Of a stretch of DNA of 64,000 bases, positions 1-64,000 are shown one piece after another. The position numbers were made by a program, and so were the translations under genes. The stretch is taken from NCBI GenBank assembly GCA_030693325.1, contig JAUYAV010000011.1, positions 109,603 to 173,602 on the forward strand. Reading direction: 5' to 3'. The first letter of the stretch is position 1, and the number at the start of each line of letters is the position of its first letter. Origin of the DNA: a bacterium. Lineage in GTDB: Bacteria > Patescibacteriota > Minisyncoccia > UBA6257 > MFKM01. The notes below the pieces were generated by a model that saw only the letters and a list, made by a program, of their open reading frames with translations, was not told the DNA's origin and ran no database searches.

Positions 1-920
1 AAGATAGCGCTTTTTATTTTCTCCTTGTTGTCCGGGTCAACTAAAATCCCCAATTTACCATTAAGAAGGGCGTCGCGCGAGCCGTCTTTGTTACCCGCGA
101 TAACAGGCGTACCGCAAGCCATGGCCTCTAAAAACACTATACCAAAACCCTCCTTTTTAGAAAGCATAGCAAAAACATCGGCTAAGTTGTAATAGTCAGC
201 CAACTCATCATCCGGTACGTATCCCGTCAATACAACATCCTTCTCAACTCCTACTTTTTTGATAAGTTTTTCAATTCTTTCTATATCGTCCCCTCCGCCG
301 ACTAAAAAGTATTTAATATTGCAATCTTCCTCTTTTATCTCCGGAAGTATTTCAATAATCTTATCATAACCTTTGCGCTGTTCAGTGGAATCCAACCTAG
401 CCACGGTTAAAATTATTTTACTATTGTTGCTCAAACCATATTTTCTAATTAAATCTTGGGGTCGTCTTGCAATAAAAAATTTATCTTCATCAAATGTGGG
501 TGATAAAAAGTATAATTTATTTTCAATATTCGGCAGGGTTGCTTTTAAAAATCCCGCCGTAAAATCAGATATAGTCACGACTACGTCCGCGCCGTTCAGC
601 CCCCTGATTGCAACCCGGTTTTTTAAATCCCAAACTTCTATGCCGTATGTAAAAACAATATATTTCAAACTAAAAAGATTGTTTAAAAGTATGCACAAGG
701 GGGCAAAATTAATGTGAGTGCAGAAAATAACATCCGGTTTTTTAAAAACAGCAGCGAAAATACTTTTCAAAACAAAAATTGGCTTACCTAAAAAATGGGA
801 CGGTCTTTCAACTAAAAAAACTTTGGCGTTATTGTTTTTTAAGGCCATTAGAAGGTCTTTATTATACCGCTGGATACCGCCGGTTTTGCTAAGGTCTGAA
901 GATAAAAATAGTATTTTCAT
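1..920 (-). CDS. Glycosyltransferase family 4 (GT1 group); start codon at 920, C-terminus runs off the window start
   Basis: Reverse-strand translation reads MKILFLSSDLSKTGGIQRYNKDL...EGFGIVFLEAMACGTPVIAGNKDGSRDALLNGKLGILVDP (EX7E-type GT4 C-terminal motif). It is not in the ORF track because it is cut by the window edge; the + strand ORFs 373..717 and 718..939 are its antisense. Confidence 0.7.
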   Translation of the reverse strand, partial: MKILFLSSDLSKTGGIQRYNKDLLMALKNNNAKVFLVERPSHFLGKPIFVLKSIFAAVFKKPDVIFCTHINFAPLCILLNNLFSLKYIVFTYGIEVWDLKNRVAIRGLNGADVVVTISDFTAGFLKATLPNIENKLYFLSPTFDEDKFFIARRPQDLIRKYGLSNNSKIILTVARLDSTEQRKGYDKIIEILPEIKEEDCNIKYFLVGGGDDIERIEKLIKKVGVEKDVVLTGYVPDDELADYYNLADVFAMLSKKEGFGIVFLEAMACGTPVIAGNKDGSRDALLNGKLGILVDPDNKEKIKSAI

Positions 921-944
921 ACTTGACGCAGTTCTTTAAGATAC

Positions 945-1754
945 CTATCGACGATGAGAATTCATCCGCAACTTCTCATTAGCCTCATCCACTTCTTTAA
1001 GCAAAGACAAATTAACCCGAAGTTTTTCGGCAAGCTGAACAAAGGACTTGGTGTCCTTGATAAGACAGCCGCCGCTATAGCCCCGATAACCGTCGGTAAA
1101 AATATTAAAATGGCTTGAGCCGATTCTCGGGTCCCAGCCGACGCATTCTTTTATCACTTCAAAATCTATTCCGCCGAGTTTCTGGCATAAATCATAAATT
1201 TGGTTGGCGAAAATAACCCGGGCAGCCAAAAAAGTGTTGGAAAAATATTTGATCATTTCCGTTTCCCGGGCCTTGATGATTTTCGAATGCGGCGCCTGAG
1301 GAAGAATTTTTAAAATTTTCGGCGCCAATCGCCTGCTTTTTAAGTTAGTGTAGCCGACGAGCTGTTTTTCAGGTTTCAAAAAATCCTTGATGGCGGTTTT
1401 AGCTCTTAAAAATTCGGGATTATGCAAAAGAATTTTCCGGGGATGCTGTTTTTGAAATTTATCGGTTGAGCCGGGGAGAATCGTTGATTTTAAAACCACG
1501 ATTTTTTTATCCCGGATATTTTCAAGAGCCTTCCCGACTTCGGAATCGTCATAGCCCCGGCCGTTGTCATAAAAAGGCGTCGGCACCGCCACAAAAATAA
1601 TTTCGGCCCGGTTGATTTCGTTTTCCGACCCGATATTTTTATATTTATCGTAAGAAAAAACCTCATATTTTCCGGGTTGTTTTTCAAACCAATGCCGCAA
1701 CGCGCCGCCGACATAACCCAAACCAATAATACCAACTTTTGTTTTTTTTGCCAT
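945..1754 (-). CDS. Nucleotide-sugar dehydrogenase family protein (UDP-glucose/GDP-mannose dehydrogenase-like, short form)
   Basis: N-terminal Rossmann motif GIIGLGYVGG and a central GGxCLxKD catalytic-Cys motif (GYSGGCLIKD). At 269 aa it is shorter than canonical UDPGDH. Confidence 0.6.
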   Translation of the reverse strand: MAKKTKVGIIGLGYVGGALRHWFEKQPGKYEVFSYDKYKNIGSENEINRAEIIFVAVPTPFYDNGRGYDDSEVGKALENIRDKKIVVLKSTILPGSTDKFQKQHPRKILLHNPEFLRAKTAIKDFLKPEKQLVGYTNLKSRRLAPKILKILPQAPHSKIIKARETEMIKYFSNTFLAARVIFANQIYDLCQKLGGIDFEVIKECVGWDPRIGSSHFNIFTDGYRGYSGGCLIKDTKSFVQLAEKLRVNLSLLKEVDEANEKLRMNSHRR

Positions 1755-1766
1755 TTTTATAATTAA

Positions 1767-2390
1767 TTATAACGACTGGATAATTGTTTTAATTTTTTCA
1801 TTGTCCGGCCAATATTTAAGAATAATTTCTCCTATTTCTTTTGTTTTTTCTTTATCCCCCGCCATTTGATAAATATTAAAAAGTCCTTCAAGGAAAATAA
1901 AACGATTGGAACTATTTTCTAAACCCAATTTTAGCATATCAACGCTTTTTTGAAGATAAACATTACTGTTTAATTTCTGGGCGGCTAATTCGTAAAGTCG
2001 GGCAAAGGCATAGAGATTCTGGCTATAGCCGAATCCTTTGCCTGCTTTAAGAATCGGCTCCATTGTATTTTCGGCCTGCTTGGTTAAAATTTCAATTATA
2101 TTTTTATCGGTCTGCTGGCTTATTACATTAGCCAGAATATTTAAATATTGAGAAGAAATCTCATCTTGGCCGATGGGTGAATAAAAATTTAAAGCCGACG
2201 CGAAAGCCGTATCAAAATCCTGGATGGAGCGAATTTTTCCCGATTGAAGGTCAGACATAGCTTTGATAAAAAGCTGGCTTTTTCTCAAGGGCAAATAAGA
2301 GCCAAAGTACATTACTGTGACGATCAGTAAAGATAATGTTGTTGCTATTATGAGTTTGTATGATTTAAACATAAATGTAATAATTTTCAA
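1767..2390 (-). CDS. Hypothetical membrane-anchored protein with helical repeats (TPR-like)
   Basis: N-terminal TM segment followed by an alpha-helical repeat region; no recognised catalytic motif. Confidence 0.4.
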   Translation of the reverse strand: MKIITFMFKSYKLIIATTLSLLIVTVMYFGSYLPLRKSQLFIKAMSDLQSGKIRSIQDFDTAFASALNFYSPIGQDEISSQYLNILANVISQQTDKNIIEILTKQAENTMEPILKAGKGFGYSQNLYAFARLYELAAQKLNSNVYLQKSVDMLKLGLENSSNRFIFLEGLFNIYQMAGDKEKTKEIGEIILKYWPDNEKIKTIIQSL

Positions 2391-2411
2391 TTTTGAATGA
2401 ATGCCTTAATT

Positions 2412-3734
2412 TTAAAATTTATTATTAAATTTGTAATTTGCAAAGGCCAAAAACAGGAAAAGATTAATGTAAATCGGCAAAACTTCAAAGAGAACAACGC
2501 CTTGAACCAAATAAGCTATAGGGAGAGCAAATATCAGCGCGGACTGATACGGACTTAACGCTGATTTGCGCATCTTTTTTAAAAATTGCCAATAGAAAAC
2601 AATAAAAATTGAAAGATAACTTAACAGCCCCAAAATGCCGGTTGTTGTCAAATAATCGAAAAAAATGTTGTGAGCGCGGTCGAACCAAACCGTAAATTGC
2701 GGCAGATGATATTTTTCAATAGCCGGACTGAAATTCTCCGGCCCCCAGCCGAGAATCGGCCTTTCTTCAAAAATTTTAATTGATTGTTTCCAGAGAAAAA
2801 ATCGCGTTTGTAAATTTTCGGTGCTTAAATTGATATCCAAAATTCTATTTCCACCCTGGCCTTCATTTTTACAAAAAGGCATTAGATCTATGGAACTGCG
2901 ATATTTGAATCCTAGCCATCCAAAAATTATCAAAACAATAATTACAAACAAAATTATTTTCCGGACGCGGCCGGATGGCAGACGGAAAAAGAGATAAGAC
3001 AAACCGGCTAAAACACCGGCGGCCAATCCCAAAAATGCTCCCCGGGTTCCGGAAAAAATCAGAATTATCAAAAATAAAACCATTAAACTCCCCCAAAGCC
3101 ATTTTTTCAAAGACGCAAACTTATGCGGACCGGACGCGGACTGGCGCAGGCCATTAATAAGCAGATAGCCGGCGTAGAACAAAGCGAAAATCATAAAAGT
3201 GCCGATGTAAGCCGAATTTCCCAAAGAACCGGCGAACCGCTCACAAATACCAGGACCTATAAAACCAGATATTTTCAAAGCGGCGGCGAATCCATAGGCA
3301 ATTACCAAAACCGCCACCAACGCCGAAACAATAAACATTCTCCGCCAGGCCTTTTCATCTCTAAAGAGTAAACCTAATAAAACGAAGAAAATAAAAAGAT
3401 GCAGCATCTGCAATCCGCCTTCTCCACGCTCAAAATTGGACCAGAAAGAAGCGGAAGGATCATAACCTAAAAATCCCGCCAGCAAAAATATCAAAGTAAA
3501 AACCGAAACCGCGATTACCAAGGGGGTTAAAATTTTTAATTTTAACTTTGAAAATTGAAATTCTCCCCTCACCCAAGCCCAAAGAAAAAATATCAGGGCT
3601 AATTCCACCACTACCCGGAAAAAGACATATTTGCCGACAATAAAAGGAAATAGAGTGCTTCGGGAAACAATCAAAACAGTAAAAGGCACCAAATAAAGGA
3701 AAAATTTTGAAAGTTTTGAAAATAAATTAATCAT
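2412..3734 (-). CDS. O-antigen ligase/polymerase-like polytopic membrane protein (Wzy_C-like)
   Basis: About 10 predicted TM helices with a large periplasmic loop; sits in a glycan locus. Confidence 0.5.
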   Translation of the reverse strand: MINLFSKLSKFFLYLVPFTVLIVSRSTLFPFIVGKYVFFRVVVELALIFFLWAWVRGEFQFSKLKLKILTPLVIAVSVFTLIFLLAGFLGYDPSASFWSNFERGEGGLQMLHLFIFFVLLGLLFRDEKAWRRMFIVSALVAVLVIAYGFAAALKISGFIGPGICERFAGSLGNSAYIGTFMIFALFYAGYLLINGLRQSASGPHKFASLKKWLWGSLMVLFLIILIFSGTRGAFLGLAAGVLAGLSYLFFRLPSGRVRKIILFVIIVLIIFGWLGFKYRSSIDLMPFCKNEGQGGNRILDINLSTENLQTRFFLWKQSIKIFEERPILGWGPENFSPAIEKYHLPQFTVWFDRAHNIFFDYLTTTGILGLLSYLSIFIVFYWQFLKKMRKSALSPYQSALIFALPIAYLVQGVVLFEVLPIYINLFLFLAFANYKFNNKF

Positions 3735-3741
3735 ATAACCA

Positions 3742-6066
3742 TCACAAGCCTAAATCTTCAATAATCGGCTTAACTGTTTCAAAAGACGGCGATTTTTTAA
3801 ATTCCGGCAAAGCGTCTAAGATCTGTTTTAGACGAAAGCGAGCATTACCTCGGTCGCCGGAATAAAAATAAACCATTCCCAGCTTAAGCTGCGAATCCAA
3901 ATCATCTTGATTATAGCTTATGGCGGTCAGATACATATAAATAGCTTTTTCGTAATCACCGGCGTCTCCATAATAATTACCAAGCACTCTCGCTTCTCCG
4001 TTGTTTTGCGGTCCGCGTCCCAATTTTTTGGCTCGTTCTATTTCGGCGAAGCCAAGTTCTCTTTCGCCGGCTTCAAGTAAAGTAAACCCGTAGTAAAAAT
4101 GCGGGTCAGCCGCTTCCGGGTCCAGCTCCACCGCTTTTTTCATCAATTCAACCGCCGCAGATTTTTCGCCTTCGATGACTTTAATTTTCGCCAAAGTGTA
4201 ATAAATTTCCTGCCGTTGAGGGCTCAATTTCAAGGATTGCGCGCCTTGCTCTTCCCCTGCTTTCAAATAAGCGGAATTGAAAACATAAAAGACTGAACTT
4301 AAATTGGCAAAAGTCAAACGCAAAGCACCATCATTCGGCTGGCTATTAATCGCTAAAGCCAATTCCGACATCGCTTTGGCGGAAACCTTTTCAATTTCGG
4401 GAATAAATATTCCTTGGGAATAAATATCGGAAACTGCTGAAGCAAAATCTTTTCTGATGTCATTGGTATACGGATTAGGGGTGGACAAAGACTGGGCGTA
4501 AGCAACAAGAGCCGAAGCAGACATACGGTTCAGAAAATAGTTTAATCCCCAGTATTGGCGATTATTGGCGTAAAGCGATTTGTAATTTACAAAATAAATG
4601 GGGATAAACGACACCAAAACCAACAAAACGATAACAATTGCTTTGATATAAGAATTCGGCAAATTTTGTTTTTTTTCTATTTTATTTTCGTTTGCGTCAT
4701 CTTTGTGTTTATAATTCCCATCTATAAAAGCCAGTAAAATAAAAAACATCAGATAAGAACCAAAGGTGTCAAAAAGAAAAAAATTCTGCGCTAAATAAGC
4801 TATCAACATCGCCATTAAAAATGGCGATGCGCTGATTAATGCCGATTCTGGCTGATTGATGCTGATATTTTTATCCGCATAAATCAGCTTTTTATCAGCA
4901 CCTATCAGCTTTTTAAACGCAACAATAAAAATTCCCAAGTAAGCCATAAAACCAAGAATACCGGTATTAATCAGATATTCCAAAAAAACATTATGGGGTT
5001 TGTCCCAATAAGTCCCGCTAAAATCAAACCTCAAAAGGCGGGGGTCATAATGGCGGTCAAATGGATACTTAAAATTCTCAAAACCGAATCCCAAAATTGG
5101 CCGCTCCAAAAACGATTGCCACCCTATTTTTAGGGCAATAAAACGCGGTTCCGTTTCTGCGGGCCGGCTCAAAGCGAAAAACTCGGTAGCCCGCCTTAAA
5201 CTGGGAATTTTTTCCCAGAAATGAGCGGTTCGGGTAAACCAAAAAACGCCGATGCAAACAATGATAATTACCAAAAAAAACGCTGATAATTTCCGAATAC
5301 TTAATTTGGAAAAAACCGGAATATCCGCGAAATTTTGCCGGCGGGAAACCGAAAAATAAATAAGCAAAAAAATAATTCCTATCATAACGCCCAGAAGCGC
5401 CGCTCTTGTTTCCGTTAGAAATATCGCCCAAACATTCAGCATGGTCAAAATCCCAATTAAAATTGGCATAATTTTATTGGCGCCTTTCCGCAAAAATTCA
5501 AAAAACAGCCAAAGGCCGATAAAAATATGGAAAAAAATGTAAGAAGCCGTGAAAGAAGAGTTGCCAAAAAAAACGCCGGGCCGGATATTGGAAGTTATAA
5601 ATAAATTGCCGTCTATTAATTTCAACCCAACGCCGATAGTGGTAAGGGCAATTATGGAACTTACTATAAAAGAAAAACCAAGATATTTTTTCCAATTAAT
5701 TTCCCGCCATAAACCGGAGAGAACGATAAACAGCGCTCCAAAATGAAAAAGCGCTATTAGCCCTAAAGCCCGGGCTTGAACCGACCATAAGCTCCGATGC
5801 CAATCAAGGCCAAAGATTGAGGAAATAATTAAAAGAATGAAAAACAAACCAAGGATTATTTTTAAGGGCGTGAATCGCGGCCGGTATTCTTTGTGAAAAA
5901 TAATCAAACCAAGCCACAAAGCGAAAATGATTTCCATCAGGGAGAAAAAAACAAAAACCTTGAGCGTATTAAAAGGGTACATCAAGCTCCGGCTAAAAAT
6001 TAAAGGGATAAAAAGAACGGCATAAAGCAAAAACTTAATAACCTTAATCAAAATTTCTTTTTTCAT
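3742..6066 (-). CDS. O-antigen ligase-like membrane protein with C-terminal TPR repeat domain
   Basis: Polytopic N-terminal half like the neighbouring gene; the C-terminal about 250 aa are TPR-like (AYMYLTAISYNQDDLDSQLKLGMVYFYSGD...). Confidence 0.5.
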   Translation of the reverse strand: MKKEILIKVIKFLLYAVLFIPLIFSRSLMYPFNTLKVFVFFSLMEIIFALWLGLIIFHKEYRPRFTPLKIILGLFFILLIISSIFGLDWHRSLWSVQARALGLIALFHFGALFIVLSGLWREINWKKYLGFSFIVSSIIALTTIGVGLKLIDGNLFITSNIRPGVFFGNSSFTASYIFFHIFIGLWLFFEFLRKGANKIMPILIGILTMLNVWAIFLTETRAALLGVMIGIIFLLIYFSVSRRQNFADIPVFSKLSIRKLSAFFLVIIIVCIGVFWFTRTAHFWEKIPSLRRATEFFALSRPAETEPRFIALKIGWQSFLERPILGFGFENFKYPFDRHYDPRLLRFDFSGTYWDKPHNVFLEYLINTGILGFMAYLGIFIVAFKKLIGADKKLIYADKNISINQPESALISASPFLMAMLIAYLAQNFFLFDTFGSYLMFFILLAFIDGNYKHKDDANENKIEKKQNLPNSYIKAIVIVLLVLVSFIPIYFVNYKSLYANNRQYWGLNYFLNRMSASALVAYAQSLSTPNPYTNDIRKDFASAVSDIYSQGIFIPEIEKVSAKAMSELALAINSQPNDGALRLTFANLSSVFYVFNSAYLKAGEEQGAQSLKLSPQRQEIYYTLAKIKVIEGEKSAAVELMKKAVELDPEAADPHFYYGFTLLEAGERELGFAEIERAKKLGRGPQNNGEARVLGNYYGDAGDYEKAIYMYLTAISYNQDDLDSQLKLGMVYFYSGDRGNARFRLKQILDALPEFKKSPSFETVKPIIEDLGL

Positions 6067-6087
6067 TAAAATTAATTATATCACAGG

Positions 6088-6123
6088 AAAACCAAAAGCC
6101 GCCTTTCGGCGGCTTTTGGTTCC
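6088..6123 (-). terminator. Rho-independent terminator (bidirectional hairpin) after the giant surface-protein gene
   Basis: aaccaaaagccgcctttcggcggcttttggtt: perfect GC-rich stem with flanking A/T runs. Confidence 0.6.
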
Positions 6124-6145
6124 TAAATCCGTCTCAAGGGTCGGA

Positions 6146-9100
6146 TTAGTATTGCGCGTCAGCAATAGTGAACGGAACAACGCTGGCTTCTATAGGAAGA
6201 CTGCCATTTATTCCATCATTCCATGTGACATCGGTGGCACCATTAATGGTTACTGACAGTGATTCACTCATACTGGCAACGTCATAGAAAGCGGAAGAAT
6301 CAACTCTCAATATAGTAGCCTGAGTAGCTCCTTTGGAAATAGTGAACGTAGGCGCAAAGGTAACATCGCAAGTGTTGCCGGCAGCCGGAGTACAGGTTTG
6401 CTGTGTGGCGCCGCCAAACGCTGTGGTGTCGCTCTTTAACAAGTCAACCTTGAATGCGGTTGAACCGCTGGAAACAGCAACGCCGGTAAATTTAACGGTA
6501 ACCGTTCCCAATATCACTGAACCGGCCGAATTGGCTGTCCAGTTTATGGTTGCCAAATTGTCAGTTGCTGTCCTGGTGCGGCCTGATGTCGCGCCAATTA
6601 AAGTGGAAGTAAAGGCCAATTTGGTTTTATACACCGTGATAGCGGTATCGCTGGCGGCCGAACCACTGATAGTGGCCGCGGTGTTAGAGTCGCTGCCAAT
6701 ACCGGTAATATCGGTTGAAGTAGCGTTAATTTTCCAGGTGTGAGTTGTGACAGATTTCGAACCTCCGGAATCATAGCTCGCCACATCGCCCTTAAGAGTT
6801 AAGGTAACAGTATCGTTCTTGGCAACAACCAACGGAGCGGCCAAACTGAAGAGCACCGTGGAAGTTGTCGTACCGACAACAGTCGCTCCCATCGGGCCGG
6901 CCAATAAAGTCGTACCGTTGTATAACTTCAGATTTTCAAATGAAGCTAATCCCGCGGTGTTTCCGGTAATGGTGTCGTAGAATTTGATGGCCGAAACCTT
7001 CATATCTTCGTAAGCATTACCAGCCAAGCTGATGGCGAACAAATCATTGTTGGTTTGCGACATTACCACCTGTTTTGCCGATGGCGTGGTTGAATCAAGC
7101 GCTAAAGTCAAAGTAGCGCCGGAAGCAATAGTTACATCCGGACCGGCAACTCCACCGGTTGGAGAAAAAGTAATGGCGCTGTTGGAAACCAAACCCGTGG
7201 CTGTCCAAGCAGTCAAGTCAATAGCAGTAGCTTCGGTTTCAGCAGTGGCAAGAAGGTCGGTATAAACATCAACTATTACCGAACCTCCGGCCGCAACCGT
7301 AATCGGGATAGCGCCTGAAAATTGCATCGCCGTTTCCGCGGCAGTCTTGCTGACTGTCGCCTTGGTCACGCCGAATTGAACGCCTCCAACCATTACTTTC
7401 AAGTTCTGGATGTGAAGGGTAAACGCGTCCTTGTCAAAAGTTAAGGTTGAAACTTTAGCGCCTTCAGCTGAAGAAGCGGTTAAAGTGAAAGAAGCGATTC
7501 TCTTGTTGTTGCCTCCAGCTACATAAGTCGGGGCGCCAAAAGCGGTGTTCAAAGCCGCTGTTAACGGTGAAGAAACAACCGTCAAAGTGCTACCGCTTCG
7601 TGAACCAGTGGTAGCAGTCGCGAAAGAGGTTTGACCCTCTAAGTTATTTGCATTACCAGGCAAAGAGCCGGTAAGTGAAGTAACGTCGGCAGAACTACCA
7701 ATATCAGCTTTAAGTGAAAGTATTCTGGTAGTGTTCGCTGGAACAATGTAATTGATTGCCGAAGCGCTGGTACCAAAGTGACACTTTATGGAAGTAGCCG
7801 CTAAGGTACATGTGCCGTTGGTGGTTCCGCCAGCAACTGTGCTGATGGTATTACCAACCTGATTGCCGGCATCGTCAATTATTTTGATGTTTTTAACATC
7901 ATCGGTGACATTACCGATGGTCTCCCAAGTGGCGCTACCAGCTTCGGTAATTGTCGCATCCAAAAATTTCACTTTTACAGCTTCACCCGCCGCATATACG
8001 GCGAATTTAGCCAAAGTGACATTAGAAGCGCCAATCGGAATACTTCCGGTTGGTGAGTCTGACGCCAAAGAAACTGTGATTGAGCCCGTACCAATGGTTA
8101 CTTGGGTTGAGTAGGTATCAGTAAAAGTGCCGGAGATTCCGGTGTTGTACTGGCTATCAACCAAATAAATATCATAGGGTCTCAAGACATACCAAGTCAT
8201 AGTCCGGCTTGGGCTGCCCATTACATCAACCGACACTCCCAAAGTGGAGTTACCGGTCGGTAACTTGACATCCGAGGAAGACAAGTCAAAAACAACTGTC
8301 CCATCGGAACCAACGCTGGCAACTGTTGAGCCAATCTGAGTACCGTTAAGGGTCAGTTTGGCATTCTTTAAATCACCCATACTGACTGAGCCAACAACGG
8401 TGTATTTGATTGTTTTAAGAGCAACCGCGCTGTTGTCGACAGTGACAGTGGCATTGCTAACATTGACGCCCATAGTACCGGCATCAACGGTCGCGCCCAC
8501 GGCCTGGTGATCAATAGTGACCGTCGCCAAAGAAGGATTAGTGACAGTAGTAACTGTCAAAGTGTTGGAGCTAACCGGCAAACCGCTGAAAGTAACGCCA
8601 GCCGCTGTGGCTGAAGTTAACTGCCAGGCGATATTGTTGCCCGCGCTCGCGCTTGTGGACAAATCCATTCTCAAAGCGATGGTGCGGGTAGCACCGGCGC
8701 TGATATCAAACAATTTAGTGGCTGAAAAAGTCGCCACTCCGCTTGACAGAGAATTGTATTGAGCGATAACCGCTCCGGTTTCATCCGCCAAGTAAAGGTT
8801 GTTGATATTGCTGTCGCTGGTTACACCAATTTTGGTGAGTTTTATTTCAGTAACAGTAGCAGCGCTTAAAGCTGAAAAAACAAATTTACCAACTACCATA
8901 TTCCCGGCTCCGGCAATAACGCTGCCAGTCGGGGAATCAGAAGCCAACGAAACGGATGTGTTCGTGACTGCTGGCGCGCCCGGAGTTGTCGGAGTGGTCG
9001 GGGTTGTTGGGGTTGTTGGAGTGGTTACAGCCACTGACGCAACATAAGCCCGAGTCTTGGGTCCAAAATATCCGGCTGGAGGAGTAATTCCTTTAGCCGC

Positions 9101-9460
9101 CTGATATTTCGCCAAAGCCGCCTGTGTCAATGAACCGAAATAAGTGGTTTCATTGCCAACTGAACCAGCTCCGGAAGCAGCTACCGCATATCCTGAAGCA
9201 TTCAAGAGCTGCTGCAAAGCCATAACATCATCGCCTTTTGAACCAAGGGTGAGGTCCTTAGTGAAAGTGTATGAAGTCGTTTGCGTGGTACCTTGAGCCG
9301 TAGCTAATTGAGTCTGTAATAACTGAATTGATGCCAATAAGGCATTGATCTGTGTTTGGAGTTCGCTAACGGTAGCTGCTCCTACCGGCATCATCAATGA
9401 ACCGGAAAGAAAAACAGCTGTCGTCAATGAAATCGCAATTGAACTAATTTTTCTACTCAT
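6146..9460 (-). CDS. Giant secreted/cell-surface protein: signal peptide, coiled coil, peptidoglycan-binding domain, (TPTTP)n linker, then about 900 aa of Thr/Ser/Ala/Val-rich Ig-like beta repeats
   Basis: N-terminus MSRKISSIAISLTTAVFLSGSLMMPVGAA is a signal peptide. LTLGSKGDDVMALQQLLNASGY...TQAALAKYQAAKGI matches PG_binding_1. TPTTPTTPTTPTTP linker. Internal repeats (SLASDSPTGSVIAGAGNMVVGKFVF vs SLASDSPTGSIPIGASNVTLAKFAV). Confidence 0.6.
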   Translation of the reverse strand: MSRKISSIAISLTTAVFLSGSLMMPVGAATVSELQTQINALLASIQLLQTQLATAQGTTQTTSYTFTKDLTLGSKGDDVMALQQLLNASGYAVAASGAGSVGNETTYFGSLTQAALAKYQAAKGITPPAGYFGPKTRAYVASVAVTTPTTPTTPTTPTTPGAPAVTNTSVSLASDSPTGSVIAGAGNMVVGKFVFSALSAATVTEIKLTKIGVTSDSNINNLYLADETGAVIAQYNSLSSGVATFSATKLFDISAGATRTIALRMDLSTSASAGNNIAWQLTSATAAGVTFSGLPVSSNTLTVTTVTNPSLATVTIDHQAVGATVDAGTMGVNVSNATVTVDNSAVALKTIKYTVVGSVSMGDLKNAKLTLNGTQIGSTVASVGSDGTVVFDLSSSDVKLPTGNSTLGVSVDVMGSPSRTMTWYVLRPYDIYLVDSQYNTGISGTFTDTYSTQVTIGTGSITVSLASDSPTGSIPIGASNVTLAKFAVYAAGEAVKVKFLDATITEAGSATWETIGNVTDDVKNIKIIDDAGNQVGNTISTVAGGTTNGTCTLAATSIKCHFGTSASAINYIVPANTTRILSLKADIGSSADVTSLTGSLPGNANNLEGQTSFATATTGSRSGSTLTVVSSPLTAALNTAFGAPTYVAGGNNKRIASFTLTASSAEGAKVSTLTFDKDAFTLHIQNLKVMVGGVQFGVTKATVSKTAAETAMQFSGAIPITVAAGGSVIVDVYTDLLATAETEATAIDLTAWTATGLVSNSAITFSPTGGVAGPDVTIASGATLTLALDSTTPSAKQVVMSQTNNDLFAISLAGNAYEDMKVSAIKFYDTITGNTAGLASFENLKLYNGTTLLAGPMGATVVGTTTSTVLFSLAAPLVVAKNDTVTLTLKGDVASYDSGGSKSVTTHTWKINATSTDITGIGSDSNTAATISGSAASDTAITVYKTKLAFTSTLIGATSGRTRTATDNLATINWTANSAGSVILGTVTVKFTGVAVSSGSTAFKVDLLKSDTTAFGGATQQTCTPAAGNTCDVTFAPTFTISKGATQATILRVDSSAFYDVASMSESLSVTINGATDVTWNDGINGSLPIEASVVPFTIADAQY

Positions 9461-9591
9461 TTTTAATTAATTTTTAAATCGACTTAGAATTATTAATTTT
9501 TAATTTTTGGAAGATTATCACTTTTATTCATCGACCCGCCGCTAAGCTTGTGAGGTTAGTTAGCGGAATAAATAGAAGAATAATCCTAGTA

Positions 9592-9852
9592 TCATTTTTT
9601 AAAACTCACTAATTGTCGAAAATCTGCTTGTAATTCTTTAAATTGATCTTCTAATCTTTCAATACGGTTTTTATACTCATGGAAAATAATTTCCTCTAAC
9701 TGATCAAATCTTTTATTCATTTCGTACTCTAATAAATCAAATTTTTTATCAACCTTGCTAAATTTTATATTCATCTCTTCAAATCCCGAGTTTACCATCT
9801 TAGCCAAATCATCAAGGGTGATATTTTTTTTTAATTTTATATTTTTTTTCAT
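9592..9852 (-). CDS. Hypothetical small coiled-coil protein (start probably MKKNIKLKK at 9852; the track ORF extends to 9954 through a repeat cluster)
   Basis: Charged, heptad-like sequence. The upstream 100 nt carry CATGA repeats and a hairpin plus T-run on the - strand just before this ATG. Confidence 0.35.
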   Translation of the reverse strand: MKKNIKLKKNITLDDLAKMVNSGFEEMNIKFSKVDKKFDLLEYEMNKRFDQLEEIIFHEYKNRIERLEDQFKELQADFRQLVSFKK

Positions 9853-10090
9853 TTTGTAAATAAAAAATCTCACTTTGAAAAGTGAGACTGATTTCGCTTC
9901 ATGAAACATTAAGCTTGAAACATGAAACATTAAAAAATACGCTTCATGATTCATGTTTTATGCTCCATGAAAATACCGTTCAGCCTCACTTCTGAACCTT
10001 TCTATTATACTACACGCCAAATATATATCAACTGAGCTACCACTAAACTTGAACATATCGTAATAGTGATAACTATTAAATAGAACGGAA

Positions 10091-10750
10091 TTATTGGCTG
10101 AAAGTTACGGCAGGTTTGAGCTGGTAATAAGTTCCGGGACCGCCGGGGCCAACCCGTTCAATCATCCCCTCTTCGCAAAATTTCTGAAGGTCGTAGCGGA
10201 GTGTTCTTTCGCTTGTGCATGGGAATGCGGCAACCAAATCTTTAATCCGGCAATTCTGAACTTGCCGCATTATATCTATAATTGCCGATTTCCTCATTAC
10301 CGCATTTTCCTTGTCTTTTTCCACCACGGCCGCCTCTTCTTGTCCTATTTCGTCTACTTTGTTATCAACTACCATTGGCATTGCCGATTTAGCTATAGAT
10401 TCATTATTATTCTGCGTTGGTGTTGAGGTTTGGAAAAACTCTTCTAAATTCAATTCGGCAATTGCCGAATTATTTTGCCTGACGGCCGTATTAAGATTGC
10501 CGATTTCCCGCAATAGCACCTGCGATTGAAGATAACTTATTTCTCCTATGCCTTGGCTGAAATTCATTAAAACTTCTAAAAGCGAAAGTGAATTGCTTAA
10601 AGACAAATTGTTATTTGAAGAACCGGCTTCCAAGAGATCAAGCCCCGCTTTTTCCAAACGAGTTCTTAAATCGGCATTTTTTATGCCGTCTCCCAAACGA
10701 AAAACGACATAACAAATTTCATAGGCCTTTTGAGTAAAATTAAATAACAT
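10091..10750 (-). CDS. DNA-binding protein with C-terminal DeoR-type winged HTH and N-terminal helical domain
   Basis: C-terminus RKSAIIDIMRQVQNCRIKDLVAAFPCTSERTLRYDLQKFCEEGMIERVG matches the DeoR-like wHTH pattern. Confidence 0.45.
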   Translation of the reverse strand: MLFNFTQKAYEICYVVFRLGDGIKNADLRTRLEKAGLDLLEAGSSNNNLSLSNSLSLLEVLMNFSQGIGEISYLQSQVLLREIGNLNTAVRQNNSAIAELNLEEFFQTSTPTQNNNESIAKSAMPMVVDNKVDEIGQEEAAVVEKDKENAVMRKSAIIDIMRQVQNCRIKDLVAAFPCTSERTLRYDLQKFCEEGMIERVGPGGPGTYYQLKPAVTFSQ

Positions 10751-10801
10751 TAAACTTCAGTATCCTATATTTGATGATTGAATGTCAAGAGGTTTCAAGC
10801 A

Positions 10802-10937
10802 AACCAAACTTGTCTGAGAAAATATCCCGCAGGCGTCCAAAGATTGGTCTCCGCGAAGCGGAGTTTGGACGCCGAGGGAAAAGAAAATTTTGCCGCTGGA
10901 GCAAAATTATTCTGGTTTTCGAAGGCAAGTTTGGTTT
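10802..10937. ncRNA. Candidate structured ncRNA, copy A (unclassified family; strand unresolved)
   Basis: Ends pair over about 20 bp (ccaaacttgtctgagaaaat / attctggttttcgaaggcaagtttgg). Nested hairpins gcgtccaaa-[gattggt]-ctccgc-GAA-gcggag-tttggacgc and aattttgc-cgctgga-gcaaaatt. Homologous to 27727..27942 with compensatory stem replacements. The track ORFs 10771..11067 and 10778..10984 are spurious. Confidence 0.55.
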
Positions 10938-10993
10938 GCGGAAAACCGAAAAGACTTTGGCTGGCGGAAAAAGTTTTGGAATGAAGTTGACAA

Positions 10994-11022
10994 CCGGTTT
11001 TAAATTGATTAGATTGATAAAT
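10994..11022 (+). promoter_or_regulatory. Sigma-70-like promoter for groES (TTGACA-N17-TAGATT) followed by a short palindrome in the 5' UTR
   Basis: ttgacaaccggttttaaattgattagatt, then atcaaaaaggtcgttttttgat (inverted repeat) before the ATG at 11064. No CIRCE consensus seen. Confidence 0.45.
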
Positions 11023-11063
11023 CAAAAAGGTCGTTTTTTGATATTTAATTTATTAAAATATTT

Positions 11064-13003
<1,940 letters not shown>

Positions 13004-13034
13004 ATTTCTCGGCTGGATTACTGAAAACATCTCA

Positions 13035-13063
13035 AAACGGAGGCGATTGCCTCCGTTTTTGTT
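13035..13063 (+). terminator. Rho-independent terminator of groESL
   Basis: aaacggaggcgattgcctccgtttttgtttttt. Confidence 0.7.
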
Positions 13064-13148
13064 TTTTACTCGGCATCTTTATTTGACAGCGCGGAATTTT
13101 TCTGTTTTTATGCTTGTAGCATTTTAAAAATAAAACTATAATGTTGTT

Positions 13149-13616
13149 ATGGAAAATAAAGGAAGAATAAGTTGGGATGATTTTTTTATGAGCGTTGCCC
13201 AATTATACGCGGAAAGGTCCGCCTGCAAACATTTCAAGGTTGGCGTTGTCTTCGCTAAAGACAAAAGAATTTTATCGGGAGGTTATAATGGCCCGCCGAG
13301 CGGCGAACCTCATTGCACTGAAGTCGGCTGCGCTAAAGAAGACAAAAACGGCAAAAGGTTGCCTGCCGGTTCCGGTTTATGCCGCGGCGCCCATGCCGAA
13401 ACAAACGCCATCGCCAATGCCTCGTCTGAAGGAATAAATCTGCGCGGTTCAACCGTCTACTGTATTTATTCGCCTTGCTACGATTGCGCCAAAGTGTTGG
13501 TGAATCTCGGCATTAAAGAATTCGTTTACCTCAAAGAATACGGCGACGAAGACAAAAGCCTCGCGAAAGAACTTTTTAGCCGCCACAAAATTTTGGTAAG
13601 AAAAAAGAAAATCTAA
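13149..13616 (+). CDS. dCMP deaminase (ComEB/cytidine-deoxycytidylate deaminase family)
   Basis: Zinc-binding HAETNAI and PCYDCAKVL motifs. Confidence 0.85.
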   Translation: MENKGRISWDDFFMSVAQLYAERSACKHFKVGVVFAKDKRILSGGYNGPPSGEPHCTEVGCAKEDKNGKRLPAGSGLCRGAHAETNAIANASSEGINLRGSTVYCIYSPCYDCAKVLVNLGIKEFVYLKEYGDEDKSLAKELFSRHKILVRKKKI

Positions 13617-13627
13617 GGAGGTGGGAA

Positions 13628-14443
13628 ATGGTTAATGGACAATTAGTAGCTCATGTGTTCGCTAGCGATCTTGACGATGCCTGGTATCAATGCGTAAAAA
13701 CGGTAATTGAGAAAGGAAGGATATATCTTATCAGCGCCGGAAGTTTTGAAAAAACGCACCGCGCGGGAATGCCGATTATTGCGGAAATTCATAATCCCGG
13801 TCATAGGCCGCTTGCCCCATTGATGCCCGAAGGGTCCTCTGTCATCCCGCCGACAAACGAAGAATACATCAACCAGTATTTTGATTATCTCTGCAGTCCG
13901 GACAAAACGGCGAGCGAACATTATACCTACGGCGAAGATATCTGGTGGCAAATTGAATGGCTAGTGGAATATTACAAAAAAGCGGGGCATGAAACTAATC
14001 ATGGCTATATGACCGTCGGCCGACCGGAATCAATACTGTTTTACGAACGCAAATTGGAGCTTGTTGAAAAAATTTCTGTTTACGACCCGGTAAAGAAAGA
14101 AATCTGGTGGGAGAGAGTAATTTCAAATGCCTGGAATAAAAACAACGAAATAAAAACCAGCTCGCAATGCCTGCGCGGAATTGACACCTGGATTGAAAAT
14201 AACAAACTGCATTTCTGGGTTTACTTCCGAAGCTGGGATTTATGGGCCGGCTTTCCTACTAATCTCGGCGGAATTCAGTTGCTGAAAGAACATATGGCTG
14301 AAAGAATAGGCGTAGAAGACGGCCAACTGGTCGTCTCAAGCAAGGATTTACATATCTACGAATATGCCTGGCCATACGCCTTGCTAAGACTGGGAAAAGA
14401 TGAAAAATTCCTGGAAAAGCGTTTGGCAGAAGAAAAGCGCTAA
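13628..14443 (+). CDS. Thymidylate synthase family protein (divergent ThyA-like)
   Basis: Aligns by eye to the ThyA catalytic core: SNAWN; catalytic Cys in SQCL (PCH in ThyA); [20 protein letters not shown] versus [28 protein letters not shown] versus GDTHLYSNH. N-terminal half divergent. Confidence 0.6.
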   Translation: [271 protein letters not shown]

Positions 14444-14553
14444 AAAATAGAAACAACGGCGCCGCAGATGAAAATCCGCGGCGCTTTTTAATTTCAAAAA
14501 TTTATGATAAGATAAACGCAAGGTCGCAACTTTTAATATTAAAATAAAAGAAT

Positions 14554-15117
14554 ATGAATTATTTTTCTTTAACCAATATTATTATCGCCATCGTCGCTGT
14601 TATTATTTTATGGATTATCCTGACTTATAACGGATTAATCAAAAAAAGTTACCGGATAAAAGAGGCCTGGTCGGATATTGAAGTTCAACTGAAACGGCGC
14701 TATGACCTTATTCCCAACTTAGTGGAAGCGGTCAAGGGCTATATGACCCACGAAAGAACGGTTTTTGAAAAAGTAACCGAAGCCCGGGCTCAAGCCATCA
14801 GCGCCAGCGGAAAAGACGAAAAAGCTAAAGCCGAAAATGCCCTTTCCGGCACCTTGAAAACGCTTTTCGCAGTGGCTGAAAATTATCCGGATTTGAAAGC
14901 CAACGCCAATTTTTTGGAGTTACAGCAAGAATTGACCGATACCGAAAATAAAATCCAAGCGGCCCGCCGGTTTTACAACGGCAATGTCAGGGATTTTGAC
15001 ACCGCCATTGAAACCTTTCCGGCTAATTTAATCGCCGGTTCGTTCGGATTCAAAAAAGAAGAATTCTTCGGCTTGGAATCGGAAACGGAAAAAGAACCGG
15101 TGAAAGTTAGTTTTTAG
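14554..15117 (+). CDS. LemA family protein
   Basis: N-terminal TM plus conserved RYDLIPNLVEAVKGY...ENYPDLKAN LemA core. Confidence 0.85.
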   Translation: MNYFSLTNIIIAIVAVIILWIILTYNGLIKKSYRIKEAWSDIEVQLKRRYDLIPNLVEAVKGYMTHERTVFEKVTEARAQAISASGKDEKAKAENALSGTLKTLFAVAENYPDLKANANFLELQQELTDTENKIQAARRFYNGNVRDFDTAIETFPANLIAGSFGFKKEEFFGLESETEKEPVKVSF

Positions 15118-15146
15118 CCACTAAGCATTAACGGCTCATAAGAATT

Positions 15147-16049
15147 ATGGCCTCTCTTTACTCTCATCAAGAATCCAATATTCGCCGAACCTGGTTTTTG
15201 TTCACGGGATTTTTAATTGTCGTCATCGGCCTCGGCTGGTTTTTTTCATATATTTTTGACAGCTCGGCGATTCTAATTTTTGCCGTTATTTTCAGCGTAT
15301 TAATGTCGCTGATAAGTTATTGGCAGTCGGATAAAATCGTCCTGGCGATGGCGCGGGCAATTCCGGTTGAGAGAAAAGACAACCCCGAACTCTATAATAT
15401 CGTGGAAAACTTAGCCATCACCGCCGGCCTGCCTACTCCAAAAATATATTTAGTCAATGAAGCGTCGCCTAACGCTTTCGCTACCGGCCGCAATCCTCAA
15501 CACAGCGTGATTGCGGTCACTTCAGGATTGCTCGCTAAATTAAACCGCGCGGAGCTGGAAGGCGTTATCGCCCATGAATTATCCCATGTCGGCAACCGGG
15601 ATATTTTACTTTCAACCGCCGTGGTGGTCTTGGTCGGTTTTGTTTCCTTGATTTCAAATATGTTTATCCGTTCAATGTTTTGGAACCGGGGCGGGCGCCG
15701 AAACAATCGCAATGAAGGCGGAGGAGTCTTATTTTTAATAGGAATAATATTTGCGATCTTGGCGCCCATAGCCGCCGCTTTGATGCAACTGGCGATTTCC
15801 CGAAAAAGAGAATTCCTAGCCGATGCTTCCGGCTCTCTCCTGACCCGCTACCCGGAGGGCCTAGCCCAGGCTTTGGAAAAAATATCGCAAGACCCTACGC
15901 CGATGAAAATAGCCAACAACACCACTTCGCATCTCTGGATTGAAAATCCTTTCAAGGGCAAAACCCGGGAATCCTGGTTTACTAAGCTTTTTATGACCCA
16001 TCCACCAGTAAAGGAACGAATCAAGGCATTACGCGAGATGAGCGTTTAA
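15147..16049 (+). CDS. htpX: Zinc metalloprotease HtpX (M48)
   Basis: HELSHV zinc motif (IAHELSHVGNRD) and four TM segments; the LemA-HtpX pairing is common. Confidence 0.85.
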   Translation: MASLYSHQESNIRRTWFLFTGFLIVVIGLGWFFSYIFDSSAILIFAVIFSVLMSLISYWQSDKIVLAMARAIPVERKDNPELYNIVENLAITAGLPTPKIYLVNEASPNAFATGRNPQHSVIAVTSGLLAKLNRAELEGVIAHELSHVGNRDILLSTAVVVLVGFVSLISNMFIRSMFWNRGGRRNNRNEGGGVLFLIGIIFAILAPIAAALMQLAISRKREFLADASGSLLTRYPEGLAQALEKISQDPTPMKIANNTTSHLWIENPFKGKTRESWFTKLFMTHPPVKERIKALREMSV

Positions 16050-16054
16050 TATTT

Positions 16055-16128
16055 GCTCCGACTTTGTCGAGAATCTCCCGATTGTATCGAGGACTCTCGA
16101 CAAAGTCGGAGCTCAATGAAATCGGGAA
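16055..16128. repeat. Long hairpin module (17-bp stem gctccgactttgtcgag/ctcgacaaagtcggagc plus tail atgaaatcggga); a partial homologous copy lies at 33005..33044
   Basis: Perfect 17-bp inverted repeat with a roughly 24-nt loop, directly after the htpX stop. The 5' arm and 3' tail recur inside the comEC 5' region. Confidence 0.5.
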
Positions 16129-16159
16129 TTTTTGATAAAGTATTTCCAGATAATAATAA

Positions 16160-16201
16160 TTTACTATTGTAATTCCACGATCGTGGAATTACAATAGTAA
16201 A
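16160..16201. repeat. 42-bp perfect palindrome tttactattgtaattccacga|tcgtggaattacaatagtaaa (copy 1 of 3)
   Basis: Exact reverse-complement symmetry. Copies are identical at 33214..33255 and near-identical at 47652..47693. Confidence 0.8.
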
Positions 16202-16208
16202 TGGCAAA

Positions 16209-16889
16209 ATGAACAAAAAAATCAACCTTACAAATAAAATAAAAGATTTGGAGAAATTAGTGAGGCTGCAGGAAACGGAAATCAAGGAACTTTCTGCCTT
16301 AGCCGAAAGAGATACTTTAACCGAGCTCTATAATCGCCGGGGATTTATCCGGGAGGCGGAAAAATTTTTAAAAGAAATCAAGATATTAAAAAAGATTTCT
16401 GAAAAACGTAAAATTTCTTTCAAATATTTTTCGTTGATTTTTATTGATCTTGATAATTTTAAAATGATCAATAATGAATACGGCCATAAATTCGGCGATA
16501 AAGTTTTAAAAACCGCGGCTAAAATCTTTCGGGATTCGGTAAGAGATTTGGATATTGTCGGCCGCTGGGGCGGCGATGAATTTGTCATCGGTTTGGCCGG
16601 CGCCAACGAAAAAACCGCTTACGGCATCGCGGAAAAATTAAAGAATAAGCTTAAAACGGTAAAAATAAAAAACAGACAAATGAGCGCCAGCTTCGGAATT
16701 GTAGGCTATCATAAAAAAACCCAGTTCCACGGCCTTTCTTCCGCGTCTTCTAAAAAACGTCAGGCGGAAGAAAAAGTTTTAAACCAACTCTACGAATTGA
16801 TTGAAAGAGCCGATATGACCATGTATGAAGCAAAAAAGAAAAAAGGCAAGGACTCGGTAGTTGTTTACAACAATAAAGACGTTATATAA
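16209..16889 (+). CDS. GGDEF-domain diguanylate cyclase with N-terminal coiled coil
   Basis: RGF...IFIDLDNFKMINNEYGHKFGDKVL...GRWGGDEFVIGLAG (GGDEF active-site motif). Confidence 0.8.
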   Translation: MNKKINLTNKIKDLEKLVRLQETEIKELSALAERDTLTELYNRRGFIREAEKFLKEIKILKKISEKRKISFKYFSLIFIDLDNFKMINNEYGHKFGDKVLKTAAKIFRDSVRDLDIVGRWGGDEFVIGLAGANEKTAYGIAEKLKNKLKTVKIKNRQMSASFGIVGYHKKTQFHGLSSASSKKRQAEEKVLNQLYELIERADMTMYEAKKKKGKDSVVVYNNKDVI

Positions 16890-16908
16890 TTGCTTTTGTG
16901 TTTGTAAT

Positions 16909-16996
16909 GGAAGGGTGCAGGAGCGGTTTAACTGGCGATCCTGGAAAGATCGTGTACCGCAAGGTACCGCGAGTTCGAATCTCGCCCCTTCCGCCA
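16909..16996 (+). tRNA. tRNA-Ser (anticodon GGA), class II with long variable arm, CCA encoded
   Basis: GGAAGGG-UG-CAG-GAGCGGUUUAA-CUG-G-CGAUC-CUGGAAA-GAUCG-[UGUACCGCAAGGUACC]-GCGAG-UUCGAAU-CUCGC-CCCUUCC-G-CCA. It closely parallels the E. coli tRNA-Ser architecture. The track ORF 16779..17036 (-) overlapping it is spurious. Confidence 0.9.
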
Positions 16997-17010
16997 CCAA
17001 TTTCTCTCTA

Positions 17011-17149
17011 TTGGCCCCGTTAGAAGTCTTTGGCAAAAAAATTTTCTATGAAAATTTTTTTGCTTCGCAATAGCGGGCTATAACTAAGAATAAAGCCTGT
17101 CTAAAATTAGCTTTATGCCACATAAAATCAGACTTCTAACGGGGTTGAC
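17011..17149. mobile_element. MITE-like internally deleted derivative of the GIY-YIG mini-element (15-bp terminal inverted repeats ccccgttagaagtct / agacttctaacgggg)
   Basis: Both ends are homologous to the ends of the 40615..40910 element (ctttggcRaaaaaRaatttt at the left; ccacataa..cag..ttctaacgggg at the right), with about 95 nt non-coding between. It sits 15 nt after the tRNA-Ser 3' end. Its right end ggggTTGACA supplies a -35 hexamer about 18 nt upstream of TAGTAT for the downstream gene. Confidence 0.6.
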
Positions 17150-17174
17150 AAAACAAAGCAATATATGTTAGTAT

Positions 17175-17699
17175 ATGCCTATATCCCTTAAACGGGGATT
17201 TTTTATTGGAAAAAACCCTGCCTGCGCAGGCAAAAAAAATATAAATATGAACAAACAACATAAGCTCTTGGCCTCATTAATCTTCTTTAATTTGGCACCT
17301 AGCCTGTTTTTGCCTAATTTGGCGCTTAAGGAAATGATTAGCAAAAACCTAGTAAAACCCGATTCCACGATAGAAGCCCAAGCAACCTCAATCCCCCAAA
17401 TTGACCCAAAAATCAATGTTATAATAATAACCGCTTACTCCAGCACGCCTGAACAGACCGACTCCACGCCATTTATCACCGCTTCTGGTTCTCTGGTTGA
17501 AGACGGCATCGTGGCCTGCAATTTTTTGGCATTTAACACTAGAATCAGACTTCCGGAGCTTTATGGCGATAAAATTTTCACGGTCAAAGACCGGATGGCC
17601 AAAAAAAACAGCCATAAAATTGATATCTGGTTCCCGACCACCGAGCAAGCCAAGCAATTCGGCGTCCAAAAAACCAGAATAGAAATTATAGAAAGCTAG
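17175..17699 (+). CDS. 3D-domain protein (MltA-like 3D domain, secreted; likely real start MNKQHK at 17247)
   Basis: Signal-like LLASLIFFNLAPSLFL, then the 3D-domain block ITAYSSTPEQTDSTPFITASGSLVEDGIVACNFLAFNTRIRLPELYGDKIFTVKDRMA. Confidence 0.7.
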   Translation: MPISLKRGFFIGKNPACAGKKNINMNKQHKLLASLIFFNLAPSLFLPNLALKEMISKNLVKPDSTIEAQATSIPQIDPKINVIIITAYSSTPEQTDSTPFITASGSLVEDGIVACNFLAFNTRIRLPELYGDKIFTVKDRMAKKNSHKIDIWFPTTEQAKQFGVQKTRIEIIES

Positions 17700-17722
17700 A
17701 AATCCCCTGTTTACCGGCAAAC

Positions 17723-17752
17723 GAACCCGCCGCTCTCGGCGGGATTTTAATT
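17723..17752 (+). terminator. Rho-independent terminator
   Basis: aacccgccgctctcggcgggatttt. Confidence 0.6.
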
Positions 17753-17860
17753 TTTGGCGTTTCTTGACTTTCCATCTATTTTATACTGTTATATAGGAAC
17801 AAGCTTAAAGATAAGCTTGAATTTGAAAACGCACATTAAAAACAGAAAAGGAGGTAATTA

Positions 17861-18841
17861 ATGGATACAAAAGGGAAGATTTATTTCAAGAACGAACCGT
17901 TTATGGCTGTAGTTGAGGGCAGAGGCGATAACCCGGTTAAATGCACCCCTATAGTGTATGACGGAAGGGATCCATCAAGCGCTTTCGGCAATGAATGCGG
18001 CGCCGGTATTCTTTTTGAAGACGGCAAAATATATTCTTGGGGACTTTGGCAACCTCGGAATCTCATCGTCTCTTGGCGCGCTACGGAAATACTTCGGCGT
18101 CTCAATGTTATAAAAAAACACGATTTTTGCGCCGCCTATTCCGCGGGATGCCATAGAATCAGCGATTCCGACAGAGAAAAATATGTTAAACCGATTATCG
18201 CAAAAATCGGAAATCAAACATATAAAGAAATTATGGCGATGCCGGTTCCTGAAACAATAATAAGAGCAATCCTTGATAACCAGGGACAGGATTTCTCACC
18301 AAGCCTTTTCCCGATCAGTTACGAAGTCAAAGCCGGAACAATTAAATGGCGGCAAGAGTTCGCTGATGCCGGGATTGAAAATCCCGATGAAGTTGACGCA
18401 AGAAAATTTAGACAAGATAAAAAAATCTCCAGATTTGAGCGCTTGCTGGTTTCTTACGCGAAATCTCAGGGTCTGCCGCGACACTGCATAAGAATGGATA
18501 AGGTTGAAAAAATCCTTTTAGATCTTATTGAAAAGGGCGCTGACGAAGCTTATTCCGACAACATAGTTGTCTCCATGGCAGGCACAGCAGCAGATTTTAT
18601 TGCTTCCGATTTCGCGAAGAGTATGCAGCTTGATCATGCCGGAACTCACGAAGCAATTTCTTGTTCCGCTCGTTGGCTCACTCTTTATATTTTGGGAAAG
18701 CCGCGATTTTTCCGAAGACGCGCGCATTTAGCAACGCTTTCTGATATTAAAAATAAAATAGTTGAGCCGTTGCTCTTACGGTTGCTTGAAGAATATTTTC
18801 CCGCCGCAAAAGCATCTTCGGCGACTACCTCCGCTCAGTAG
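17861..18841 (+). CDS. Hypothetical protein (326 aa), strong SD
   Basis: aaaaggagg 8 nt upstream of the ATG. No recognised domain. Its 5' leader is shared with the gene at 51874. Confidence 0.5.
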   Translation: MDTKGKIYFKNEPFMAVVEGRGDNPVKCTPIVYDGRDPSSAFGNECGAGILFEDGKIYSWGLWQPRNLIVSWRATEILRRLNVIKKHDFCAAYSAGCHRISDSDREKYVKPIIAKIGNQTYKEIMAMPVPETIIRAILDNQGQDFSPSLFPISYEVKAGTIKWRQEFADAGIENPDEVDARKFRQDKKISRFERLLVSYAKSQGLPRHCIRMDKVEKILLDLIEKGADEAYSDNIVVSMAGTAADFIASDFAKSMQLDHAGTHEAISCSARWLTLYILGKPRFFRRRAHLATLSDIKNKIVEPLLLRLLEEYFPAAKASSATTSAQ

Positions 18842-18979
18842 AAAAAATAAACAAATTCAACAACCCGTCATGTCGCAAGACCTCTGGCGGGTTATTTTTT
18901 TAAAAAAAATGCTATAATTATTTTGTAATAAATTACAAAGGTCGAAAATAGCTCTAGTTATTATAATTTTATAAAAAAC

Positions 18980-19426
18980 ATGAAAATTAACAAAAAAGGG
19001 TTATTAATTTTGATAATAGTGATTATAGTAGTAGCGTTGGGCGTAGGCGGGTATCTGCTGGTCAAAAATAGCAAACCAGTTGTTTGGGACGGCACTTATA
19101 CTATGACCGGAAACTTGGCTTGCCAGGGCAATTTCCCAAACCTTACCACTATTCCGATGGACACAATTATTATTGTCAGCGGCAATAAAATAGTGGATGA
19201 GCAAACCGGAAAGAGTTTTGATATTGATAAGCGCGGCAAAGCGACTCAAAGCGAGGAGATAACTAATCAAGGTATAACCACTAAGGTTACGGCCGATTAT
19301 AAATTCTCCAAATCAGGCAACGCCTATAAATATACTGCCAATGGCACAGCGACTATAAGCACAACCCAAAACGAGACAGACTACTCTTCAACCTGCACCG
19401 GAATTCTTAGCGGCGTTAAGCAATAA
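18980..19426 (+). CDS. Hypothetical membrane-anchored/secreted protein (148 aa)
   Basis: N-terminal TM LLILIIVIIVVALGVGGYLLV, then a Thr/Asn-rich domain. A bidirectional terminator hairpin follows at 19451..19480. Confidence 0.45.
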   Translation: MKINKKGLLILIIVIIVVALGVGGYLLVKNSKPVVWDGTYTMTGNLACQGNFPNLTTIPMDTIIIVSGNKIVDEQTGKSFDIDKRGKATQSEEITNQGITTKVTADYKFSKSGNAYKYTANGTATISTTQNETDYSSTCTGILSGVKQ

Positions 19427-19459
19427 TTGAATTCATAAAATTTAATCAAATAATCCGCC

Positions 19460-20035
19460 TTACAATTTAGGCGGATTATTTATTGGAACTGATAATAACG
19501 AAATAATATAATTAATTAAGGAGCCATGGCCCGAATCCCGGTTGAAAACCGAGCAATCAATAATATGGTCTGCGTTTAATTTATATATCGGGGCTCTTTC
19601 TTCAAATAAATTAACTATTCCTTTCTCCCTAAGACCTACGACCGCTTCTTTTTTTGAATGTCTCTCTATGCGTTTTTTAATATCTTTCAAAGGAGTTTCT
19701 AAATAAATAATCATTGTATCTTTTTTTAATTTTCCTATTGCTTCGTCTGAATAGATTATGCTGCCGCCCGGAGAGAATACGACATCGAAAAAATCTTGTC
19801 TTAACGTATAACTATTTTCTAATCGCAACAATTCTTTCTCGCCTTTTTGCTTAAGAATTTCGTTGACAGTCATTCCTTCTTCTTTTTTGATTAAATCATC
19901 CAAATCAATAAATCTCCATTTCAAACGTTCGGCCAACAGCTTTCCTATCGTTGATTTCCCCGAACTGGGCATTCCTATAAGAGTGATCCCTTTCATAATT
20001 AAGCTAATTTTAAATCCTTTAAAATAGTTTTTCAA
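19460..20035 (-). CDS. aroK: Shikimate kinase (likely start MKGITLIG at 19996)
   Basis: P-loop GMPSSGKSTIGKLLAERL plus the shikimate kinase core. Confidence 0.8.
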   Translation of the reverse strand: MKNYFKGFKISLIMKGITLIGMPSSGKSTIGKLLAERLKWRFIDLDDLIKKEEGMTVNEILKQKGEKELLRLENSYTLRQDFFDVVFSPGGSIIYSDEAIGKLKKDTMIIYLETPLKDIKKRIERHSKKEAVVGLREKGIVNLFEERAPIYKLNADHIIDCSVFNRDSGHGSLINYIISLLSVPINNPPKL

Positions 20036-20042
20036 TGAAAAG

Positions 20043-21809
20043 TTGATTTCTGCCGGCTTGAGGGCTAAAATTCATACAAATAACATGCTCACTCCTTTAG
20101 AAGAAATCAAGGGAAAAATTGATATTGTTGACTTTATTAAGTCCTATATTCCGCTTCAGCCGGCCGGCAAAAATTTCAAAGCTCCCTGCCCTTTTCATCA
20201 GGAAAAAATACCATCGTTTATTGTTTCCCCGGAGCGCCAAATCTGGCACTGCTTCGGTTCCTGCGGCGAGGGCGGCGATGTTGTTAAGTTTTTGATGAAA
20301 TATGAGAATCTGGAATTTTATGAAGCTCTGCGGGTTCTGGCGGAAAAAGCAGGGGTGGAGCTGAAGAGCCTTAATCTCCAGGACCAAAAAGAATTTAATA
20401 CTCTTTACGACCTCAACGAAAAAGCCAAAAATTTTTATAAAGAACAGCTGGCTAAATTTCCGGCCGTACTGGAATATCTGAAAAAACGGGCTCTTCAACA
20501 GAAAACCATTGAAGAATTTGAAATCGGATTCGCGCCGGCTGGCGGCGAAAATTTGATTTTATATCTGATTAATCTCGGCTATAATATCAATGATATTGCC
20601 AAAGCCGGCTTGGCCATTAAAACCGAAAAAGGAAAATATCTGGACAGATTCTATAACCGGATAATGTTCCCCATTTATAATAATTTCGGCAAGGTTATCG
20701 CTTTCACCGGCCGGATTCTGCCCCAGTTTGAAAGTCCGGAAATAGGCAAATACGTCAACAGCCCGGAAACCCCGCTCTTTAATAAATCCCGAGTTCTTTA
20801 CGGATTTCATAAAACCAAATCGGAAATCGGCCACACACAGACCGCTTTTTTGGTTGAGGGACAAATGGATTTTCTGATGGCCTGGCAGTCGGGTATTAAA
20901 AACGTGGTCGCCACTTCCGGCACCGCCTTGAGCCAAGACCAGCTGAAAAATCTGAAAAGGTTAGCCGAAAATTTAATTGTAAGTTTTGATAAAGATGAAG
21001 CCGGCATCAAAGCCCTGGAGCGCGGTTTGGATCTCTTTAGCGATTTTGATTTTAATGTTAAAGTTCTTGATCTAAACGGATACAAAGACCCGGCGGAAGC
21101 GGCGGAAAAAAATCCCGATTATCTCAAAACAGCCCTGGAAAAAACCCAGCTGGCCTTTATCTGCCTTTTTGATTTTTATTTTAAAAGCAATCTTGACTGG
21201 GCAGCCAAAAAAAGCAACATCCGCCATTTATTACGCCACATCAAGACCATTAAAAGCGCCATTGAGCAGGCACATTGGCTGAAAGAGCTCGCCTTGAAAT
21301 CCGGAATTGAAGAAAAAGTCCTAACCTACGAGCTGGTCACTATCAAAATCAAATCCTCCGCCTCAGCTGATATTGAAGAAGTCAATAATAAAGAAATTAT
21401 CAAACCCTCGCGATTGAATTTGCTTTGCCAAAAACTTTTGTCATTGATTCTATCCAAGCCCGAGTTCCTCCCTGATGTTATTCAAAACCGCAATTATTTT
21501 CCCGCTGATTGGCAAAAATTCTTGGACGACCCTTCATTGCTTCAGAGCGGGGCAAAAAACGAACTGATTTCCTTCTTGGATCTCCGTTCCAGTTATGAAT
21601 TTTCCGATCTTGATGAGCCGGCTTTGCAAAAAGAATCAGAAGAATTAATCAAACATTTAAAAATAGAATTTTTAAAAAACCAGGGTCATCAAATGCAAAA
21701 AGAAATAAAATCAGCCCAGGAAAAAAACGATAAAAACCTCCTGGATGATTCTTTGAAAAAATTTCAAAATATTTCCCAAGAAATTAATAATTTAAAAAAT
21801 AACAAATGA
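20043..21809 (+). CDS. dnaG: DNA primase DnaG
   Basis: Zinc-binding [11 protein letters not shown]...[44 protein letters not shown]. Confidence 0.9.
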
Positions 21810-23044
21810 AAAAATCAAAAAAAATAAAGAAAGTAAAAAAAACAAAAACAAGAAAAAATAAGCTCCCCGGGAAAAAAGCCAAGCTAAGATTGCGCCTTCG
21901 CTCAAAAGCTCAGCACGGCAAAAAATCTCCCAAAAAACAAAAAAAAATAATCCTATTTATTGAGGAAGATTTTGAATTTAAAGGAAAAGATAAAAAAAAG
22001 TTAGATACTTTAATCAAGAGGGGCAAGAGTAAAAAATATATCACTGATTTGGAAATCCTTTATTTCTTCCCCGATATTGAACACAACATTCCCCTTTTGG
22101 AAAAAATATATGAAATTTTAGAAAAAAGCAGCATCGGGGTAATTGAAACCGAACAATTCATCAAAACTTCGGAAGACCCGATTGAGAAAGAACACAGCAA
22201 TGTTCGTGAAACCCTGCCTGATGCCGTCCAGATGTATCTTAAGGAAATCGGCAAAACTCCCCTTTTAAAAGCCGAGGAAGAAGTGTCCTTGGCTAAAAGA
22301 AAGGAGAGAGGAGAAGAAGCAGCCAGGCAGCAACTGATGAAAGCCAATCTCCGGCTGGTGGTTTCTATCGCCAAAAAATACGTTCACCGCAGCCCCAATT
22401 TAAGCATCTTGGATTTGATTCAGGAAGGCAATATCGGGCTTTCCCGCGCCGTGGAAAAATTTGACTACCGCAAAGGTTTTAAATTTTCCACTTACGCCAC
22501 CTGGTGGATCCGCCAGGCCATCACCCGCGCCTTAGCCGACCAGTCCCGGACCATCCGTATTCCCGTTCATATGGTGGAAACCATTTCCAAATACACCCAG
22601 ATTAAAAGGAAGCTCACCCAGGAATTGGGACGGATGCCATTAGCGGAAGAAATCGCCAATGAGATGGGAATTGAAGTCAGCAAAATTCATTATATCCAAA
22701 AAATTTCCCAGGAAGTTATTTCTTTGGAAATGCCTTTGGATGAAAATGAGAGCGAAGGAGTCACTCTGTCTGATTTTATCCCGGATAACCAAAGTTTAAC
22801 GCCAGAACAATTAGCCAGCCATACGCTTTTAAGAAACCAGCTTAAGGAAATTATCAGCGACCTTTCGCCGAGGGAACAAAGGATTTTAAGCATGCGTTTT
22901 GGCTTGGAAGACAATGTCACCCACACCCTTGAAGAAGTCGGCAAGGAATTCGGGGTGACGAGGGAGCGAATCCGGCAGATTGAAGCTAAGTCCTTGGAAA
23001 AAATCCGCCAGCATAAAGAAATTGGAAAATTGGAGGGATACTAA
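21806..23044 (+). CDS. rpoD: RNA polymerase sigma factor RpoD (sigma-70) with Lys-rich N-terminal extension
   Basis: Regions 2-4: [40 protein letters not shown]...[24 protein letters not shown]. Classical dnaG-rpoD arrangement. Confidence 0.92.
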
Positions 23045-23051
23045 AAATCTA

Positions 23052-23129
23052 ATGACCAGCAAAGAAATACGAAATTTATTTCTGGAATTTTTTAAGGAAA
23101 AAGGACATACCATCGTCCCCTCTTCTTAA
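23052..23129 (+). pseudogene. Orphan 5' fragment of an alanyl-tRNA synthetase gene (25 codons then stop)
   Basis: MTSKEIRNLFLEFFKEKGHTIVPSS* matches the universally conserved AlaRS N-terminus (..EIR..F..FF..KGH..V.SSSL) better than the intact alaS at 25800 does. Nucleotide sequence diverges from the intact copy. Confidence 0.6.
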
Positions 23130-23372
23130 TATTAATATCATTGACAGATTTGATTAAAAATTCTATGCTGATGATAGAAAAAGTCGATAAAATTTATTTC
23201 TTTTAAAAATGAGAAAAAAAATACAAACTAAAATTGTGAAAGTTCGCCAAGCTAAGAAATGCTATCCTATAACAAGTAAAGCTAAGACTTTTATTTATAC
23301 TGCAGAAAGCGTTACGCCATTAATAGCGGCAGGAAAAACACCTAAAATCAAATAATAAAGTGAAATGGGTGA

Positions 23373-24836
23373 TTGATAGGCGATAAAATTCTGCCCAAAA
23401 AGGCGCGGAGGAAATTTTTAATTTTTATGAAAAAAAGAAAGCAAAAAGAGATACTAAGCAAAAAATTAACCCACCCGAATTATATATTCTGTTTAAAAAA
23501 GGAGAGGAATTGGTGTTTATATAACGCCTTAACCTTAAAAAAATGTTATGGAGGGAAGGAACTCTCGGCAGTTTATCGTTTGACAAACAAACTGATTGAA
23601 GAAGAAATTCTTGTTCGTAAATTAATAAATTGCGACCATGATCCAGAAGAAATAAAAAAACTCATCCGTGAATTGAAGAAAGAAAAATTTTTGGTTTACT
23701 CAAATTTTAGTGGAGAAAAATTCCGAGAAAAAATTAAAAATGGATTAAAAAAAATAAAATATCAACCGATGGGAATGTACCTCCTCGTTTCTACGGGATG
23801 TAATTATCGGTGTAAATATTGTTGCCTGGAACACAGTATCGATACTCATTCGCTCCAGCCAAAATTAATGTCTTTTAAAGTAGCGAGGGAAGCAGTCAAT
23901 TTTTTCTTTAAATCTTCTCCTAATCCTCAGTATATTTGTTTCTTTGGTGGCGAACCATTAATTAATTTTAAAATAATTAAAGAAATTGTTGAATATATTA
24001 ATACTGAATATCCAAATAAAAAAATCTTTTTCCGAATTAACACAAATGGTTCATTGGTCAATCAAGAAATCGCAGAATTTTTTGCTAAATATAATTTTGT
24101 TATTGGGGTATCTATTGATGGGACGAAAAAATATCATAATTCATGTAGAGTGTATCCAAATGATAAAGGCACTTTCGAAGATACTATTAAGGGTTGGCAT
24201 CTCCTTCAAAAAGCAGGATGTAAAAACTTAGGGACAGTAGCGGTCCTTAACTCTCAAAATATTGAAGCAGTTGAAAAGAATATCTTATTTTTCCTTGATG
24301 AATTAAAAGCTGATTCAATAAATTTTGAGCCAGTAGGAATAATAACAGAACCTCAATATTTATATCTTTATCCCTCTCCAAAGAAAGTTGCACAGGCTCT
24401 CGTCAAAAATTACGAAAATTTAGAATCTCGCGGAAAGTTAGATAATTATATTGCACGATTTCTAATTCATTTTTTAGGGGAAAAAGTTCTTTTTTGCCGC
24501 TGCGGCTCACGATACGGAAGTTTAATAATCGACCCCCAGGGGAACAAGGGTCCTTGTTTCAATTTTCTTGGAAGTGTTTATTTTTCTAAAAAAGGTATTA
24601 CTTATGCGAAAGAATGGAAAAACATTTCTCCGGTTAATATGCCCGAATGTACTAATTGTATTGCTATAGGAATTTGTGGTGGTATTTGCGCAGCCCATGC
24701 AAGAGCGGTGGGTGGAAATATTCGAAGCATTGACTTAGAATATTCTTGTGAGATTATGAAAGAAATCTTAAGATGGATGATTTGGGATCTAGAAAAAAGA
24801 TTAGCATCTAAGAATGAGGCAAAAAATAAACCGTAA
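23373..24836 (+). CDS. Radical SAM enzyme with C-terminal SPASM domain (peptide-maturase-like)
   Basis: CNYRCKYCC (CxxxCxxC) radical-SAM cluster motif. C-terminal Cys-rich SPASM-like pattern CRCGSRYG...GPCFNF...CTNCIAIGICGGICAAHA. About 130-aa N-terminal extension (possible RRE). Very AT-rich. Confidence 0.75.
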   Translation: MIGDKILPKKARRKFLIFMKKRKQKEILSKKLTHPNYIFCLKKERNWCLYNALTLKKCYGGKELSAVYRLTNKLIEEEILVRKLINCDHDPEEIKKLIRELKKEKFLVYSNFSGEKFREKIKNGLKKIKYQPMGMYLLVSTGCNYRCKYCCLEHSIDTHSLQPKLMSFKVAREAVNFFFKSSPNPQYICFFGGEPLINFKIIKEIVEYINTEYPNKKIFFRINTNGSLVNQEIAEFFAKYNFVIGVSIDGTKKYHNSCRVYPNDKGTFEDTIKGWHLLQKAGCKNLGTVAVLNSQNIEAVEKNILFFLDELKADSINFEPVGIITEPQYLYLYPSPKKVAQALVKNYENLESRGKLDNYIARFLIHFLGEKVLFCRCGSRYGSLIIDPQGNKGPCFNFLGSVYFSKKGITYAKEWKNISPVNMPECTNCIAIGICGGICAAHARAVGGNIRSIDLEYSCEIMKEILRWMIWDLEKRLASKNEAKNKP

Positions 24837-24842
24837 AATTTT

Positions 24843-25769
24843 ATGAAATTTAAACTGATATTGAATAAAAATGCGAATTTTTATTATTTTCTTCATAATC
24901 TTGCTGAAATTAAAGAACCCTTGCATTATCGAAAATGGAATATTATGCCTTGGAAGAAAGAACTAAATTTTCCATTTTCTTCCTCAGAAGCCACTGCTTT
25001 AAAAAAATTTAAAAAAAAATATTATGCTAATTTCCCAAAAATATATTTGGGTAGATTTTTTTTCTTGGAGAAAAATTCTTGGGAAACTCTTAAAAACGAA
25101 GTTGGGCAGGAAGAAATTAATATTTTGAACGATGTATTTCGAATATGGAAAAATAAATTCTTCTTGATTTATAGGAGAGATTTGCCAAATTTAAAAAAAT
25201 GGCGAAAAAAATTGGAAATAGAAATTCAAAAACTTAGCAAGTCTTCCTTAATAAACTTCATCAATACAAAACTTATTAAATTTTTTAATGCTCCTGTTCC
25301 ATTTAAAAAAAAATTAAAGATTTATTTAATGCTTTGCGGTACTTCAAATACTGCTAGCGGAGAAAGAGGAAGGGGTCTTGATGGAAAAAGTATCCTTATA
25401 GAAATTTCTCGTTGCCCAACCCATCAAATAAATTATGTTATAGGTGTTATTTGGCACGAATATGTTCATTGTTGTCTTGCATCTTATCATTTACGGCCAC
25501 TGCTTTTAAATTTTTTTAAAAACGACTCAAAAGTATTATTTGCTGAAGAAATTATTGTTAGATCATTATTTCCAACAGGAATTTTTGGTATAAAATTTTT
25601 TAAAATATGTCCACCTTCAACATTAACTTCCAGCAAATGGGAGACACTGCCCAAAATCAATAAAAAACAAACCAAAATGGTTATTGACCTTACAGACCAA
25701 TATCTGCAAAAAGAGAAAAAAATTGATACATTCTACGTAAAAAAAATAGGTCGAATATTAAAAATTTAA
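24843..25769 (+). CDS. Hypothetical protein with HExxH motif (WHEYVHCC), putative metallo-hydrolase
   Basis: Single HEYVH motif in an otherwise unrecognised Lys/Phe-rich 308-aa protein; co-located with the radical SAM gene. Confidence 0.4.
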   Translation: MKFKLILNKNANFYYFLHNLAEIKEPLHYRKWNIMPWKKELNFPFSSSEATALKKFKKKYYANFPKIYLGRFFFLEKNSWETLKNEVGQEEINILNDVFRIWKNKFFLIYRRDLPNLKKWRKKLEIEIQKLSKSSLINFINTKLIKFFNAPVPFKKKLKIYLMLCGTSNTASGERGRGLDGKSILIEISRCPTHQINYVIGVIWHEYVHCCLASYHLRPLLLNFFKNDSKVLFAEEIIVRSLFPTGIFGIKFFKICPPSTLTSSKWETLPKINKKQTKMVIDLTDQYLQKEKKIDTFYVKKIGRILKI

Positions 25770-25799
25770 AAAGAATTATTAAATCTTTATCAAAAAATT

Positions 25800-27659
25800 A
25801 TGAATTCAAATGAGATTAGAACAAAATTTATTGAATTTTTTAAACAAAATGACCATCTTAGGATACCCGGTTCGTCATTGATATCTGAGGATCCTACTCT
25901 TTTATTCGTGAATGCCGGCATGGTTCAATTCAAACCTTACTTTTTGGGTCTAAAAAAACCTCTATCAAAACGAATCACTGATTTTCAAAAATGCTTCAGG
26001 ATGATTGATATTGATAAAGTCGGTAATAATAATAGAACATTAACTTTCTTTGAGATGTTAGGAAATTGGTCTATTGGAGATTATGGAAGAAAAAAAGCAA
26101 TATCTTATGCTTGGGAATTACTTACTAAAATTTACAAAATTAACAAAGAAAGATTGTGGGTTAGTATTTTTAAAGGAGAGAAGAATATTCCCTACGACAG
26201 AGAAACACTGGAGGTCTGGATGGGTACAGGAATAAAAAGGGAAAGGATTGTGGAACTCGGCTTAGAAGATAATTTCTGGATAGGTGGGCCTACAGGCCCT
26301 TGTGGTCCTTGTAGTGAAATCTATTATGACCTAGGAGAGGATTTTGGTTGTGGCAAAAATAATTGCAAGCCCGGTTGTGATTGCAATCGCTTTTTAGAAA
26401 TTTGGAATTTAGTTTTTATAGAATATTGCAGAGACGAAAAAGGAAATACTGTCAATCTACCAATAAAAAGCATAGATACAGGAGCTGGGCTGGAAAGATT
26501 AGCTATAGTGCTTCAACAGAAATCCTCAATTTTTGAAACAGATTTGTTTGCTCCAATAATAGAAAAAATTCGAAATTGGAAATTCGAAATTGGAAATTCT
26601 GATTTGGCCGACCGAAGTGAACGAATTATCGCTGATCATACAAAAAGTGCTGTTTTTTTGATATCTGAAGGAGTTTTTCCTTCTAATGTTGAAAAAGGTT
26701 ATATCTTAAGAAGAATTTTAAGAAGAGCAATTAGATTTGGTAAATTATTAAAATTGCCAAAAAATTTTCTGATTACTTTGGCTCAAAAAGTTTTTGAAAT
26801 TTACAGAGAAGTCTATCCCGAACTTAAATCGAAAGGGGCTGATATTTTAACTATAATTCAAAAAGAAGAAGAAAAATTTGAAGAAACCTTAGACGAAGGA
26901 ATAAAAGCACTTAAAAAAATCTACGGAAGAGCCATAGGAGGAGTGGACCCCGAAAATTTACCAGAGGGAATGGTTATTAAAGATAATATAATAAGGGTTG
27001 ATGGGCAAGAGATTTTTCATATATACGAAACTTATGGTTTACCCCCAGAACTTTCTCAAGAAATTATGACCGAATGGGGAATCAGATTTGATGATCAAAC
27101 AATAAAAGAATGCGGGGAAGCCTTCAAAAAACACCAGGAAATTTCCCGGGCCGGGCTGGAAAAAAAATTCGGCGGGCACGGTTTGAAAGATGGCGGCGAA
27201 ATCACCGGCGCGACCGAGGAAGAAAAACAAAAAATAGTCCAGCTTCACACCGCCACTCACCTGCTCCACCAAGTGTTAGCTGATTTATTCGGCGAAAATA
27301 TAAAGCAGATGGGTTCGGATATAAACCCCGAACGCTTCCGCTTTGATTTTCCGTTTGAAAGAAAATTAACGCCGGAAGAAATCACTAAAATTGAAGAAAT
27401 CGTCAACCAAAAAATCAAAGAAAATTTACCTGTTAGATTTGAAGAAAAAACAAAAGAAGAAGCGATTGCCGAAGGAGCCAAGGCCTTTTTCAAAATTAAA
27501 TATCCGGATAAAGTAAAAATTTATTCCATCGGCGATTACAGTAAGGAAATCTGCAACGGCCCGCACGTGAAAAACACCTCCGAAATCGGTAAGTTCAAAA
27601 TAATCAAAGAAGAAGCGGTTGGGGCAGGCATCAGAAGAATTAAAGCAACTATTGATTAA
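25800..27659 (+). CDS. alaS: Alanine--tRNA ligase (short form lacking the C-Ala domain), compositionally chimeric
   Basis: N-terminus NEIRTKFIEFF..DH..IPGSSL...NAGM, editing-domain HTATHLLHQVL and CNGPHV motifs. About 30% GC up to roughly 27.05 kb, then about 45-50% GC to the stop. Confidence 0.9.
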   Translation: MNSNEIRTKFIEFFKQNDHLRIPGSSLISEDPTLLFVNAGMVQFKPYFLGLKKPLSKRITDFQKCFRMIDIDKVGNNNRTLTFFEMLGNWSIGDYGRKKAISYAWELLTKIYKINKERLWVSIFKGEKNIPYDRETLEVWMGTGIKRERIVELGLEDNFWIGGPTGPCGPCSEIYYDLGEDFGCGKNNCKPGCDCNRFLEIWNLVFIEYCRDEKGNTVNLPIKSIDTGAGLERLAIVLQQKSSIFETDLFAPIIEKIRNWKFEIGNSDLADRSERIIADHTKSAVFLISEGVFPSNVEKGYILRRILRRAIRFGKLLKLPKNFLITLAQKVFEIYREVYPELKSKGADILTIIQKEEEKFEETLDEGIKALKKIYGRAIGGVDPENLPEGMVIKDNIIRVDGQEIFHIYETYGLPPELSQEIMTEWGIRFDDQTIKECGEAFKKHQEISRAGLEKKFGGHGLKDGGEITGATEEEKQKIVQLHTATHLLHQVLADLFGENIKQMGSDINPERFRFDFPFERKLTPEEITKIEEIVNQKIKENLPVRFEEKTKEEAIAEGAKAFFKIKYPDKVKIYSIGDYSKEICNGPHVKNTSEIGKFKIIKEEAVGAGIRRIKATID

Positions 27660-27675
27660 AACGATCTCTACTAAA

Positions 27676-27716
27676 ATAAAAAGGAGTTGGCGTCGGCTAA
27701 CTCCTTTTTATTTTAA
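27676..27716. terminator. Bidirectional rho-independent terminator between alaS and the ncRNA/rpsI region
   Basis: aaaaaggagttggcgtcggctaactcctttttatttt (A-run, hairpin, T-run). Confidence 0.65.
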
Positions 27717-27726
27717 AATCTGACCT

Positions 27727-27942
27727 AACCAAACTTGTCTGAGAAAATATTCCATAGCCAAGCGCCGTAGGACTTACGCAGTTGCCTTGAAGAATATCCC
27801 GCAGTCCCGACGGGCTTGGTTTCCGATGAAATCGGAACCGTCGGGACGAGGGAAAAGAAAATTTTGTCGCTGGAGCAAAATTATTCTGGTTCTGAAAGGC
27901 AATTGCGGAAGTCCTGCTTCTGTTTTCGAAGGCAAGTTTGGC
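27727..27942. ncRNA. Candidate structured ncRNA, copy B (same family as 10802..10937, about 80 nt of insertions)
   Basis: Same terminal helix (ccaaacttgtctgagaaaat / ttcgaaggcaagtttgg). Homologous hairpin gtcccgacgg-[gcttggt]-ttccgat-GAA-atcggaa-ccgtcgggac with entirely different but still complementary stem sequences. Conserved core gagggaaaagaaaattttgYcgctggagcaaaattattctggtt. Lies between the alaS terminator and the rpsI stop. Track ORFs 27697..27969, 27787..28041 and 27816..28037 are spurious. Confidence 0.55.
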
Positions 27943-27953
27943 TGGGTCTATCC

Positions 27954-28421
27954 CTATCTCTTCGCCCATTGCGGCGCGCGACGGGCTTTCTTAAGACCGA
28001 ATTTCTTCCGCTCTACCATCCGGGGATCTCTTTTTAGATAACCCAAGCCCTTAATAAGGGCTTTTAAATTAGCATCAAACAAAACCAAAGCCCGTGATAA
28101 ACCATGGCGCACCGCTTCGGCTTGGCTGCTCATTCCCCCGCCTGAAACTCTGACAGTGACATCTGCCTTGCCATTCAGTTTTGTTTTTTCCAAAGGAGAA
28201 AAGGCCATTTGCTGAAGACGGGCTGTGGGGAAATATTTGAGATAATCTTTTTCATTCACCAAAACGCCGCCCGCGCGGTTGTAAAGCCGAACCCGGGCGA
28301 TGGCGGTTTTTCTTCTGCCAACCGCTTCAAAATAACGGTCTGTTTTAACTTTAACAGGCGAAGGCTTGCTTACTTTTTCAACTTTTTTTACTTTTGCTAC
28401 TTTTGTTATTTTTTCAGCCAT
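27954..28421 (-). CDS. rpsI: 30S ribosomal protein S9 (with N-terminal Lys/Val-rich extension)
   Basis: GRRKTAIARVRLY...VRVSGGGMSSQAEAVRHGLSRAL...KKARRAPQWAKR. Confidence 0.93.
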   Translation of the reverse strand: MAEKITKVAKVKKVEKVSKPSPVKVKTDRYFEAVGRRKTAIARVRLYNRAGGVLVNEKDYLKYFPTARLQQMAFSPLEKTKLNGKADVTVRVSGGGMSSQAEAVRHGLSRALVLFDANLKALIKGLGYLKRDPRMVERKKFGLKKARRAPQWAKR

Positions 28422-28428
28422 AAAAAAT

Positions 28429-28782
28429 TTATTCTATAATTAATCTTTTCATTCTTTTAATCTGTAATTTATTTTTGGGAAGCATTCTTAAAACCGCCAA
28501 CCGCAAAACCCTTGCCGGCTCTTTCGCGAAAACCTCACGATAAGTTTTTTTCTTCAAATGCCCGAGATAACCCGCAGTTTGATGATAGTAAATTTTCTGC
28601 TCTTCTTTTTTGCCGCTAACTTCTATCGCAGTGATGTTTTTTACTATCACCCTATCAGTACCAGGCAATCTTGGTTCATAGTCGGGATTTTTCTTTCCCT
28701 GAAGAATAATGGCGATTTCCGAAGCCAAGCGTCCCAATTTTTTATTTTTAGCGTCAAAAATGTAATCCATATTATTTAACAA
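28429..28782 (-). CDS. rplM: 50S ribosomal protein L13
   Basis: KKLGRLASEIAIILQGKKNPDYEP..DRVIVKN...VLRLAVLRMLPKNKL. Confidence 0.9.
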   Translation of the reverse strand: MLNNMDYIFDAKNKKLGRLASEIAIILQGKKNPDYEPRLPGTDRVIVKNITAIEVSGKKEEQKIYYHQTAGYLGHLKKKTYREVFAKEPARVLRLAVLRMLPKNKLQIKRMKRLIIE

Positions 28783-29080
28783 ACTCTACGGTAACAATTT
28801 TCGCTCCGTCATTTTTTCGGGTTAAAGAATGCTTAATAACCCGCAGATAACCGCCTTTGCGCTCTTTATAACGCGGGGCCAATTCATGATAAATTTTATC
28901 CGCGGCCGCTTCTGGTAATTTTTTTAATAACAAGCGATAAACGGCCAATTTTTGCTTTTTTCCGTAGGAAACTAAGTGTTCAACGAAAGGACGCAGTTCC
29001 CTTGCCCGACTTTCAGTGGTTTCGATTTTTTCCTGCAAAATAAGGTTATTGGCTAAAATTTTCAAAAATGGTTTTTCCAT
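28772..29080 (-). CDS. rplQ: 50S ribosomal protein L17
   Basis: TTESRARELRPFVEHLVS...YLRVIKHSLTRKNDGAKIVTVEFV. Confidence 0.9.
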   Translation of the reverse strand: MEKPFLKILANNLILQEKIETTESRARELRPFVEHLVSYGKKQKLAVYRLLLKKLPEAAADKIYHELAPRYKERKGGYLRVIKHSLTRKNDGAKIVTVEFVK

Positions 29081-29082
29081 GT

Positions 29083-29805
29083 TTATTTTTTTTCCTCATC
29101 CTCTTCGGCTAAAACAGCGGAAACTTTATCAAAATGGTCTTTCAGGACATCGGCTGTTTTATGCAAGGCCTCCGAAGGCGAGATAGAACCATCGGTTTCA
29201 ATTTCAATCTTTAATCGATTGTAGTCGGTTTTTTCACCAACACGCATATTCTCCACCAAGGTATTAACTTTAGTAACCGGCGAGAAAATAGCATCAAGAA
29301 CAATGGTGCCGATAGCCAAACGTTCAATTTTCCGGTCAGCCGACGGCAAATACCCCAACCCTTTTTCCACGGTCAACTCCATGTCCAACTCCACTTTTTT
29401 GTCGGTAAGACTGGCTAAATGAAGCCCGGGATTAACAATTTCCACCTGAGGATTGGTTTTGATATCATTGGCCTTAACTTCTTTTTCTCCTTTGACCTTA
29501 AGGGTTAAAACCTGGGGCTCATCGGCAAAAAACTTAAAGCGCACCTTTTTCAAATTGAGAGTCAATTCAACGATGTCCTCAACCACTCCGGGAATGGTAG
29601 TAAACTCATGATTAACACCTTTGATTTTTACCTGAGTAATGGCGGCTCCCGGCAAAGAAGAAAAAAGAGCCCGGCGCAAAGAGTTGCCTAAAGTCAAACC
29701 GAATCCGGTGTAAAGCCCTTCAATATGAAAAACGCCGGCTGTTCCGTCATCGGAAATTTTTTTAATCTTTACTGTCTCACTAAGATTGTGATAAAGTTTT
29801 TCCAT
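29083..29805 (-). CDS. rpoA: DNA-directed RNA polymerase alpha subunit, N-terminal domain only (240 aa; no alpha-CTD)
   Basis: Alpha-NTD sequence GFGLTLGNSLRRALFSSLPGAAIT...; the protein ends about where the NTD/linker ends in 329-aa E. coli alpha. Confidence 0.85.
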   Translation of the reverse strand: MEKLYHNLSETVKIKKISDDGTAGVFHIEGLYTGFGLTLGNSLRRALFSSLPGAAITQVKIKGVNHEFTTIPGVVEDIVELTLNLKKVRFKFFADEPQVLTLKVKGEKEVKANDIKTNPQVEIVNPGLHLASLTDKKVELDMELTVEKGLGYLPSADRKIERLAIGTIVLDAIFSPVTKVNTLVENMRVGEKTDYNRLKIEIETDGSISPSEALHKTADVLKDHFDKVSAVLAEEDEEKK

Positions 29806-29832
29806 AATTTTTATTAAAATTTGCGAACCTTT

Positions 29833-30444
29833 TTATCTTGAATAATACTCGGCGACTAAATCAAGGTCAAATGGCAAATTTATTTCCTGGGGGTTGTCAA
29901 TCAACTCGCCGGTCAAATTTTCTTTGTCCAAATTCAACCATTTCGGCTGCTCAAATTTTTTCATTTTTAATTCCAAACCGTCAAAAATTTTCAATTTTCG
30001 GGAATTGGAATTCAAGCCCACTTTTTCACCGATTTTAACCTGATAGGAAGGAGCGGACACTTTTTTATTTTTTACTAAAATATGTCCATGATTAACCAAT
30101 TGGCGCGCGATAATCCGCGAATCAGCCAAGCCTAAACGAAAAACGACATTGTCCAAGCGCTTTTCCAATGATTCCAAAACTTTTCCGGTTTCTTTTCTGC
30201 CGCGGAAAAGCTGTTGCATCTGGTGATTGCTGATGCCATAGGAAATCTGAACTTTTTGTTTTTCCTGGAGCTGTCGGCCGAATTCCGAAAGCGTTCTGCG
30301 GCCTTTACCTCCTTTTTTGTTGCCGTGAATTCCGGGTTTGGTAGGACGACGAACCAAGGCGCATTTCGGAGAATTGCAACGAAACGCTTTCAAAAAAAGT
30401 CTGGTTCCTAAAGCTCTTTCTTTTTTTTCGGTTATTCTTTGCAT
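29833..30444 (-). CDS. rpsD: 30S ribosomal protein S4
   Basis: S4 N-terminal Zn-ribbon-like region and S4 domain ([33 protein letters not shown]). Confidence 0.9.
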   Translation of the reverse strand: [203 protein letters not shown]

Positions 30445-30449
30445 AATTT

Positions 30450-30902
30450 TTAAACTCTTCTGGTTTTTCGCGGCCGGGGGCCGTTATGCGGAATCGGAGT
30501 TATGTCTTTAATGGCCACAATATCAAAACCGCGATTAGCCAACGCTTTGAGGGCGGAATCGCGGCCGCCGCCGATACCTTTTATGTAAACCTCAATACTG
30601 GAAGGACCGGATTGTCGGAGTTTTTCAGCTACGGCCTCAGCCACTTTACTGGCCGCGAAAGCCGTGGCTTTTTTGGGGCCGGAAAATCCCAAAGAACCGG
30701 CGGTAGCCCAAGCCAAAACATTTCCCTTCATATCAGTAGCCGTAATAACAGTGTTATTATAGCTAACTTGAATATAAATACGGCCGGACTCTACCCGCTG
30801 TTTAACTTTCCGGACTTTTTGACCGGCTAACGCTTTTTCAGCTGAAGCGCCTTCTTTTAAGGTCGCCTCTTCGGTTTTTGTGACTATTTTCTTTTTTCCC
30901 AT
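30450..30902 (-). CDS. rpsK: 30S ribosomal protein S11
   Basis: YIQVSYNNTVITATDMKGNVLAWATAGSLGFSGPKKATAFAAS...IKGIGGGRDSALKAL. Confidence 0.93.
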   Translation of the reverse strand: MGKKKIVTKTEEATLKEGASAEKALAGQKVRKVKQRVESGRIYIQVSYNNTVITATDMKGNVLAWATAGSLGFSGPKKATAFAASKVAEAVAEKLRQSGPSSIEVYIKGIGGGRDSALKALANRGFDIVAIKDITPIPHNGPRPRKTRRV

Positions 30903-30914
30903 GATAAATTAATT

Positions 30915-31298
30915 TTATGTCTTATCTAATTTTCTCCGACCACTACCTACCGTTTTTCGCACGTTGCCGCGAACCGTCCGGGAATTGGTCTTGGTCCGCT
31001 GTCCTCTTACCGGCAAACGTCTCAAATGGCGAGTGCCTCGGTAGCAAATAATTTCTTTCAGCCGATTAATATTCTGTTTGATTGCCAGGCGAAGTTCTCC
31101 TTCAATCTTGTATTTCTTTTCTATAAAATCTTTTAATTGACTGACTTCCTGAGCATTCAAATCTTTGACTCTTTTTTGCGGGTCAACTTTGGCGTCTTTA
31201 ATAATCTGACGCGCTGAAGACGGCCCTATGCCGTAAATATACGATAAAGAAATTTCCACTTTTTTATTGTCGGGAATGTTGACTCCTAAAAATCTCAT
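30915..31298 (-). CDS. rpsM: 30S ribosomal protein S13
   Basis: MRFLGVNIPDNKKVEISLSYIYGIG...CYRGTRHLRRLPVRGQRTKTNSRT. Confidence 0.93.
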   Translation of the reverse strand: MRFLGVNIPDNKKVEISLSYIYGIGPSSARQIIKDAKVDPQKRVKDLNAQEVSQLKDFIEKKYKIEGELRLAIKQNINRLKEIICYRGTRHLRRLPVRGQRTKTNSRTVRGNVRKTVGSGRRKLDKT

Positions 31299-31300
31299 AA

Positions 31301-31414
31301 TTATCCTTGTCTTTGTTTATGTTTGGGATTGGAACAGGTGATATAAAGCCGTCCGCGACGCCGGGCAGTTTTACATTTCAAACAAATTTTTTTGACTGAT
31401 GAACGAACTTTCAT
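31301..31414 (-). CDS. rpmJ: 50S ribosomal protein L36 (37 aa; absent from the ORF track)
   Basis: Reverse translation [37 protein letters not shown], with the classical position between infA and rpsM. Confidence 0.85.
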
Positions 31415-31416
31415 AA

Positions 31417-31638
31417 CTATAATCTTCTTGTAATTCTCCCCCGGTTGTCATCGTAAGAAGTAATATCAACGACAACGTGATCGCCGGGGATCACTTTTAT
31501 ATGATGGAGCTTCAACCGCCCACCCAAATAAGCCAAAATTTCCCGGTTATTTTCCTTTAACCGAACCCTAAAGGTTAAACCCGGCAAGGCCTCTTCAATG
31601 ATTCCTTCAACTTTAATCGTGTTTGATTCCGATGGCAT
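31417..31638 (-). CDS. infA: Translation initiation factor IF-1
   Basis: [66 protein letters not shown]. Confidence 0.93.
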
Positions 31639-31674
31639 TAATGTTTCCTATAATAGAGATATAACACTGAAAAG

Positions 31675-33192
31675 TCAAGCCTTATTCCTCACATAAACAA
31701 TAACCCGAGTTAAGAGCAAATAATACAGCAAAATGCCCCAAAAATTAAGATTGAAATTAACCGGTGCCGCCATTTTGGCGAAAAAATTAATGATAAAAAT
31801 TTCGTAAGTTAAGAGCAGAGAAACCAGCCAGCCGGAAAGCAAGGCCAAATAATAGGAAAATAAATGAAAAAAACCGATTAAAAACCCGAAGGCCATGGTT
31901 AAAGGAATAGCTATTAAAATTAAAATATTGGAAATTAAGGCCAGGAGAGAAAAATTTCCGAAAGCGATAATCAAAATGGGAGCGGTCGCCAATTGGGCGG
32001 ATAAAGTCATTAAAAAATTTTCCCGCCAGGCGAAAAATCCCGGTTTATCGCCGAATCTCAATATTTTTTTCAGCGCCGGCCGGAGATAAATAATTCCCAA
32101 AACCGCCAGAAAAGAAAGCTGGAATCCGACATCAAAAACCAATGATTTCGGATTAAAAAGCGTAATCAAAAAAGCGGCCAAGACGATGCTGTTTCTCGGT
32201 TCATAAATCCGGCCCGCCAAATTAGCCAGCAAAACAATAAAACCCATAATCGTGGCCCTGACGGCCGAGGGGTCAAAACCGGTCATGGCCACAAAACCTA
32301 AAATAACTAAAATGGTTATTGCAAAAGTCATGGACTGCGGAAAAATAAAACCAATAGCCGCGGCTATCGCCACAACAATAATAGTGATGTTCTGACCAGA
32401 AAGAGCCGTTAAATGAGTGGTACCGCTCAAACTCATGGCCTGCTTGAAATCCTTGTCTAAATTTCCGCGCTCACCAAAAATCAAGCCGGCTAAAAGGGCG
32501 GCTTGATTGGGAGGCAAAACTTTCTGGTAAGAATCAATGATTGAGTGTTTAAAATTAAAAAGAGCTGATTTGATTTTTGAGCCCATCCCGGATTTTTCCA
32601 ATTTGGCTTCGGGGAAACCGGATAAACCGTTAATTTTTTCTTTGGCTAAATAATTAACATAAGAGCTGTCTATTTGACCAATAAACGAATCTGAAGGTTT
32701 CTCAATTTTTCCCTTGAATATCAACTCATCTCCATAATGAAACTTGGGATAAAGCATTAATTTAACCGAGATTCTGCCTCGGCGTGGTTCGCCAAGCTGA
32801 ACGGTCAAATTTTGAGTGTTAGAACTATATTGAGGATCGTCAACCACTAATCCGCTGAAATTTATTTCTTTATTAAAATCTATTTTAATGTCTTTGAATT
32901 TTGAATCGTCCCATTTGTAGTAGCCGGCGCCGAGAAGAATAAAAACAGAAATAATCGCCAAAATCACCCACATTTTAGTAGGAGGATTTGTAGATTCGGA
33001 TAAATTTGCTCCGACTTCGTCGAGAGTCCTCGATGGAATCGGGATAGTTTGGACGCGGTCTAAAAACAAAAAAATCGCCGCTAAAAGCATAGTGGCGACA
33101 ATAATAATTAGAAACCTAATCCCAAAGCTGGCGGCTAAAACTCCAATCAAAAAGAAAACAATACCAAAAAAGAAAATGTCGTAGGAATGCAT
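31675..33192 (-). CDS. comEC: ComEC/Rec2-family DNA-uptake channel protein (start uncertain; an alternative start MWVILAI lies at 32973)
   Basis: Polytopic protein with the competence-domain block LSGTTHLTALSGQNITIIVVAIAAAIGF. The predicted N-terminal 73 aa run through a repeat-module copy (33005..33044). Confidence 0.7.
   Translation of the reverse strand: MHSYDIFFFGIVFFLIGVLAASFGIRFLIIIVATMLLAAIFLFLDRVQTIPIPSRTLDEVGANLSESTNPPTKMWVILAIISVFILLGAGYYKWDDSKFKDIKIDFNKEINFSGLVVDDPQYSSNTQNLTVQLGEPRRGRISVKLMLYPKFHYGDELIFKGKIEKPSDSFIGQIDSSYVNYLAKEKINGLSGFPEAKLEKSGMGSKIKSALFNFKHSIIDSYQKVLPPNQAALLAGLIFGERGNLDKDFKQAMSLSGTTHLTALSGQNITIIVVAIAAAIGFIFPQSMTFAITILVILGFVAMTGFDPSAVRATIMGFIVLLANLAGRIYEPRNSIVLAAFLITLFNPKSLVFDVGFQLSFLAVLGIIYLRPALKKILRFGDKPGFFAWRENFLMTLSAQLATAPILIIAFGNFSLLALISNILILIAIPLTMAFGFLIGFFHLFSYYLALLSGWLVSLLLTYEIFIINFFAKMAAPVNFNLNFWGILLYYLLLTRVIVYVRNKA
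33005..33044. repeat. Partial copy of the 16055..16128 hairpin module (5' arm tttgctccgacttcgtcgaga plus tail ggaatcggga, middle deleted), inside the annotated comEC 5' region
   Basis: Collinear with copy 1 and followed at 33214 by the same 42-bp palindrome, so the module order is the same as at 16.1 kb. Confidence 0.5.
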
Positions 33193-33213
33193 ATAAGTTT
33201 CTTGAATTTAAAA

Positions 33214-33255
33214 TTTACTATTGTAATTCCACGATCGTGGAATTACAATAGTAAA
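33214..33255. repeat. 42-bp perfect palindrome (copy 2 of 3), 22 nt upstream of the annotated comEC start
   Basis: Identical to 16160..16201. Confidence 0.8.
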
Positions 33256-33261
33256 TTAATT

Positions 33262-34440
33262 TTAGAATATTATTCCCCCGCCTAACATCTCGCCTGCTTT
33301 GCTGTAAAAAACCGCTGATTGGCCGGAAGCTACGAATTTGACGGGTTTAGCAAATAATAAACAGTAACTAGCAACTAGGGGTTTTCTATTCTTTCTAGTT
33401 ACTAATTCCTTGTTACTAATTACTAGTTCCGCTTTCGCTAACGGTTGTCTATATCGTACTCTTGCTAAAACTCCTATTCTCTTATTCGCGCGAATTAGAG
33501 AAGAAAAATAATCGGGGTTGATAAAATTCACGTCTTTTAATTTAATTTCTTTTTTATAAAGCGCCGGGTTATTTTCGCCCTCAGCCACGATTAAAACGTT
33601 GTTTTTGACGTCTTTAGCCGCCACGTAATAGGGTTTTTTGCCGGAAACCTCCAGGCCGTGCCGCTGACCGATGGTGAAATAAAAAATTCCCGGATGCCGG
33701 CCGACGACTTTACCTTCGGTAGTGATAATTTTGCCTGGCTTCTCCTTAATTTTCTTTTTCAGAAATTCCTTAAGTTTCACCTCGCCGATAAAACAAATAC
33801 CTGAAGTGCCTTTTTTCAAAGCATTTTGTAATCCTAATTTCTCCGCCATCTGCCGCACTTCAGATTTCAAATAATCGCCTATCGGAAAAAGGCAGTATTT
33901 TAATTGCTCTTGATTTAAGGTCCATAAAAAATAACTTTGGTCTTTTTCTTTATCTTTAGCTTGATAGGGTTTATAAAAAGTTTTTAGTTTTAAGTTTTTA
34001 GTTTTAAGTTTAATGTAGTGTCCGGTCGCGATGAAATCCGCGCCCATTTTTCTGGCTCGTTTCAAAAAAAGAGGAAATTTTATGAGTTTGTTGCATTGAA
34101 TATCAGGATTGGGAGTTCGGCCGGCTTTGTATCCCCGGAACATATAATCCACCACCCATTTCCGGTATTCTTTTTCAAAATTAAAAGTTAGAAGCGGAAT
34201 GCCGAGCTTGGCCGCGACTCTGATGGCGTCCCGTCTTTCGTCAATCCAGCAAAGAGATTTCTTCTTGGAATAAGTTTCCACCGGCTGGGTCCAGTTTTTC
34301 ATAAAGACGCCGGTCACATCATAGCCCTGTTTTTTCAACAGCGCCGCGGCTACGGAGCTGTCTACCCCGCCGGACATTGCCACGAAAACCTTATTTTTGG
34401 GAGATTTTGTCATAAAAGATTCTCCTATATAATTGCCCAA
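33262..34440 (-). CDS. mnmA: tRNA-specific 2-thiouridylase MnmA
   Basis: PP-loop VFVAMSGGVDSSVAA, catalytic Cys region, C-terminus GGGIIF. Contains a small internal tandem repeat (gttttaagtttttagttttaagttt) coding KLKTKNLKLK. Confidence 0.88.
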   Translation of the reverse strand: MGNYIGESFMTKSPKNKVFVAMSGGVDSSVAAALLKKQGYDVTGVFMKNWTQPVETYSKKKSLCWIDERRDAIRVAAKLGIPLLTFNFEKEYRKWVVDYMFRGYKAGRTPNPDIQCNKLIKFPLFLKRARKMGADFIATGHYIKLKTKNLKLKTFYKPYQAKDKEKDQSYFLWTLNQEQLKYCLFPIGDYLKSEVRQMAEKLGLQNALKKGTSGICFIGEVKLKEFLKKKIKEKPGKIITTEGKVVGRHPGIFYFTIGQRHGLEVSGKKPYYVAAKDVKNNVLIVAEGENNPALYKKEIKLKDVNFINPDYFSSLIRANKRIGVLARVRYRQPLAKAELVISNKELVTRKNRKPLVASYCLLFAKPVKFVASGQSAVFYSKAGEMLGGGIIF

Positions 34441-34557
34441 AAACCCTCAAAAATCAAGAAAATGACAAGCTTTTGAATCCTAGGGCCTATAGTAGAGGGG
34501 GCATAAAGGTCGCGGATAAATATTTCCGAAAAATAATTAAAAAACAATAAATAAATT

Positions 34558-35088
34558 ATGCTATATTTTAACCATGCAATCAGCAAAAACCTTAAGGAAA
34601 TTGGATGTAAAAACAGTAGCGGAAATTTTTGGAGAATAGTGGATAAATCCAATGAAAGGCCATATTATGAGCTTAGGGATTCCGGTGAGATTCCAGCTTT
34701 TTCTATTGATGATATTATTCTGAACGAAGAGAATGCAAAGAATATTTGGGGAATAAGAGAAGAAGCGTGGATGCTGAAAGTACTGCAAATTTTCAACCTC
34801 GCAAGGTTGGCGGAAGATAAAGAAAAGACGATAAATAATTTTATGGCCAATGAGTACGGCTATGAATCAGAAACGCAAATGATTTCGCCAGAAAAATTTA
34901 AAAACTCACCAGTGAATTACGACACACTAGAGGGGTTTACGATGGTTCTTAAACGAAAATTGGGAAGTTTAGCAACAAGAGCGAGCCAAAAAGAGGGACA
35001 GCCAGAAGATGCGAATAGGTTTCTGGTAAAGTTTATAAACTATCCTAAAAAACAAGAGAATCCGCCTTCGGATATCCCGAAAGAATAG
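34558..35088 (+). CDS. Hypothetical protein (176 aa), AT-rich block
   Basis: No recognised motif. Confidence 0.4.
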   Translation: MLYFNHAISKNLKEIGCKNSSGNFWRIVDKSNERPYYELRDSGEIPAFSIDDIILNEENAKNIWGIREEAWMLKVLQIFNLARLAEDKEKTINNFMANEYGYESETQMISPEKFKNSPVNYDTLEGFTMVLKRKLGSLATRASQKEGQPEDANRFLVKFINYPKKQENPPSDIPKE

Positions 35089-35136
35089 GAAAAATAATTA
35101 ATAAAATAGTCGCTTAAATCTTAAATTAAAAAATCT

Positions 35137-35379
35137 ATGAAAGAAAAAATTAAAAAAATTCTAATAAAGTACTGGAAGATAATTTCAATATTTCTAATAG
35201 TACTTGTATTATTTTATTGGTTGCAGATAAGACCATCACAGACTTATTCGTATTGTCACGAATCTGCCCAAAAAAAAGCCATAGAAGTTTGTTCTTATTG
35301 TGGCAATAATAAATTCGAAGTCGCCACGTACGAATCGTATTACAAACAATGTTTAAGGTCTAAGGGATTTAATAAATAA
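35137..35379 (+). CDS. Hypothetical small membrane protein with Cys pairs (80 aa)
   Basis: N-terminal TM, then CHESAQKKAIEVCSYCGNN. Confidence 0.4.
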   Translation: MKEKIKKILIKYWKIISIFLIVLVLFYWLQIRPSQTYSYCHESAQKKAIEVCSYCGNNKFEVATYESYYKQCLRSKGFNK

Positions 35380-35407
35380 ACCTATAAAGAAAAATAAATA
35401 AAATATT

Positions 35408-35869
35408 ATGAATCAGATTGATTTTGAGAATCAAATAAAAATTGCGATTTCTAATTTTATATATTTACATCACTTTCTTTTAGAAAAAGATGTGAACGAA
35501 CGCTCAATCACACATAAATTAGCCGAATGCTTAACACCATTATTCCCCGAATGGGATATTGATTGCGAATATAATCGCGTCGGAGACAAACTATACAACC
35601 CCAAAAAAATTGGTTTATTTCCCGAACCCGTAAGTAGCGATGATGGAAAAGCCGTGACTATTTATCCTGACATTATCATCCATCACAGAGGAAAAATTGG
35701 ACTAGACAATAATTTGGCGGTTATTGAATTAAAAAAGAACCCAAATAAAAAACAAAGCGATAAAGACATTGATAAAATAAGAAAGATTAAAAAAGAGTTA
35801 GAATATCAAATCGGAATATTTCTAAAATGCTCTATAGAAGATATAATCCCGATTTATTTTATCAACTAA
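35408..35869 (+). CDS. Hypothetical protein with putative PD-(D/E)xK nuclease signature
   Basis: TIYPDIIIHHRG ...(about 15 aa)... LAVIELKK resembles a PD...(E)xK restriction-endonuclease-fold core. Weak, single-sequence inference. Confidence 0.35.
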   Translation: MNQIDFENQIKIAISNFIYLHHFLLEKDVNERSITHKLAECLTPLFPEWDIDCEYNRVGDKLYNPKKIGLFPEPVSSDDGKAVTIYPDIIIHHRGKIGLDNNLAVIELKKNPNKKQSDKDIDKIRKIKKELEYQIGIFLKCSIEDIIPIYFIN

Positions 35870-36099
35870 AAGAGTAGAAAATATTTTCGCAACCAGCCTG
35901 TTGAAATGAGGTCATAAATTACCGAGTGAGGAGGAAGAAGTAGAAAAATATCGCTGTTTGAATCCCGAAGCGAAGCCCCGCTTAGCGGGGCGAAGCGGAG
36001 GTTGAGTTCGATATTTTTCGTCAACTTCTGACGACGAACGAGAATAATTTATCCGAATGGAAATGGCTGGCGGAAAAAAGATTTTCTACGATACCAACC

Positions 36100-36672
36100 T
36101 TAGGCCTTTTCAATTCTTTCCGCATATTCCCCTGTCTGGGTGTTTATTCTGATAGTATCCCCTTCTTCAATAAAAAGCGGAACAAGAATTTTGGCGCCGG
36201 TTTCAATGGTGACCGGCTTGTTGCCGCCCTGCGCCGTGTCGCCGCGGATAGAAGGCGGCGCTTCCAACACTTTGAAATCAACTTTAATCGGCAATTCAAT
36301 GCTAAGAATCTTATCCTGGAATTTCAGAGAGACAATTTCTAAATTGGGTTTTAAAAAATTGGTAATTTCATCGCCCAGCTCTTCTTTATTGAAAGAAAAA
36401 CGATTTTTAGGATTGTCAGTTTCATTAAACCAATAAATTCCGCGGCTTTCATAAAGAAAACGCGATTTCATTTTTTCAATTTCAGCTTCTTCAAAACTGT
36501 CGGCCGGCTTGAAATTCCGGCTGAAAAGCTGGCCGGTCTGAAGATTTTTTATTTTGGTCTGGACGCTGGAGCCGCCGCGACCCATGTGTAAATGCTTAAC
36601 CTCTGAAACCACAAAAGGACTTCCGTCGATTACGATAAAACTCCCGGTTTTCAAATCATTAATGGAAAGCAT
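36100..36672 (-). CDS. efp: Elongation factor P
   Basis: MLSINDLKTGSFIVIDGSPFVVSEVKHLHMGRGGSSVQTKIKNL..., three OB-domain EF-P. Confidence 0.92.
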   Translation of the reverse strand: MLSINDLKTGSFIVIDGSPFVVSEVKHLHMGRGGSSVQTKIKNLQTGQLFSRNFKPADSFEEAEIEKMKSRFLYESRGIYWFNETDNPKNRFSFNKEELGDEITNFLKPNLEIVSLKFQDKILSIELPIKVDFKVLEAPPSIRGDTAQGGNKPVTIETGAKILVPLFIEEGDTIRINTQTGEYAERIEKA

Positions 36673-36690
36673 AATTAATAAATTTTAAAC

Positions 36691-38241
36691 TTATTCGTGT
36701 TTTTCTTCTTTATCTTTTAGAGCCTCCTCTATCGCTTTTTGCAGGTCTCCAATATTTACTTCAGCTCTTTCCCGGACGGGTCTCTCTTGATTAGTCGCCG
36801 GCTGACTAAACTGACTCGCCGGACGTTGTGGTTTTTGCGTTTCAGCCGGCTGGCGAGGACCCAGAACTTTTTCCAAAGGCATTTCATCGCGGCGGACAAT
36901 TTTTTGTTCAATCGATTCTTTCTTGTTCATTTGATCGGCAATTTTTTGTTCAATAATCTCCTTGGGAAGACTATAACGATGACGGCAATTTTCAATTATA
37001 ACATCCCTAAGATTATCAGCCGGCGCCTTTTCCAAAGGCAGAGTTTCGGCGGAAAAAGCCCGGGAAGCGATTCCGTCAATCATTAATTTGGTGTAGATAT
37101 TGAATTTGGGAAGATTGACTAAATCATTGATCAAAAATTCCGGCTCAAATTCTTTTTCTAAAAATTCCGCGTCTTCCGCTCCCACGCGGAAAACAACAAT
37201 AGTTCCGACATTACCAAAAACCGCGTCTCGGACTTTTGTGCTTTTGTCGCTACCAACCAGTTGCCCGATATACTGATGCGCCAAAATCAAATCCAAACGG
37301 TATTTCCGGGCTTCGGATAATATATTAGCGAATGACTCGGTGGCGAAATTCTGGAACTCGTCAACATAAAGATAAAAATCTCTCCGCTTGTTTTCGGCAA
37401 TATCGCTCCGGGACATCGCCGCCAATTGTATTTTGGTAATCATCAAGGCCCCCAAAAGCCGCGAATTGTCTTCACCGATTCTCCCTTTGGAAAGATTGGC
37501 GATAAAAATTTTTCCTTCATCCATTATTTTCCTGATATCAAAAGTGGAATGCGGCTGGCCGATGATATTGCGGATTAAAGGATTAGCGATAAACTGACCG
37601 ACTTTATTTTGAATAGCCGCCACCGCTTCGGTTTCCAAGCGTTGGGTGTAGCGGGCGAATTCATCAACCCAGAAACTTTTGATAACCGGATCCTGAAGAT
37701 TTTCCACGACTTTTCTCCGATATTCTTTGTCGGCTAATAAATGCATAATCCCCAACAAAGTGGAGCCGGGATATTCCAGAAGGGTCAATAAAGAATTATT
37801 AAGAATGTATTCCATCCGGGCTGACCAAACATCGGGCCAGATTTTTTTAAACACGCTCATAATGCCCGAAGCGACCAGATGGCGCAATTCCGGGTCGGTT
37901 AATTCCAAGGGATTAAAAGCCATCGGAAAATTTATATCGGCGGGATTAAAATAAATCACGTCGTCCATCCGCGATTCCGGAATTAATTCCAAAATTTTTT
38001 CGGCAAATTCGCCGTGGGGATCAATAATACCTATTCCCCGACCGGCTTTAATATCGGCTAAAGCCATATTTTCCAACATTTCGGTTTTCCCCACGCCGGT
38101 TTTCCCGATAACATACATATGCCGTCTGCGGTCGTCGGTTTTTATGCCGAATTTCACCCGTTGATTACGGAAATTGGTTTGGGCAAACATTGTTACTTCA
38201 TTATTTTCCATGTCAAATTTATAAGCCGAAAGTGTAATCAA
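36691..38241 (-). CDS. TraD/VirD4-like (type IV coupling protein family) P-loop ATPase, soluble form
   Basis: Walker A YVIGKTGVGKTEMLENM, Walker B FYLYVDEFQNF, and the TrwB/TraD-type block GIGIIDPHGEFAEKILELIP; Glu/Gln/Pro-rich acidic C-terminal tail. Confidence 0.55.
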   Translation of the reverse strand: MITLSAYKFDMENNEVTMFAQTNFRNQRVKFGIKTDDRRRHMYVIGKTGVGKTEMLENMALADIKAGRGIGIIDPHGEFAEKILELIPESRMDDVIYFNPADINFPMAFNPLELTDPELRHLVASGIMSVFKKIWPDVWSARMEYILNNSLLTLLEYPGSTLLGIMHLLADKEYRRKVVENLQDPVIKSFWVDEFARYTQRLETEAVAAIQNKVGQFIANPLIRNIIGQPHSTFDIRKIMDEGKIFIANLSKGRIGEDNSRLLGALMITKIQLAAMSRSDIAENKRRDFYLYVDEFQNFATESFANILSEARKYRLDLILAHQYIGQLVGSDKSTKVRDAVFGNVGTIVVFRVGAEDAEFLEKEFEPEFLINDLVNLPKFNIYTKLMIDGIASRAFSAETLPLEKAPADNLRDVIIENCRHRYSLPKEIIEQKIADQMNKKESIEQKIVRRDEMPLEKVLGPRQPAETQKPQRPASQFSQPATNQERPVRERAEVNIGDLQKAIEEALKDKEEKHE

Positions 38242-38267
38242 ATTCTACCACAAAAAAAGAAAGCTCT

Positions 38268-39515
38268 TTATTCCACAATCGGCAATTCCGCCGGCGGCTC
38301 GCCTCTCCGGGATTCCAAACGGTGCAAGGTCGGCGCTTCCACGGAAGTCGTCGGGAAATGATAAACCGTGGCCAGTTCTTCGGTATTAAAAATTGAAAAT
38401 TTTTTAGGGAATGAACGAGCCTTATAGCCGTCAAAAATCCGGCGCTTGCGATAAAAAATCTTTTGGGCCTTGAAAGGAAAATCGGCTTTGGTAGTTACCG
38501 AGCCGTCAGCTTTAAAAGCGTTGAGATTCTGGGTGTTGAATTGCCAGAGCGCTCCCTGGATAGCGGAAACGTTGGAACGGGTAAAGGCATCGGCTTTGTC
38601 TATATAAACAAATCTCAAAGCCGCTTCAAATCCCAATTTGGAAATTTTTTCTTCCACGGCCTTAATCACGTCTTTTTCGCCGGGGGTCAAAGGACCGGCA
38701 GGCGATGACTCCTTATTTTCCTCAGACCAAACCGGATGGACAGCCGGCGCTTTTATCAAATTTAGAAAAAATTCTCCCAGCTCCTCCAGCAGAGTCCGTT
38801 CTTTGTCGGCTTTCCGGCCGATTAATTTGTCTGTTATTTTTTCTCCTTCCTTTTTCCATTCGTCTCCGGTCGGCCTGATCAAAAACTGAAGCCAAATCAT
38901 TTCGTCTTCTTTAAGTTTGGAAATCGTCTCAGTGATAGCCGCTATGGGGTCTAATCTTTGTTCTTCTACTTTTTCTTCAAAATAGGGGTAGGTCCGAATA
39001 GGATAAGCGTTTTCGCGGGCTAAAATAAAATTAGTCCCCCAAACGTCATAAACTTTATCGGGCAAAATTGACGGCAATAAGCCGTCATAGTCCTCCGATT
39101 CAACAATTTCCACATCCGGATATTGGGCATAAATGGCCGATTCCAAAAGATTCCGAAACGGTTCCGCGACTCTTATGTAAAAATGAATTTTGCCGGCGTT
39201 GCCAACCAGTTCAAAAGACATCCAATCATCCACTTTTCCTTTCCACCACTTATCCCAGAATTTCATCTTCCCGGAATAGATGGCGTGGGCGGCGGCAAAC
39301 ACCTGCTCCATGGCTTTCGGGGTTTTCAAAATCTCGCGGGGGATTTTAATTTCTAAAAGTTTCCATTTGATTTTAAGCATGTATCCCCGGCGGACAGTCA
39401 TCAGCCAGAAATCCAAAAAAATAAACAAAAGAACCAGCGGCAAAACTATCCACCAGCTCGCCGCCAAAATGCGAAAAACAATCTGGAGAATTCCATTTAA
39501 ATTATCGGCTGCCAT
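38268..39515 (-). CDS. Hypothetical membrane-anchored protein (415 aa), likely operon partner of the T4CP-like ATPase
   Basis: Single N-terminal TM (ILAASWWIVLPLVLLFIFLDFWLM), then a large soluble domain. It is 27 nt upstream of the ATPase on the same strand. Confidence 0.45.
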   Translation of the reverse strand: MAADNLNGILQIVFRILAASWWIVLPLVLLFIFLDFWLMTVRRGYMLKIKWKLLEIKIPREILKTPKAMEQVFAAAHAIYSGKMKFWDKWWKGKVDDWMSFELVGNAGKIHFYIRVAEPFRNLLESAIYAQYPDVEIVESEDYDGLLPSILPDKVYDVWGTNFILARENAYPIRTYPYFEEKVEEQRLDPIAAITETISKLKEDEMIWLQFLIRPTGDEWKKEGEKITDKLIGRKADKERTLLEELGEFFLNLIKAPAVHPVWSEENKESSPAGPLTPGEKDVIKAVEEKISKLGFEAALRFVYIDKADAFTRSNVSAIQGALWQFNTQNLNAFKADGSVTTKADFPFKAQKIFYRKRRIFDGYKARSFPKKFSIFNTEELATVYHFPTTSVEAPTLHRLESRRGEPPAELPIVE

Positions 39516-39540
39516 AAAATTAAGGTTTTGATTTTATTAA

Positions 39541-40566
39541 CTACGCCTCCTTAATTAAAGTATAACGATTATCGGGCAATTTCTCAAAGTAACGCTTATT
39601 CGAAAGATTCAAGAGAATGGTGTTTTCGCGAAGAAACCGTTCTTTTCGGACCAAGGCAACAATTTTTTGAGCATCAAGAGACCCGTGTTTTTTTAGAATC
39701 CGGATCAAAACCTCCCGTGCTGTTCCCGGCTCATAACCCTGTTCTTTCAAACCGTAAATTCCCCGCCCCACCAAAACAAAACGATTGTCTTTAATTAACT
39801 CATTATGAACCGTCTGGGGGTAGGCCTTTTTGTGGTCAAAAGCCAAATTATTGATTTTTTGGGTAAGTTCCCTAAAATGCAGGGGCTGGCTGTGTTTTTT
39901 GATAACCAAATATGCCTTGTCGCTGATGACTCTGGGATTGATTTCCGGCCAATGACTCAAGCCGAAATCTCCGAAAACATTAACATCAAAATTTTTTGAT
40001 AAGGACAAATAATTAACGGCGGATAAATCTTCAAAACGAGCCAAATGAATTTTTTTGTCAATTATTTTTTCCGGACCGAATTTTTCGCAAAAATCCGCAA
40101 CTTCTCTGATTTTTTTCAAAGCTTTATTTTTGATTTCTTCCTGAAGATACCAAAAATCGTGCATAGTTTCATCCGCTTCCGAAAACTTCGGCTCGCCATT
40201 CAAAGTAAAAATAAATCGCAATTTGCGCTCAAAAAATTTCGGCCAATTTTCTTTAGCGGTCAGATGTTTTAATTCCTGGATTAAAAGGTCATCGCGTTTC
40301 AAACCGCCGGCGGAAACCAAATGGTTTTTCACCGGTTCTATTAAATTGCTCACTTCCTCTTTGTTAAGATAACTTTTTAATTTCTCCATCCCCTGGTTTT
40401 CGATTTGTCTCACTCTTTCGCGGGTGATGTTAAAACTATCCCCGATTTCCTGGAGAGTTTTTCCTTCGCCGTCTCTCAAACCGAATCTTTCAATCAAAAT
40501 TTCCCGTTGGCGTTTTTCCAAACGGGCTAAAAGATTGTTTGTAAAATTGTCTAATTCTTTAACCAT
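39541..40566 (-). CDS. Sigma-70 region-4-like HTH fused to C-terminal HARE-HTH-like domain (transcription-associated)
   Basis: N-terminus LEKRQREILIERFGL..GEGKTLQEIGDSFNITRERVRQIENQGMEKLK resembles sigma70_r4. C-terminus HFRELTQKIN...VHNELIKDNRFVLVGRGIYGL is HARE-HTH-like. Confidence 0.5.
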   Translation of the reverse strand: MVKELDNFTNNLLARLEKRQREILIERFGLRDGEGKTLQEIGDSFNITRERVRQIENQGMEKLKSYLNKEEVSNLIEPVKNHLVSAGGLKRDDLLIQELKHLTAKENWPKFFERKLRFIFTLNGEPKFSEADETMHDFWYLQEEIKNKALKKIREVADFCEKFGPEKIIDKKIHLARFEDLSAVNYLSLSKNFDVNVFGDFGLSHWPEINPRVISDKAYLVIKKHSQPLHFRELTQKINNLAFDHKKAYPQTVHNELIKDNRFVLVGRGIYGLKEQGYEPGTAREVLIRILKKHGSLDAQKIVALVRKERFLRENTILLNLSNKRYFEKLPDNRYTLIKEA

Positions 40567-40614
40567 ATTAAATAATTTACTACTATGGTAAAGAATACCA
40601 CTTCTAAAAAAAAA

Positions 40615-40910
40615 GTCAACCCCGTTAGAAACCTTTGGCGAAAAAGAATTTTAGGCGATTTTTTAAGTATCTTCTACCCATTCCCGATTTAAGATATTTT
40701 TCTCTGGCTCGAGCATCTTGTTTATTTAAAGAAACCTCACAATAAATAAGCTTCCAGGGTATACCATATTTTGTAGATTTATTCTTGCCTGAATTATGCC
40801 TTAAAATTCTTTTTCGCAAATCCTTGGTTGAGCCAATATACCAATGCCCCTTTTGATTTTGTAAGACATAGACGTACCACATAAGCAGGTTTCTAACGGG
40901 GTCAACCCCG
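40615..40910. mobile_element. Compact GIY-YIG mini-element (about 300 bp) bounded by terminal inverted repeats gtcaaccccgttagaaacctttggc / ggtttctaacggggtcaaccccg
   Basis: 13-bp perfect TIR core ccccgttagaaac/gtttctaacgggg. The GIY-YIG ORF fills the element and its stop codon lies inside the left IR. The right IR overlaps the stop of the upstream CaCA gene. The deleted derivative is at 17011..17149. Confidence 0.6.
40625..40882 (-). CDS. GIY-YIG nuclease family protein (about 85 aa; the track ORF extends to 40933 through the right IR)
   Basis: VYVLQNQKGHWYIGSTKDLRKRILRHN...ARAREKYLKS matches the GIY-YIG motif pattern (GIY...YIG...R...E). Confidence 0.7.
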   Translation of the reverse strand: MWYVYVLQNQKGHWYIGSTKDLRKRILRHNSGKNKSTKYGIPWKLIYCEVSLNKQDARAREKYLKSGMGRRYLKNRLKFFFAKGF

Positions 40911-41867
40911 TAAAAATAATGCGGCCAAAACAAAAGCGATATAAATCAAAATAAGAAAAAAGGCCTCTCTTTTAGTGATTTGGCGGTCAGTGCGGACAAA
41001 AAAGAAGAAAAAGAGAGCGGAAATCATCACAAAAAATCCGGCAACCGCAAGGGGCGCAAAATTCAAAATTTTAATTGGAGAAATCAAAGCCACTGTTCCC
41101 AAAATTAGAGTTGCCGGCACTATCACCGCTCCCATCAAATCTCCCAAAATCATCCAGGTCTCGTCTCTTTTGGCCGAAACAACGGCAAAATAAATTTCGG
41201 GCAAGGCGCTGCCAAAACCGGTAATTAAAAGACCAATTAAAACTAAGGGCACCTTAAAAGTTAAAGCAAAAAATTGGGCCGAGGCCACAATCCCCTGAGC
41301 CGAAATCACCAAAAGAATTATTCCTAAAACTAATTTCCCTATATCTTTAAAAAAAGTTTTTAATTCTTTAACGAAAGGTTTTTTATGTTCATCATAAATT
41401 TTAGTGAATCTTTCTTTTTTGCTAAAAAGCCAGAAGAGATAAAAAACAAAAAAGGCAATCAGTAATAGCCCATCTATCCTTGAGAGTTCGCCGTCAAAAA
41501 TTAAAAACAAAGGCAAAAGCGCCGCGGCGATGGTGAAAATTGAAGTGGTTTGCACCGTTCGGCTTTCGGCCGGAATGGATTTTCCTTTAGCAAACAAAAC
41601 CGCCAAAGCCACGGCCAAAGTCAAAGCAATTATATTATTCCCGACAACATCGCCGAAAGAGAGTTGTGGGGTCCCTTTTAAAGCCGAGGTCACCCCGATA
41701 AAAAGGTTGGGTAAGGAAGCGGCAAAAGCCATCACGAAAAAGGCGACGACAAATTCCCGCCAACCCAGGAATCTGGCCATTCTCATTAATCCTCCAACAA
41801 CCCACTCACCGGAGAAATAAAGCAAAACGCAGCAAATCGCAAAAATTAAAATAAAAAACCAAATCAT
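40902..41867 (-). CDS. Na+/Ca2+ exchanger family (CaCA) membrane protein
   Basis: Two alpha-repeat motifs GDVVGNNIIALTLAVAL and GFGSALPEIYFAVVSAK. Confidence 0.75.
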   Translation of the reverse strand: MIWFFILIFAICCVLLYFSGEWVVGGLMRMARFLGWREFVVAFFVMAFAASLPNLFIGVTSALKGTPQLSFGDVVGNNIIALTLAVALAVLFAKGKSIPAESRTVQTTSIFTIAAALLPLFLIFDGELSRIDGLLLIAFFVFYLFWLFSKKERFTKIYDEHKKPFVKELKTFFKDIGKLVLGIILLVISAQGIVASAQFFALTFKVPLVLIGLLITGFGSALPEIYFAVVSAKRDETWMILGDLMGAVIVPATLILGTVALISPIKILNFAPLAVAGFFVMISALFFFFFVRTDRQITKREAFFLILIYIAFVLAALFLRG

Positions 41868-41868
41868 A

Positions 41869-44547
41869 TTATATTTTTGCCTGCCCCGCAGACTCCAACG
41901 CCATGTCGGAATCCTTCGAGGATTTTATTTTAAAATACCATTTTGTGATTTCAATTAAAACCATATTTATCATCCCCAATCCCAAAAGCAGCATCCAGTC
42001 GAAAAGATTTAAGGGCACGGTTTTTAATAAATTTTGGAAGAAAGGAAAATAAATGGCCAAAATCAACATCCCAATACTGAAAATCATACAGCCGACCAAA
42101 TATAAATTGGAAAATGGGTTGTACTGCCAAATATTTTTTCTTAAATTTTTACAGGAGAAAGCGTAAAAAACGGAATCAATGGCTAAAGCGGCAAAAATTA
42201 TGGTTCGGATTTCAGCTAATGGTACTCTACGACTCAAAAGCCATAAAAATACCCCCAGGAGAATAAAGCTAGTAAAGATGCCGAAACCAAAAATTATTGT
42301 CTTCATCTGACGGGTTAAAAGCGGAAGGTTTGGGTGTTCCGGTTTTCTCCCCATAACAGCTTCCTCTTTCGGTTCAAAGGCCAAAGCAATCCCTTGAGGG
42401 CTACCCTCAATTAAATTCTCCCACAAAATTTGAGTGGGAAGAATCGGCAAAGGCAATCCCGCGATAATACTCGCGCCGATTAAAATTATTTCAGAAAAAC
42501 ATTGAGAAACCAACAAAGTGGCCGTCTTTCTTATATTATCAATAATCACCCGGCCTTCTTCAACCGCGGCGACGATGATTGAAAAATTATCGGTTAAAAG
42601 AATTAAATCAGAGGCCCCTTTTGCCACATCCGTCCCAGAGCCGAGAGCCACCCCAATGTCGGCTTTTTTAAGAGCCGGAGCGTCATTTATTCCATCGCCG
42701 GTCATAGCTACCACTTCTCCCATTTCCTGCCAGGCCTTAACAATTCTTAATTTCTGAGCCGGTTCCACTCGGGCGTAAATTTCAATCTCTTTTAATCTCC
42801 TTTTAAACTCTTCCTCGCTTAATTTTTCCAATTCGCTTCCTTCAATAATATTTTTCTCCTCCGTGGAAAATCCCAGTTCCTCCGCGATCGCTTTAGCGGT
42901 TAACTTGTGGTCGCCCGTTACGATAATCGGCCTCATTCCGGCTTTTCGGCAAATCTTAATCGCCTCTTTGACTTCTTTCCGAATTGGGTCATGAAGAGTA
43001 ATAAAAGCCACGAAGGTCATTTCCTGAAAATCGGAATCTTGGATATTACTGCCGGACGCCGGCAACATTTTATAAGCGCATCCCAAAACACGGGAACCGC
43101 GGGAAGCCAGTTCGTCAATTTTTTGCGAAAGCTGTGATGATTTCGCTTCCGCCAATTTTGACATTTTTAAAATTATTTCCGGCGCTCCCAAAATATATAA
43201 AACATTGGCTTCGTTTGAATAATGATGAAGGGCTGCCGAATATTTATAAACCGGGTCAAAAAAAACCTCGTCAAGTTTTGGCTGTTTTTCTTCAAGCTCT
43301 TTTTTTGAAAATCCGGCCTGAATGCCCGCCAAAAGCAAAGATTTCTCCATCGGCCTCCCCCGAATAATCCATCTATGAAGTTCATCTTCCGGATTTTCAA
43401 TAAAGGCCTCGGTGCAAAACATTCCGATTTTTAAAGCCAAAATATGGGACTCGGAACCGTTTTTGTTAATTGTTTCCGAAAATTTTTTGCCATCGCTGAA
43501 AAGTTCTTTACTCTCGGTAAAAATCCCCGCCACCTGCATTTTCGCTTCGGTAAGAGTGCCGGTTTTGTCGGTACAAATAACCGAAGTGCTGCCCAAGGTT
43601 TCAGCCGCGACCATTTTTCTGACCAAGCCCCGCTTTTTTAAAATTCTTTGCATTCCGATGGCTAAAATAACAGTGACTGCCACCGGCAAGCCCTGGGGAA
43701 TAGCCGCCACGGCTACGGCCACGGCCGTCAAAAACATCTCAAATACTTCTCGGCCAACCGCGAGTCCTAAAACAAAGATTAAAAGCGAGAGAAAAACTAT
43801 AGAAATTCCGATGATTTTGCTTAAATGAATTACTTTTTTCTGATAAGGCGTTTTTTCTTCTTTAGCTCCCCTGATCATTTCCGCCACCTTGCCGATTTCC
43901 GTTTTTAATCCGGTTTCGGTTACTATTACTTTTCCCCTGCCGTCTTCGATCACGCAGCCCATAAAGACCATATTGTCCCGGTCAGCCAATGGCGTTTTCT
44001 CCGGCAAAACTTCGATAATTTTTTCGGACGGAAACCATTCCCCAGTCAAAGGGGCTTCGTTGATTTTTAAATTAAAAGATTCAATCAATCTTCCGTCAGC
44101 CGGAATCTTGTTTCCCGGATATAATAAGATAATGTCGCCCGGCGCTAATTCTTCCTGGCCAATTTCTTTTTCATCGCCGTCTCTGATGACATAGGCCTTG
44201 ATTTTTGTTAATTTTTTTAGTTCCGATAAAATTTTTGAAGTTTTATTCTCTTGAAAAAATCCAAAAATGGTATTTAAAAAAACCGCGCCGAAAATAACAA
44301 CGGCATCGGTAAACTCTCTCAAAACTAAAGTAATAATGCCAGCGATGACTAAAATATAAATTAATGGGCTTTTTAATTGCTCCAAAAATATTTTTAGTTT
44401 AGATAAGGGCTTTTCTTCCGGAAGGTTATTGAAGCCGAATTCCTTCTGCCTGATTTTTACTTCTTCTTCCGATAAACCAAAACGTGGGTCGCTTCTAAAA
44501 TTTTTAACAACCTCGTCAACTGAAAGAGTATGCCAATTTTTTATCAT
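41869..44547 (-). CDS. P-type cation-transporting ATPase (Ca2+-ATPase-like, P2 type)
   Basis: CTDKTGTLT phosphorylation motif, TGDHKLTA, VAMTGDGINDAPALKKADIGVALG, 10 TM layout. Confidence 0.88.
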   Translation of the reverse strand: MIKNWHTLSVDEVVKNFRSDPRFGLSEEEVKIRQKEFGFNNLPEEKPLSKLKIFLEQLKSPLIYILVIAGIITLVLREFTDAVVIFGAVFLNTIFGFFQENKTSKILSELKKLTKIKAYVIRDGDEKEIGQEELAPGDIILLYPGNKIPADGRLIESFNLKINEAPLTGEWFPSEKIIEVLPEKTPLADRDNMVFMGCVIEDGRGKVIVTETGLKTEIGKVAEMIRGAKEEKTPYQKKVIHLSKIIGISIVFLSLLIFVLGLAVGREVFEMFLTAVAVAVAAIPQGLPVAVTVILAIGMQRILKKRGLVRKMVAAETLGSTSVICTDKTGTLTEAKMQVAGIFTESKELFSDGKKFSETINKNGSESHILALKIGMFCTEAFIENPEDELHRWIIRGRPMEKSLLLAGIQAGFSKKELEEKQPKLDEVFFDPVYKYSAALHHYSNEANVLYILGAPEIILKMSKLAEAKSSQLSQKIDELASRGSRVLGCAYKMLPASGSNIQDSDFQEMTFVAFITLHDPIRKEVKEAIKICRKAGMRPIIVTGDHKLTAKAIAEELGFSTEEKNIIEGSELEKLSEEEFKRRLKEIEIYARVEPAQKLRIVKAWQEMGEVVAMTGDGINDAPALKKADIGVALGSGTDVAKGASDLILLTDNFSIIVAAVEEGRVIIDNIRKTATLLVSQCFSEIILIGASIIAGLPLPILPTQILWENLIEGSPQGIALAFEPKEEAVMGRKPEHPNLPLLTRQMKTIIFGFGIFTSFILLGVFLWLLSRRVPLAEIRTIIFAALAIDSVFYAFSCKNLRKNIWQYNPFSNLYLVGCMIFSIGMLILAIYFPFFQNLLKTVPLNLFDWMLLLGLGMINMVLIEITKWYFKIKSSKDSDMALESAGQAKI

Positions 44548-45449
44548 TTCTTATTCTTATGATGCCATATATACAAAAGAGGGCTGGCGATAAAAATTGA
44601 AGAATAGGTGCCGACAATAATTCCCAGCATCAAAGTCAGCATGAAATATTTCAGGGAAAGCGGCCCGATTAAATAAAGGGGCAATATCGCTAAAACTGTC
44701 GTCAAAGAAGTAATGACCGAGCGGCTGAAAGTTTGCATGACGGCTGAATTAATCACGCCGCCGAAATCAAAATTTCCTTTGTTGTGGGTCAAAAACAAAT
44801 TTTCCCTTATCCGGTCAAAAACAACGATGGTGTCATTAATCGAATAGCCTAAAATAAACATAAGAGCAACGATAAAATTAGTATCTATCTCTACGCCCTG
44901 GCGCCAACCCAAAAAAGCCATTACGCCAAAAGGAACAATAACGTCGTGGAAAGCGCAAAAGATGACAATAAATCCGTATTTCCAGGCTTTAACCGGATAG
45001 GAAACCCTTCTAAAAGCCCAAGCTATGTAAAGCAGGACGCTTAATAATCCGAGAGCAAATGCCCAAATAAATTTTTGTCTCAATTCCTGGCCGATGGTCG
45101 GACCGATGCTTTCAAAACTTTGTTCCCCGACTTCCCCGAACTTTTCTTTCAATGCTTGATAATATTTTTGATGATCCTCCTCGGAAATGCTCGGAAATCT
45201 TACAATGAAATTCCCGTCGGGCAAAGATTTGACCATCAAATCGGAATAGCCCGATATTTCTCCCAAAGCCGATTTTAAATCGCCGCCCCTGACTGCTTGA
45301 TTTTGTATCTGAATCTGCCAATTAGTGCCGCCAACCAAATCAATCCCCTGCTTAACGCCGAAAAAGAAAAAGGCGAAAATACTGGCCGAAATCAAAATGC
45401 CGGAAAAGATGAAAAAAATATTGCGATATTTAATAATGTCTATTTTCAT
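44544..45449 (-). CDS. secF: Protein translocase subunit SecF
   Basis: SecD/SecF C-terminal 6-TM domain (FDFGGVINSAVMQTFSRSVITSLTTVLAILPLYLIG). Confidence 0.88.
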   Translation of the reverse strand: MKIDIIKYRNIFFIFSGILISASIFAFFFFGVKQGIDLVGGTNWQIQIQNQAVRGGDLKSALGEISGYSDLMVKSLPDGNFIVRFPSISEEDHQKYYQALKEKFGEVGEQSFESIGPTIGQELRQKFIWAFALGLLSVLLYIAWAFRRVSYPVKAWKYGFIVIFCAFHDVIVPFGVMAFLGWRQGVEIDTNFIVALMFILGYSINDTIVVFDRIRENLFLTHNKGNFDFGGVINSAVMQTFSRSVITSLTTVLAILPLYLIGPLSLKYFMLTLMLGIIVGTYSSIFIASPLLYIWHHKNKK

Positions 45450-46756
45450 TTATTTTTTGGTTCCTTCACAAATATCTCCAATAACGACTTGGTGACCGTG
45501 ATGGCCGAAAACATGCTCATCAAAACGCCGATAAAAAGCGTCAGGGCGAATCCTTTGACAAAACTGGTTGTAAAATAAAACAGAATCACGGCGATAATGA
45601 TAGTTGTGATATTGGAATCTCTGATGGACGGCCAGGCGCGGCGGAATCCTTCTTCAACCGCCGCTCTTTTTGATAGACCCTTTTTCAATTCTTCTTTCAT
45701 CCTGGCAAAAATCAGAACATTGGCGTCAACCGCCATTCCGATTGAAAGGATGAAGCCGGCGATGCCCGCCAAAGTCAAAGTTACGGGGATAACTTTGAAA
45801 ATACCCAAAGTCAAAACCGCGTAAATTATCAGCGCCAACGAAGATACCAATCCGAGACCCCGGTAAAACCCAATCATAAGCAAAATCACCAAAATAAAGC
45901 CGATAAGGCCGCTTAAAATTGTTTTATTCAAAGAATCAAAACCCAAGCTGGCGCCAATGGTCTGCTGGCTTAACAATTTAATAGGCGCGGGCAGGGCGCC
46001 GGCGTTAAACCTCTCCACTAATTTTCGGGCGGAATCAGGAGTAAAATTTCCGGAAATCTGGGCTTTGCCACCGCTGATTTTTTCTTTAACAGTCGGCATC
46101 TCAATGGGCTGATTATCCAAAAAAATTGCCAGGGGTTTGCCGATATTCCGGCCGGTCAAATCTTCAAAAATTTTCGCGCCTTCGTCAGTAAAGGTAATAT
46201 CAACCACGGGTTTGCCTAAATTATCAAAATTCACCTGAGCGCTTTTGACATAGCGGCCGGTTAAAGTGGTGGGAATAAATTTATAATTTGAATCTTCGCC
46301 GGCAAATTGTCCGGTGCTGGTCGCGGTTGCGGCTACCGGCTGTATTTCCACTTCACGAAAATCCAAAAGCGGCGTCTCGCCGATCATTTTAATGGCTTGA
46401 TTAATGTCTTTGATGCCGGCCAACTCCACGATTAAGCGCTGGTCTGCTCCGGCTTTGGCGATATAAATCTGCGGCTCGCTAACACCAAAAAGATTAACCC
46501 TTTTTTCAATGACGTCCCGCAACCCGTTCACCACCGAATCCCGGTCCGTGGCCGCCACTTGAGCTAAATCAATGTTGTAAGTCAAAATACTGCCGCCCAC
46601 CAAATCCAGGCCCAGGCGCCAATCGCGGCTGAAAACCGGAGGCAAGTGGATTTTAGAAACCACCTTTGACCAAACCGGTTGATAATCAAAAAATCCGGCT
46701 ACAATCGCCAGTAAGATTATGAATATAACGTATGTCGGAAATTTATTTTTCTTCAT
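45446..46756 (-). CDS. secD: Protein translocase subunit SecD
   Basis: LGLDLVGGSILTY...periplasmic domain...GFRRAWPSIRDSNITTIIIAVILF; overlaps secF by 4 nt. Confidence 0.88.
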   Translation of the reverse strand: MKKNKFPTYVIFIILLAIVAGFFDYQPVWSKVVSKIHLPPVFSRDWRLGLDLVGGSILTYNIDLAQVAATDRDSVVNGLRDVIEKRVNLFGVSEPQIYIAKAGADQRLIVELAGIKDINQAIKMIGETPLLDFREVEIQPVAATATSTGQFAGEDSNYKFIPTTLTGRYVKSAQVNFDNLGKPVVDITFTDEGAKIFEDLTGRNIGKPLAIFLDNQPIEMPTVKEKISGGKAQISGNFTPDSARKLVERFNAGALPAPIKLLSQQTIGASLGFDSLNKTILSGLIGFILVILLMIGFYRGLGLVSSLALIIYAVLTLGIFKVIPVTLTLAGIAGFILSIGMAVDANVLIFARMKEELKKGLSKRAAVEEGFRRAWPSIRDSNITTIIIAVILFYFTTSFVKGFALTLFIGVLMSMFSAITVTKSLLEIFVKEPKNK

Positions 46757-46851
46757 TGTCTAAAATTAATTATCGCGCAGGTTAAGTATTTATTATCTAT
46801 AGTTAGAGATTAAGAGTCAAGCAACTTAATAAAGATAATTTTTCCGCCGAC

Positions 46852-46879
46852 TTGACAAAATAATTTAATTTGTTATAAT
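46852..46879 (+). promoter_or_regulatory. Near-consensus sigma-70 promoter (TTGACA-N16-TATAAT)
   Basis: cttgacaaaataatttaatttgttataatg. Confidence 0.55.
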
Positions 46880-46898
46880 GATAATATTAATTAAAGGA

Positions 46899-46920
46899 CT
46901 TTCGGTTGGCCAACTGAAAG
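46899..46920 (+). promoter_or_regulatory. 5'-UTR hairpin with TGGTTGGCCAAC loop motif (ctttc-ggttggccaact-gaaag); a related hairpin lies at 47396..47421 in the 3' UTR
   Basis: Both hairpins present the near-identical loop tggttggccaRc. A second GC hairpin gagggctgtccttatagaactgcggccctc follows in the leader. Confidence 0.4.
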
Positions 46921-46998
46921 CAGTAAACAAAACGAGGGCTGTCCTTATAGAACTGCGGCCCTCAATAATGTTCTTTAACAACAGCAAAAGGAGATAAG

Positions 46999-47385
46999 AT
47001 GTTAAAAAAGAGAAGTCGTGCAAAGAGAATTTGCAGATGGAGAGAAAAAGAGAAAAATTGTAAGACGGTGAAAAAATGTAAAACGATTTTAACGTCTTAT
47101 AATAAGGAACCTTATTGCTTCGCGCATCAAAAAAAAGCGTTGATGGATGAAGCAATGAAAACCAATTTTAAATTGCTGAAAGAATCAAAAAAATTTGCGC
47201 AAATCAGCAGTTGGGTAGAAGATTGGAAAAAATTAAGGCATTTTAAGCAAACACCTCCAACTCTTTTGCTTTGCCAGAGGAAAAATAAAAGCAAGCAATG
47301 CATTGAATATGCTGTTTTTGCCAAAACATCAGAAAAAGGCGTTGAGCTTAAAAAACTGAAATTGGCAAAAAAGATACAATTCTAA
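46999..47385 (+). CDS. Hypothetical small Lys/Arg-rich protein with multiple Cys (128 aa)
   Basis: SD aaaaggag 6 nt upstream. RICRW..NCKTVKKCKT..YCFAH Cys cluster. Strong promoter and terminator. Confidence 0.5.
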   Translation: MLKKRSRAKRICRWREKEKNCKTVKKCKTILTSYNKEPYCFAHQKKALMDEAMKTNFKLLKESKKFAQISSWVEDWKKLRHFKQTPPTLLLCQRKNKSKQCIEYAVFAKTSEKGVELKKLKLAKKIQF

Positions 47386-47427
47386 AAAACTACGGACTAT
47401 TGGTTGGCCAGCCGATAGTTCATAAAC

Positions 47428-47468
47428 AAAACCCCGCTTCTATTTAATAATTAGAGCGGGGTTTTTTA
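47428..47468 (+). terminator. Rho-independent terminator
   Basis: aaaaccccgcttctatttaataattagagcggggtttttt. Confidence 0.75.
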
Positions 47469-47521
47469 ATTTCTGTTTTAATTTAAAATTCGCCTTTTAT
47501 GTCAAAATTACACTACTATTG

Positions 47522-47594
47522 TGCGCCCAGAGGGATTCGAACCCCCGACCATCTCCTTAAAAGGGAGCTGCTCTACCAACTGAGCTATGGGCGC
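47522..47594 (-). tRNA. tRNA-Lys (anticodon UUU), no encoded CCA
   Basis: Reverse complement GCGCCCA-UA-GCUC-AGUUGGUA-GAGC-A-GCUCC-CUUUUAA-GGAGA-UGGUC-GGGGG-UUCGAAU-CCCUC-UGGGCGC-A; cloverleaf intact apart from one 27:43 mismatch. Confidence 0.88.
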
Positions 47595-47651
47595 ATGAGC
47601 TACGGACGAATTTTTATATTATACACTACCGTTTTAATTTTCAAAATATAA

Positions 47652-47693
47652 TTTACTATTGTAATTCTGCGATCGTGGAATTACAATAGTAAA
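47652..47693. repeat. 42-bp palindrome (copy 3 of 3; 2 mismatches in the left arm), 58 nt from tRNA-Lys
   Basis: tttactattgtaattctgcgatcgtggaattacaatagtaaa. Confidence 0.75.
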
Positions 47694-47786
47694 TTGTTTT
47701 CATCCGGTTCTGCTTGGTTTTCCTTACCAACAAACAAAAATAGTTTGAAGTATTGATTTTTTATAGATATTTTCGAGATGAAGCTT

Positions 47787-48269
47787 TCATAGTTCCATTC
47801 TTAAGGTTTCCGGCAAATATTTATTCTTTGGATATTTTTTTATTCCAGCTTTAACAAATCCGCATTTCTCGTAAGCTTTGATGGCTCTTAAATTCGTGGG
47901 GCGAACCTCAAGAAAAATTTTTGAAATGCCGAGTTGTTCCGCTTTTTTTATAAGTATTTGAATAGTTTTTGTGCCATAACCTTTATTCCAATATTTTTTC
48001 TCTCCGATAACGATTTGGGTCTCATGCCATTTATTATTTCTTTTTACCAACGAAATATGGCCGATAGCTTTTTTATTTAAAGTTAATATAAAGTTGTAAT
48101 CGGTTTTACTATTTAAAATATTCAGAAAATATTTTTCCACTTTTTTGTCCGAGATTGAATCTAAAATACCGCTTGTTAATTTAAGCAGTTCCTTATTTCT
48201 CCACCATTTTGCGAAATATTTTTTATCTGTTTTTTTAATTTTTCTTAAAAAGAATTTGGGCATATACAA
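47787..48269 (-). CDS. GNAT family N-acetyltransferase
   Basis: Acetyl-CoA motif block ...QIVIGEKKYWNKGYGTKTIQILIKKAEQLGISKIFLEV. Confidence 0.75.
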   Translation of the reverse strand: MYMPKFFLRKIKKTDKKYFAKWWRNKELLKLTSGILDSISDKKVEKYFLNILNSKTDYNFILTLNKKAIGHISLVKRNNKWHETQIVIGEKKYWNKGYGTKTIQILIKKAEQLGISKIFLEVRPTNLRAIKAYEKCGFVKAGIKKYPKNKYLPETLRMEL

Positions 48270-48429
48270 TTATTATATAAGTTTTTTCACGATATTTTTG
48301 AATATTTTTTTACTATGGATAGCTATGTTTTACAATTTATATTGTGGGAATATGGTTTTTAATTTTGTTTCAATGAAAAACAAATCAACTATCCCTTCCA
48401 TTTGTTTATAATTCAATTTTAATTTTACT

Positions 48430-48717
48430 CTACTCGCCTTTACGATTAGACTCGTATTCAATTTTTTCAATCATGCCGTGGGGAATATATAAAAAAGTAG
48501 CCTTTCTTTTTTTCTGCTCGCGTGAGTCCCTTTTTCTGTCATCCACAGTGATAGTGCGCGGATTCTGTACTATCACCCATTCCGCACCTTCTTTAAATAG
48601 AATACCCTCTGTTACTTTACGCGTTGGTTTCAGTTCTAATTTTTGAGGCACTGATGAAGCAGAATAAATAACCGCGTCTATCCAATGCACTTTCACATTC
48701 TTTAATTTATTCTCCAT
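48430..48717 (-). CDS. Hypothetical small protein (95 aa), tandem paralogue of 48707..49006
   Basis: Shares with its neighbour the pattern V(H/W)W.DA.YS...L.P......G..........N......D......I...P....V.K (KVHWIDAVIYSASS versus AVWWHDAAYSYEE). Confidence 0.45.
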   Translation of the reverse strand: MENKLKNVKVHWIDAVIYSASSVPQKLELKPTRKVTEGILFKEGAEWVIVQNPRTITVDDRKRDSREQKKRKATFLYIPHGMIEKIEYESNRKGE

Positions 48718-49006
48718 GGAGTAATCCTATCCTTTTAAACTTCACGACTGTTTTTTGAGGAATTACAAGTCCATCAATTGGCCAAATAGTGTCATCTGTT
48801 TCATCATAGCTGACGTTCATTGCTATGTTCATATGATCGTCTGTTGCCACCATCACGAATCCTACCGCAAGCTGGGCGTGTGGTAATTCGTCCGGTAATT
48901 TTTCCTCATAGGAATAAGCTGCGTCATGCCACCACACCGCGCACACGGGCGGATTCTTTTTCGGTTTTTTGGATTTTTCACTTGAAAAACTTAATTGCTT
49001 TTCCAT
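48707..49006 (-). CDS. Hypothetical small protein (99 aa), paralogue of 48430..48717
   Basis: See the paralogue. The two ORFs overlap by 11 nt in different frames. Confidence 0.45.
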   Translation of the reverse strand: MEKQLSFSSEKSKKPKKNPPVCAVWWHDAAYSYEEKLPDELPHAQLAVGFVMVATDDHMNIAMNVSYDETDDTIWPIDGLVIPQKTVVKFKRIGLLHGE

Positions 49007-49085
49007 GTATTAAATAATAAACTTTGCGCCATTGAAAAGCAAAAGGAGGATTGTTTTCACAACCCTCCTTGTCAATCAATGAACT

Positions 49086-49262
49086 TTATTACTTATTTGC
49101 CGGAATCTCCACCGTCATTATCTCCGTGACGATTTTCCGGAACTCCTTGGTCTTTTGCCTCCGCCGCATCGTTACGAGCCGTATGAAACGCTTCGCTCGT
49201 CTTTTTCATACTATCGCCCGTTTCTCTTGCGGTATCTTTCTCTGTCCACTTATTAGCCATTT
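49086..49262 (-). CDS. Hypothetical hydrophilic 58-aa protein (not in the ORF track)
   Basis: Strong SD ggaggtgaggg before the ATG; MANKWTEKDTARETGDSMKKTSEAFHTARNDAAEAKDQGVPENRHGDNDGGDSGK*. Confidence 0.45.
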
Positions 49263-49283
49263 CCCTCACCTCCTCGTTGTTTT

Positions 49284-49844
49284 TTATTTCAGTTTATTCA
49301 GGAATTCTGATATTCTCGGGATGTTCTCTCTGAACAGAGCATAACGGATTACATCATACCTCGCGCCGTTAAACAGTCGTTGCTTTTTGAATTTACCTTC
49401 CTCTATAAAACCTCCTCTTAGAGCGGCTGAAATAGCCTCTCGGTTGTATTCATACATTTCCATATAAATTTTGAAAAGCTTAAACTTTTCAAAAAGATAC
49501 ATCAGGAAAAGCGCGTCTGCTTCAGCGCCATATCCTCTTTTACGAAATCCATCGGCAATGAAAGTGGTGATAAACGCATATCCATCAACGCGTTTGTAAT
49601 CATAGGAATAAATCGTACCGATAGGCTCGCCGTCGAATTTTCGCTCAATCATAAACTGAAGATGCCTATCTCGTTCAAAATCCCTTTTAAGCTCCGCAAC
49701 AAATTCATTGCAATTCGTTGCGCTTCTTCTATGAGAGCAATTCTGAAGAAATTGTTGATCATTTCTCCACTTAAAAAGCGTAGCTGCGTTATTGCTTGTT
49801 AATGGACGCAATTTAATATGACGAGTTTCAAGAGAATAATCCAT
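49284..49844 (-). CDS. GNAT family N-acetyltransferase (RimJ/RimL-like); start MDYSLE at 49844 preceded by aaggagg
   Basis: ITTFIADGFRKRGYGAEADALFLMYLFEKFKLFKIYMEMYEYNREAISAALRGGF. Confidence 0.75.
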   Translation of the reverse strand: MDYSLETRHIKLRPLTSNNAATLFKWRNDQQFLQNCSHRRSATNCNEFVAELKRDFERDRHLQFMIERKFDGEPIGTIYSYDYKRVDGYAFITTFIADGFRKRGYGAEADALFLMYLFEKFKLFKIYMEMYEYNREAISAALRGGFIEEGKFKKQRLFNGARYDVIRYALFRENIPRISEFLNKLK

Positions 49845-49995
49845 CTGATTGCCTCCTTTCTTTTTCAATTTTTAATGTTCAATCCAATATTTATACTGAT
49901 ACTAATATCTAATAAATGAATTATTTTGTCAAATTTATATTCAATCCTCAACCTTTTAAAATCGGTCAGAGATTCCGAATTTCCCGTTATTTTAT

Positions 49996-51783
49996 CTATC
50001 TGTTTTTCAAGATAGTGAAAAAGGCCTCCTGCGGAATATCCACTGTTCCGATTCTTTTCAGTTTCTCTTTGCCGGCTTTTTGTTTTTTCCAAAGTTTTTG
50101 TTTGCGCGTTCTGTCGCCACCGTGCAGTTTGGCGATTACATTTTTTTTCATCGCCGGCACGGTTTCGCGGCTGATAATCTGGGCGCCGACAGTCGCCTGA
50201 ATGGCAATTTCAAACATCTGCCGCGGAATTACTTTTTTCAATTCAATGGCCAATCTTTTTCCTTCGGAAGAAATTTCGTCCTTGGGAATTATAAATGACA
50301 TCGCCTCAACTCTTTTTCCGGCAATCACAATATCCATTTTTACTAAATCGCCGCAACGGTAATCAATAAAATAATAGTTCAAAGAAGCATAGCCGGCGCT
50401 TATATTTTTCAAGCCGTTGTAAAAATTATCCAAAAAAGAAGACAGCGGCATTTCATAAAACAGAATCACCTCTTCGGCCAGATAATCGGTTTTTTTGTAA
50501 ATGCCCCGGAAATTTTTAACCAAATCCATTATCGGGCTGAGATATTTAACCGGAGAAAATATTTCCAAGCTTACCCAGGGTTCCTGAATTTCTTTTATTT
50601 CTCCGGCATCGGGAAATTCTTGGGGCGAATGAATAAATTTTTCTTTATCGTCATTTAAAACCACTTTGTAAGAAACGCTGGGCGCGGTGATAATCAAATT
50701 CAGATTATATTCCCTTTCCAATCTTTCCTTGATTATTTCCATGTGAAGCATCCCCAGAAATCCGCAGCGGAAACCGAAACCCAAATCGGAAAAAACTTCC
50801 GACTTGAAAGTGAAAGCGGCGTCGTTTAAAGACAATTTTTCCAAGGCCTCTTTGAATTTCAGATAATCGCTGGCGTCAACGCAGTAAAAACTGGCGAAAA
50901 CCATCGGCTGGGGTTCTTTATATCCTTTGAGCGGCTCAACCTTGGGTTCGGAAATTTTGGAAACAGTGTCGCCCACCCGGCAATCCCGAATGCCTTTAAA
51001 ACCGGTGATAATATAACCCGCCTCACCAGCTGATAAATTTTCTTTCGGAAAAAAATCCGGTTTGAAAATCCCGACATCCAAAACCGTGGAAATTTCGCCG
51101 GTGCCCAAAAGTTTTATTTCCTCGCCTTTTTTTATTTGGCCGTCAAAAATTCTGACAAAAGCGATGACGCCGCGGTGCCGGTCAAAAAGAGAATCAAAAA
51201 CCAAAGCCCGCAAAGGCTTATCGACGTCTCCGACCGGCGCCGGAATTTTTCTGACAATCGCTTCCAAAACTTTTTCAACATTAATTCCTGATTTGGCGGA
51301 AATAAAAATCACTTCCTTTTCTTCCACGCCGACCAGTTCCGCTAATTCCCGTCCGACTTTTTCCAATTGAGCATTGGGTAAATCTATTTTGTTGACCACC
51401 GGAATAATCACCAAGCCCTCATGTTTGGCTAAATAATAATTCGCCAGGGTCTGCGCTTGGATTCCCTGGGTGGCGTCGCAAAGCAAAATCGCGCCTTCGC
51501 AGGCATTTAAACTTCGGGAAACCTCATAAGAAAAATCAACGTGGCCGGGAGTATCCACCAAATTCAAAATATATTTCAAACCTTCAAATTCAAAATCCAT
51601 CCGGCAAGGATGGAGCTTGATGGTTATCCCCCGCTCTCGTTCCAAAGACATCCGGTCAAGATATTGCGCCTGCTGCAATTTTTCTTTAGATATGGTTTTG
51701 GTTATTTCCAAAAACCGGTCCGCCAAAGTGGACTTCCCGTGGTCTATGTGGGCCACGATGCAAAAATTTCTGATGTTTTTCAT
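49996..51783 (-). CDS. lepA: Elongation factor 4 (LepA)
   Basis: NFCIVAHIDHGKSTLADRFLE...DTPGHVDFSYEVSRSL, LepA-specific C-terminal domain. Confidence 0.95.
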   Translation of the reverse strand: MKNIRNFCIVAHIDHGKSTLADRFLEITKTISKEKLQQAQYLDRMSLERERGITIKLHPCRMDFEFEGLKYILNLVDTPGHVDFSYEVSRSLNACEGAILLCDATQGIQAQTLANYYLAKHEGLVIIPVVNKIDLPNAQLEKVGRELAELVGVEEKEVIFISAKSGINVEKVLEAIVRKIPAPVGDVDKPLRALVFDSLFDRHRGVIAFVRIFDGQIKKGEEIKLLGTGEISTVLDVGIFKPDFFPKENLSAGEAGYIITGFKGIRDCRVGDTVSKISEPKVEPLKGYKEPQPMVFASFYCVDASDYLKFKEALEKLSLNDAAFTFKSEVFSDLGFGFRCGFLGMLHMEIIKERLEREYNLNLIITAPSVSYKVVLNDDKEKFIHSPQEFPDAGEIKEIQEPWVSLEIFSPVKYLSPIMDLVKNFRGIYKKTDYLAEEVILFYEMPLSSFLDNFYNGLKNISAGYASLNYYFIDYRCGDLVKMDIVIAGKRVEAMSFIIPKDEISSEGKRLAIELKKVIPRQMFEIAIQATVGAQIISRETVPAMKKNVIAKLHGGDRTRKQKLWKKQKAGKEKLKRIGTVDIPQEAFFTILKNR

Positions 51784-51873
51784 TAATGATATTTATATTT
51801 AGTTGCTTGACAAAATTTTAAAATAAAATACCATTATCGTCAAACGGCACATTAAAAACAAAAGGAGGAAATC

Positions 51874-52335
51874 ATGGAAAAAATTCAGAAGATTCTTGAG
51901 AAGATAAACGGCAAAGGATGGAACTTGTATTACCGCGGCAAACCCGACGAAAAAATCGGCTTACCGGAAACCTACCAATTGGGACCGGCCAAAATTTTAG
52001 AAAAAGGAATATCCTATATAATCCTTCCCCGCGTTGAAAAGCCAACCGACCAAACCATGATTGAGTCCTTTAAAGCCAAACATCAAATCCTGCCCAAAAT
52101 CAGCCTGCCGCGAAAAGGATTCCCGTATTCTCTCGGGACAAAAATACTCGGATCCGAAGGCGGACCCCAAGAAGAAATTGACCTTCGCCCCGGAGAAGAA
52201 ATTTTTTTCATCGGGATTGAACTCCAAAATGAAGCAATCCGGCTGATTACACAGCAAAAAACATTTATACCTTATGATGTTTTTCTGGAGGCGCTAAACG
52301 CTCTTCAGGACATTACCTCCTTGACGGCTGTTTAA
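51874..52335 (+). CDS. Hypothetical protein (153 aa)
   Basis: Strong SD aaaaggagg. Its 5' leader is about 85% identical over 35 nt to that of 17861..18841. Confidence 0.45.
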   Translation: MEKIQKILEKINGKGWNLYYRGKPDEKIGLPETYQLGPAKILEKGISYIILPRVEKPTDQTMIESFKAKHQILPKISLPRKGFPYSLGTKILGSEGGPQEEIDLRPGEEIFFIGIELQNEAIRLITQQKTFIPYDVFLEALNALQDITSLTAV

Positions 52336-52350
52336 TGAGTATTATTAAAC

Positions 52351-52386
52351 AAAAAACCGTTCCGATGCGCATCGGAACGGTTTTTA
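52351..52386 (+). terminator. Rho-independent terminator
   Basis: aaaaccgttccgatgcgcatcggaacggttttt. Confidence 0.7.
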
Positions 52387-52448
52387 CTTGATTAAATTTT
52401 ATTTCTATTGATTTGCCTTTCAAATTTTATTTCTATAAAATGAAGTCA

Positions 52449-52750
52449 TTCCGACGTAGCTCAGTGGTAGAGCGACTCCCTGTAAATTTAAAATTGCAGC
52501 TTTCCCGAGTAATCGGGATTGAAAAACGAGGTGAATTCGGGGAAACCCTATAAAAGGGCAATCCCGAGCCAAGCCCCGACTTAACGTCGAGGAAGGTGTA
52601 GAGACTATCCCGAAAGGGAGTACTCCAAATAAAATTGGGGGAAGCGCCTCGCACCCTCTAAAAAAGAGGGTGATGATATAGTCCGTCCCCAATGGAAACT
52701 TTGGGATAAACGTAAGGAGACGGTCGTAGGTTCGAATCCTACCGTCGGAG
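52449..52750 (+). tRNA. tRNA-Asn (anticodon GUU) interrupted by a group I intron between anticodon-loop positions 35 and 36
   Basis: Exons: UCCGACG-UA-GCUC-AGUGGUA-GAGC-G-ACUCC-CUGU | UAA-GGAGA-CGGUC-GUAGG-UUCGAAU-CCUAC-CGUCGGA-G. The spliced anticodon loop CUGUUAA is the canonical tRNA-Asn loop. The 5' exon ends in U and can pair with an intron GCAG guide; the intron ends in G. Track ORFs 52420..52692 and 52433..52654 are spurious. Confidence 0.8.
52483..52712 (+). ncRNA. Group I self-splicing intron (230 nt, no ORF) within tRNA-Asn
   Basis: Conserved core elements: P-like AAAUUGCAGC, R-like GUGUAGAGACUAUCC (P7 5' strand), S-like GAUGAUAUAGUCCGUCC (P7 3' strand / P9.0). Size and anticodon-loop location resemble the compact bacterial tRNA introns (Anabaena tRNA-Leu, Azoarcus tRNA-Ile). 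Confidence 0.8.
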
Positions 52751-52754
52751 CAAA

Positions 52755-52783
52755 CAAAAAATCGCCTATTGGGCGATTTTTTG
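52755..52783 (+). terminator. Rho-independent terminator after tRNA-Asn (near-duplicate at 57846..57872)
   Basis: caaacaaaaaatcgcctattgggcgattttttgg versus caaacaaaaatcgccaatacggcgattttttgg. Confidence 0.65.
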
Positions 52784-52956
52784 GTAGAATAAATTTATAT
52801 TAAATCAAATATAGTCGGAATTATTTTCATCGTACTTGGTATACTATTAGCCACAATCAACAAGGGATTGGTAGGCACATTTCTTGGATCAGGAATAACA
52901 ATTACTGTAATAAACATTCTTAAATATTACAAAACAAAGAAAAAAGGATAACTTTT

Positions 52957-53886
52957 ATGAAGGAGTATTTTTTTGATGCCGATGGTGTTAGGTTAAACTA
53001 TGTTAAAGGGGATAATAATGGCCCTGCCTTAGTATTAATTCCTGGACAGAGCACTACATGGCAAAGTTACGAACCCGTTTTTAAGGGTTTGAGTAAAAAT
53101 TTTCAAGTATATTCTTTAAGTATCAGGGGTCATGGTAAAAGTGATTGGACTACTGGCGATTATAATTTTGATAGCATAGGAAAGGATGTAACGCTTTTTT
53201 TGGAAAAAATTATTAAACGCCCCACAATCCTTGTTGGCAATTCTAGCGGAGGTTTGATTAGTTTATGGATAGGTGTTAATAAACCAGAATTAGTAACTGG
53301 TGTTATTTTGGAAGACGCTCCTTTATTTAGCGCTGATTGGCCGCGGATAAAAAAAGAATTTGTATATGAAGTATTAAGTAAAACTGCTAAGTATTTGGGC
53401 AAAGAAGGTGGTGCTGATTATGTGGGTTTTTTAAATAGCATAGAAAGGCCATTGCTCAACGGCAAAACCAAAACCTTGCCTAAGTTATTAAGCAAGGGTT
53501 TAGCTTGGTTAATATATAATAGAGAATATAGACCAGGAAAAGTTATTATTAATACTCTTCCCAGGATTTTAAAAATGTTGGTTCGTATTATTCCTACTTT
53601 TGATCCTGATTTTTCAAGAGCGTGGGTTGATGGCAGGATTTATAAGGGATTAGATCACGAGGATGCTTTGAAAAAAATTAAAGTTCCTTTGCTAATTATT
53701 CATGCTAATTGGTTTAGAACAGAGAAGGGCTTGGTTGGGGCTATGGATGACAATGACGCAGAAAAGGCTAAAAGATTAGCGCCTCATGCCAAATATATCC
53801 GGATAAAAACACAACACTCGATTCACTCCGGAAAACCGAAAGAGTTTATCAGAATTATTAACGAATTCAAGAAAGATATAAAATAA
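52957..53886 (+). CDS. Alpha/beta-fold hydrolase
   Basis: Nucleophile elbow GNSSGG, HG oxyanion motif (SIRGHGKSD). Confidence 0.7.
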   Translation: MKEYFFDADGVRLNYVKGDNNGPALVLIPGQSTTWQSYEPVFKGLSKNFQVYSLSIRGHGKSDWTTGDYNFDSIGKDVTLFLEKIIKRPTILVGNSSGGLISLWIGVNKPELVTGVILEDAPLFSADWPRIKKEFVYEVLSKTAKYLGKEGGADYVGFLNSIERPLLNGKTKTLPKLLSKGLAWLIYNREYRPGKVIINTLPRILKMLVRIIPTFDPDFSRAWVDGRIYKGLDHEDALKKIKVPLLIIHANWFRTEKGLVGAMDDNDAEKAKRLAPHAKYIRIKTQHSIHSGKPKEFIRIINEFKKDIK

Positions 53887-54590
53887 TGCCGAATAAATAT
53901 TTAATAGGAATAGATATTGGGGGGACAAAAACGAGAGGAGTTCTTTTGGATGGAAGAAAAATTATCAGGACTCTGGAAATTCCCACCACCAAAAACAAAG
54001 AAGGACTCAAAAGAGAACTTAAAAAAATTGTTAAAAAATTAAAACCAGAAAAAAGAAATTTTTCAATTGGAATTGGGGTAGCCGGGATAATTAAAAAAAC
54101 TACTCTTCTTTTTGCTCCTAATATTGGGATTAAAAATTTTAATTTCAAAAAAATTTTTTCAGGCATTCCCTTGAAGATTGATAACGATGCCCGTTCTTTT
54201 TTAAGAGGAGAAATTTTATTAGGAATAGCTAAAGAAGCAAAAAATGCCTTTGGTTTTACCATTGGTACGGGAATTGGTCGGGCTTATGCCCAAAAAGGAG
54301 TCGTAAAGAAAATAAAAAAATTTGAATATCCGGAAAAATGGGAAAAAGAATATCAAAAAATTCGAGACCAGAAGAACGACTTAAAACTTATCAAATTTTT
54401 AGGGGTTAAACTCTCAAATTTATTGAAGCAATATAGAGCTGAAACGATTATAATAGGTGGAGGTCTAATAGAACAGAAAGATTTTTTTAAAAAACTTACA
54501 AAAGAACTCCGAAAACAAGGGATAAAAAGCAAAATCAAACCTTCTAACCTTGGAAGAAATTCTGCCGCAATTGGCGCTACTTTAATTTAA
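53886..54590 (+). CDS. ROK family sugar kinase (glucokinase-like)
   Basis: IGIDIGGTKTRGVLLDG, second glycine-rich motif GIGVAG; overlaps the previous gene at the stop/start. Confidence 0.7.
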   Translation: MPNKYLIGIDIGGTKTRGVLLDGRKIIRTLEIPTTKNKEGLKRELKKIVKKLKPEKRNFSIGIGVAGIIKKTTLLFAPNIGIKNFNFKKIFSGIPLKIDNDARSFLRGEILLGIAKEAKNAFGFTIGTGIGRAYAQKGVVKKIKKFEYPEKWEKEYQKIRDQKNDLKLIKFLGVKLSNLLKQYRAETIIIGGGLIEQKDFFKKLTKELRKQGIKSKIKPSNLGRNSAAIGATLI

Positions 54591-55863
54591 TGTTTCCCAA
54601 AATATAAAGTTTTAAGTTGTCTAAAATATACCTGGGCATTAAAAAATGCCGTTTTACCGATTCTCTGGCTCTTCTTCCAAGTTTTTCTCTTAACTTTTCG
54701 TCTTTTAACAGACGGACAATCCATTTGGCCATTTCCTCGGGTGAAGTAACTAAAATTCCGTTTTTCTTATTTTCTATCTGAAGCCGAGAACCAGCCGTTA
54801 TTCCGGCAATTATTGGTTTTCCTTTCCACATTGCCTCGGTTATTGTTAAACCAAAACCTTCGCGAATGCTTCCCTGAACCATTATCGGACTTGCAGTACA
54901 AAAAGCGTTGATTAAAATATCATCTGAAATATTTTTTAATTGCTTTGGATTATAAAAAAAATGAATATTGAGGTCTCCTTTCTCATGTTTTCTTATCTGT
55001 TTAAAAGACGAAATCGCTTCGGGATCGTCCTGGGCTTCAAAAAATCCCACCTGAACCAATTGAAGATCGGGAATTTTATTTTTAGCTAAATAGTAGGCCT
55101 GAATTACTCCCAACTGTCCTTTCCAGGGATCAAACCGGGAAACTTGAACGATGATCGGTTTTGTAGGAGTAATACCATGATCCACAATAATTTCTCTTGC
55201 CACCTCTGGGCTCATTGATTTGTTTTTGTCTGAAAAAGGGTCAATGGCCGGATAAATAATTTTAAGTTTTGATTTTTTAATCCAGGGCAAAGCTAAGGCA
55301 TAATCTTTATTGCTTATAATAACCTGGTCGTAATTAATGATAAAAGGTCTTAAAAATTCAAGCACCGATGGATTTGGCAATGATAAATCAATATGGAGAC
55401 GCAATAAGGAAGAAAAATTTTTAGGGACTATCTTTATTAACGGAAGCGGCTGTGGATCGTGAATTATGACAATACCATTTTTAAATCGCTTCAGAAACTC
55501 AGCCAATTCTCTTCCCAGCTCGCGATTTACAGAAAGAAAAAATTCTTTTTCTTTCTCTGAAAGAAATCCAACCTTCCCTTGTAAAAGATTGTGAATTTTT
55601 TTGGTAATAACAAAAAATCGACGCTCTGCTTTAATAACAAGCCAGTGGCTTTCAATCCCCAAAGATTTTTCTAAAGGTATTTGGCTTCTTAATATTTCTG
55701 CCACTCCGCCTCCGGATGAAGTTGAGTTAATATGAATGATTGCTTTTTTTCTTATTTTCTTTGCGCGAGTCAAAACTTCATGACAGGTTTTAGGGTCCAG
55801 CTTTTGATATTCTTTAATGCTTTTTGAAGCCCAATCTAATTTAATTTCTTCAAGTTCAGCCAT
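54577..55863 (-). CDS. GT4 glycosyltransferase, trehalose-synthase (TreT)-like
   Basis: N-terminal HINSTSSGGGVAEIL (cf. the TreT VNST..GGGVAEIL signature) and C-terminal GT4 REGFGLTITEAMWKGKPIIAG. Confidence 0.55.
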   Translation of the reverse strand: MAELEEIKLDWASKSIKEYQKLDPKTCHEVLTRAKKIRKKAIIHINSTSSGGGVAEILRSQIPLEKSLGIESHWLVIKAERRFFVITKKIHNLLQGKVGFLSEKEKEFFLSVNRELGRELAEFLKRFKNGIVIIHDPQPLPLIKIVPKNFSSLLRLHIDLSLPNPSVLEFLRPFIINYDQVIISNKDYALALPWIKKSKLKIIYPAIDPFSDKNKSMSPEVAREIIVDHGITPTKPIIVQVSRFDPWKGQLGVIQAYYLAKNKIPDLQLVQVGFFEAQDDPEAISSFKQIRKHEKGDLNIHFFYNPKQLKNISDDILINAFCTASPIMVQGSIREGFGLTITEAMWKGKPIIAGITAGSRLQIENKKNGILVTSPEEMAKWIVRLLKDEKLREKLGRRARESVKRHFLMPRYILDNLKLYILGNIKLK

Positions 55864-56029
55864 AAAATTTTTTCTGCCAAAGATTTCTAACGAGGTTAAC
55901 CTATTTTATTTTATACTATTGCGCTTTCTAAAGAAAGCGCTTCGGAAGCTCAAAAACCCGAAAAAACAAAGTGACCTTAAAACAAAAACCGCCTTTTAAT
56001 CAAAGACAGTTTTTGTTATGATAATTTAA

Positions 56030-56884
56030 ATGACAGATTTTATTGATAAAATTGCAAAACTTCTAATTCCATGGCTTCTTTCCCAAGGGATAAAAATTAT
56101 AGGCATAATTATTATTGCCTATTTGGTCAGAAGATTTAGCAAGGTCTTTATTGAAAAAGCAATCAGGACAGCAGTGGTGGCTAATCATTATTTATCAAAA
56201 GAGGCCGAGAAAAAAAGAGAAGATACATTGATTAGAATTTTCTCCGGCGGGATTGGAATAGTAATTTTAATCATTGCTCTATTGATGGTTTTACAGGAAA
56301 TTGGAATTGCCACCGGACCGATTTTGGCGGCGGCAGGAATTGCCGGTTTAGCTTTCGGTTTTGGCGGACAGTATCTAATCCGCGATATTATTTCAGGGAT
56401 TTTTATCATTCTAGAAAATCAATATCGAATTGGCGACGTGGCTTGTTTTGACGGCACTTGCGGTCTAGTTGAGGATATCAGTATGAGAATGACTACTTTA
56501 AGAGATTTAGACGGCACCGTTCATCACGTTCCCCACGGTGAGATTAAAAAAGTTTCCAATCTCACAAAACATTTTGCCAGAGTCAATCTTAACGTCGGCG
56601 TTGCCTATAGTTCAGATTTAGAAAAAGTGATTGAGGTGGTAAATCAAGTCGGCCAGGAACTGGCCGTCGACCCCCAATGGAAGGATTTCGTCATCAAGCC
56701 GCCCCAGTTTTTGCGCGTTGACGATTTTGCCGAATCGGCGATTATAATCAAAATTCTTGGCGAGACACAGCCCATCAAGCAATGGGACGTGACTGGCGAA
56801 CTCCGCAAACGGCTCAAAATCGCTTTTGATAAAGAAGGAATTGAAATCCCGTTCCCCCAGCGGGTAATCCACCAACAGAAATAA
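56030..56884 (+). CDS. Small-conductance mechanosensitive channel (MscS family)
   Basis: Three TM helices, then GIAGLAFGFGGQYLIRDIISGIFIILENQYRIGDVACFDGTCGLVEDISMRMTTLRDLDGTVHHVPHGEI. Confidence 0.8.
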   Translation: MTDFIDKIAKLLIPWLLSQGIKIIGIIIIAYLVRRFSKVFIEKAIRTAVVANHYLSKEAEKKREDTLIRIFSGGIGIVILIIALLMVLQEIGIATGPILAAAGIAGLAFGFGGQYLIRDIISGIFIILENQYRIGDVACFDGTCGLVEDISMRMTTLRDLDGTVHHVPHGEIKKVSNLTKHFARVNLNVGVAYSSDLEKVIEVVNQVGQELAVDPQWKDFVIKPPQFLRVDDFAESAIIIKILGETQPIKQWDVTGELRKRLKIAFDKEGIEIPFPQRVIHQQK

Positions 56885-57028
56885 AGACAAATATTTAAGA
56901 ACGAAAACTTAACCAAAAAGCAACGATTGATTTTCGTATCTAATCGATTACCTTTGTGGGATTAGAACTTTTTCCACTCTTTTAGTATAATGAATATGGA
57001 TATTTATTATTAAATTAATTACCAAAAT

Positions 57029-57736
57029 ATGAAAAACAAAATTTTAGTAACTAGCGTCTTGGCACTTGCTTTCATTTTTGCATTTAATGCTTATGCCATA
57101 GGTCAAAATAGCACGGGCGGAGCTGGAGCTGGCAACCAAGTCCAGCAACAAACCCAAACCGCCAATCAAGGCGAAGACAGCCAAATCCAAGCGCAAAATA
57201 ATAAACAGGTTCAAAGCGGAAATACAACGGGAACAAATACAGGAACGCAAACACAGCAACAAAATCAGGGAGAAGCTAATCAGATAAAAAATGAAGAACA
57301 GAAGGAGCAAATCAATGCCGAACAGCATCGCAGTACTGTAGCAAATTTTGTTCAGGGCGTTTTGAAAACAGCCAGCAGCACCGAAGGCGGGATAGGACAA
57401 CAGATTAGGGTTATCGCTCAGCAGCAAAATCAGTCGGAAAACACAACAATTCAGGCAATGGAAAAAATTCAGACAAGAAGCAAAATAAAAACATTCTTTT
57501 TAGGTTCTGATTATAAAAACTTGGGATCATTGAGAAGCGAAACGGTTCAAACCAAAAACAGATTGGAGCAATTAAACAGATTAATGGAGAATATTCAGAA
57601 TGAAGGAGATAAAACAGAACTTCAAAATCAAATTCAGACATTGGAGCAGGAACAAACAAAGATTGAAAGTTTTATAAAAGCGCAGGAAGGCAAATTTAGT
57701 TTATTTGGCTGGGTATTCAGATTGTTTGCCGAATAA
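57029..57736 (+). CDS. Hypothetical secreted protein, Gln/Asn/Thr-rich low complexity plus coiled coil
   Basis: Signal peptide MKNKILVTSVLALAFIFAFNAYA. Confidence 0.45.
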   Translation: MKNKILVTSVLALAFIFAFNAYAIGQNSTGGAGAGNQVQQQTQTANQGEDSQIQAQNNKQVQSGNTTGTNTGTQTQQQNQGEANQIKNEEQKEQINAEQHRSTVANFVQGVLKTASSTEGGIGQQIRVIAQQQNQSENTTIQAMEKIQTRSKIKTFFLGSDYKNLGSLRSETVQTKNRLEQLNRLMENIQNEGDKTELQNQIQTLEQEQTKIESFIKAQEGKFSLFGWVFRLFAE

Positions 57737-57773
57737 TTTCTTAAACTCGGTATTTTTATGCCCGTGGCCTCAA

Positions 57774-57845
57774 AGCAGGTATGTAAATATACTCATTTCC
57801 CCTCTCAAAGATAGTTCTAACGTTATCCACAACGCGGAGCCAAAC
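57774..57845. repeat. Intergenic repeat R1 (caggtatgtaaatatactcattt ... agttctaacgttatccacaacgcggagcc); paralogue at 59067..59133
   Basis: About 70% identity over about 65 nt between the two copies. Each begins with a near-palindrome gtatRtaaatatac and sits directly 3' of a + strand gene. Confidence 0.5.
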
Positions 57846-57872
57846 AAAAATCGCCAATACGGCGATTTTTTG
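57846..57872 (+). terminator. Rho-independent terminator (near-duplicate of the one after tRNA-Asn)
   Basis: aaatcgccaatacggcgattttttgg. Confidence 0.6.
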
Positions 57873-57946
57873 GTACACTAAAGCGATAAAAGGTCAATAA
57901 AAATGCTATAATGATTACTACCAATCTTGATTAAAAAATATGAAAT

Positions 57947-58135
57947 ATGAAAATTTTTAGAGCAAGGACATTTCGGTGGTGGGAAATAGGTTTAATAAAA
58001 GTCTGCCTTATTCCATTGGGTATTATATTGGGCATATATTTCCATACTTACCTTGCGGGTTTTTTGTGGCTTTGGTGGATGTTATTTATAACAACGGCAA
58101 TCTATTTTATTACTCGATTTGTGTACGAAAAATAA
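57947..58135 (+). CDS. Hypothetical small membrane protein (62 aa, 2 TM)
   Basis: Hydrophobic, Trp-rich. Confidence 0.4.
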   Translation: MKIFRARTFRWWEIGLIKVCLIPLGIILGIYFHTYLAGFLWLWWMLFITTAIYFITRFVYEK

Positions 58136-58186
58136 AAGTAGACTTTCTGGTCTTAATTTAGTTATAGCCATAACAATATATTATTT

Positions 58187-58429
58187 ATGAACCCCTTTGA
58201 CAAAATAGAAGAAACGAAAAAAGAGGCAAAAGAAAAAATGCTAACCTTAATTTTAGCCGGCTTTGGGTTAGTAGCGGCTTTGGCATGGAATGATGCTATT
58301 CAAACCTTGTTCAGGCTTCTTTTCCTAGAAAGCGATGGGGTAATTGGAAAATTTATTTACGCGGTAATTGTGACAATTTTTATAGTTTTTATTTCTTCGC
58401 ATTTGAAAAAAATCAGTGAAAAAATCTAG
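58187..58429 (+). CDS. Hypothetical small membrane protein (80 aa, 2 TM)
   Basis: Charged N-terminal helix then two TM segments. Confidence 0.45.
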   Translation: MNPFDKIEETKKEAKEKMLTLILAGFGLVAALAWNDAIQTLFRLLFLESDGVIGKFIYAVIVTIFIVFISSHLKKISEKI

Positions 58430-58461
58430 TAATAAAATTAAAGTTCTGTTATAATGTAATT

Positions 58462-59037
58462 ATGAAGTGTCCAAAGTGCAAAAAAGAATTATCGGAAAAA
58501 ATTAAAATCGGCGATGTCAAAATTGACCGTTGTTCCGGGTGCGGCGGACTTTGGTTTGAAAAAGACGAATTGCGTCTGGCTAAAGATAAAAAAGCTCCGG
58601 AAGCCAAATGGGTGGATGCCGAGATTAAAGACAAAAGCATTAATTGGTTCCAATTTGAATTCTGGAAAGATAAAATAAAATTTAAAATTAAGAAAGGGTT
58701 AAAATACTGCCCGACTGACGATATACCTCTTTATCAGCTTAATTATGATGATACGCCGATTGAAATTGATGTTTGCGGCATCTGTTTCGGTATCTGGCTT
58801 GATAAGGGCGAGTTTAAAAAAATTATTGATTATGTAAAAAATAAAGCCGACTACGAAGTGCTTTATAATTACGCGAAAAATCTAGCCGAGGAAACAAAAG
58901 AAATTTTTATAGGGCCGGAAAGCGTCAAATCCGAAGTAGTGGACTTATTGATGCTTATCAAGCTCCTGAAGTATAAATTAATGGTACAGCACCCGGAATT
59001 GGTTAAATTAATTTCCATTATTCCGTTACCAAAGTAG
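58462..59037 (+). CDS. Tandem zinc-ribbon protein (two CxxC...CxxCxGxWxDxxEL units)
   Basis: CPKCKKEL...CSGCGGLWFEKDEL and CPTDDIPL...CGICFGIWLDKGEF. Confidence 0.6.
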   Translation: MKCPKCKKELSEKIKIGDVKIDRCSGCGGLWFEKDELRLAKDKKAPEAKWVDAEIKDKSINWFQFEFWKDKIKFKIKKGLKYCPTDDIPLYQLNYDDTPIEIDVCGICFGIWLDKGEFKKIIDYVKNKADYEVLYNYAKNLAEETKEIFIGPESVKSEVVDLLMLIKLLKYKLMVQHPELVKLISIIPLPK

Positions 59038-59066
59038 AATAAAAAAGTTAGGCCGTTAACGCCAAG

Positions 59067-59133
59067 TCAGGTATATAAATATACTCATTTTTTCGCTGGA
59101 TAATGATTCTAATGTCGTTCACAATGCGAAGTC
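59067..59133. repeat. Intergenic repeat R2 (paralogue of R1)
   Basis: caggtatataaatatactcatttt...gattctaatgtcgttcacaatgcgaagtc. Confidence 0.5.
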
Positions 59134-59205
59134 AAGAAGGACATTTTCCTTTACCGGTATTTTCTGCTACACTCAGAATATTATTAACTAATAAATAAAA
59201 GCTAT

Positions 59206-59328
59206 ATGGCAAGAAGAAGAAAGAGGATAGGAGAGCATAAAAAATCGCATTCCCATAAAACCAAGAAACGATTGGGAATAAAGAGGCTTATGCTCCAAGC
59301 TAAAGCGAATAAAAGAAAGCAAAAATAG
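59206..59328 (+). CDS. Hypothetical very basic 40-aa protein (not in the ORF track)
   Basis: MARRRKRIGEHKKSHSHKTKKRLGIKRLMLQAKANKRKQK*. Resembles r-protein-like basic peptides but matches none I can name; followed by a strong bidirectional terminator. Confidence 0.35.
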   Translation: MARRRKRIGEHKKSHSHKTKKRLGIKRLMLQAKANKRKQK

Positions 59329-59344
59329 TATTAGGATTGTAATA

Positions 59345-59385
59345 AAAGCAAAGACGCCCACCGTGGGCGTCTTTGCTTTTATACT
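59345..59385. terminator. Bidirectional rho-independent terminator
   Basis: aaaagcaaagacgcccaccgtgggcgtctttgctttt. Confidence 0.7.
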
Positions 59386-59397
59386 ATCTGAAAAATA

Positions 59398-59679
59398 TTA
59401 GGAAAGATGTTTGGAAACGAGTTTTGTCATTTCAAACATATTGACGACTTCTTTCCCGCCAAATACTTTTTTCAAATTTTCGTCAGCAACGATATTCCGC
59501 TTGTCCTTGGTGTCCTGAAGGTTGTGTCCTTTGATATACACCCAAAGTTTTTTAACAACCTCGGATCTGGGCATGGGGCCATTGCCGACTACCGCCGCTA
59601 ACTCCGCGCTGACATTCAGCGGCTTCATAAACGCAGAATTGATTTTTTTCTCCATAAAATTGTTTATTAATTTATTCAA
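59398..59679 (-). CDS. SWIB/MDM2-domain protein
   Basis: PLNVSAELAAVVGNGPMPRSEVVKKLWVYIKGHNLQD...NIVADENLKKVFGGKEVVNMFEMTKLVSKHL. Confidence 0.75.
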   Translation of the reverse strand: MNKLINNFMEKKINSAFMKPLNVSAELAAVVGNGPMPRSEVVKKLWVYIKGHNLQDTKDKRNIVADENLKKVFGGKEVVNMFEMTKLVSKHLS

Positions 59680-60006
59680 ATACGACCTTTATGCAATTAT
59701 ACATAATTTACGGGTAAATAGTAAGCCCCCAGAATCAAGCGGGGTTTTGTTTACTCCGAACGCTGAACGAAATCCGCCCTGCCCGTCCGTAGCCCTGCCT
59801 GCTGGCGAGGCAGGTTGTATATAGTATTCGCCAAGATTTTTTGGGTTCAATCGCCACCTTTTGCGAAAGCAAAACGCGGTTCGAGCCAATGATTGCCGTT
59901 TCGCTCAAAATCCTTTTTTGAGGAAAAATTATAGTTTTCAAAAAAATTACCGGGAAATATCCCTAAAATAAAGCCTTTTAGAGCTTTATTACAATTTGCT
60001 TGTTTA

Positions 60007-61155
60007 GTGGCAATTTGCTACAATATTTACATGAAGATATTTAAACGTGATCTTGAAGAGAAAATTACTCCCGTATTATTCAAGGGAAAGTTAGTGGTCA
60101 TCTTAGGCCCGAGGCAGTCGGGGAAGACCACGCTGGCTAAAAAAATTATTAACGAATATGGCGAGGATGGAGAGTATTACGATTGTCAGATAGCAGATGT
60201 GCGAGCGCATTTTGTATTGGGCGAACCGGATAAGCTTTTACCATTAACTAAAATGAAGAAAATCGTAGTATTTGATGAAGCCCAGACAATCCAAAATATT
60301 GGGAGTATTCTTAAGGCATATCATGATACATATCCTGAAATACAAATAATCGCTACCGGCTCTTCATCGTTTGATCTTGCAAATAAAATCAAAGAGCCGA
60401 TGACTGGCCGAGCCTACGAATTTACTCTTTTGCCGCTTTCTTTGAATGAAATAACTTCTGCATATCCAGATTTTTGCGAGGCGGATCTTTTCAATATTAT
60501 GCAGTTTGGGTCATACCCCGCCACTATCGCGGCTGAAACGATTGAAGATAAATTGTTTTCAATACGAAATATTGCCACCAATTATCTGTATAAAGATATT
60601 TTCGTTTTTGAGGTCATTCGTAACCCAAAGATTTTTGAAGATTTGCTCAAAATGCTGGCATTGCAAATTGGTTCCACGGTATCGATCAATGAGCTATCTC
60701 AAGGCCTCGGTGTCACGCGGGCAACAGTAAATCGCTATTTGCGGCTTCTTGAACAATCTTTCATCATCAAAAGAATTTATTCCTTTTCCAATAATCCGCG
60801 CAATGAGATTAAGAAAGGTTTTAAAATATTTTTTCTAGATATAGGGGTTCGTAATGCGCTAGTGGATATTGTTTCGTCTATGCCAGAACGCAGTGACAAG
60901 GGAGTAATTTTTGAAAACTTTTTTGTCAGCGAGCGAATGAAAAAAGGTTCTTTGGAAATTTTCCCTCCGGAAATTATGTTTTGGCGGACACGGACGGGCC
61001 AAGAGATTGATGTGATAGAAAAAAACGGACCAAATATTTCCGCCTTTGAGTGTAAGTGGAAAGACGTTGTCTCGGCTCCGAAGCAGTTTTTGAAAGCGTA
61101 CCCGAATGTCACATTTGTACCAGTTAATATCAATAATATCCTTTCGCATGTTTAA
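60007..61155 (+). CDS. AAA+ superfamily ATPase (COG1373/DUF4143-type)
   Basis: Walker A VILGPRQSGKTTLAKK, Walker B IVVFDEAQ, plus the C-terminal DUF4143-like region. Flanked by 20-nt GC-rich direct repeats (59775..59794 and 61195..61213). Confidence 0.7.
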   Translation: MAICYNIYMKIFKRDLEEKITPVLFKGKLVVILGPRQSGKTTLAKKIINEYGEDGEYYDCQIADVRAHFVLGEPDKLLPLTKMKKIVVFDEAQTIQNIGSILKAYHDTYPEIQIIATGSSSFDLANKIKEPMTGRAYEFTLLPLSLNEITSAYPDFCEADLFNIMQFGSYPATIAAETIEDKLFSIRNIATNYLYKDIFVFEVIRNPKIFEDLLKMLALQIGSTVSINELSQGLGVTRATVNRYLRLLEQSFIIKRIYSFSNNPRNEIKKGFKIFFLDIGVRNALVDIVSSMPERSDKGVIFENFFVSERMKKGSLEIFPPEIMFWRTRTGQEIDVIEKNGPNISAFECKWKDVVSAPKQFLKAYPNVTFVPVNINNILSHV

Positions 61156-61295
61156 CCAAGCTATGGACACATTAGAAAAACTAGCCAAAGCCCTCGCCTG
61201 CCCGTCCGTAGCCTTATGGCGAAGGCGGGGCGTGCTTGCCCTTCCGAAGCCGAAAGGCGAAGGAGTACCGGTAGCTGAATTATTTAAATAAAAAT

Positions 61296-62300
61296 ATGGG
61301 AACAAAAAAGTCATTATATAAAGCAAATAAGGTTAAGGACGATGAGTTTTATACTCTTTTTGAGGATATTGCCAATGAAGTTTCTCTTTATAAAGAACAA
61401 CTAAAAGGGAAAAGAATTTTATGTCCTTGCGATTGGGATGAAAGTTATAACGAAGAACTTGTCTATAAAGAAGAAGGGTTTGTCGCCTCGTCTAATTTAT
61501 TAGATGCTGGAGGCACAATAAAAAAAATAGATATAAAGGCCTCTAAAGAAAAAGTAGAAAAAGATTTAGCTTTGATTAAATGCAATTTTGTAAAATTTTT
61601 AGTTGCCCATGCCGATGCTTATGGCATAACTTCAATTTCAGTGAGTGGGTATAATCCTGCTACAGGTAAAGGTGTGAAATTTCAAGATGTTAATTATTCA
61701 AAATACGATATTGTCATAACAAACCCGCCATTTAGCAAATTTAGAGAATTTATTGATACGATGTTCAAAAATGAAATGAAGTTTTTAGTTATCGGACCAC
61801 TCACGGCTATAACTTATAGGGACATTTTTACTCACATAGAAAGCAATGAAATGTGGCTTGGTTACGCGAAGCAATTGTCCGGATTTAGATTGTTAGATGG
61901 CACGCTTGTTCTTTCTAAAAACCCCGAAGGTTCAGTTTCCAGAGCCTGTAAGTGGTATACAAATTTTGATGTTGCTTATAGGCATGATAAAATGATTTTA
62001 ACTGAGAGCTATAGCCCTGAAAAATATCCAAAATATTATAATTACAACGGCATAGACGTCGAAAAAACACTTAAAATACCATTCGATTATGTCGGCGTGA
62101 TGGGAGTGCCAATAACATTTTTACAGAAATTTAATCCCAATCAATTTAAAATAATTGGTAAGGGTGTGCAGGTAAAAAAAACGATAAGATTTAAGGGCGA
62201 TAAAGCAACCCTTTGGATTGAAAAAGATGGTAAGCCATTTAAGGCTCCCTTTGAAAGAATATTAATAAAAAATAAAAAAGTAATTAAGAACGACAAATAA
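61296..62300 (+). CDS. Adenine-specific DNA methyltransferase-like protein (NPPF motif IV)
   Basis: DIVITNPPFSKF catalytic motif of N6-adenine (gamma-type) MTases; N-terminal DEFYT. Confidence 0.6.
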   Translation: MGTKKSLYKANKVKDDEFYTLFEDIANEVSLYKEQLKGKRILCPCDWDESYNEELVYKEEGFVASSNLLDAGGTIKKIDIKASKEKVEKDLALIKCNFVKFLVAHADAYGITSISVSGYNPATGKGVKFQDVNYSKYDIVITNPPFSKFREFIDTMFKNEMKFLVIGPLTAITYRDIFTHIESNEMWLGYAKQLSGFRLLDGTLVLSKNPEGSVSRACKWYTNFDVAYRHDKMILTESYSPEKYPKYYNYNGIDVEKTLKIPFDYVGVMGVPITFLQKFNPNQFKIIGKGVQVKKTIRFKGDKATLWIEKDGKPFKAPFERILIKNKKVIKNDK

Positions 62301-62301
62301 T

Positions 62302-63375
62302 ATGAATATCAAAAATTTATACGAACAAGTTAGAGATGGAAAAATTATCAGCGATATAGAACTTCAGAGAGAAATTGTTTATGACGCTGAAAAACAAATG
62401 CTGGTAATAGATAGCATTGTAAATGGAATTCCTTTGCCAGCATTTTATTTTTGGAAAAATAAAGATGGCATTTTGGAAGTTTTAGATGGTAAGCAAAGAA
62501 TAGAATCTATTAAGAAATTTGTTGAGAATGATATTCAATATCAAGATAAATTGTGGAAACAAACCGACAAGAAAATTCAAAATATAATAAATGATACCGA
62601 GCTTTCAATTATTATTTGTGAGGGGAAAGAGCAACTAAAAAGAGAAATATTTAGAAGAATTAATACTTTAGGCGTGCCACTTTCTCCTTATGAAGTATTA
62701 AATGGTCTTTTCCATGGCGAGTATTTAAGGGGTTTAACCGCTTATGTTGGGCAAGACAGAGATGCGTTAAGGGTTTTTGGTTCTAATAGCCGCGGTAAAA
62801 ATCAGTATAGAACTTTGCAATTATTAATGACATTGAAGGATTTAGCAAAAGACGCTCATACTATAAATGATTATGTGAATAAATGTCAGAATAATACTTT
62901 CGCTGATAACCAAATAGAAATTGGCAAATATATCAAATTTGTTAGTGAAATATTTGAAGAATATGGTCAGTTAGATGTTTATTTTAATTTGGCGAGAAAA
63001 TATTTTAAAGATGCAGTTATTTGGAAACAGAATAAGGATGAAATTAACTCTCGTGTTAAAAGATATTTGAAGAGCGATGATGCTAAACTTACAGATAAAT
63101 CAAAAGAAATAGAAGATATTATTCAAGCTATTGTAAATAATATTAGCGTTGATGATAAACGATTATTTTCAAGCGATGATAAAAAAGAATTTTTAAGAAA
63201 AAAGAAACCGAACAAAGAAAATAAATATCAATGCGCCGATTGCAAAAAGTATTTTTACGTAGAAGAATTGACAATGGATCATAAAGACCCGTGGAGTAAG
63301 GGTGGTAGAACCGAACTTTCAAACGCAGAATTACGGTGTCGCCCATGTAATATTAAAAAGGGAAATAGAAGTTAG
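62302..63375 (+). CDS. DUF262 (ParB/GmrSD N-terminal-like) - HNH fusion nuclease
   Basis: N-terminus LQREIVY...IDSIVNGIPLPAFYFW...LDGKQRIESI (DUF262 DGQQR-type motif). C-terminus CADCKKYF...MDHKDPWSKGG...CRPCNIKKGN (HNH). Starts 2 nt after the MTase stop. Confidence 0.7.
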   Translation: MNIKNLYEQVRDGKIISDIELQREIVYDAEKQMLVIDSIVNGIPLPAFYFWKNKDGILEVLDGKQRIESIKKFVENDIQYQDKLWKQTDKKIQNIINDTELSIIICEGKEQLKREIFRRINTLGVPLSPYEVLNGLFHGEYLRGLTAYVGQDRDALRVFGSNSRGKNQYRTLQLLMTLKDLAKDAHTINDYVNKCQNNTFADNQIEIGKYIKFVSEIFEEYGQLDVYFNLARKYFKDAVIWKQNKDEINSRVKRYLKSDDAKLTDKSKEIEDIIQAIVNNISVDDKRLFSSDDKKEFLRKKKPNKENKYQCADCKKYFYVEELTMDHKDPWSKGGRTELSNAELRCRPCNIKKGNRS

Positions 63376-63436
63376 TATGTAAATTGTTTTGAGTAATGGA
63401 AACTCTAAAAAAAAATTATGATAATAAGCGAATAAT

Positions 63437-64000
63437 ATGGGTAAGGTTTATTTAAAAAATAATTGGGCAGAAACTTTTGTTTTCGGTGATAAAACACCCG
63501 GAGTTTATGTCGGCCGTGAGGATGAACTACAAAACCTAAAATTTACTTTAGTAAATAATAATTCAGCCTCTATTTTAATTTCTTCCGTGCGGGGAGTTGG
63601 GAAAACATCTTTTGTCCATAAGGCATTGAGTGAGGCTACCAAAGATGTTTATCCGATTTTTGTAAATGCCGGCCATGTTATGAGTTGTTGTGGGAAAGAA
63701 GGCTTGCCCAAGAGAGAACTTTTGAACTCTTTGATTCGTTCTGCGTATTTTGAATTTAAGGACAAAGATTCTGAAATTAAGGATTTATATTATAAAACCT
63801 TAGGAAAATTTAAAGAATATAAATTCATCCAAGAATCTGAAGAAAAAGTTTCTGAAAAAGAAGTTGGCTTAACAAAGGAGTTTAATATAAGGCACATTTT
63901 TGCTATTTCAGGCTCCGTTTTAGCTACTGTAGGAATAATGAATGAAATTTGGTGGGTTAAAGTTATTGGTATTTTGGGCACAATAAGTATACCGGTATCT
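63437..64000 (+). CDS. P-loop NTPase (AAA_16/STAND-like N-terminus); the gene runs off the window end
   Basis: ILISSVRGVGKTSFVHKAL Walker A preceded by VYVGREDEL; not in the ORF track because no stop occurs within the window. Confidence 0.5.
   Translation, partial: MGKVYLKNNWAETFVFGDKTPGVYVGREDELQNLKFTLVNNNSASILISSVRGVGKTSFVHKALSEATKDVYPIFVNAGHVMSCCGKEGLPKRELLNSLIRSAYFEFKDKDSEIKDLYYKTLGKFKEYKFIQESEEKVSEKEVGLTKEFNIRHIFAISGSVLATVGIMNEIWWVKVIGILGTISIPVS

Follow-up and report, generated by a model that had tools for sequence, protein, structure and literature searches.

Does the small GIY-YIG nuclease gene lying between inverted repeats in this 64,000-nucleotide stretch of DNA (the window, here meaning the whole stretch analysed) belong to a transposon-like unit, and is a second, non-coding pair of the same repeats a miniature derivative of it? 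The transposon-like reading, proposed in the first-pass annotation, is supported by comparison with related loci. Our best explanation, taken whole and with its mechanism, is probably that positions 40620-40901 hold one intact member of a family of tiny mobile elements, widespread in ultra-small (CPR) bacteria, and positions 17015-17144 a non-autonomous, MITE-like copy. By analogy with the Ssn nucleases considered below, we infer that the nuclease itself moves the element.

The full-length element, measured from the first to the last base of its inverted termini, occupies 282 bp on the minus strand (40620-40901). Its boundaries were taken from family-wide comparison, and they coincide with the points at which identity stops between copies within one metagenome-assembled genome (MAG). 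The terminal repeat, first described as 13 bp, is real and comprises 16 perfect nucleotides: ACCCCGTTAGAAACCT at 40619-40634 and again, on the minus strand, at 40887-40902. In gene orientation the latter is the left arm, upstream of the open reading frame (ORF), and its CCC GTT AGA reads in frame as P-V-R; the right arm, AGGTTTCTAACGGGGT (40619-40634), carries the last codons and the TAA stop. The intact ORF (40625-40882, minus strand) encodes 85 aa plus a stop, from an ATG at 40880-40882 to a TAA at 40625-40627, inside the repeat that lies to the left on the window strand, as originally annotated. Also as annotated, the repeat at the other end overlaps the stop codon of a CaCA gene (Pfam Na_Ca_ex), the TGA at 40902-40904 sharing one base with the 16-nt repeat and lying within a TCAA flank. 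The arms are 250 nt apart and are not self-complementary. A second stem is nested between them, formed by 40802-40820 (codons D-L-R-K-R-I-L) and 40635-40653 (codons L-K-F-F-F-A-K, directly internal to the right arm on the window strand), both on the minus strand and together a 19-nt inverted repeat (95%); in the predicted single-stranded DNA (ssDNA) fold of the full copy, this inner stem forms 3 nt from the outer one. Exact TTCTAACGGGG was found at four places only in the 64-kb window, namely the arms of the full and short copies, and allowing one mismatch gave 5 matches (1.16 expected).

The GIY-YIG assignment of the roughly 85-aa product was confirmed by a match to Pfam PF01541 (E=1.5e-15; 57.7 bits against a cutoff of 22.6), which places it in the superfamily. 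Residues 1-66 are the only Pfam domain of this single-domain protein, which is the sole product of the element and belongs to no recognised transposase class (DDE, DEDD, HUH, serine or tyrosine). Y3, Y5, Y15, G17, R25, H29, E49, R60 and E61, which include the catalytic residues, were invariant in 36 homologues; the same positions were conserved in at least 90% of sequences in a separate set of 59 translations, and ORFs across the family were mostly intact. By sequence, the closest solved relatives are the UPF0213, YhbQ and prokaryotic Slx1-like proteins (PDB 1zg2, 1ywl; E=1.4e-10 for the 1zg2 profile), and comparison with SLX1 gave E values of 2.6e-4 to 1.3e-3. The window protein resembles UPF0213/YhbQ in being a minimal GIY-YIG domain lacking the C-terminal Asn motif. 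Genes of that type are described as vertically inherited and housekeeping-like (PMC1564403), and, unlike here, flanking repeats or mobility are unreported for them. A tblastn search of plasmids with the nuclease returned just two weak UPF0213-like matches. Viral contigs yielded only 4 distant relatives, one of them with variant arms, and the viral-contig search gave no support for viruses as a vector.

The second repeat pair, initially placed at 17011-17149 around about 95 nt, likewise proved real, with different limits: its arms, a perfect 15-nt inverted repeat, lie at 17015-17029 and 17130-17144 with 100 nt between them, forming a 130-bp ORF-less copy on the minus strand (17015-17144). The neighbouring tRNA-Ser(GGA) gene (16909-16996, plus strand) lies outside this copy, which begins 18 nt after it (15 nt in the first description). 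Compared with the full copy, the short one has about 19 nt plus ATGTGG in common at the 5' end, and at the 3' end 24 of 27 nt agree. The first-pass annotation took end homology to mark an internal-deletion derivative; the interior of the short copy gave no convincing alignment with that of the full copy. In the ssDNA fold of the short copy (z = -7.37), the counterpart of the inner stem is a tight subterminal hairpin (17033-17063, minus strand; 14-bp stem, 3-nt loop), and similar tight hairpins occur in the short elements of loci L006, L010, L012 and L026. The flanks, TTGG at 17011-17014 and TTGA at 17145-17148, agree at three of four bases, consistent with a decayed duplication. At under 300 bp, without an ORF and with termini common to an autonomous partner, 17015-17144 qualifies as a MITE whose own-flank duplication matches at 3 of 4 bases. 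Short elements of this MITE-like kind were found in many genomes in either orientation (n=27), among them 26 short pairs in other genomes that are analogous to that of the window, many with a perfect 4-nt duplication. The window itself holds one full and one short copy only.

Across homologous genome loci, the bracket core CCCGTTAGA / TCTAACGGG was kept in 67 of 80, the left arm preceding the ATG by about 17-24 nt and the right arm lying on the stop codon. The bracketed loci come from CPR lineages, Bacteroidota, Planctomycetota, Thermodesulfobacteriota and others. Carriers of the element include a cultured organism, Brumimicrobium mesophilum JCM 14063 (L058). These data bear on whether the gene is a mere passenger in a MITE or insertion-sequence family that is moved in trans by an unrelated transposase, for example of the DDE type. 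Some trans-acting mover is needed for the ORF-less short copies, and 4-bp duplications with TNNA-like target bias are typical of some DDE transposases and their insertion sequences. Against this, gene and ends are interlocked, the left arm being in frame, the right arm holding the stop and the inner stem being built from two coding segments; the association of gene and ends persists from phylum to phylum, a change of protein subfamily being accompanied by a change of arm variant; and no gene outside the GIY-YIG family lay between the arms at any locus examined. We therefore judge the passenger account decidedly unlikely.

The pairing of the arms is itself conserved. Among 15 arm pairs, 97.1% of cells were Watson-Crick, and 9 pairs had changed on both sides, a degree of covariation reached in 0 of 500 shuffles; G-T pairs were almost absent and no commoner than other mismatches. 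For the inner stem, at least 11 nt of perfect complement were present in 47 of 59 elements (shuffle mean, 6.6), together with compensatory variants and frozen synonymous sites. These are per-sequence counts, which are the valid ones; in a single alignment register, which misses the shifted pairing of subfamily B, just 74.7% was paired. Such stems could act in RNA, as a panhandle between the 5' and 3' parts of the mRNA that sets how stable the nuclease and downstream-gene messages are or how well they are translated. The transcript includes the two arms as well as the inner stem, and the layout around host start codons suggests translational coupling. However, the covariation is strictly Watson-Crick, with G-U no commoner than other mismatches, and an RNA role leaves the target duplications, the empty sites and the ORF-less copies in either orientation unexplained. 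A role in RNA may exist alongside mobility but cannot be the whole explanation, and as a rival to mobility it is highly improbable.

Signs of mobility were found at several levels. In 56 of 96 pairs the termini are immediately flanked by a perfect 4-nt direct repeat, where 10.0 such cases were expected; not all of the 96 pairs are independent, some being orthologous and most coming from MAGs. The repeat is specific to this register (at most 1 in any other) and comprises 19 different tetranucleotides. Three copies within one MAG are 99.6-100% identical in different contexts, and their identity ends at ATGAA/TCCCG...CGGGA/TGAA (slashes mark the junctions). In the window, TCAA lies on both sides of the full copy as a 4-nt duplication. 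Its upstream copy (40902-40905; TTGA in gene orientation) contains the CaCA stop, and its downstream copy (40616-40619) is part of the -35 hexamer TTGACT (40614-40619, minus strand) of a sigma-like gene at 39541-40566. The orthologous intergenic site between the CaCA and sigma-like genes exists in three states: empty at locus L202, with a single TTGACT; occupied at locus L204 by a short element with inverted repeats, about 100 nt long; and occupied in the window by the full element. The sequence left of TTGA is AAAGGAT in L202 and TACGGGG in the window, so these two are not a clean excision/insertion pair. The checks suggested at first pass, for empty sites and target-site duplications, thus both returned positive results, and the bracket, the duplications and the identical copies together bear out its view of the GIY-YIG gene as part of an inverted-repeat, transposon-like unit. 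The family has the generic features of an insertion sequence: terminal inverted repeats, a duplication of fixed length, copies in multiple contexts, and occupied and empty sites. The contexts of P0019 were discarded as evidence of mobility, since its 25 contigs from 71 indexed blocks represent one locus in many samples.

Beside the window copy, at 40906-40916 (minus strand), TTTTTACGGGG in gene orientation matches TTCTAACGGGG at 9 of 11 positions and encodes the CaCA C terminus (L-R-G-stop). L204 shares this right-arm-like remnant with the window, and L202 lacks it; we interpret it either as what is left of an older copy or as a target that mimics an element end.

The empty site also corrects the earlier statement that the element supplies a -35 hexamer: at the 40-kb copy, TTGA is duplicated host target, as L202 reveals, and we assume by analogy that the TTGA of the 17-kb copy is too. 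This bears on whether the repeats are ordinary regulatory palindromes (a terminator, operator or promoter element) that flank a small gene by chance. A promoter-like TTGACT-16-TATTCT does follow the right-hand junction of the 40-kb copy. Yet its -35 hexamer was already in the empty site, the arms are 250 nt apart, no terminator-like site was found, and the bracket recurs across phyla beside unrelated genes. These cross-genome data refute the palindrome reading, to which we give virtually no credence. A search of the whole window at the Rfam gathering threshold detected a group I intron, a tRNA and nothing else, with no match at either locus. A link once drawn from the motif ttctaaYgt to repeats R1/R2 was not borne out; the motif occurs 5 times (1.24 expected), and no repeat family was found at 57.4-59.7 kb.

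The target consensus, which like the inner stem goes beyond the first-pass annotation, is A/TGAA. Of 56 sites, about 24 carry ATGAA at their left flank (P about 1e-50), and in 10 GGGx' directly precedes the duplication (P<1e-10). Right junctions form ATG or GTG in 41 of 96 pairs, and 35 of these open long ORFs, compared with 1 and 14 in the control frames. Housekeeping genes start at the right junction, among them those for PGK, CTP synthase, DnaJ, FBPase, a Mur ligase and RuvC; the Pfam profile begins at residue 2-4 in all of these but the Mur ligase, where an internal domain gives the first Pfam match. Seven tRNA-Pro genes start 4 nt inside the right end of an element. Candidate target mimics are AAGGGATGAAG and the tRNA-Pro 5' end, CGGGGTGTAG. 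It could be that insertions at start codons survive because they are harmless, and not that the enzyme is specific for such sites. Gene calls in CPR genomes are affected, for instance in 93-aa as against 85-aa forms of the nuclease, in GTG starts and in tRNA calls.

The diversity of insertion sites bears directly on a further alternative, in which the gene is a free-standing homing endonuclease that cuts one cognate empty allele and is copied in by recombination. GIY-YIG is a classical homing-endonuclease fold, and I-TevI and the Seg proteins share both this catalytic fold and a selfish-element context; the window protein also has a weak match to the group I intron endonuclease model TIGR01453. 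That match, however, reaches 29.4 bits against a cutoff of 56.05. Whereas homing enzymes carry a DNA-binding domain, address a single target gene and rely on recombination for their spread, with neither inverted repeats nor target duplication, the window protein has 85 aa and no DNA-binding domain, and copies of the element are found at dozens of unrelated genic and intergenic positions that have no flanking homology in common, bounded by target duplications that homing does not produce. Insertion-site diversity effectively refutes homing, which we regard as barely credible.

The closest known system, different from the window element in both protein family and repeats, is the Ssn family (SsnA, CDD cd10448, with NTS/SRM repeats). 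The GIY-YIG proteins of the Ssn family bind hairpin repeats located on either side of the genes encoding them and cleave ssDNA only, even if each half of the hairpin belongs to a different strand (PMC11893778). The authors of that work (Chenal et al., Nat Commun 2025) termed the NTS-ssnA-NTS architecture IS-like and likened it to REP/RAYT; they read it as a host function, the control of transformation, and not as transposition, and could only speculate on a mobile-element ancestry. The first-pass annotation knew of no GIY-YIG unit in inverted-repeat, transposon-like form; as this related architecture had already been called IS-like, the idea is not wholly without precedent. Like Ssn proteins (about 85-105 aa, or about 90-100 aa as the family is defined), the window nuclease is a single GIY-YIG domain of fitting size, at 85 aa, with inverted, stem-forming repeats on both sides of its gene. 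For comparison, genuine NTS-flanked Ssn genes were found by an NTS-pattern scan of viral contigs. With one of these (L135 7826-8137, a stand-in for N. meningitidis SsnA) there was no BLASTP alignment and the C-terminal third is unrelated; homology is remote and visible at the profile level only (hhalign 97.7%, E=2e-12; 27% identity over a 67-column core). In a tblastn search of the family loci with the L135 Ssn, window-type genes gave E values of 1e-7 or worse, outside the close-homology threshold for Ssn of E<1e-10 (PMC11893778) with this protein as proxy. The published SRM pattern, HGTCWYN(0-2)YYVSBRHN(0-5)WNVSBRGN(0-2)RNCYNB, which detected canonical NTS in a control, matched nowhere in the window and at 4 places in the related loci, which total 423 kb. 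Moreover, the NTS of Ssn is a self-contained hairpin with hundreds of solitary copies, whereas the arms described here pair across the gene and serve as element ends. Nor have Ssn loci been reported to show the target duplications, empty sites, MITE-like derivatives or preference for start codons and tRNA genes seen here.

These comparisons also weigh on the possibility that the locus is a domesticated Ssn-like system with an immobile gene, its repeats being binding or cleavage sites for a host function such as the restriction of incoming ssDNA. Ssn genes do carry cognate repeats on their flanks and modulate natural transformation (PMC11893778), and the window family is their remote homologue. 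Domestication is nonetheless unlikely given the 4-nt duplications, the identical copies in different contexts, the empty orthologous site, the failure of the SRM pattern and the low copy number (four arms in 64 kb). Nor do the arms behave as scattered sites: they are almost never isolated, being paired around the gene or a short derivative, and the repeats are almost always found with the GIY-YIG family or such derivatives, not apart from it as regulatory palindromes might be.

The mobile-element reading can also be set beside recognised transposons. Like REP/RAYT units (REPtrons) and IS200/IS605 elements, the family has a small gene between inverted palindromic repeats, short ORF-less relatives, stems likely to be recognised in ssDNA and subterminal hairpins by the cleavage sites. 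The enzymes of those systems, however, are HUH Y1 transposases, and the window protein is a GIY-YIG nuclease; a REP forms a hairpin by itself, which the window arms do not, so the locus falls outside REP/RAYT. IS200/IS605 elements have neither terminal inverted repeats nor target duplication. With classical insertion sequences and MITEs (Correia elements, Rickettsia palindromic elements), the family shares terminal inverted repeats, a short duplication, identical copies in different contexts, miniature ORF-less derivatives and preservation of host gene function. It departs from classical insertion sequences in that its sole protein has a hydrolytic nuclease fold, found in no recognised family of insertion sequences. 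To our knowledge, the smallest known autonomous insertion sequence is about 700 bp, and the window element, at 282 bp, is less than half that size.

The following picture results, in which expression and mobilisation are proposed. The element consists of terminal inverted repeats of about 15-20 nt, with the core xCCCGTTAGA...TCTAACGGGx', and one gene for an 85-aa stand-alone GIY-YIG nuclease, whose reading frame passes through the left repeat and stops in or just beyond the right one, two coding stretches pairing as a second stem near the right end. On insertion, 4 bp of target are duplicated. Preferred targets are A/TGAA, typically a host ATG-AAx start, and mimics of the right end (GGGx' plus 4 nt), for example the first nine bases of tRNA-Pro. 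The last base of the element with the duplicated TG again gives ATG or GTG, and its last five bases again give the tRNA 5' end; with the start codon or tRNA 5' end re-created, the interrupted gene is therefore kept whole. In the window, the target was the TTGA of the TTGACT -35 hexamer, which the duplication regenerates. Where an element sits on a start codon, the host ATG and ribosome-binding site would translate an MNPVR-extended nuclease, and the host gene could be re-initiated 4 nt after the nuclease TAA or, by translational coupling, at an overlapping ATGA. By analogy with Ssn, the nuclease would recognise the single-stranded stem formed by both arms together with the inner hairpin, and would cut at the stem base and at look-alike targets; host repair or ligation might then finish the move. 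The GIY-YIG fold hydrolyses DNA, and a transposon with only such a nuclease would therefore need host functions; we know of no strand transfer by a GIY-YIG enzyme. In its strongest form, which we hold tentatively as quite possible, this would be the smallest autonomous DNA transposon yet seen (about 280 bp) and the founder of a class of insertion sequences whose sole 85-aa GIY-YIG nuclease acts on the ssDNA stem of its own ends, hiding at regenerated start codons and tRNA-Pro 5' ends, borrowing the host ribosome-binding site and returning the ribosome by translational coupling.

If the nuclease drives its own movement, it would represent a new catalytic class among movers of bacterial DNA, and autonomous elements could be roughly half as large as the present lower limit. 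Ssn proteins have been proposed as sequence- or structure-specific tools, and this family would provide many natural pairs of small nuclease and DNA stem that may serve likewise. Gene annotation in CPR genomes would be affected. The explanation, if true, would give Ssn nuclease-and-repeat systems a concrete evolutionary origin, and it would describe a little-documented strategy of near-harmless parasitism, in which an ATGAA or the 5' end of a tRNA gene is hit and the start codon or acceptor stem is rebuilt from the terminus of the element.

The first-pass annotation's observation of a GIY-YIG ORF within inverted repeats was confirmed. The ORF of 85 codons (ATG at 40880-40882 to TAA at 40625-40627, minus strand; Pfam GIY-YIG, E=1.5e-15) is bracketed by a perfect 16-nt inverted repeat, ACCCCGTTAGAAACCT, at 40619-40634 and 40887-40902. 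Its stop codon falls inside the former arm; the latter ends 4 nt upstream of the ATG in the reading frame of the ORF, its CCC GTT AGA being read as P-V-R. Directly outside the arms is a direct repeat, TCAA (40616-40619 and 40902-40905), one copy of which contains the TGA of the upstream Na/Ca exchanger (CaCA) gene, and the other contributes to a promoter-like TTGACT-16-TATTCT of the downstream sigma-70-region-4/HARE-HTH (sigma-like) gene. No further GIY-YIG coding remnant was found in the window, where TTCTAACGGGG has four exact occurrences, all of them arms of this full copy or of a short copy at 17 kb. A perfect 20-nt hairpin with a 1-nt loop at 59342-59382 (ATAAAAGCAAAGACGCCCAC / GTGGGCGTCTTTGCTTTTAT) bears no relation to these arms.

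The short copy carries a perfect 15-nt inverted repeat (17015-17029 and 17130-17144) around 100 nt without an ORF, 18 nt past a tRNA-Ser. It has end regions in common with the full copy at both ends, including ATGTGG and TTTTTGCCAAAG..TTCTAACGGGG; its interior gave no convincing alignment to the full copy. Elsewhere in the window, a group I intron (52480-52705, plus strand; Rfam, 83.4 bits, E=1e-19) lies within an apparent tRNA gene (tccgacgtagctcagtggtagagcg...ggttcgaatcctaccgtcggagca; exons at about 52446-52479 and 52706-52752), and ARAGORN made no call for this apparent tRNA.

Among 1765 indexed relatives of the window protein, the best 120 are 79-92% identical and come from many lineages of ultra-small (CPR) bacteria; an exhaustive search returned 850 clusters (clustered at 50% identity) with E<=1e-10. 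The same bracket was present in 67 of 80 genome loci encoding relatives, with 3 further loci having the bracket plus a nested insertion. In bracketed loci CCCGTTAGA lies about 17-24 nt upstream of the ATG, or farther in Bacteroidota, and TCTAACGGG lies on or beside the stop codon. Hosts include CPR groups, Bacteroidota, Planctomycetota and Thermodesulfobacteriota. The cultured isolate Brumimicrobium mesophilum JCM 14063 (NZ_PVSS01000006.1; L058, 2964-3257) carries a full-length copy with its left arm 34 nt upstream of the ATG; Bacteroidota copies have a common left flank, GACCCRCA, and a flanking repeat of 2 nt only. On a viral IMG/VR contig (L221, about 1440-1765), a distant relative (51% identity) has variant arms, ACCCCGTAGGATTT / AAATCCAACGGGGT, followed by GTGAA.

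Several observations bear on mobility. The four bases abutting xCCCG and CGGGx', the outer ends of the arms, were identical in 56 of 96 pairs, against 10.0 expected from shuffled partners, and shifted registers gave at most one match; the duplicated tetranucleotides are of 19 different kinds. One metagenome-assembled genome holds three copies (L052, L057 and L068) that are 99.6-100% identical, with similarity stopping at ATGAA/TCCCG...CGGGA/TGAA (slashes mark the junctions) and unrelated flanks beyond. We then compared orthologous sites in metagenome contigs using the CaCA protein as an anchor. In L202 (CaCA 86% identical), the CaCA stop is followed by 45 nt with a single TTGACT-17-TAAAGT and then the orthologous sigma-like gene, the element being absent. 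In L204 (CaCA 73%) the same TTGA is occupied by an inverted-repeat element about 100 nt long, with TTGA on either side, and the window has the full element there, establishing the presence/absence polymorphism that the first-pass annotation had proposed looking for. The same comparison shows that at the 40-kb site the TTGA of the -35 hexamer is host sequence, present in the single TTGACT of L202 and duplicated upon insertion; by analogy, the -35 hexamer that the annotation took the 17-kb copy to supply is probably host sequence as well. The empty-site comparison has one blemish, as the window and L204 read TT(A/T)CGGGG to the left of TTGA where L202 reads TAATAAAAGGAT. This CGGGG stretch resembles a right arm (TTTTTACGGGG versus TTCTAACGGGG) and may be what is left of an older copy, with the present copy inserted next to its end.

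Short L..R pairs number 27; they occur in the window and in 20 of the 80 loci, and their interiors span 15-125 nt. In L010 (2877-3001), L012 (2868-3001) and L038 (2898-3001) a short element is nested within the ATGTGG start of a full-length element's nuclease ORF, its terminal A and the duplicated TG restoring the nuclease ATG. Two tandem short elements in L026 (764-1019) have one CTTG repeat in common, with another GGGG in front, which suggests repeated insertion against pre-existing element ends. Duplications, identical copies, site polymorphism and short pairs together support the proposed transposon-like unit with a MITE-like derivative. The unit is discrete and has inverted termini, duplicates 4 bp on insertion, is polymorphic for its presence at a site, exists as identical copies of recent date and has non-autonomous derivatives.

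The element has defined target preferences, and its insertion regenerates start codons, tRNA ends and a -35 hexamer. Reconstructed targets (n=56) have the consensus A/TGAA, with T (50/56), G (35/56), A (30/56) and A (45/56) at duplicated positions 1-4 and A as the preceding base in 35/56 (ATGAA enrichment, P about 1e-50). The element's last base plus the duplicated TG forms ATG or GTG in 41 of 96 pairs, and a long ORF starts exactly there in 35 of these 41; the counts for the two remaining frames are 1 and 14. Host ORFs starting at the right junction include those for phosphoglycerate kinase, CTP synthase, DnaJ, class V FBPase, RuvC and a Mur ligase. The first Pfam match of the Mur ligase is to an internal domain; in the others, Pfam profiles begin at residue 2-4, indicating that the junction starts are the natural N-termini. 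On the left side, start-codon insertions keep the original ATGAA. Among 25 full-length cases, 14 have the nuclease in the reading frame of this ATG; the resulting MNPVR extension explains why 93-aa database forms are frequent. The nuclease terminates either at a TAA in the arm, 4 nt upstream of the host start, or at a TGA that overlaps this start in the sequence ATGA, and each layout is classic for translational coupling. In a second target class, which includes the window insertion (TTACGGGG/TTGA), GGGx', a mimic of the element's own right end, lies directly upstream of the duplication (10/56 sites, P<1e-10). Seven tRNA-Pro genes start 4 nt inside the element, and their first five bases, CGGGx, therefore come from its terminus. 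TGAA exceeds its complement TTCA at targets by 25 to 1, reflecting either selected co-orientation with the hijacked host gene or an asymmetric reaction.

Both stems of the element are conserved, as is an intact nuclease. Scoring 15 arm pairs in an alignment of 59 distinct full-length elements, we found 97.1% of cells paired and both-sided changes in 9 pairs (outermost pair: C-G 34, T-A 19, G-C 4). None of 500 shuffles matched this covariation, slid registers collapsed, and G-T was as rare as any other mismatch. Such strict Watson-Crick partnership suggests that the two ends base-pair in single-stranded DNA or that one end is copied from the other; an RNA-only structure is a poorer fit. A second, inner stem joins two coding segments: in the window, 40802-40820 (codons D-L-R-K-R-I-L) can pair with 40635-40653 (codons L-K-F-F-F-A-K), the 19 nt being 95% complementary. 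A perfect complement of at least 11 nt links these segments in 47 of 59 elements (shuffle mean 6.6), with compensatory variants (for example GCGAAAAAGAATTTCAAGC, GGAAGCGCTTTAAT and GGAAACGCTTGAGC) and, in subfamily B, another sequence in another register (GGAAACGCTTTAA). Synonymous positions are frozen within the segments, and adjacent codons are free to vary. In the predicted single-stranded DNA fold of the full copy both stems form, 3 nt apart, at the right end (z=-3.85). The same segment of the short copy is predicted to form a hairpin at 17033-17063 (14-bp stem, 3-nt loop; z=-7.37), and similar hairpins occur in short copies of other genomes. The stand-alone GIY-YIG Ssn nucleases and IS200/IS605 transposases use this geometry, in which a subterminal hairpin lies next to the cleavage site.

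We infer that the nuclease would recognize the element stem or stems in single-stranded DNA and cleave the stem base as well as end-mimic targets, with integration completed by host functions; its translation would be borrowed from the host gene and handed back via coupling. The main weakness of nuclease-driven movement is chemical: GIY-YIG enzymes act on DNA by hydrolysis, and no joining activity is known for them. Movement in trans by an unrelated transposase is a less probable alternative. That the GIY-YIG gene is a passive passenger is unlikely, as its reading frame, stop codon and inner stem are all interlocked with the ends. In one groundwater contig (L220), an IS200-like Y1_Tnp transposase gene (1725-2489, minus strand) and a window-type GIY-YIG gene are about 1 kb apart, probably by coincidence.

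Ssn proteins are stand-alone GIY-YIG proteins of about 94 aa (cd10448) whose genes are flanked by hairpin repeats (NTS/SRM) that they bind, and they cleave single-stranded DNA only, even with the hairpin halves on separate oligonucleotides (PMC11893778). The authors likened NTS-ssnA-NTS to an insertion sequence; transposition, duplication and an empty site were not shown there (PMC11893778). BLASTP gave no alignment between the window protein and NTS-flanked Ssn from viral contigs (L135, 7826-8137, and five others). Profile alignment matched the GIY-YIG cores of the two families (97.7%, E=2e-12, 27% identity over 67 columns), whereas their C-terminal thirds are unrelated. UPF0213 structures were matched about equally by both, and SLX1 was reached by the window family too. 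The published SRM pattern had no matches in the window and found the control NTS. By these BLASTP, profile and pattern tests, the element family is a sister of Ssn rather than a member. A Liptonbacteria metagenome-assembled genome (L043) has two genes (2063-2326, plus strand; 4771-4544, minus strand) that score higher against the NTS-flanked Ssn probe than window-type genes do (45% identity, E=3e-22, over residues 9-97 for the former). Both lie within 1-2 kb of a window-type element, showing that the two families coexist in CPR genomes.

A 2006 superfamily survey took prokaryotic stand-alone Slx1-like proteins as vertically inherited (PMC1564403), and the genes that a groundwater study lists as transferred from Patescibacteria include one for a GIY-YIG protein (PMC12455944). 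No account of a prokaryotic GIY-YIG element bearing terminal inverted repeats, target duplication or MITEs turned up in full-text literature searches. The feature is a variant of a recently recognized kind, the stand-alone GIY-YIG nuclease with cognate flanking repeats, and it is the first such unit to show clear transposon signatures, together with an unusual targeting that spares the interrupted gene.

Follow-up and report, generated by a model that had tools for sequence, protein, structure and literature searches.

A tRNA-Asn(GUU) gene split at position 35/36 by a compact group I intron in a Patescibacteria chromosome, a further copy of a published class

Introduction

In older intron databases, the group I introns of bacterial tRNA genes are found only in tRNA-Leu(UAA), tRNA-fMet, tRNA-Ile(CAU) and tRNA-Arg(CCU). 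These classical introns, of subgroup IC3, interrupt the gene at 34/35 in cyanobacterial and plastid tRNA-Leu(UAA), at 33/34 in tRNA-fMet, and at 36/37 in both Azoarcus tRNA-Ile(CAU) and Agrobacterium tRNA-Arg(CCU). Using tFind, Williams (2020, bioRxiv 10.1101/2020.01.27.920355) extended the four classical intron-bearing tRNA types of bacteria to 21. Nakagawa, Amikura, Omae and Suzuki (bioRxiv July 2025; mSystems 2026, PMC13011429) detailed a class of tRNA-Asn introns at 35/36 in Patescibacteria, a type that, by their account, Williams 2020 listed as 'Asn.4Ug'. Fifteen tRNA-Asn cases were counted in 95 complete Patescibacteria genomes, and among 28 introns at 35/36, 25 fell into subgroup IA, 81% of all bacterial tRNA introns being of subgroup IC (PMC13011429). 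The same study reported that homing endonucleases are absent from most introns of the class, that ARAGORN and tFind miss the class or miscall it as Thr(UGU) or Ala(UGC), and that one Asn and one Asp intron at 35/36 self-splice precisely in vitro, with an omega-G-to-C control. Its authors also speculated that splicing might serve as an RNA-level control of tRNA-Asn supply in a regulator-poor genome (PMC13011429).

Here we analyse a locus of this kind in a stretch of 64 kb of DNA, hereafter the window, whose first letter is position 1 of all coordinates given below.

Results

The interrupted tRNA-Asn(GUU) gene

The split tRNA-Asn(GUU) gene occupies positions 52450-52750 of the plus strand and consists of a 34-nt 5' exon, a 229-nt intron and a 38-nt 3' exon. 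The 5' exon (52450..52483; TCCGACG-TA-GCTC-AGTGGTA-GAGC-G-ACTCC-CTGT) comprises the 5' strand of the acceptor stem, the D arm, the 5' strand of the anticodon stem and the loop nucleotides C32, U33, G34 and U35. The 3' exon (52713..52750; TAA-GGAGA-CGGTC-GTAGG-TTCGAAT-CCTAC-CGTCGGA-G) begins with U36, A37 and A38 and continues with the 3' strand of the anticodon stem, the variable loop, the T arm, the 3' strand of the acceptor stem and G73. The encoded tRNA is 72 nt long, and CCA is not encoded at its 3' end, so that it would be added post-transcriptionally. When 52484-52712 were removed in silico, ARAGORN recognised a 72-nt tRNA-Asn(GTT) with a canonical cloverleaf and the 7-nt loop CUGUUAA. 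One blemish alone marks this spliced cloverleaf, the A27.A43 mismatch that tops the anticodon stem; the standard 27:43 pair is missing in 10 of 59 relatives too, and the A.A is also found in the intron-less orthologue described below. Throughout the 59-sequence alignment, the tRNA exon helices are 97-100% paired. U1-A72 and G73, features of E. coli tRNA-Asn that we take to be identity elements, are shared by the window tRNA and each of the 98 further loci identified as Asn.

Every possible junction was examined under the rules of a U-ending 5' exon, a G-ending intron, a 7-nt loop, U33 and R37. The sole junction passing all of them is CUGU/intron/UAA (slashes mark the splice sites), which gives the anticodon GUU and places the intron between 35 and 36, and G/UAA at the 3' splice site is invariant in 59/59 sequences. 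Neither default ARAGORN nor the Rfam tRNA model made a tRNA call on the interrupted gene. With the option -i, ARAGORN returned a tRNA-Tyr(gta) with a 216-nt intron, a candidate that was rejected because its junction is displaced, it has a non-canonical long arm and the group I rules are ignored.

The group I intron

The intron itself (52484..52712, plus strand) is 229 nt long, ORF-less and of IA-type architecture, as defined by the model match and by covariation. A scan of the whole window with Rfam Intron_gpI (RF00028) exceeded the gathering score of 50, with 83.4 bits at E = 1e-19; the match is full-length (model 1-253 of 253) and lies at 52480-52705. The motifs AAAUUGCAG (52491-52499), GUGUAGAGACUAUCC (52597-52611) and GAUGAUAUAGUCCGUCC (52672-52688) are all in place, the precursor fold has a z of -5.2 against shuffles, and most helices are recovered by the minimum free energy structure. 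Of the 85 pairs proposed for the window, A27.A43 alone is non-standard. The plus-strand frames inside the intron are all shorter than 50 aa.

P1 (52480..52499, plus strand, as all the elements below) pairs CUGUAA (52480-52485) with UUGCAG (52494-52499, the internal guide), the 5' splice site falling after U52483. The exon end CUGU pairs with the guide GCAG (52496-52499), U52483.G52496 being the wobble pair at the splice site, and the exon-side pairs C-G, U-A, G-C and U.G are unchanged in 59/59 sequences. P2 (52503..52518) is a hairpin with a GUAA (GNRA) tetraloop, 90.7% paired over the alignment and with compensatory changes in 6/6 pairs. P3 joins CGAGGUG (52527..52533) to CGCCUCG (52645..52651), with 96.4% pairing and compensatory changes in 4/7 pairs. 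P4 (52537-52542 with 52562-67, within 52537..52567) is 96.3% paired and P5, which lies inside it together with an A-rich J4/5 (52546-49 with 52555-58), is 75.7% paired, both showing compensatory changes, and the P6 hairpin (52574..52592) reaches 93.2% with 6/6 pairs compensatory.

The 5' strand of P7, GACUA (52603..52607), pairs with UAGUC (52679-52683) and is 100% paired and invariant in 59/59 sequences; the helix forms a pseudoknot with P3 and lies inside the Rfam-conserved blocks AGACUA and GAUAUAGUC. P7 would hold the guanosine-binding helix, as it does in characterised group I introns. J8/7 with the P7 3' strand, AUGAUAUAGUC (52673..52683), contains the family-invariant GAUAUAGUCC and agrees with the Rfam consensus. 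Between P7 and the 3' strand of P3, an insertion of 35 nt relative to the Rfam consensus (52608..52640) forms P7.1 (52608-11 with 52616-19, GAAA loop; 94.7% paired, 4/4 pairs compensatory) and P7.2 (52623-28 with 52635-40; 82.2% paired, 6/6 compensatory). Extra helices P7.1/P7.2 at this place are a typical mark of subgroup IA introns, and it is from this architecture, and not from subgroup covariance models, that we infer the subgroup of the window intron. The P8 hairpin of 8 bp (52652..52672; 80.9% paired, 7/8 compensatory) and the P9 hairpin with a GAAA tetraloop (52688..52705; 81.8% paired, 5/6 compensatory) complete the fold, and the final intron nucleotide is omega-G, at 52712, before the 3' splice site.

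These results can be set beside the earlier note, which had been made from the sequence of this DNA. Its tRNA-Asn(GUU) split after nucleotide 35 stands, with the start moved from 52449 to 52450 and the intron shortened from 230 to 229 nt. The group I core signatures that it quoted were located as the three motifs given above, in agreement with the 83.4 bits of Intron_gpI. It was likewise right that the 5' exon ends in a U (52483) able to wobble-pair with a GCAG guide, a pair that proved invariant in 59/59 sequences, that the intron ends in G (omega-G52712), that the spliced loop CUGUUAA is that of tRNA-Asn, as seen by ARAGORN on the spliced 72-mer and in the intron-less orthologue, that the intron is ORF-less (plus-strand frames all below 50 aa), and that gene callers miss the tRNA, as ARAGORN with default settings and the Rfam tRNA model did. 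The two ORFs that it saw over the gene are minus-strand frames of 90 and 73 aa with no Pfam match. Both structural checks that it had suggested gave the expected outcome, the search against Rfam Intron_gpI returning the full-length match at E = 1e-19 and the P1-P9 fold holding across 59 homologues with 91.6% of cells paired.

Relatives and covariation

Genomes were scanned with a pattern made of the P7 and J8/7 motifs followed by a tRNA T-arm downstream, and at least 120 loci matched. A broader first pattern, GAGCCAAG..AAGGTGTAGAGACTA, had picked up introns of unrelated genes in more than 120 viral contigs; it was therefore too broad and was not applied to genomes. According to cloverleaf reconstruction, 98 of the 120 matches listed are tRNA-Asn(GUU) genes split at 35/36, and the few other hosts among them are Phe(GAA) at 33/34, Asp(GUC) at 35/36 and CAU at 36/37. 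Strict cloverleaf rules had instead given Thr(UGU) at 33/34 for 53/120 of the listed loci and left 39/120 without a resolved host, a reading that was abandoned on the strength of U1-A72, G73 and the P1 guide, which point to Asn. Under relaxed rules, doubtful host calls also appeared for His at 33/34 (L183 and L193) and Leu at 32/33 (L228); they were not relied on. The nearest whole-precursor relatives among the matches listed are 72-78% identical to the window precursor and come from MAGs labelled Patescibacteria or Saccharibacteria, L220 being the best genome match among them (78% identity). The flanking proteins gave no informative matches in the fetched relative loci.

For the analysis of covariation, 59 compact Asn precursors, the window included, were aligned. 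Standard pairs fill 91.6% of the alignment cells, a share that falls to 35-45% once pairing partners are shifted by 1-3 columns, and changes on both sides of a pair (compensatory) occur in 62/85 pairs, values that 0/500 shuffles reach. All the variable intron helices covary, namely P2, P3, P4, P5, P6, P7.1, P7.2, P8 and P9. The window departs from the consensus at 2 of the 113 columns conserved at 90% or more (G52685 and C52711; family median 1). Since these two deviations are non-core and typical of the set, the window copy shows no sign of decay.

An uninterrupted orthologue

Metagenome contigs were searched for the predicted spliced junction GACTCCCTGTTAAGGAGACGGTCGTAGG, and one contig, L242 (Ga0209541_10044235), matched it. 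The contig is syntenic with the window: over 1,810 nt the two lepA genes share 79.9% identity, and downstream of lepA comes a tRNA-Asn gene whose orientation to it is that seen in the window. This tRNA-Asn(GUU) gene is uninterrupted and agrees with the predicted spliced product of the window at 67/72 positions; of the five mismatched positions, one is in the D-loop and the other four make up two compensatory swaps in the acceptor stem. The anticodon arm is identical in both, A27.A43 and the CUGUUAA loop included, and 52713-52751 (39 nt, the 38-nt exon plus one base) has 94.9% identity to the contig. The exact match of the uninterrupted tRNA to the junction thus confirms the exon boundaries. 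Moreover, as the intron is in the window and not in this contig, its presence varies among fairly close relatives.

Genomic setting and organism

Just past an upstream ORF of 153 aa, which has no family match, lies a palindromic G+C-rich hairpin (52352..52385) that the scanner placed on the minus strand and that can also be read from the sequence on the plus strand. Because a T run follows it on the plus strand, it probably serves as terminator of the 153-aa ORF, so that the tRNA would be transcribed separately. A weak promoter-like TTGCCT-17-TAAAAT (52413..52441, plus strand; 9/12 matches) ends 9 nt before the tRNA; such sites are no more frequent in the window than in shuffles, and this one is suggestive only. 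Directly after the tRNA, a terminator-like hairpin with a T-run, AAAAAATCGCC-tattg-GGCGATTTTTT (52756..52783, plus strand), was read from the sequence and is absent from the scanner's list. The two flanking hairpins suggest that tRNA-Asn is a separate transcription unit. Two minus-strand ORFs cross the intron, 52420-52692 (90 aa) and 52433-52654 (73 aa), and a Pfam search with a cut-off of E <= 1 found no match for either.

The neighbours are ordinary or housekeeping genes (LepA, alpha/beta hydrolase, ROK kinase, glycosyltransferase, MscS, SecD/F). The flanking 53-56 kb has 32-36% GC, most 1-kb bins lie at about 36-45%, and a lower stretch of 28-33% is found at 23-27 kb. Placing the gene at the edge of a low-GC island, as had been proposed, is thus a weak description of the locus, and a mobile-island setting was rejected, the neighbours being housekeeping genes and the GC dip unremarkable. 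The window GroEL is 100% identical to one NCBI MAG protein, 90% identical to that of Ca. Jorgensenbacteria, and 74-78% identical to those of Wolfebacteria and to many 'Patescibacteria group' proteins. Moreover, the gene content looks CPR-like, with a short AlaRS, a 240-aa RpoA, ComEC, a VirD4-like ATPase and large ORFs without family match. On the evidence of GroEL and gene content, the host is a Patescibacteria chromosome, Parcubacteria/Paceibacteria-like.

Discussion

Our results make it very probable, as far as the sequence can tell, that the locus is a functional, self-splicing tRNA-Asn(GUU) gene whose interruption at 35/36 is a group I ribozyme without a homing-endonuclease ORF. That the window copy is transcribed and spliced, and that it is the sole tRNA-Asn gene of its genome, of which 64 kb were examined, is what we infer. 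By analogy with the group I family and with the experimentally tested homologue, the intron would fold into P1-P9 after transcription, and the guide GCAG would pair with the exon end CUGU, the U52483.G52496 wobble marking the 5' splice site. Bound in P7, an exogenous guanosine would attack after U35; omega-G52712 would next occupy that pocket, and the 3'-OH released on U35 would attack at G/U36. The exons would then be joined into a 72-nt tRNA with the anticodon GUU in the loop CUGUUAA.

The A27.A43 mismatch in the anticodon stem might also be taken as the mark of a decayed, dead relic, which would make this tRNA-Asn copy a pseudogene whose role falls to another, intact gene; such a reading would agree with the fact that splicing of the window copy is deduced and that 64 kb of the genome were examined. 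It is nevertheless very unlikely, since the family-invariant positions are all intact, the deviations at 2/113 conserved columns both being non-core, the window helices are paired and the Rfam score is well over gathering. The mismatch itself is common to the uninterrupted orthologue, and 10/59 relatives have a non-standard 27:43. Even less probable is a junction placed elsewhere, with tRNA-Tyr(GUA) as the host or tRNA-Thr(UGU) interrupted at 33/34. It is true that ARAGORN -i gives the tRNA-Tyr(gta) with its 216-nt intron and that published tools miscall the class as Thr(UGU); however, the Tyr reading needs a non-canonical long arm and breaks the group I rules, and the Thr(UGU) alternative does not exist for an intron that ends in ACG. 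Only GUU at 35/36 fits U(-1), omega-G and a canonical loop, in line with the Asn features U1-A72 and G73, the P1 guide that pairs with CUGU and the CUGUUAA loop of the orthologue.

We give next to no credence to a minus-strand protein-coding region (52420-52692 and 52433-52654) in which the RNA signals would be coincidental. The two ORFs of 90 and 73 aa do span the region, but they have no Pfam match at E <= 1 and run over the tRNA exon, and both the covariance model at E = 1e-19 and the compensatory evolution of base pairs speak against coincidence. The self-splicing tRNA-Asn(GUU) gene is therefore the reading that we retain.

The uninterrupted orthologue in a fairly close relative (lepA at about 80% DNA identity) may point to a recent gain or loss of the intron. 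That this endonuclease-less intron was gained or lost recently, by reverse splicing, by in-trans homing with the HNH of a sister intron or by loss through a spliced-RNA copy, is a doubtful proposal to which we assign little probability. The syntenic pair with and without the intron might be a handy natural control for studies of gain and loss. Another consequence concerns genome annotation: standard callers that miss tRNA-Asn in Patescibacteria lower tRNA-based estimates of completeness. Moreover, the 98/120 loci among the matches listed suggest that the class is much commoner in draft MAGs than the 15 cases in 95 complete genomes. This abundance in draft MAGs and the intron-less allele in a syntenic relative are what is mildly new in our work.

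The catalytic core of the window intron is related to those of phage IA introns, which agrees with the published subgroup assignment. Indeed, introns in phage DNA polymerase and primase genes share the core motifs GAGCCAAG...AAGGUGUAGAGACUA; BLAST against phage introns gave 68-78% identity, and the motif occurs in more than 120 IMG/VR contigs. We take the P7-P7.1 region, GACUAUCCC-loop-GGGAGUA, to be similar in phage IA introns such as T4 td. In contrast to these introns, which sit in protein-coding hosts and often carry homing endonucleases, that of the window is ORF-less and interrupts a tRNA gene of the chromosome. The classical IC3 introns are alike in being small, mostly ORF-less, self-splicing group I introns of the anticodon loop with the U.G pair and omega-G, and P3-P6 and the GGUGUAGAGACUA block of the window intron presumably resemble those of Azoarcus. 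However, the window intron lies at 35/36 in Asn and has covarying P7.1/P7.2, which IC3 introns, to our knowledge, lack. The IC3 (Azoarcus-like) class was therefore rejected on the covarying P7.1/P7.2, and the insertion position also differs.

The comparison with the Patescibacteria 35/36 class is much closer. The window precursor aligns end to end, at 64% identity, with the tRNA-Asn precursor of GCA_016700035.1 that was spliced in vitro, and at 69% with a Paceibacteria precursor, the three published precursors spanning 63-69% with splice sites in register. Host tRNA, anticodon, the CUGU/...G/UAA site, phylum, the GCAGC guide and the IA-type core with P7.1/P7.2 are all alike, as are the failure of standard tRNA finders and the compact, HEG-less form, the 229 nt of the window comparing with 222-259 nt in the HEG-less published examples aligned. 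The window differs in an intron that ends in ACG, the common end being GUG, and in that its MAG is outside the complete-genome set of the paper. Since it agrees with the published 35/36 class on every point that could be compared, the window intron is a member of that class. The earlier note had expected an Asn host and this lineage to extend the list of known introns; Williams 2020, with its 21 types, and Nakagawa et al. (PMC13011429) had come before. The exact arrangement being published and a homologue having been spliced in vitro, the locus is an ordinary one. To conclude, the window intron is a further copy, in the same phylum, of a published and experimentally validated class, and as such is already known.

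Results and discussion

The core motif GAGCCAAG...AAGGTGTAGAGACTA of the tRNA-Asn(GUU) intron is present in more than 120 viral contigs of IMG/VR, and phage DNA polymerase and primase/helicase genes (phage records H1-H20) host related introns with 68-78% identity. Taken together, these two observations show that the catalytic core is a member of a phage-rich lineage. Among the matches listed from our genome scan, seven tRNA-Asn loci interrupted at 35/36 (L153, L163, L173, L185, L191, L192 and L225) have introns of 520-630 nt, against a median of 250 nt. HNH homing-endonuclease-bearing forms have been reported among tRNA-Asn 35/36 introns (Nakagawa et al., mSystems 2026, PMC13011429), and the long introns are probably such forms.

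Among the matches listed (at least 120 loci), tRNA-Asn introns at 35/36 are found in numerous TPA_asm MAGs whose records bear the title 'uncultured Gammaproteobacteria', 'Bdellovibrionales' or 'Pseudomonadales' (L155, L163, L202, L213, L233, L210, L216 and others). In their 5' exons these loci match Falkowbacteria and Patescibacteria MAGs (L137, L156) exactly or almost exactly. Either the Gammaproteobacteria, Bdellovibrionales and Pseudomonadales titles are wrong, or the tRNA-Asn class is more widely distributed outside Patescibacteria than complete genomes would indicate. Introns at the same position of tRNA-Asn likewise occur in MAGs with an Elusimicrobia (L161, L223) or Omnitrophica (L153) label.

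On the metagenome contig Ga0209541_10044235 (L242), from a relative whose lepA has 79.9% nucleotide identity to that of the window, the syntenic site downstream of lepA is occupied by a tRNA-Asn(GUU) with no intron (L242:10-82, - strand). In this relative about 1.2 kb separates lepA from the tRNA and carries ORFs unlike those of the window, where the interval measures 0.67 kb and holds a 153-aa ORF. Elsewhere in the window, the GC minimum (23001-27000, 28-33%) contains, at 23427-24836, a radical SAM/SPASM peptide maturase that is possibly part of a RiPP cluster and is adjoined by a short alanine-tRNA ligase of 619 aa (25800-27659). A VirD4-like coupling ATPase (36691-38211) is grouped at 36691-40566 with a 415-aa ORF that matches no family and with a protein of 341 aa in which the sole match is an N-terminal sigma-70 region-4-like segment; this cluster may be what is left of a module for conjugation or type IV secretion. 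ARAGORN called a tRNA-Ser(GGA) at 16909-16996, which is absent from the Rfam search of the window at gathering threshold, where only tRNA-Lys (47522-47594) and the intron were listed.

Related introns were also observed in other tRNAs of MAGs labelled Bacteroidota or Rhodothermota. In L207 (Cytophagales) the intron interrupts a CAU tRNA at 36/37, and those of L183 (Rhodothermales) and L193 (Saprospiraceae) are about 680 nt long. Relaxed rules assign the latter two to His(GUG) at 33/34, which is doubtful because their 5' exons look like the CAU-type tRNA of locus L150. The same intron build as in tRNA-Asn interrupts tRNA-Phe(GAA) at 33/34 in at least four loci (L123, L149, L197, L200) and tRNA-Asp(GUC) at 35/36 in at least three (L169, L179, L203); the exon end CUGU, partner of the GCAG guide, is common to tRNA-Asp and tRNA-Asn. 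These Phe 33/34 and Asp 35/36 hosts are consistent with the published host list.

Follow-up and report, generated by a model that had tools for sequence, protein, structure and literature searches.

Type II restriction-modification (R-M) systems with HNH nucleases, such as KpnI, Hpy99I, PacI, and DraIII, are formed by a separate methyltransferase (MTase) and nuclease, and the classical Type IIP enzymes do not have an N-terminal ParB/Srx-type NTP-binding DUF262 module with its DGQQR motif. In open-access reviews this module is taken as a hallmark of modification-dependent enzymes. It is present in the GmrSD-family Type IV enzymes (GmrSD, Eco94GmrSD, and BrxU), where DUF262, with the motifs QR and DGQQR, is followed by a His-Me finger nuclease, the C-terminal DUF1524; these enzymes occur alone, and their target is modified DNA. 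SspE and DndI also join a DUF262 NTPase to a nuclease that nicks or cleaves, and they work with a host DNA-modification module, the partner mark being PT from SspABCD or DndBCDE. Menshen and PD-T4-2, according to a review, both lack the DUF1524 domain.

We analysed a stretch of 64,000 nucleotides (the window) from a Paceibacteria-class (CPR; Patescibacteria) chromosome; at the end of the window, four genes, named A to D, sit in a strain-specific island. The block is a mosaic and a fairly ordinary defence island, because the flanking ATPase genes are unrelated to its core, a mobile two-gene R-M cassette formed by genes B and C.

Organization of the Island

The four predicted open reading frames were all present at their expected positions, on the + strand (Table 1), and the domains originally assigned to the first three (DUF4143 ATPase, m6A MTase, and DUF262-HNH nuclease) were borne out by Pfam profile matches. 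The description of the block as low in GC was correct for genes B and C (31.3% together versus 39.4% in the remaining window), partly so for gene D, and wrong for gene A (about 38-41%).

Table 1: Features of the island and of the gene C protein.
Feature	Position (nt)	Residues	Strand	Basis
Left island edge (GC-rich repeat copy 1, then own hairpin)	59764..59814		+	
Gene A, AAA_14 + DUF4143 (with wHTH) ATPase	60031..61155		+	Pfam, PADLOC
Cassette leader element	61161..61291		+	Alignment, blastn, ORF listings
12-bp palindrome	61280..61291		.	Read off sequence
Gene B, EcoRI-family N6-adenine DNA methyltransferase	61296..62300	334 aa	+	Pfam, PADLOC
Gene C, DUF262-helical-HNH nuclease	62302..63375	357 aa	+	Pfam, PADLOC, AF2, fold matches
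ParB/Srx-like DUF262 NTP-binding module, gene C	62302-62712	~1-137		
Helical middle domain, gene C		~140-300		
Cys4-zinc HNH, gene C	63232-63369	311-356		
Gene D, P-loop NTPase, N-terminal part	63437..64000	188 aa	+	Sub-cut-off Pfam matches, Walker A

Homology to contig L230 of the closest relative ends at position 59763, and the island block is absent at the corresponding position in that relative. The first copy of a GC-rich repeat was located 11 nt inside this synteny break, and therefore the entire stretch from gene A to gene D is strain-specific island DNA. The repeats had been proposed as 20-nt direct repeats that bracket gene A as scars of a cassette insertion. They are real, with a shorter exact core of 17 bases (CCTGCCCGTCCGTAGCC) at 59778-59794 and 61197-61213 and an 82% copy at 61235; four matches with up to 2 mismatches were found, a number reached by none of 100 shuffles. 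The idea of cassette-specific scars did not hold, however: the 17-mer is the left arm of a family of GC-rich hairpins that is widespread in metagenomes. Copy 1 is followed by a terminator-like hairpin (CCTGCC...GGCAGG, 59794-59814), and terminator-like hairpins also lie between gene A and the MTase.

The conserved leader that precedes the MTase contains the putative C-terminal remnant of an XRE-type HTH reading frame (..DTLEKLAKAL / VPVAELFK*), broken in this window by two GC-rich hairpins (61197-61262) that include repeat copy 2. By alignment with related loci, the leader occurs uninterrupted in L013 and L007, and with hairpins in L010 and L007. The HTH remnant is also found in L010 and L013, where the MTase and nuclease genes are both intact, so it is ancestral to this cassette lineage and not a fresh lesion. 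Apart from this HTH-like remnant, no controller protein was found in the cassette. The leader ends in a perfect 12-bp palindrome, TTATTTAAATAA, 4 nt ahead of the MTase ATG, in a segment that is kept in L010, L007, L013, and L015; it may serve the operon as promoter or operator.

The Methyltransferase and the Nuclease

The protein of gene B matched EcoRI_methylase (PF13651, 1.5e-66) in Pfam and MTase_II (9.6e-64) in PADLOC. It shares this domain and the NPPF motif (residues 143-146) with the EcoRI-family gamma-class m6A methyltransferases, and it also carries the motifs DEFYT (16-20) and CPCD (43-46). Residues D16, E17, C45, D46, N143, P145, and F146 were invariant in 9 diverse homologues. As in Type II R-M systems, the MTase is a separate protein whose catalytic (D/N)PP(Y/F) and cofactor-binding motifs are intact. 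The junction with gene C reads TAA-T-ATG, the ATG of the nuclease following the MTase stop after a 1-nt spacer.

The protein of gene C begins with GmrSD_N/DUF262 (residues 4-137, 3.8e-16) and ends with an HNH domain (3.6e-11) of the PF01844/PF14279 type with CxxC...CxxC. The Pfam search for DUF1524 in this protein gave no match at E ≤ 0.1. The conservation of the family was followed in 68 nuclease sequences with identity down to 22%. Residues Q22, R23, D62, G63, Q65, R66, E131, R287, C311, H327, and N341 were invariant, and D326, C314, C346, and N350 were at least 90% conserved; the DGQQR motif of the family reads DGKQR in gene C (residues 62-66), and the DH-N-N pattern of the HNH, with its Cys4, is kept across the family. 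Neither of the two faults named in the original prediction as grounds for giving it up, a wrongly called DUF262 or an HNH that lacks catalytic or metal residues, occurs, because both the HNH and the DUF262 motifs are intact. In gene C, as expected of a Type II system, the endonuclease is encoded apart from and next to the MTase, and its catalytic site is intact.

In PADLOC, the Type II model REase_II (PDLC03418) fitted gene C end to end (1.9e-29, model positions 37-372 of 372). NsnA of Menshen and protein A of PD-T4-2 also matched (NsnA at residues 1-268, 2.7e-30; PD-T4-2_A at residues 10-222, 4.4e-12), but the likeness is limited to the N-terminal two-thirds and stops short of the HNH that gene C encodes in the same protein. 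The Menshen partners NsnB and NsnC had no PADLOC match in genes A, B, and D, so the locus lacks the composition of that system. The AF2 model of gene C (pLDDT 92.9) has an N-terminal domain of the ParB/Srx type and a C-terminal HNH domain. The top fold match of the model was BrxU, and further matches were SspE, DndI, ParB, Gme HNH, Hpy99I, DraIII, and PacI.

By comparison with the known systems, gene C shares the Cys4-zinc HNH, the PADLOC Type II models, and the predicted folds of Hpy99I, DraIII, and PacI with the Type II HNH nucleases, and differs from the classical Type IIP enzymes in having the N-terminal DUF262. With the GmrSD family it shares this domain and its putative DGQQR nucleotide pocket; in contrast to that family it ends in a PF01844 HNH with a Cys4 zinc site in place of the DUF1524 His-Me nuclease domain, it is shorter (BrxU has about 580 aa), and it does not stand alone, since a co-evolving EcoRI-family MTase lies ahead of it in about 98% of the loci examined. 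SspE and DndI have a nuclease domain of a different family, and their PT mark contrasts with an m6A mark predicted here to come from a single MTase.

The DUF262 module with its DGQQR motif leads us to predict that gene C depends on NTP. The fold relatives ParB and BrxU bind CTP or NTP, and by analogy with BrxU and SspE the nuclease is probably NTP-gated; the conserved QR and DGQQR motifs, together with the modelled ParB and BrxU matches, would speak against a need for Mg2+ as the only cofactor.

Conservation and Mobility of the Pair

An EcoRI-family MTase was found directly upstream of the nuclease homologue and on the same strand in 14/14 distinct close loci with upstream DNA. The order was the same in all 8 distant loci (plasmids and one phage), at 28-30% identity, and the MTase was upstream in 76 of the 78 IMG/VR loci. 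The two proteins diverge in step, with paired identities of 87/86, 58/64, 49/57, and 32/29%. The claim of a genuine, tightly coupled MTase-nuclease operon is therefore confirmed and can be extended to a pair conserved and co-evolving across loci; conserved linkage and parallel divergence point to a cognate pair, as in Type II systems. Here the MTase comes first and is tightly coupled to the nuclease.

The nuclease family is large: 637 clusters at 50% identity were obtained with gene C as phmmer query (E ≤ 1e-10), and at least 344 IMG/VR stretches encode relatives. The cassette had been called unconventional, which overstates the case: the two genes fit PADLOC models of Type II MTase and REase, and cassettes of this kind occur commonly in CPR bacteria, Bacillota, Actinomycetota, plasmids, and phages. 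Three loci are damaged. The MTase is frameshifted in L007 and hit by an IS256 insertion in L025, with an apparently intact nuclease in both, and in L019 only a fragment of the cassette remains. No palindrome was consistently avoided in the cassette-carrying genomes, so that the recognition site could not be deduced.

The cassette is horizontally mobile and widespread over phyla, plasmids, and phages. Its GC was lower than that of the flanks in 12/12 loci (0.34 versus 0.55 in L015). Cassettes compared by blastn share DNA homology exactly as far as the stop codon of the nuclease (63375); on the upstream side it reaches about 30 nt, and no more than about 110 nt, beyond the MTase. Cassette proteins are 83-89% identical between CPR classes and Clostridia, and the LepA of the host is 77% identical to that of Jorgensenbacteria and at most 57% identical to those of other named phyla.

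The Flanking Genes

The open reading frame of gene A begins at 60007 or 60031; the sole exact database record (374 aa) starts from the ATG at 60031. The protein has AAA_14 (residues 27-149, 8e-27) followed by DUF4143 (residues 196-351, 7.5e-36), which is the order of P-loop and DUF4143 expected of PDC-S01, and it matched this PADLOC family over its full length (7e-120). PDC-S01 (COG1373-type AAA_14 + DUF4143 ATPases) is a candidate single-gene defence family only. No homologue of gene A was found near any homologue of the R-M pair, and the gene is an independent neighbour outside the R-M cassette.

Gene D runs past the end of the window; in the 188-aa fragment, a Walker A motif, GVGKT, starts at residue 53 (residues 53-58). 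Its match to AAA_16 scored 23.2 bits where 32.6 is the cut-off, and that to ATPase_2 also fell below cut-off; all nSTAND matches had E ≥ 0.047, those of nSTAND1 and nSTAND6 lying at 0.05-0.08. Hydropathy pointed to hydrophobic TM-like segments at residues 153-188. Only four homologues were found, all fragmentary, and the database search gave no full-length one. A STAND NTPase would have a core of the NB-ARC/NACHT type and, after it, sensor repeats. With such sub-threshold matches, a TM-like stretch, and so few relatives, the earlier label of STAND-like found no confirmation. Gene D has a promoter-like site upstream (63397-63425) and encodes a rare P-loop NTPase; it is an independent neighbour outside the cassette.

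Proposed Mechanism and Alternatives

Taking into account the observed architecture, intact residues, near-universal order of MTase and nuclease, co-variation, low GC, and wide spread, we consider it likely that genes B and C make up a Type II-like R-M cassette that is self-contained and horizontally mobile, with genes A and D as independent neighbours; for this cassette we infer methylation-blocked cleavage, NTP gating, and a recognition site. The EcoRI-family enzyme would place N6-adenine methylation on a specific sequence of the host DNA, and the nuclease would be translated right after it from one shared, leaderless-looking mRNA. The nuclease would recognise the unmethylated form of the same sequence, probably via its helical middle domain, and cleave at the zinc-stabilised HNH (beta-beta-alpha-Me) site in its C-terminal domain. 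Judging from BrxU and SspE, the ParB/Srx-type DUF262 module would most likely serve as a switch, driven by NTP and working through a conformational change or dimerisation, that permits cleavage.

Several points count against a Type II-like reading. The nearest solved relatives of gene C are BrxU, SspE, and DndI, and these, like GmrSD, all depend on or sense modification. We found no experiment or paper on a DUF262-HNH enzyme blocked by the methylation of its partner, and no characterised enzyme was identified behind the PADLOC REase_II model. In addition, an apparently intact nuclease beside a damaged MTase, as in L007 and L025, would kill the cell if the enzyme were a classical REase and expressed; the same lesions, however, would also cut expression of the nuclease, by polarity or lost coupling.

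These two loci, and the strictly conserved NTP-binding motifs, would also fit an m6A analogue of Ssp/Dnd, in which the MTase marks the host and DUF262 senses the mark, leading to NTP hydrolysis and nicking of unmarked invader DNA by the HNH; in a variant, the nuclease would be a true Type IV enzyme against another, phage-type modification and the MTase would have another role. We regard this pair of options as unlikely. The end-to-end PADLOC match was to the Type II REase model and not to those of GmrSD or SspE, the domain at the C-terminus is a canonical HNH (PF01844) and not DUF1524, and the strict, translationally coupled MTase-first order with co-variation is the classic signature of protective methylation; a Type IV enzyme, moreover, would have no need of a dedicated, co-evolving MTase. 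That the DUF262-HNH protein is, by analogy, an NTP-gated sensor-effector reading the m6A of its partner, with the ParB/Srx switch sorting marked self from unmarked invader DNA ahead of any nick or cut, seems to us quite unlikely.

It is very improbable that the pair in this window is a remnant, in decay or silent, with an effectively orphan MTase. R-M cassettes in MAGs are often degraded, as in L019, L007, and L025, and the upstream HTH-like reading frame is reduced and interrupted by hairpin insertions. Both genes, however, are full length with all conserved catalytic and binding residues, the closest database relative of the nuclease shares 94% identity with it, and the HTH remnant is ancestral, as it occurs beside intact pairs.

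A joint action of genes A to D as one multi-component defence system, as first suggested by their co-directional adjacency and by the fit of gene A to a defence-candidate family, is hardly credible and already largely refuted by gene-neighbourhood data: homologues of A or D were found in none of about 100 loci with the pair (close, distant, and IMG/VR), the cassette homology has the sharp limits given above, terminator-like hairpins part gene A from the MTase, and gene D has its own promoter-like site and no PADLOC match to NsnB or NsnC.

Significance

The Type II-like reading tidies the annotation: there is no four-gene system, and standard tools would call the core a Type II R-M system. No published biochemistry on the pairing of an EcoRI-family MTase with a DUF262-HNH nuclease was found. 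The DUF262-HNH clade is large, abundant in phages, plasmids, and Patescibacteria, and almost always coupled to an EcoRI-family MTase. One characterised member would tell whether a conventional restriction enzyme, blocked by methylation, can be gated by an NTP switch of the ParB type. If the nuclease instead senses m6A, hundreds of phages, plasmids, and CPR genomes would carry an m6A counterpart of the Ssp/Dnd logic.

Gene content and domain assignments

The window is chromosomal DNA with genes for GroEL, DnaG, a short AlaRS, ComEC, SecD, and LepA. LepA shares 93% identity with its counterpart in a Candidatus Paceibacterota MAG and 77% with the Jorgensenbacteria protein, which places the host in the Paceibacteria class of the Patescibacteria (CPR). 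Its last 4 kb contain four co-directional ORFs, all on the + strand, whose domains had been correctly called in the original prediction, as was seen by profile search (AAA_14, DUF4143, PF13651, GmrSD_N/DUF262, and HNH). For gene A the ATG start was considered likelier, since it is the one used in the sole exact database record, and the product matched the PADLOC candidate family PDC-S01 (7e-120). Gene C starts 1 base past the TAA stop of gene B. Exact-product look-ups in databases gave no match for B and C, and for A and one upstream gene they gave only short contigs of a single run (SRR13727537). The description of the block as low in GC applies to B and C, which together have 31.3% against 39.4% in the remaining window, but not to A.

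Coordinates of the four ORFs and of the leader element that precedes the methyltransferase (MTase); L-numbers are other DNA loci used in the comparison
Feature	Position	Strand	Assignment
Gene A	60031 (ATG; less likely start 60007, GTG) to 61155	+	AAA_14 + DUF4143
Gene B	61296-62300	+	EcoRI-family adenine methyltransferase, PF13651 1.5e-66, NPPF at residues 143-146
Gene C	62302-63375	+	GmrSD_N/DUF262 at residues 4-137, C-terminal HNH at residues 311-356
Gene D	63437 to window end	+	Walker A motif; partial ORF
Leader element	window 61161-61291; L013 505-575; L007 8021-8110 and 8919-8995; L010 about 2886-2986

The MTase-nuclease pair as a mobile cassette

Close homologues of gene C are counted in hundreds, with 60-94% identity, and phmmer gave 637 matches among 50%-identity clusters at E <= 1e-10. 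Gene order was then examined in close genome and metagenome relatives, in distant homologues, and in IMG/VR viral contigs. The close relatives came from Saccharibacteria, Wildermuthbacteria, Yanofskybacteria, Staskawiczbacteria, Paceibacteria, Portnoybacteria, Clostridia, Actinomycetota, and Fibrobacter, and a homologue of B lay directly upstream of that of C in all 14 distinct loci having upstream DNA. The same arrangement was kept in 8/8 loci of distant homologues with 28-30% identity (Enterococcus, Moraxella, Microbacterium, Lactiplantibacillus, Apilactobacillus plasmids, an uncultured plasmid, and Flavobacterium phage laban6-1). At least 344 IMG/VR stretches code for relatives; of the best 80, 78 extended far enough upstream to be judged, and 76 of these had the MTase upstream and on the same strand. 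The identities of the paired proteins drop together (87/86, 58/64, 49/57, and about 32/29%). When cassettes were compared with each other, DNA homology set in ahead of B, by anything from a few to about 110 nt, and ended exactly at the stop codon of C. In 12/12 loci, hosts of 55-65% GC among them, the flanks exceeded the cassette in GC. Considering that the cassette proteins are 83-89% identical between CPR classes and Clostridia, far above what the housekeeping protein LepA would allow, the unit is horizontally mobile. The pair is a genuine cassette of restriction-modification (R-M) type, belonging to a family that is both large and mobile.

Other genes were seen between MTase and nuclease in several loci. 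In a Staskawiczbacteria MAG (L014, 9158-9898), a 246-aa ORF with an Abi_C domain (2.2e-10; abortive infection, HEPN-like) starts 2 nt past the MTase stop, so that a defence gene is embedded in the R-M operon. The two genes are 0.6-1.2 kb apart in 18 IMG/VR loci, including L179 (1022-4044), where two small ORFs (81 and 122 aa), neither with an assigned function, lie in the spacer. In the Enterococcus dispar plasmid pK205-4b-C (61-4699), the operon of an EcoRI-family MTase and its DUF262-HNH partner is split by optrA, an oxazolidinone/phenicol resistance gene.

Structure and conservation of the nuclease and the MTase

The AlphaFold2 model of gene C, built with an alignment of 68 diverse relatives, was confident (mean pLDDT 92.9), and the fold of its C-terminal part matched Gme HNH nickase, the HNH domains of Cas9, McrA, Hpy99I, DraIII, and PacI. 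In sequences down to 22% identity, residues Q22, R23, D62, G63, Q65, R66, E131, R287, C311, H327, and N341 were invariant, of which D62, G63, Q65, and R66 belong to the DGQQR motif, and D326, C314, C346, and N350 were at least 90% conserved. This conservation indicates selection on both the nucleotide pocket and the zinc-stabilised HNH site. The MTase retains DEFYT, CPCD, and NPPF. The N-terminal two-thirds of gene C resemble Menshen NsnA and protein A of PD-T4-2, but the partner genes of those systems are absent beside it. Gene C aligned end to end with the PADLOC Type II REase model PDLC03418 (1.9e-29) and gene B matched MTase_II (9.6e-64), so that standard defence annotators would name the pair Type II R-M. 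The idea of an R-M-like pair therefore holds, but calling it unconventional is an overstatement, since HMM libraries already label the family Type II. Among the solved structures searched, none was from a Type II REase of DUF262-HNH architecture; in the literature we found neither biochemical work on a pair of EcoRI-family MTase and DUF262-HNH nuclease nor the enzyme that seeded PDLC03418.

Leader and hairpin repeats

Upstream of the MTase is a conserved leader, about 60 nt long, whose translation resembles the C-terminal end of an XRE-type HTH protein, as if left over from such an ORF (GESxNPTVDTLEKIAKAL..VAELFK*). It is uninterrupted in L013 and L007 and hairpin-bearing in L010 and, again, L007; in some copies GC-rich hairpins enter at the same point, roughly in frame, and in the window two hairpins are inserted within it. 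The leader may be what is left of a controller-like gene, or it may be a site for recombination or regulation. At 61280-61291, TTATTTAAATAA forms a perfect 12-bp palindrome that ends 4 nt before the MTase ATG and has close variants in related cassettes; it may be the -10 region of a leaderless mRNA, or an operator. In L007 (7780-9000), two leader copies enclose a gene for a 279-aa Bro-N domain protein. Upstream are a sequence that resembles a tRNA 3' end (GGTTCGAATCC...) and partial repeats of this sequence, and the region looks like a tRNA-linked integration hotspot with stacked islands. The MTase of this locus is frameshifted and its nuclease intact.

The 20-nt direct repeat of the original prediction is real, although only 17 bases are exact, at 59778 and 61197; a third copy, at 61235, has diverged. 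The 17-mer makes up the left arm of a hairpin repeat that is rich in GC and has the approximate form CCCGTCCGTAGCC-N2-5-GGCGAAGGCGGG: the complementary arm was found at most 45 nt away in 54 of 95 distinct metagenome contexts holding the exact 17-mer, where 0.3% would be expected by chance. The flanks of these contexts are unrelated, and their contigs average 46% GC. Copy 2 forms a complete hairpin, with a second, variant one behind it; copy 1 has a different partner arm. An Rfam search of the repeats gave nothing above threshold and their folding z-scores were only about -1.7. Being the arm of a dispersed hairpin family, the 17-mer was rejected as a site-specific att or target-site duplication. 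The 1420-bp contig L020 was likewise rejected as an excised cassette: its length is close to the repeat spacing (1419) by coincidence, since it maps to 59887-61306 and is not repeat-bounded.

Island boundaries and neighbouring genes

Synteny with the contig of the closest relative (L230) stops at 59763, 11 nt ahead of copy 1, and L230 has a 62-aa ORF and a VIT1 gene instead, which places genes A to D in a strain-specific island. Its left edge coincides with a hairpin repeat; the repeats, taken before as brackets of an inserted gene A cassette, do not set gene A apart as a cassette by itself. No homologue of A or D was present in any pair-carrying locus checked in the close, distant, and IMG/VR sets, and a multi-component system of the four genes is accordingly not supported.

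The STAND-like call for gene D, of which 188 aa lie within the window, could not be confirmed, as the matches to AAA_16, ATPase_2, and nSTAND were all below threshold; its only four homologues are fragmentary. Residues 153-188 (63895-64000) contain two hydrophobic stretches (Kyte-Doolittle means of 1.8-2.1 over 15 residues), about 100 residues past the Walker A motif. KAP-type P-loop NTPases carry membrane helices inserted in the NTPase domain, and the stretches may reflect a similar insertion in gene D.

A further strain-specific segment, the second, is seen between lepA and the SWIB gene (52760-59127), where the window exceeds L230 by about 6.4 kb. It codes for an alpha/beta hydrolase, a ROK kinase, a TreT-like glycosyltransferase, MscS, a secreted Q/N-rich protein, DUF5654, and a zinc-ribbon protein. 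Where the zinc-ribbon and SWIB genes converge, the sequence between them contains a perfect inverted repeat of 20 nt (1-nt loop; 59342-59382), which is probably a bidirectional terminator and underlies a sub-threshold Rfam match to sraL (25 bits, cut-off 39).

Recognition site and proposed mechanism

TCGA and GATC are strongly depleted in the window (1-64000), with observed/expected ratios of 0.36 and 0.37 (z about -8), rarer than even CTAG (0.47), a hint that the host is or was under restriction pressure at these sites. The avoidance was not shared by the 13 other cassette-bearing loci, and no 4- or 6-mer palindrome was consistently depleted among such loci, so palindrome avoidance was rejected as a route to the recognition site.

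Most likely, B and C form a classical protective-methylation system with an unusual nuclease. Gene B would methylate adenine within a specific sequence, and gene C would recognise the same sequence if unmethylated, probably through its helical middle domain. The close and the distant group of homologues have different versions of this domain, and likewise of the gene B region between CPCD and NPPF. The ParB/Srx module of gene C would act as an NTP-dependent switch, as has been described for the modules of this type in BrxU and SspE, and the HNH domain would finally cut the DNA. The M-first order with a 1-nt spacer fits the usual need for methylation ahead of restriction.

Since every DUF262 nuclease characterised so far either depends on modification or senses it, we kept as a candidate, though an improbable one, a scheme like that of Ssp/Dnd, with the nuclease sensing the mark made by its partner MTase. 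Damaged MTases beside intact-looking nucleases, by frameshift in L007 and by IS256 insertion in L025, are awkward for an expressed classical REase, but the same lesions would also lower nuclease expression, via lost coupling or polarity.
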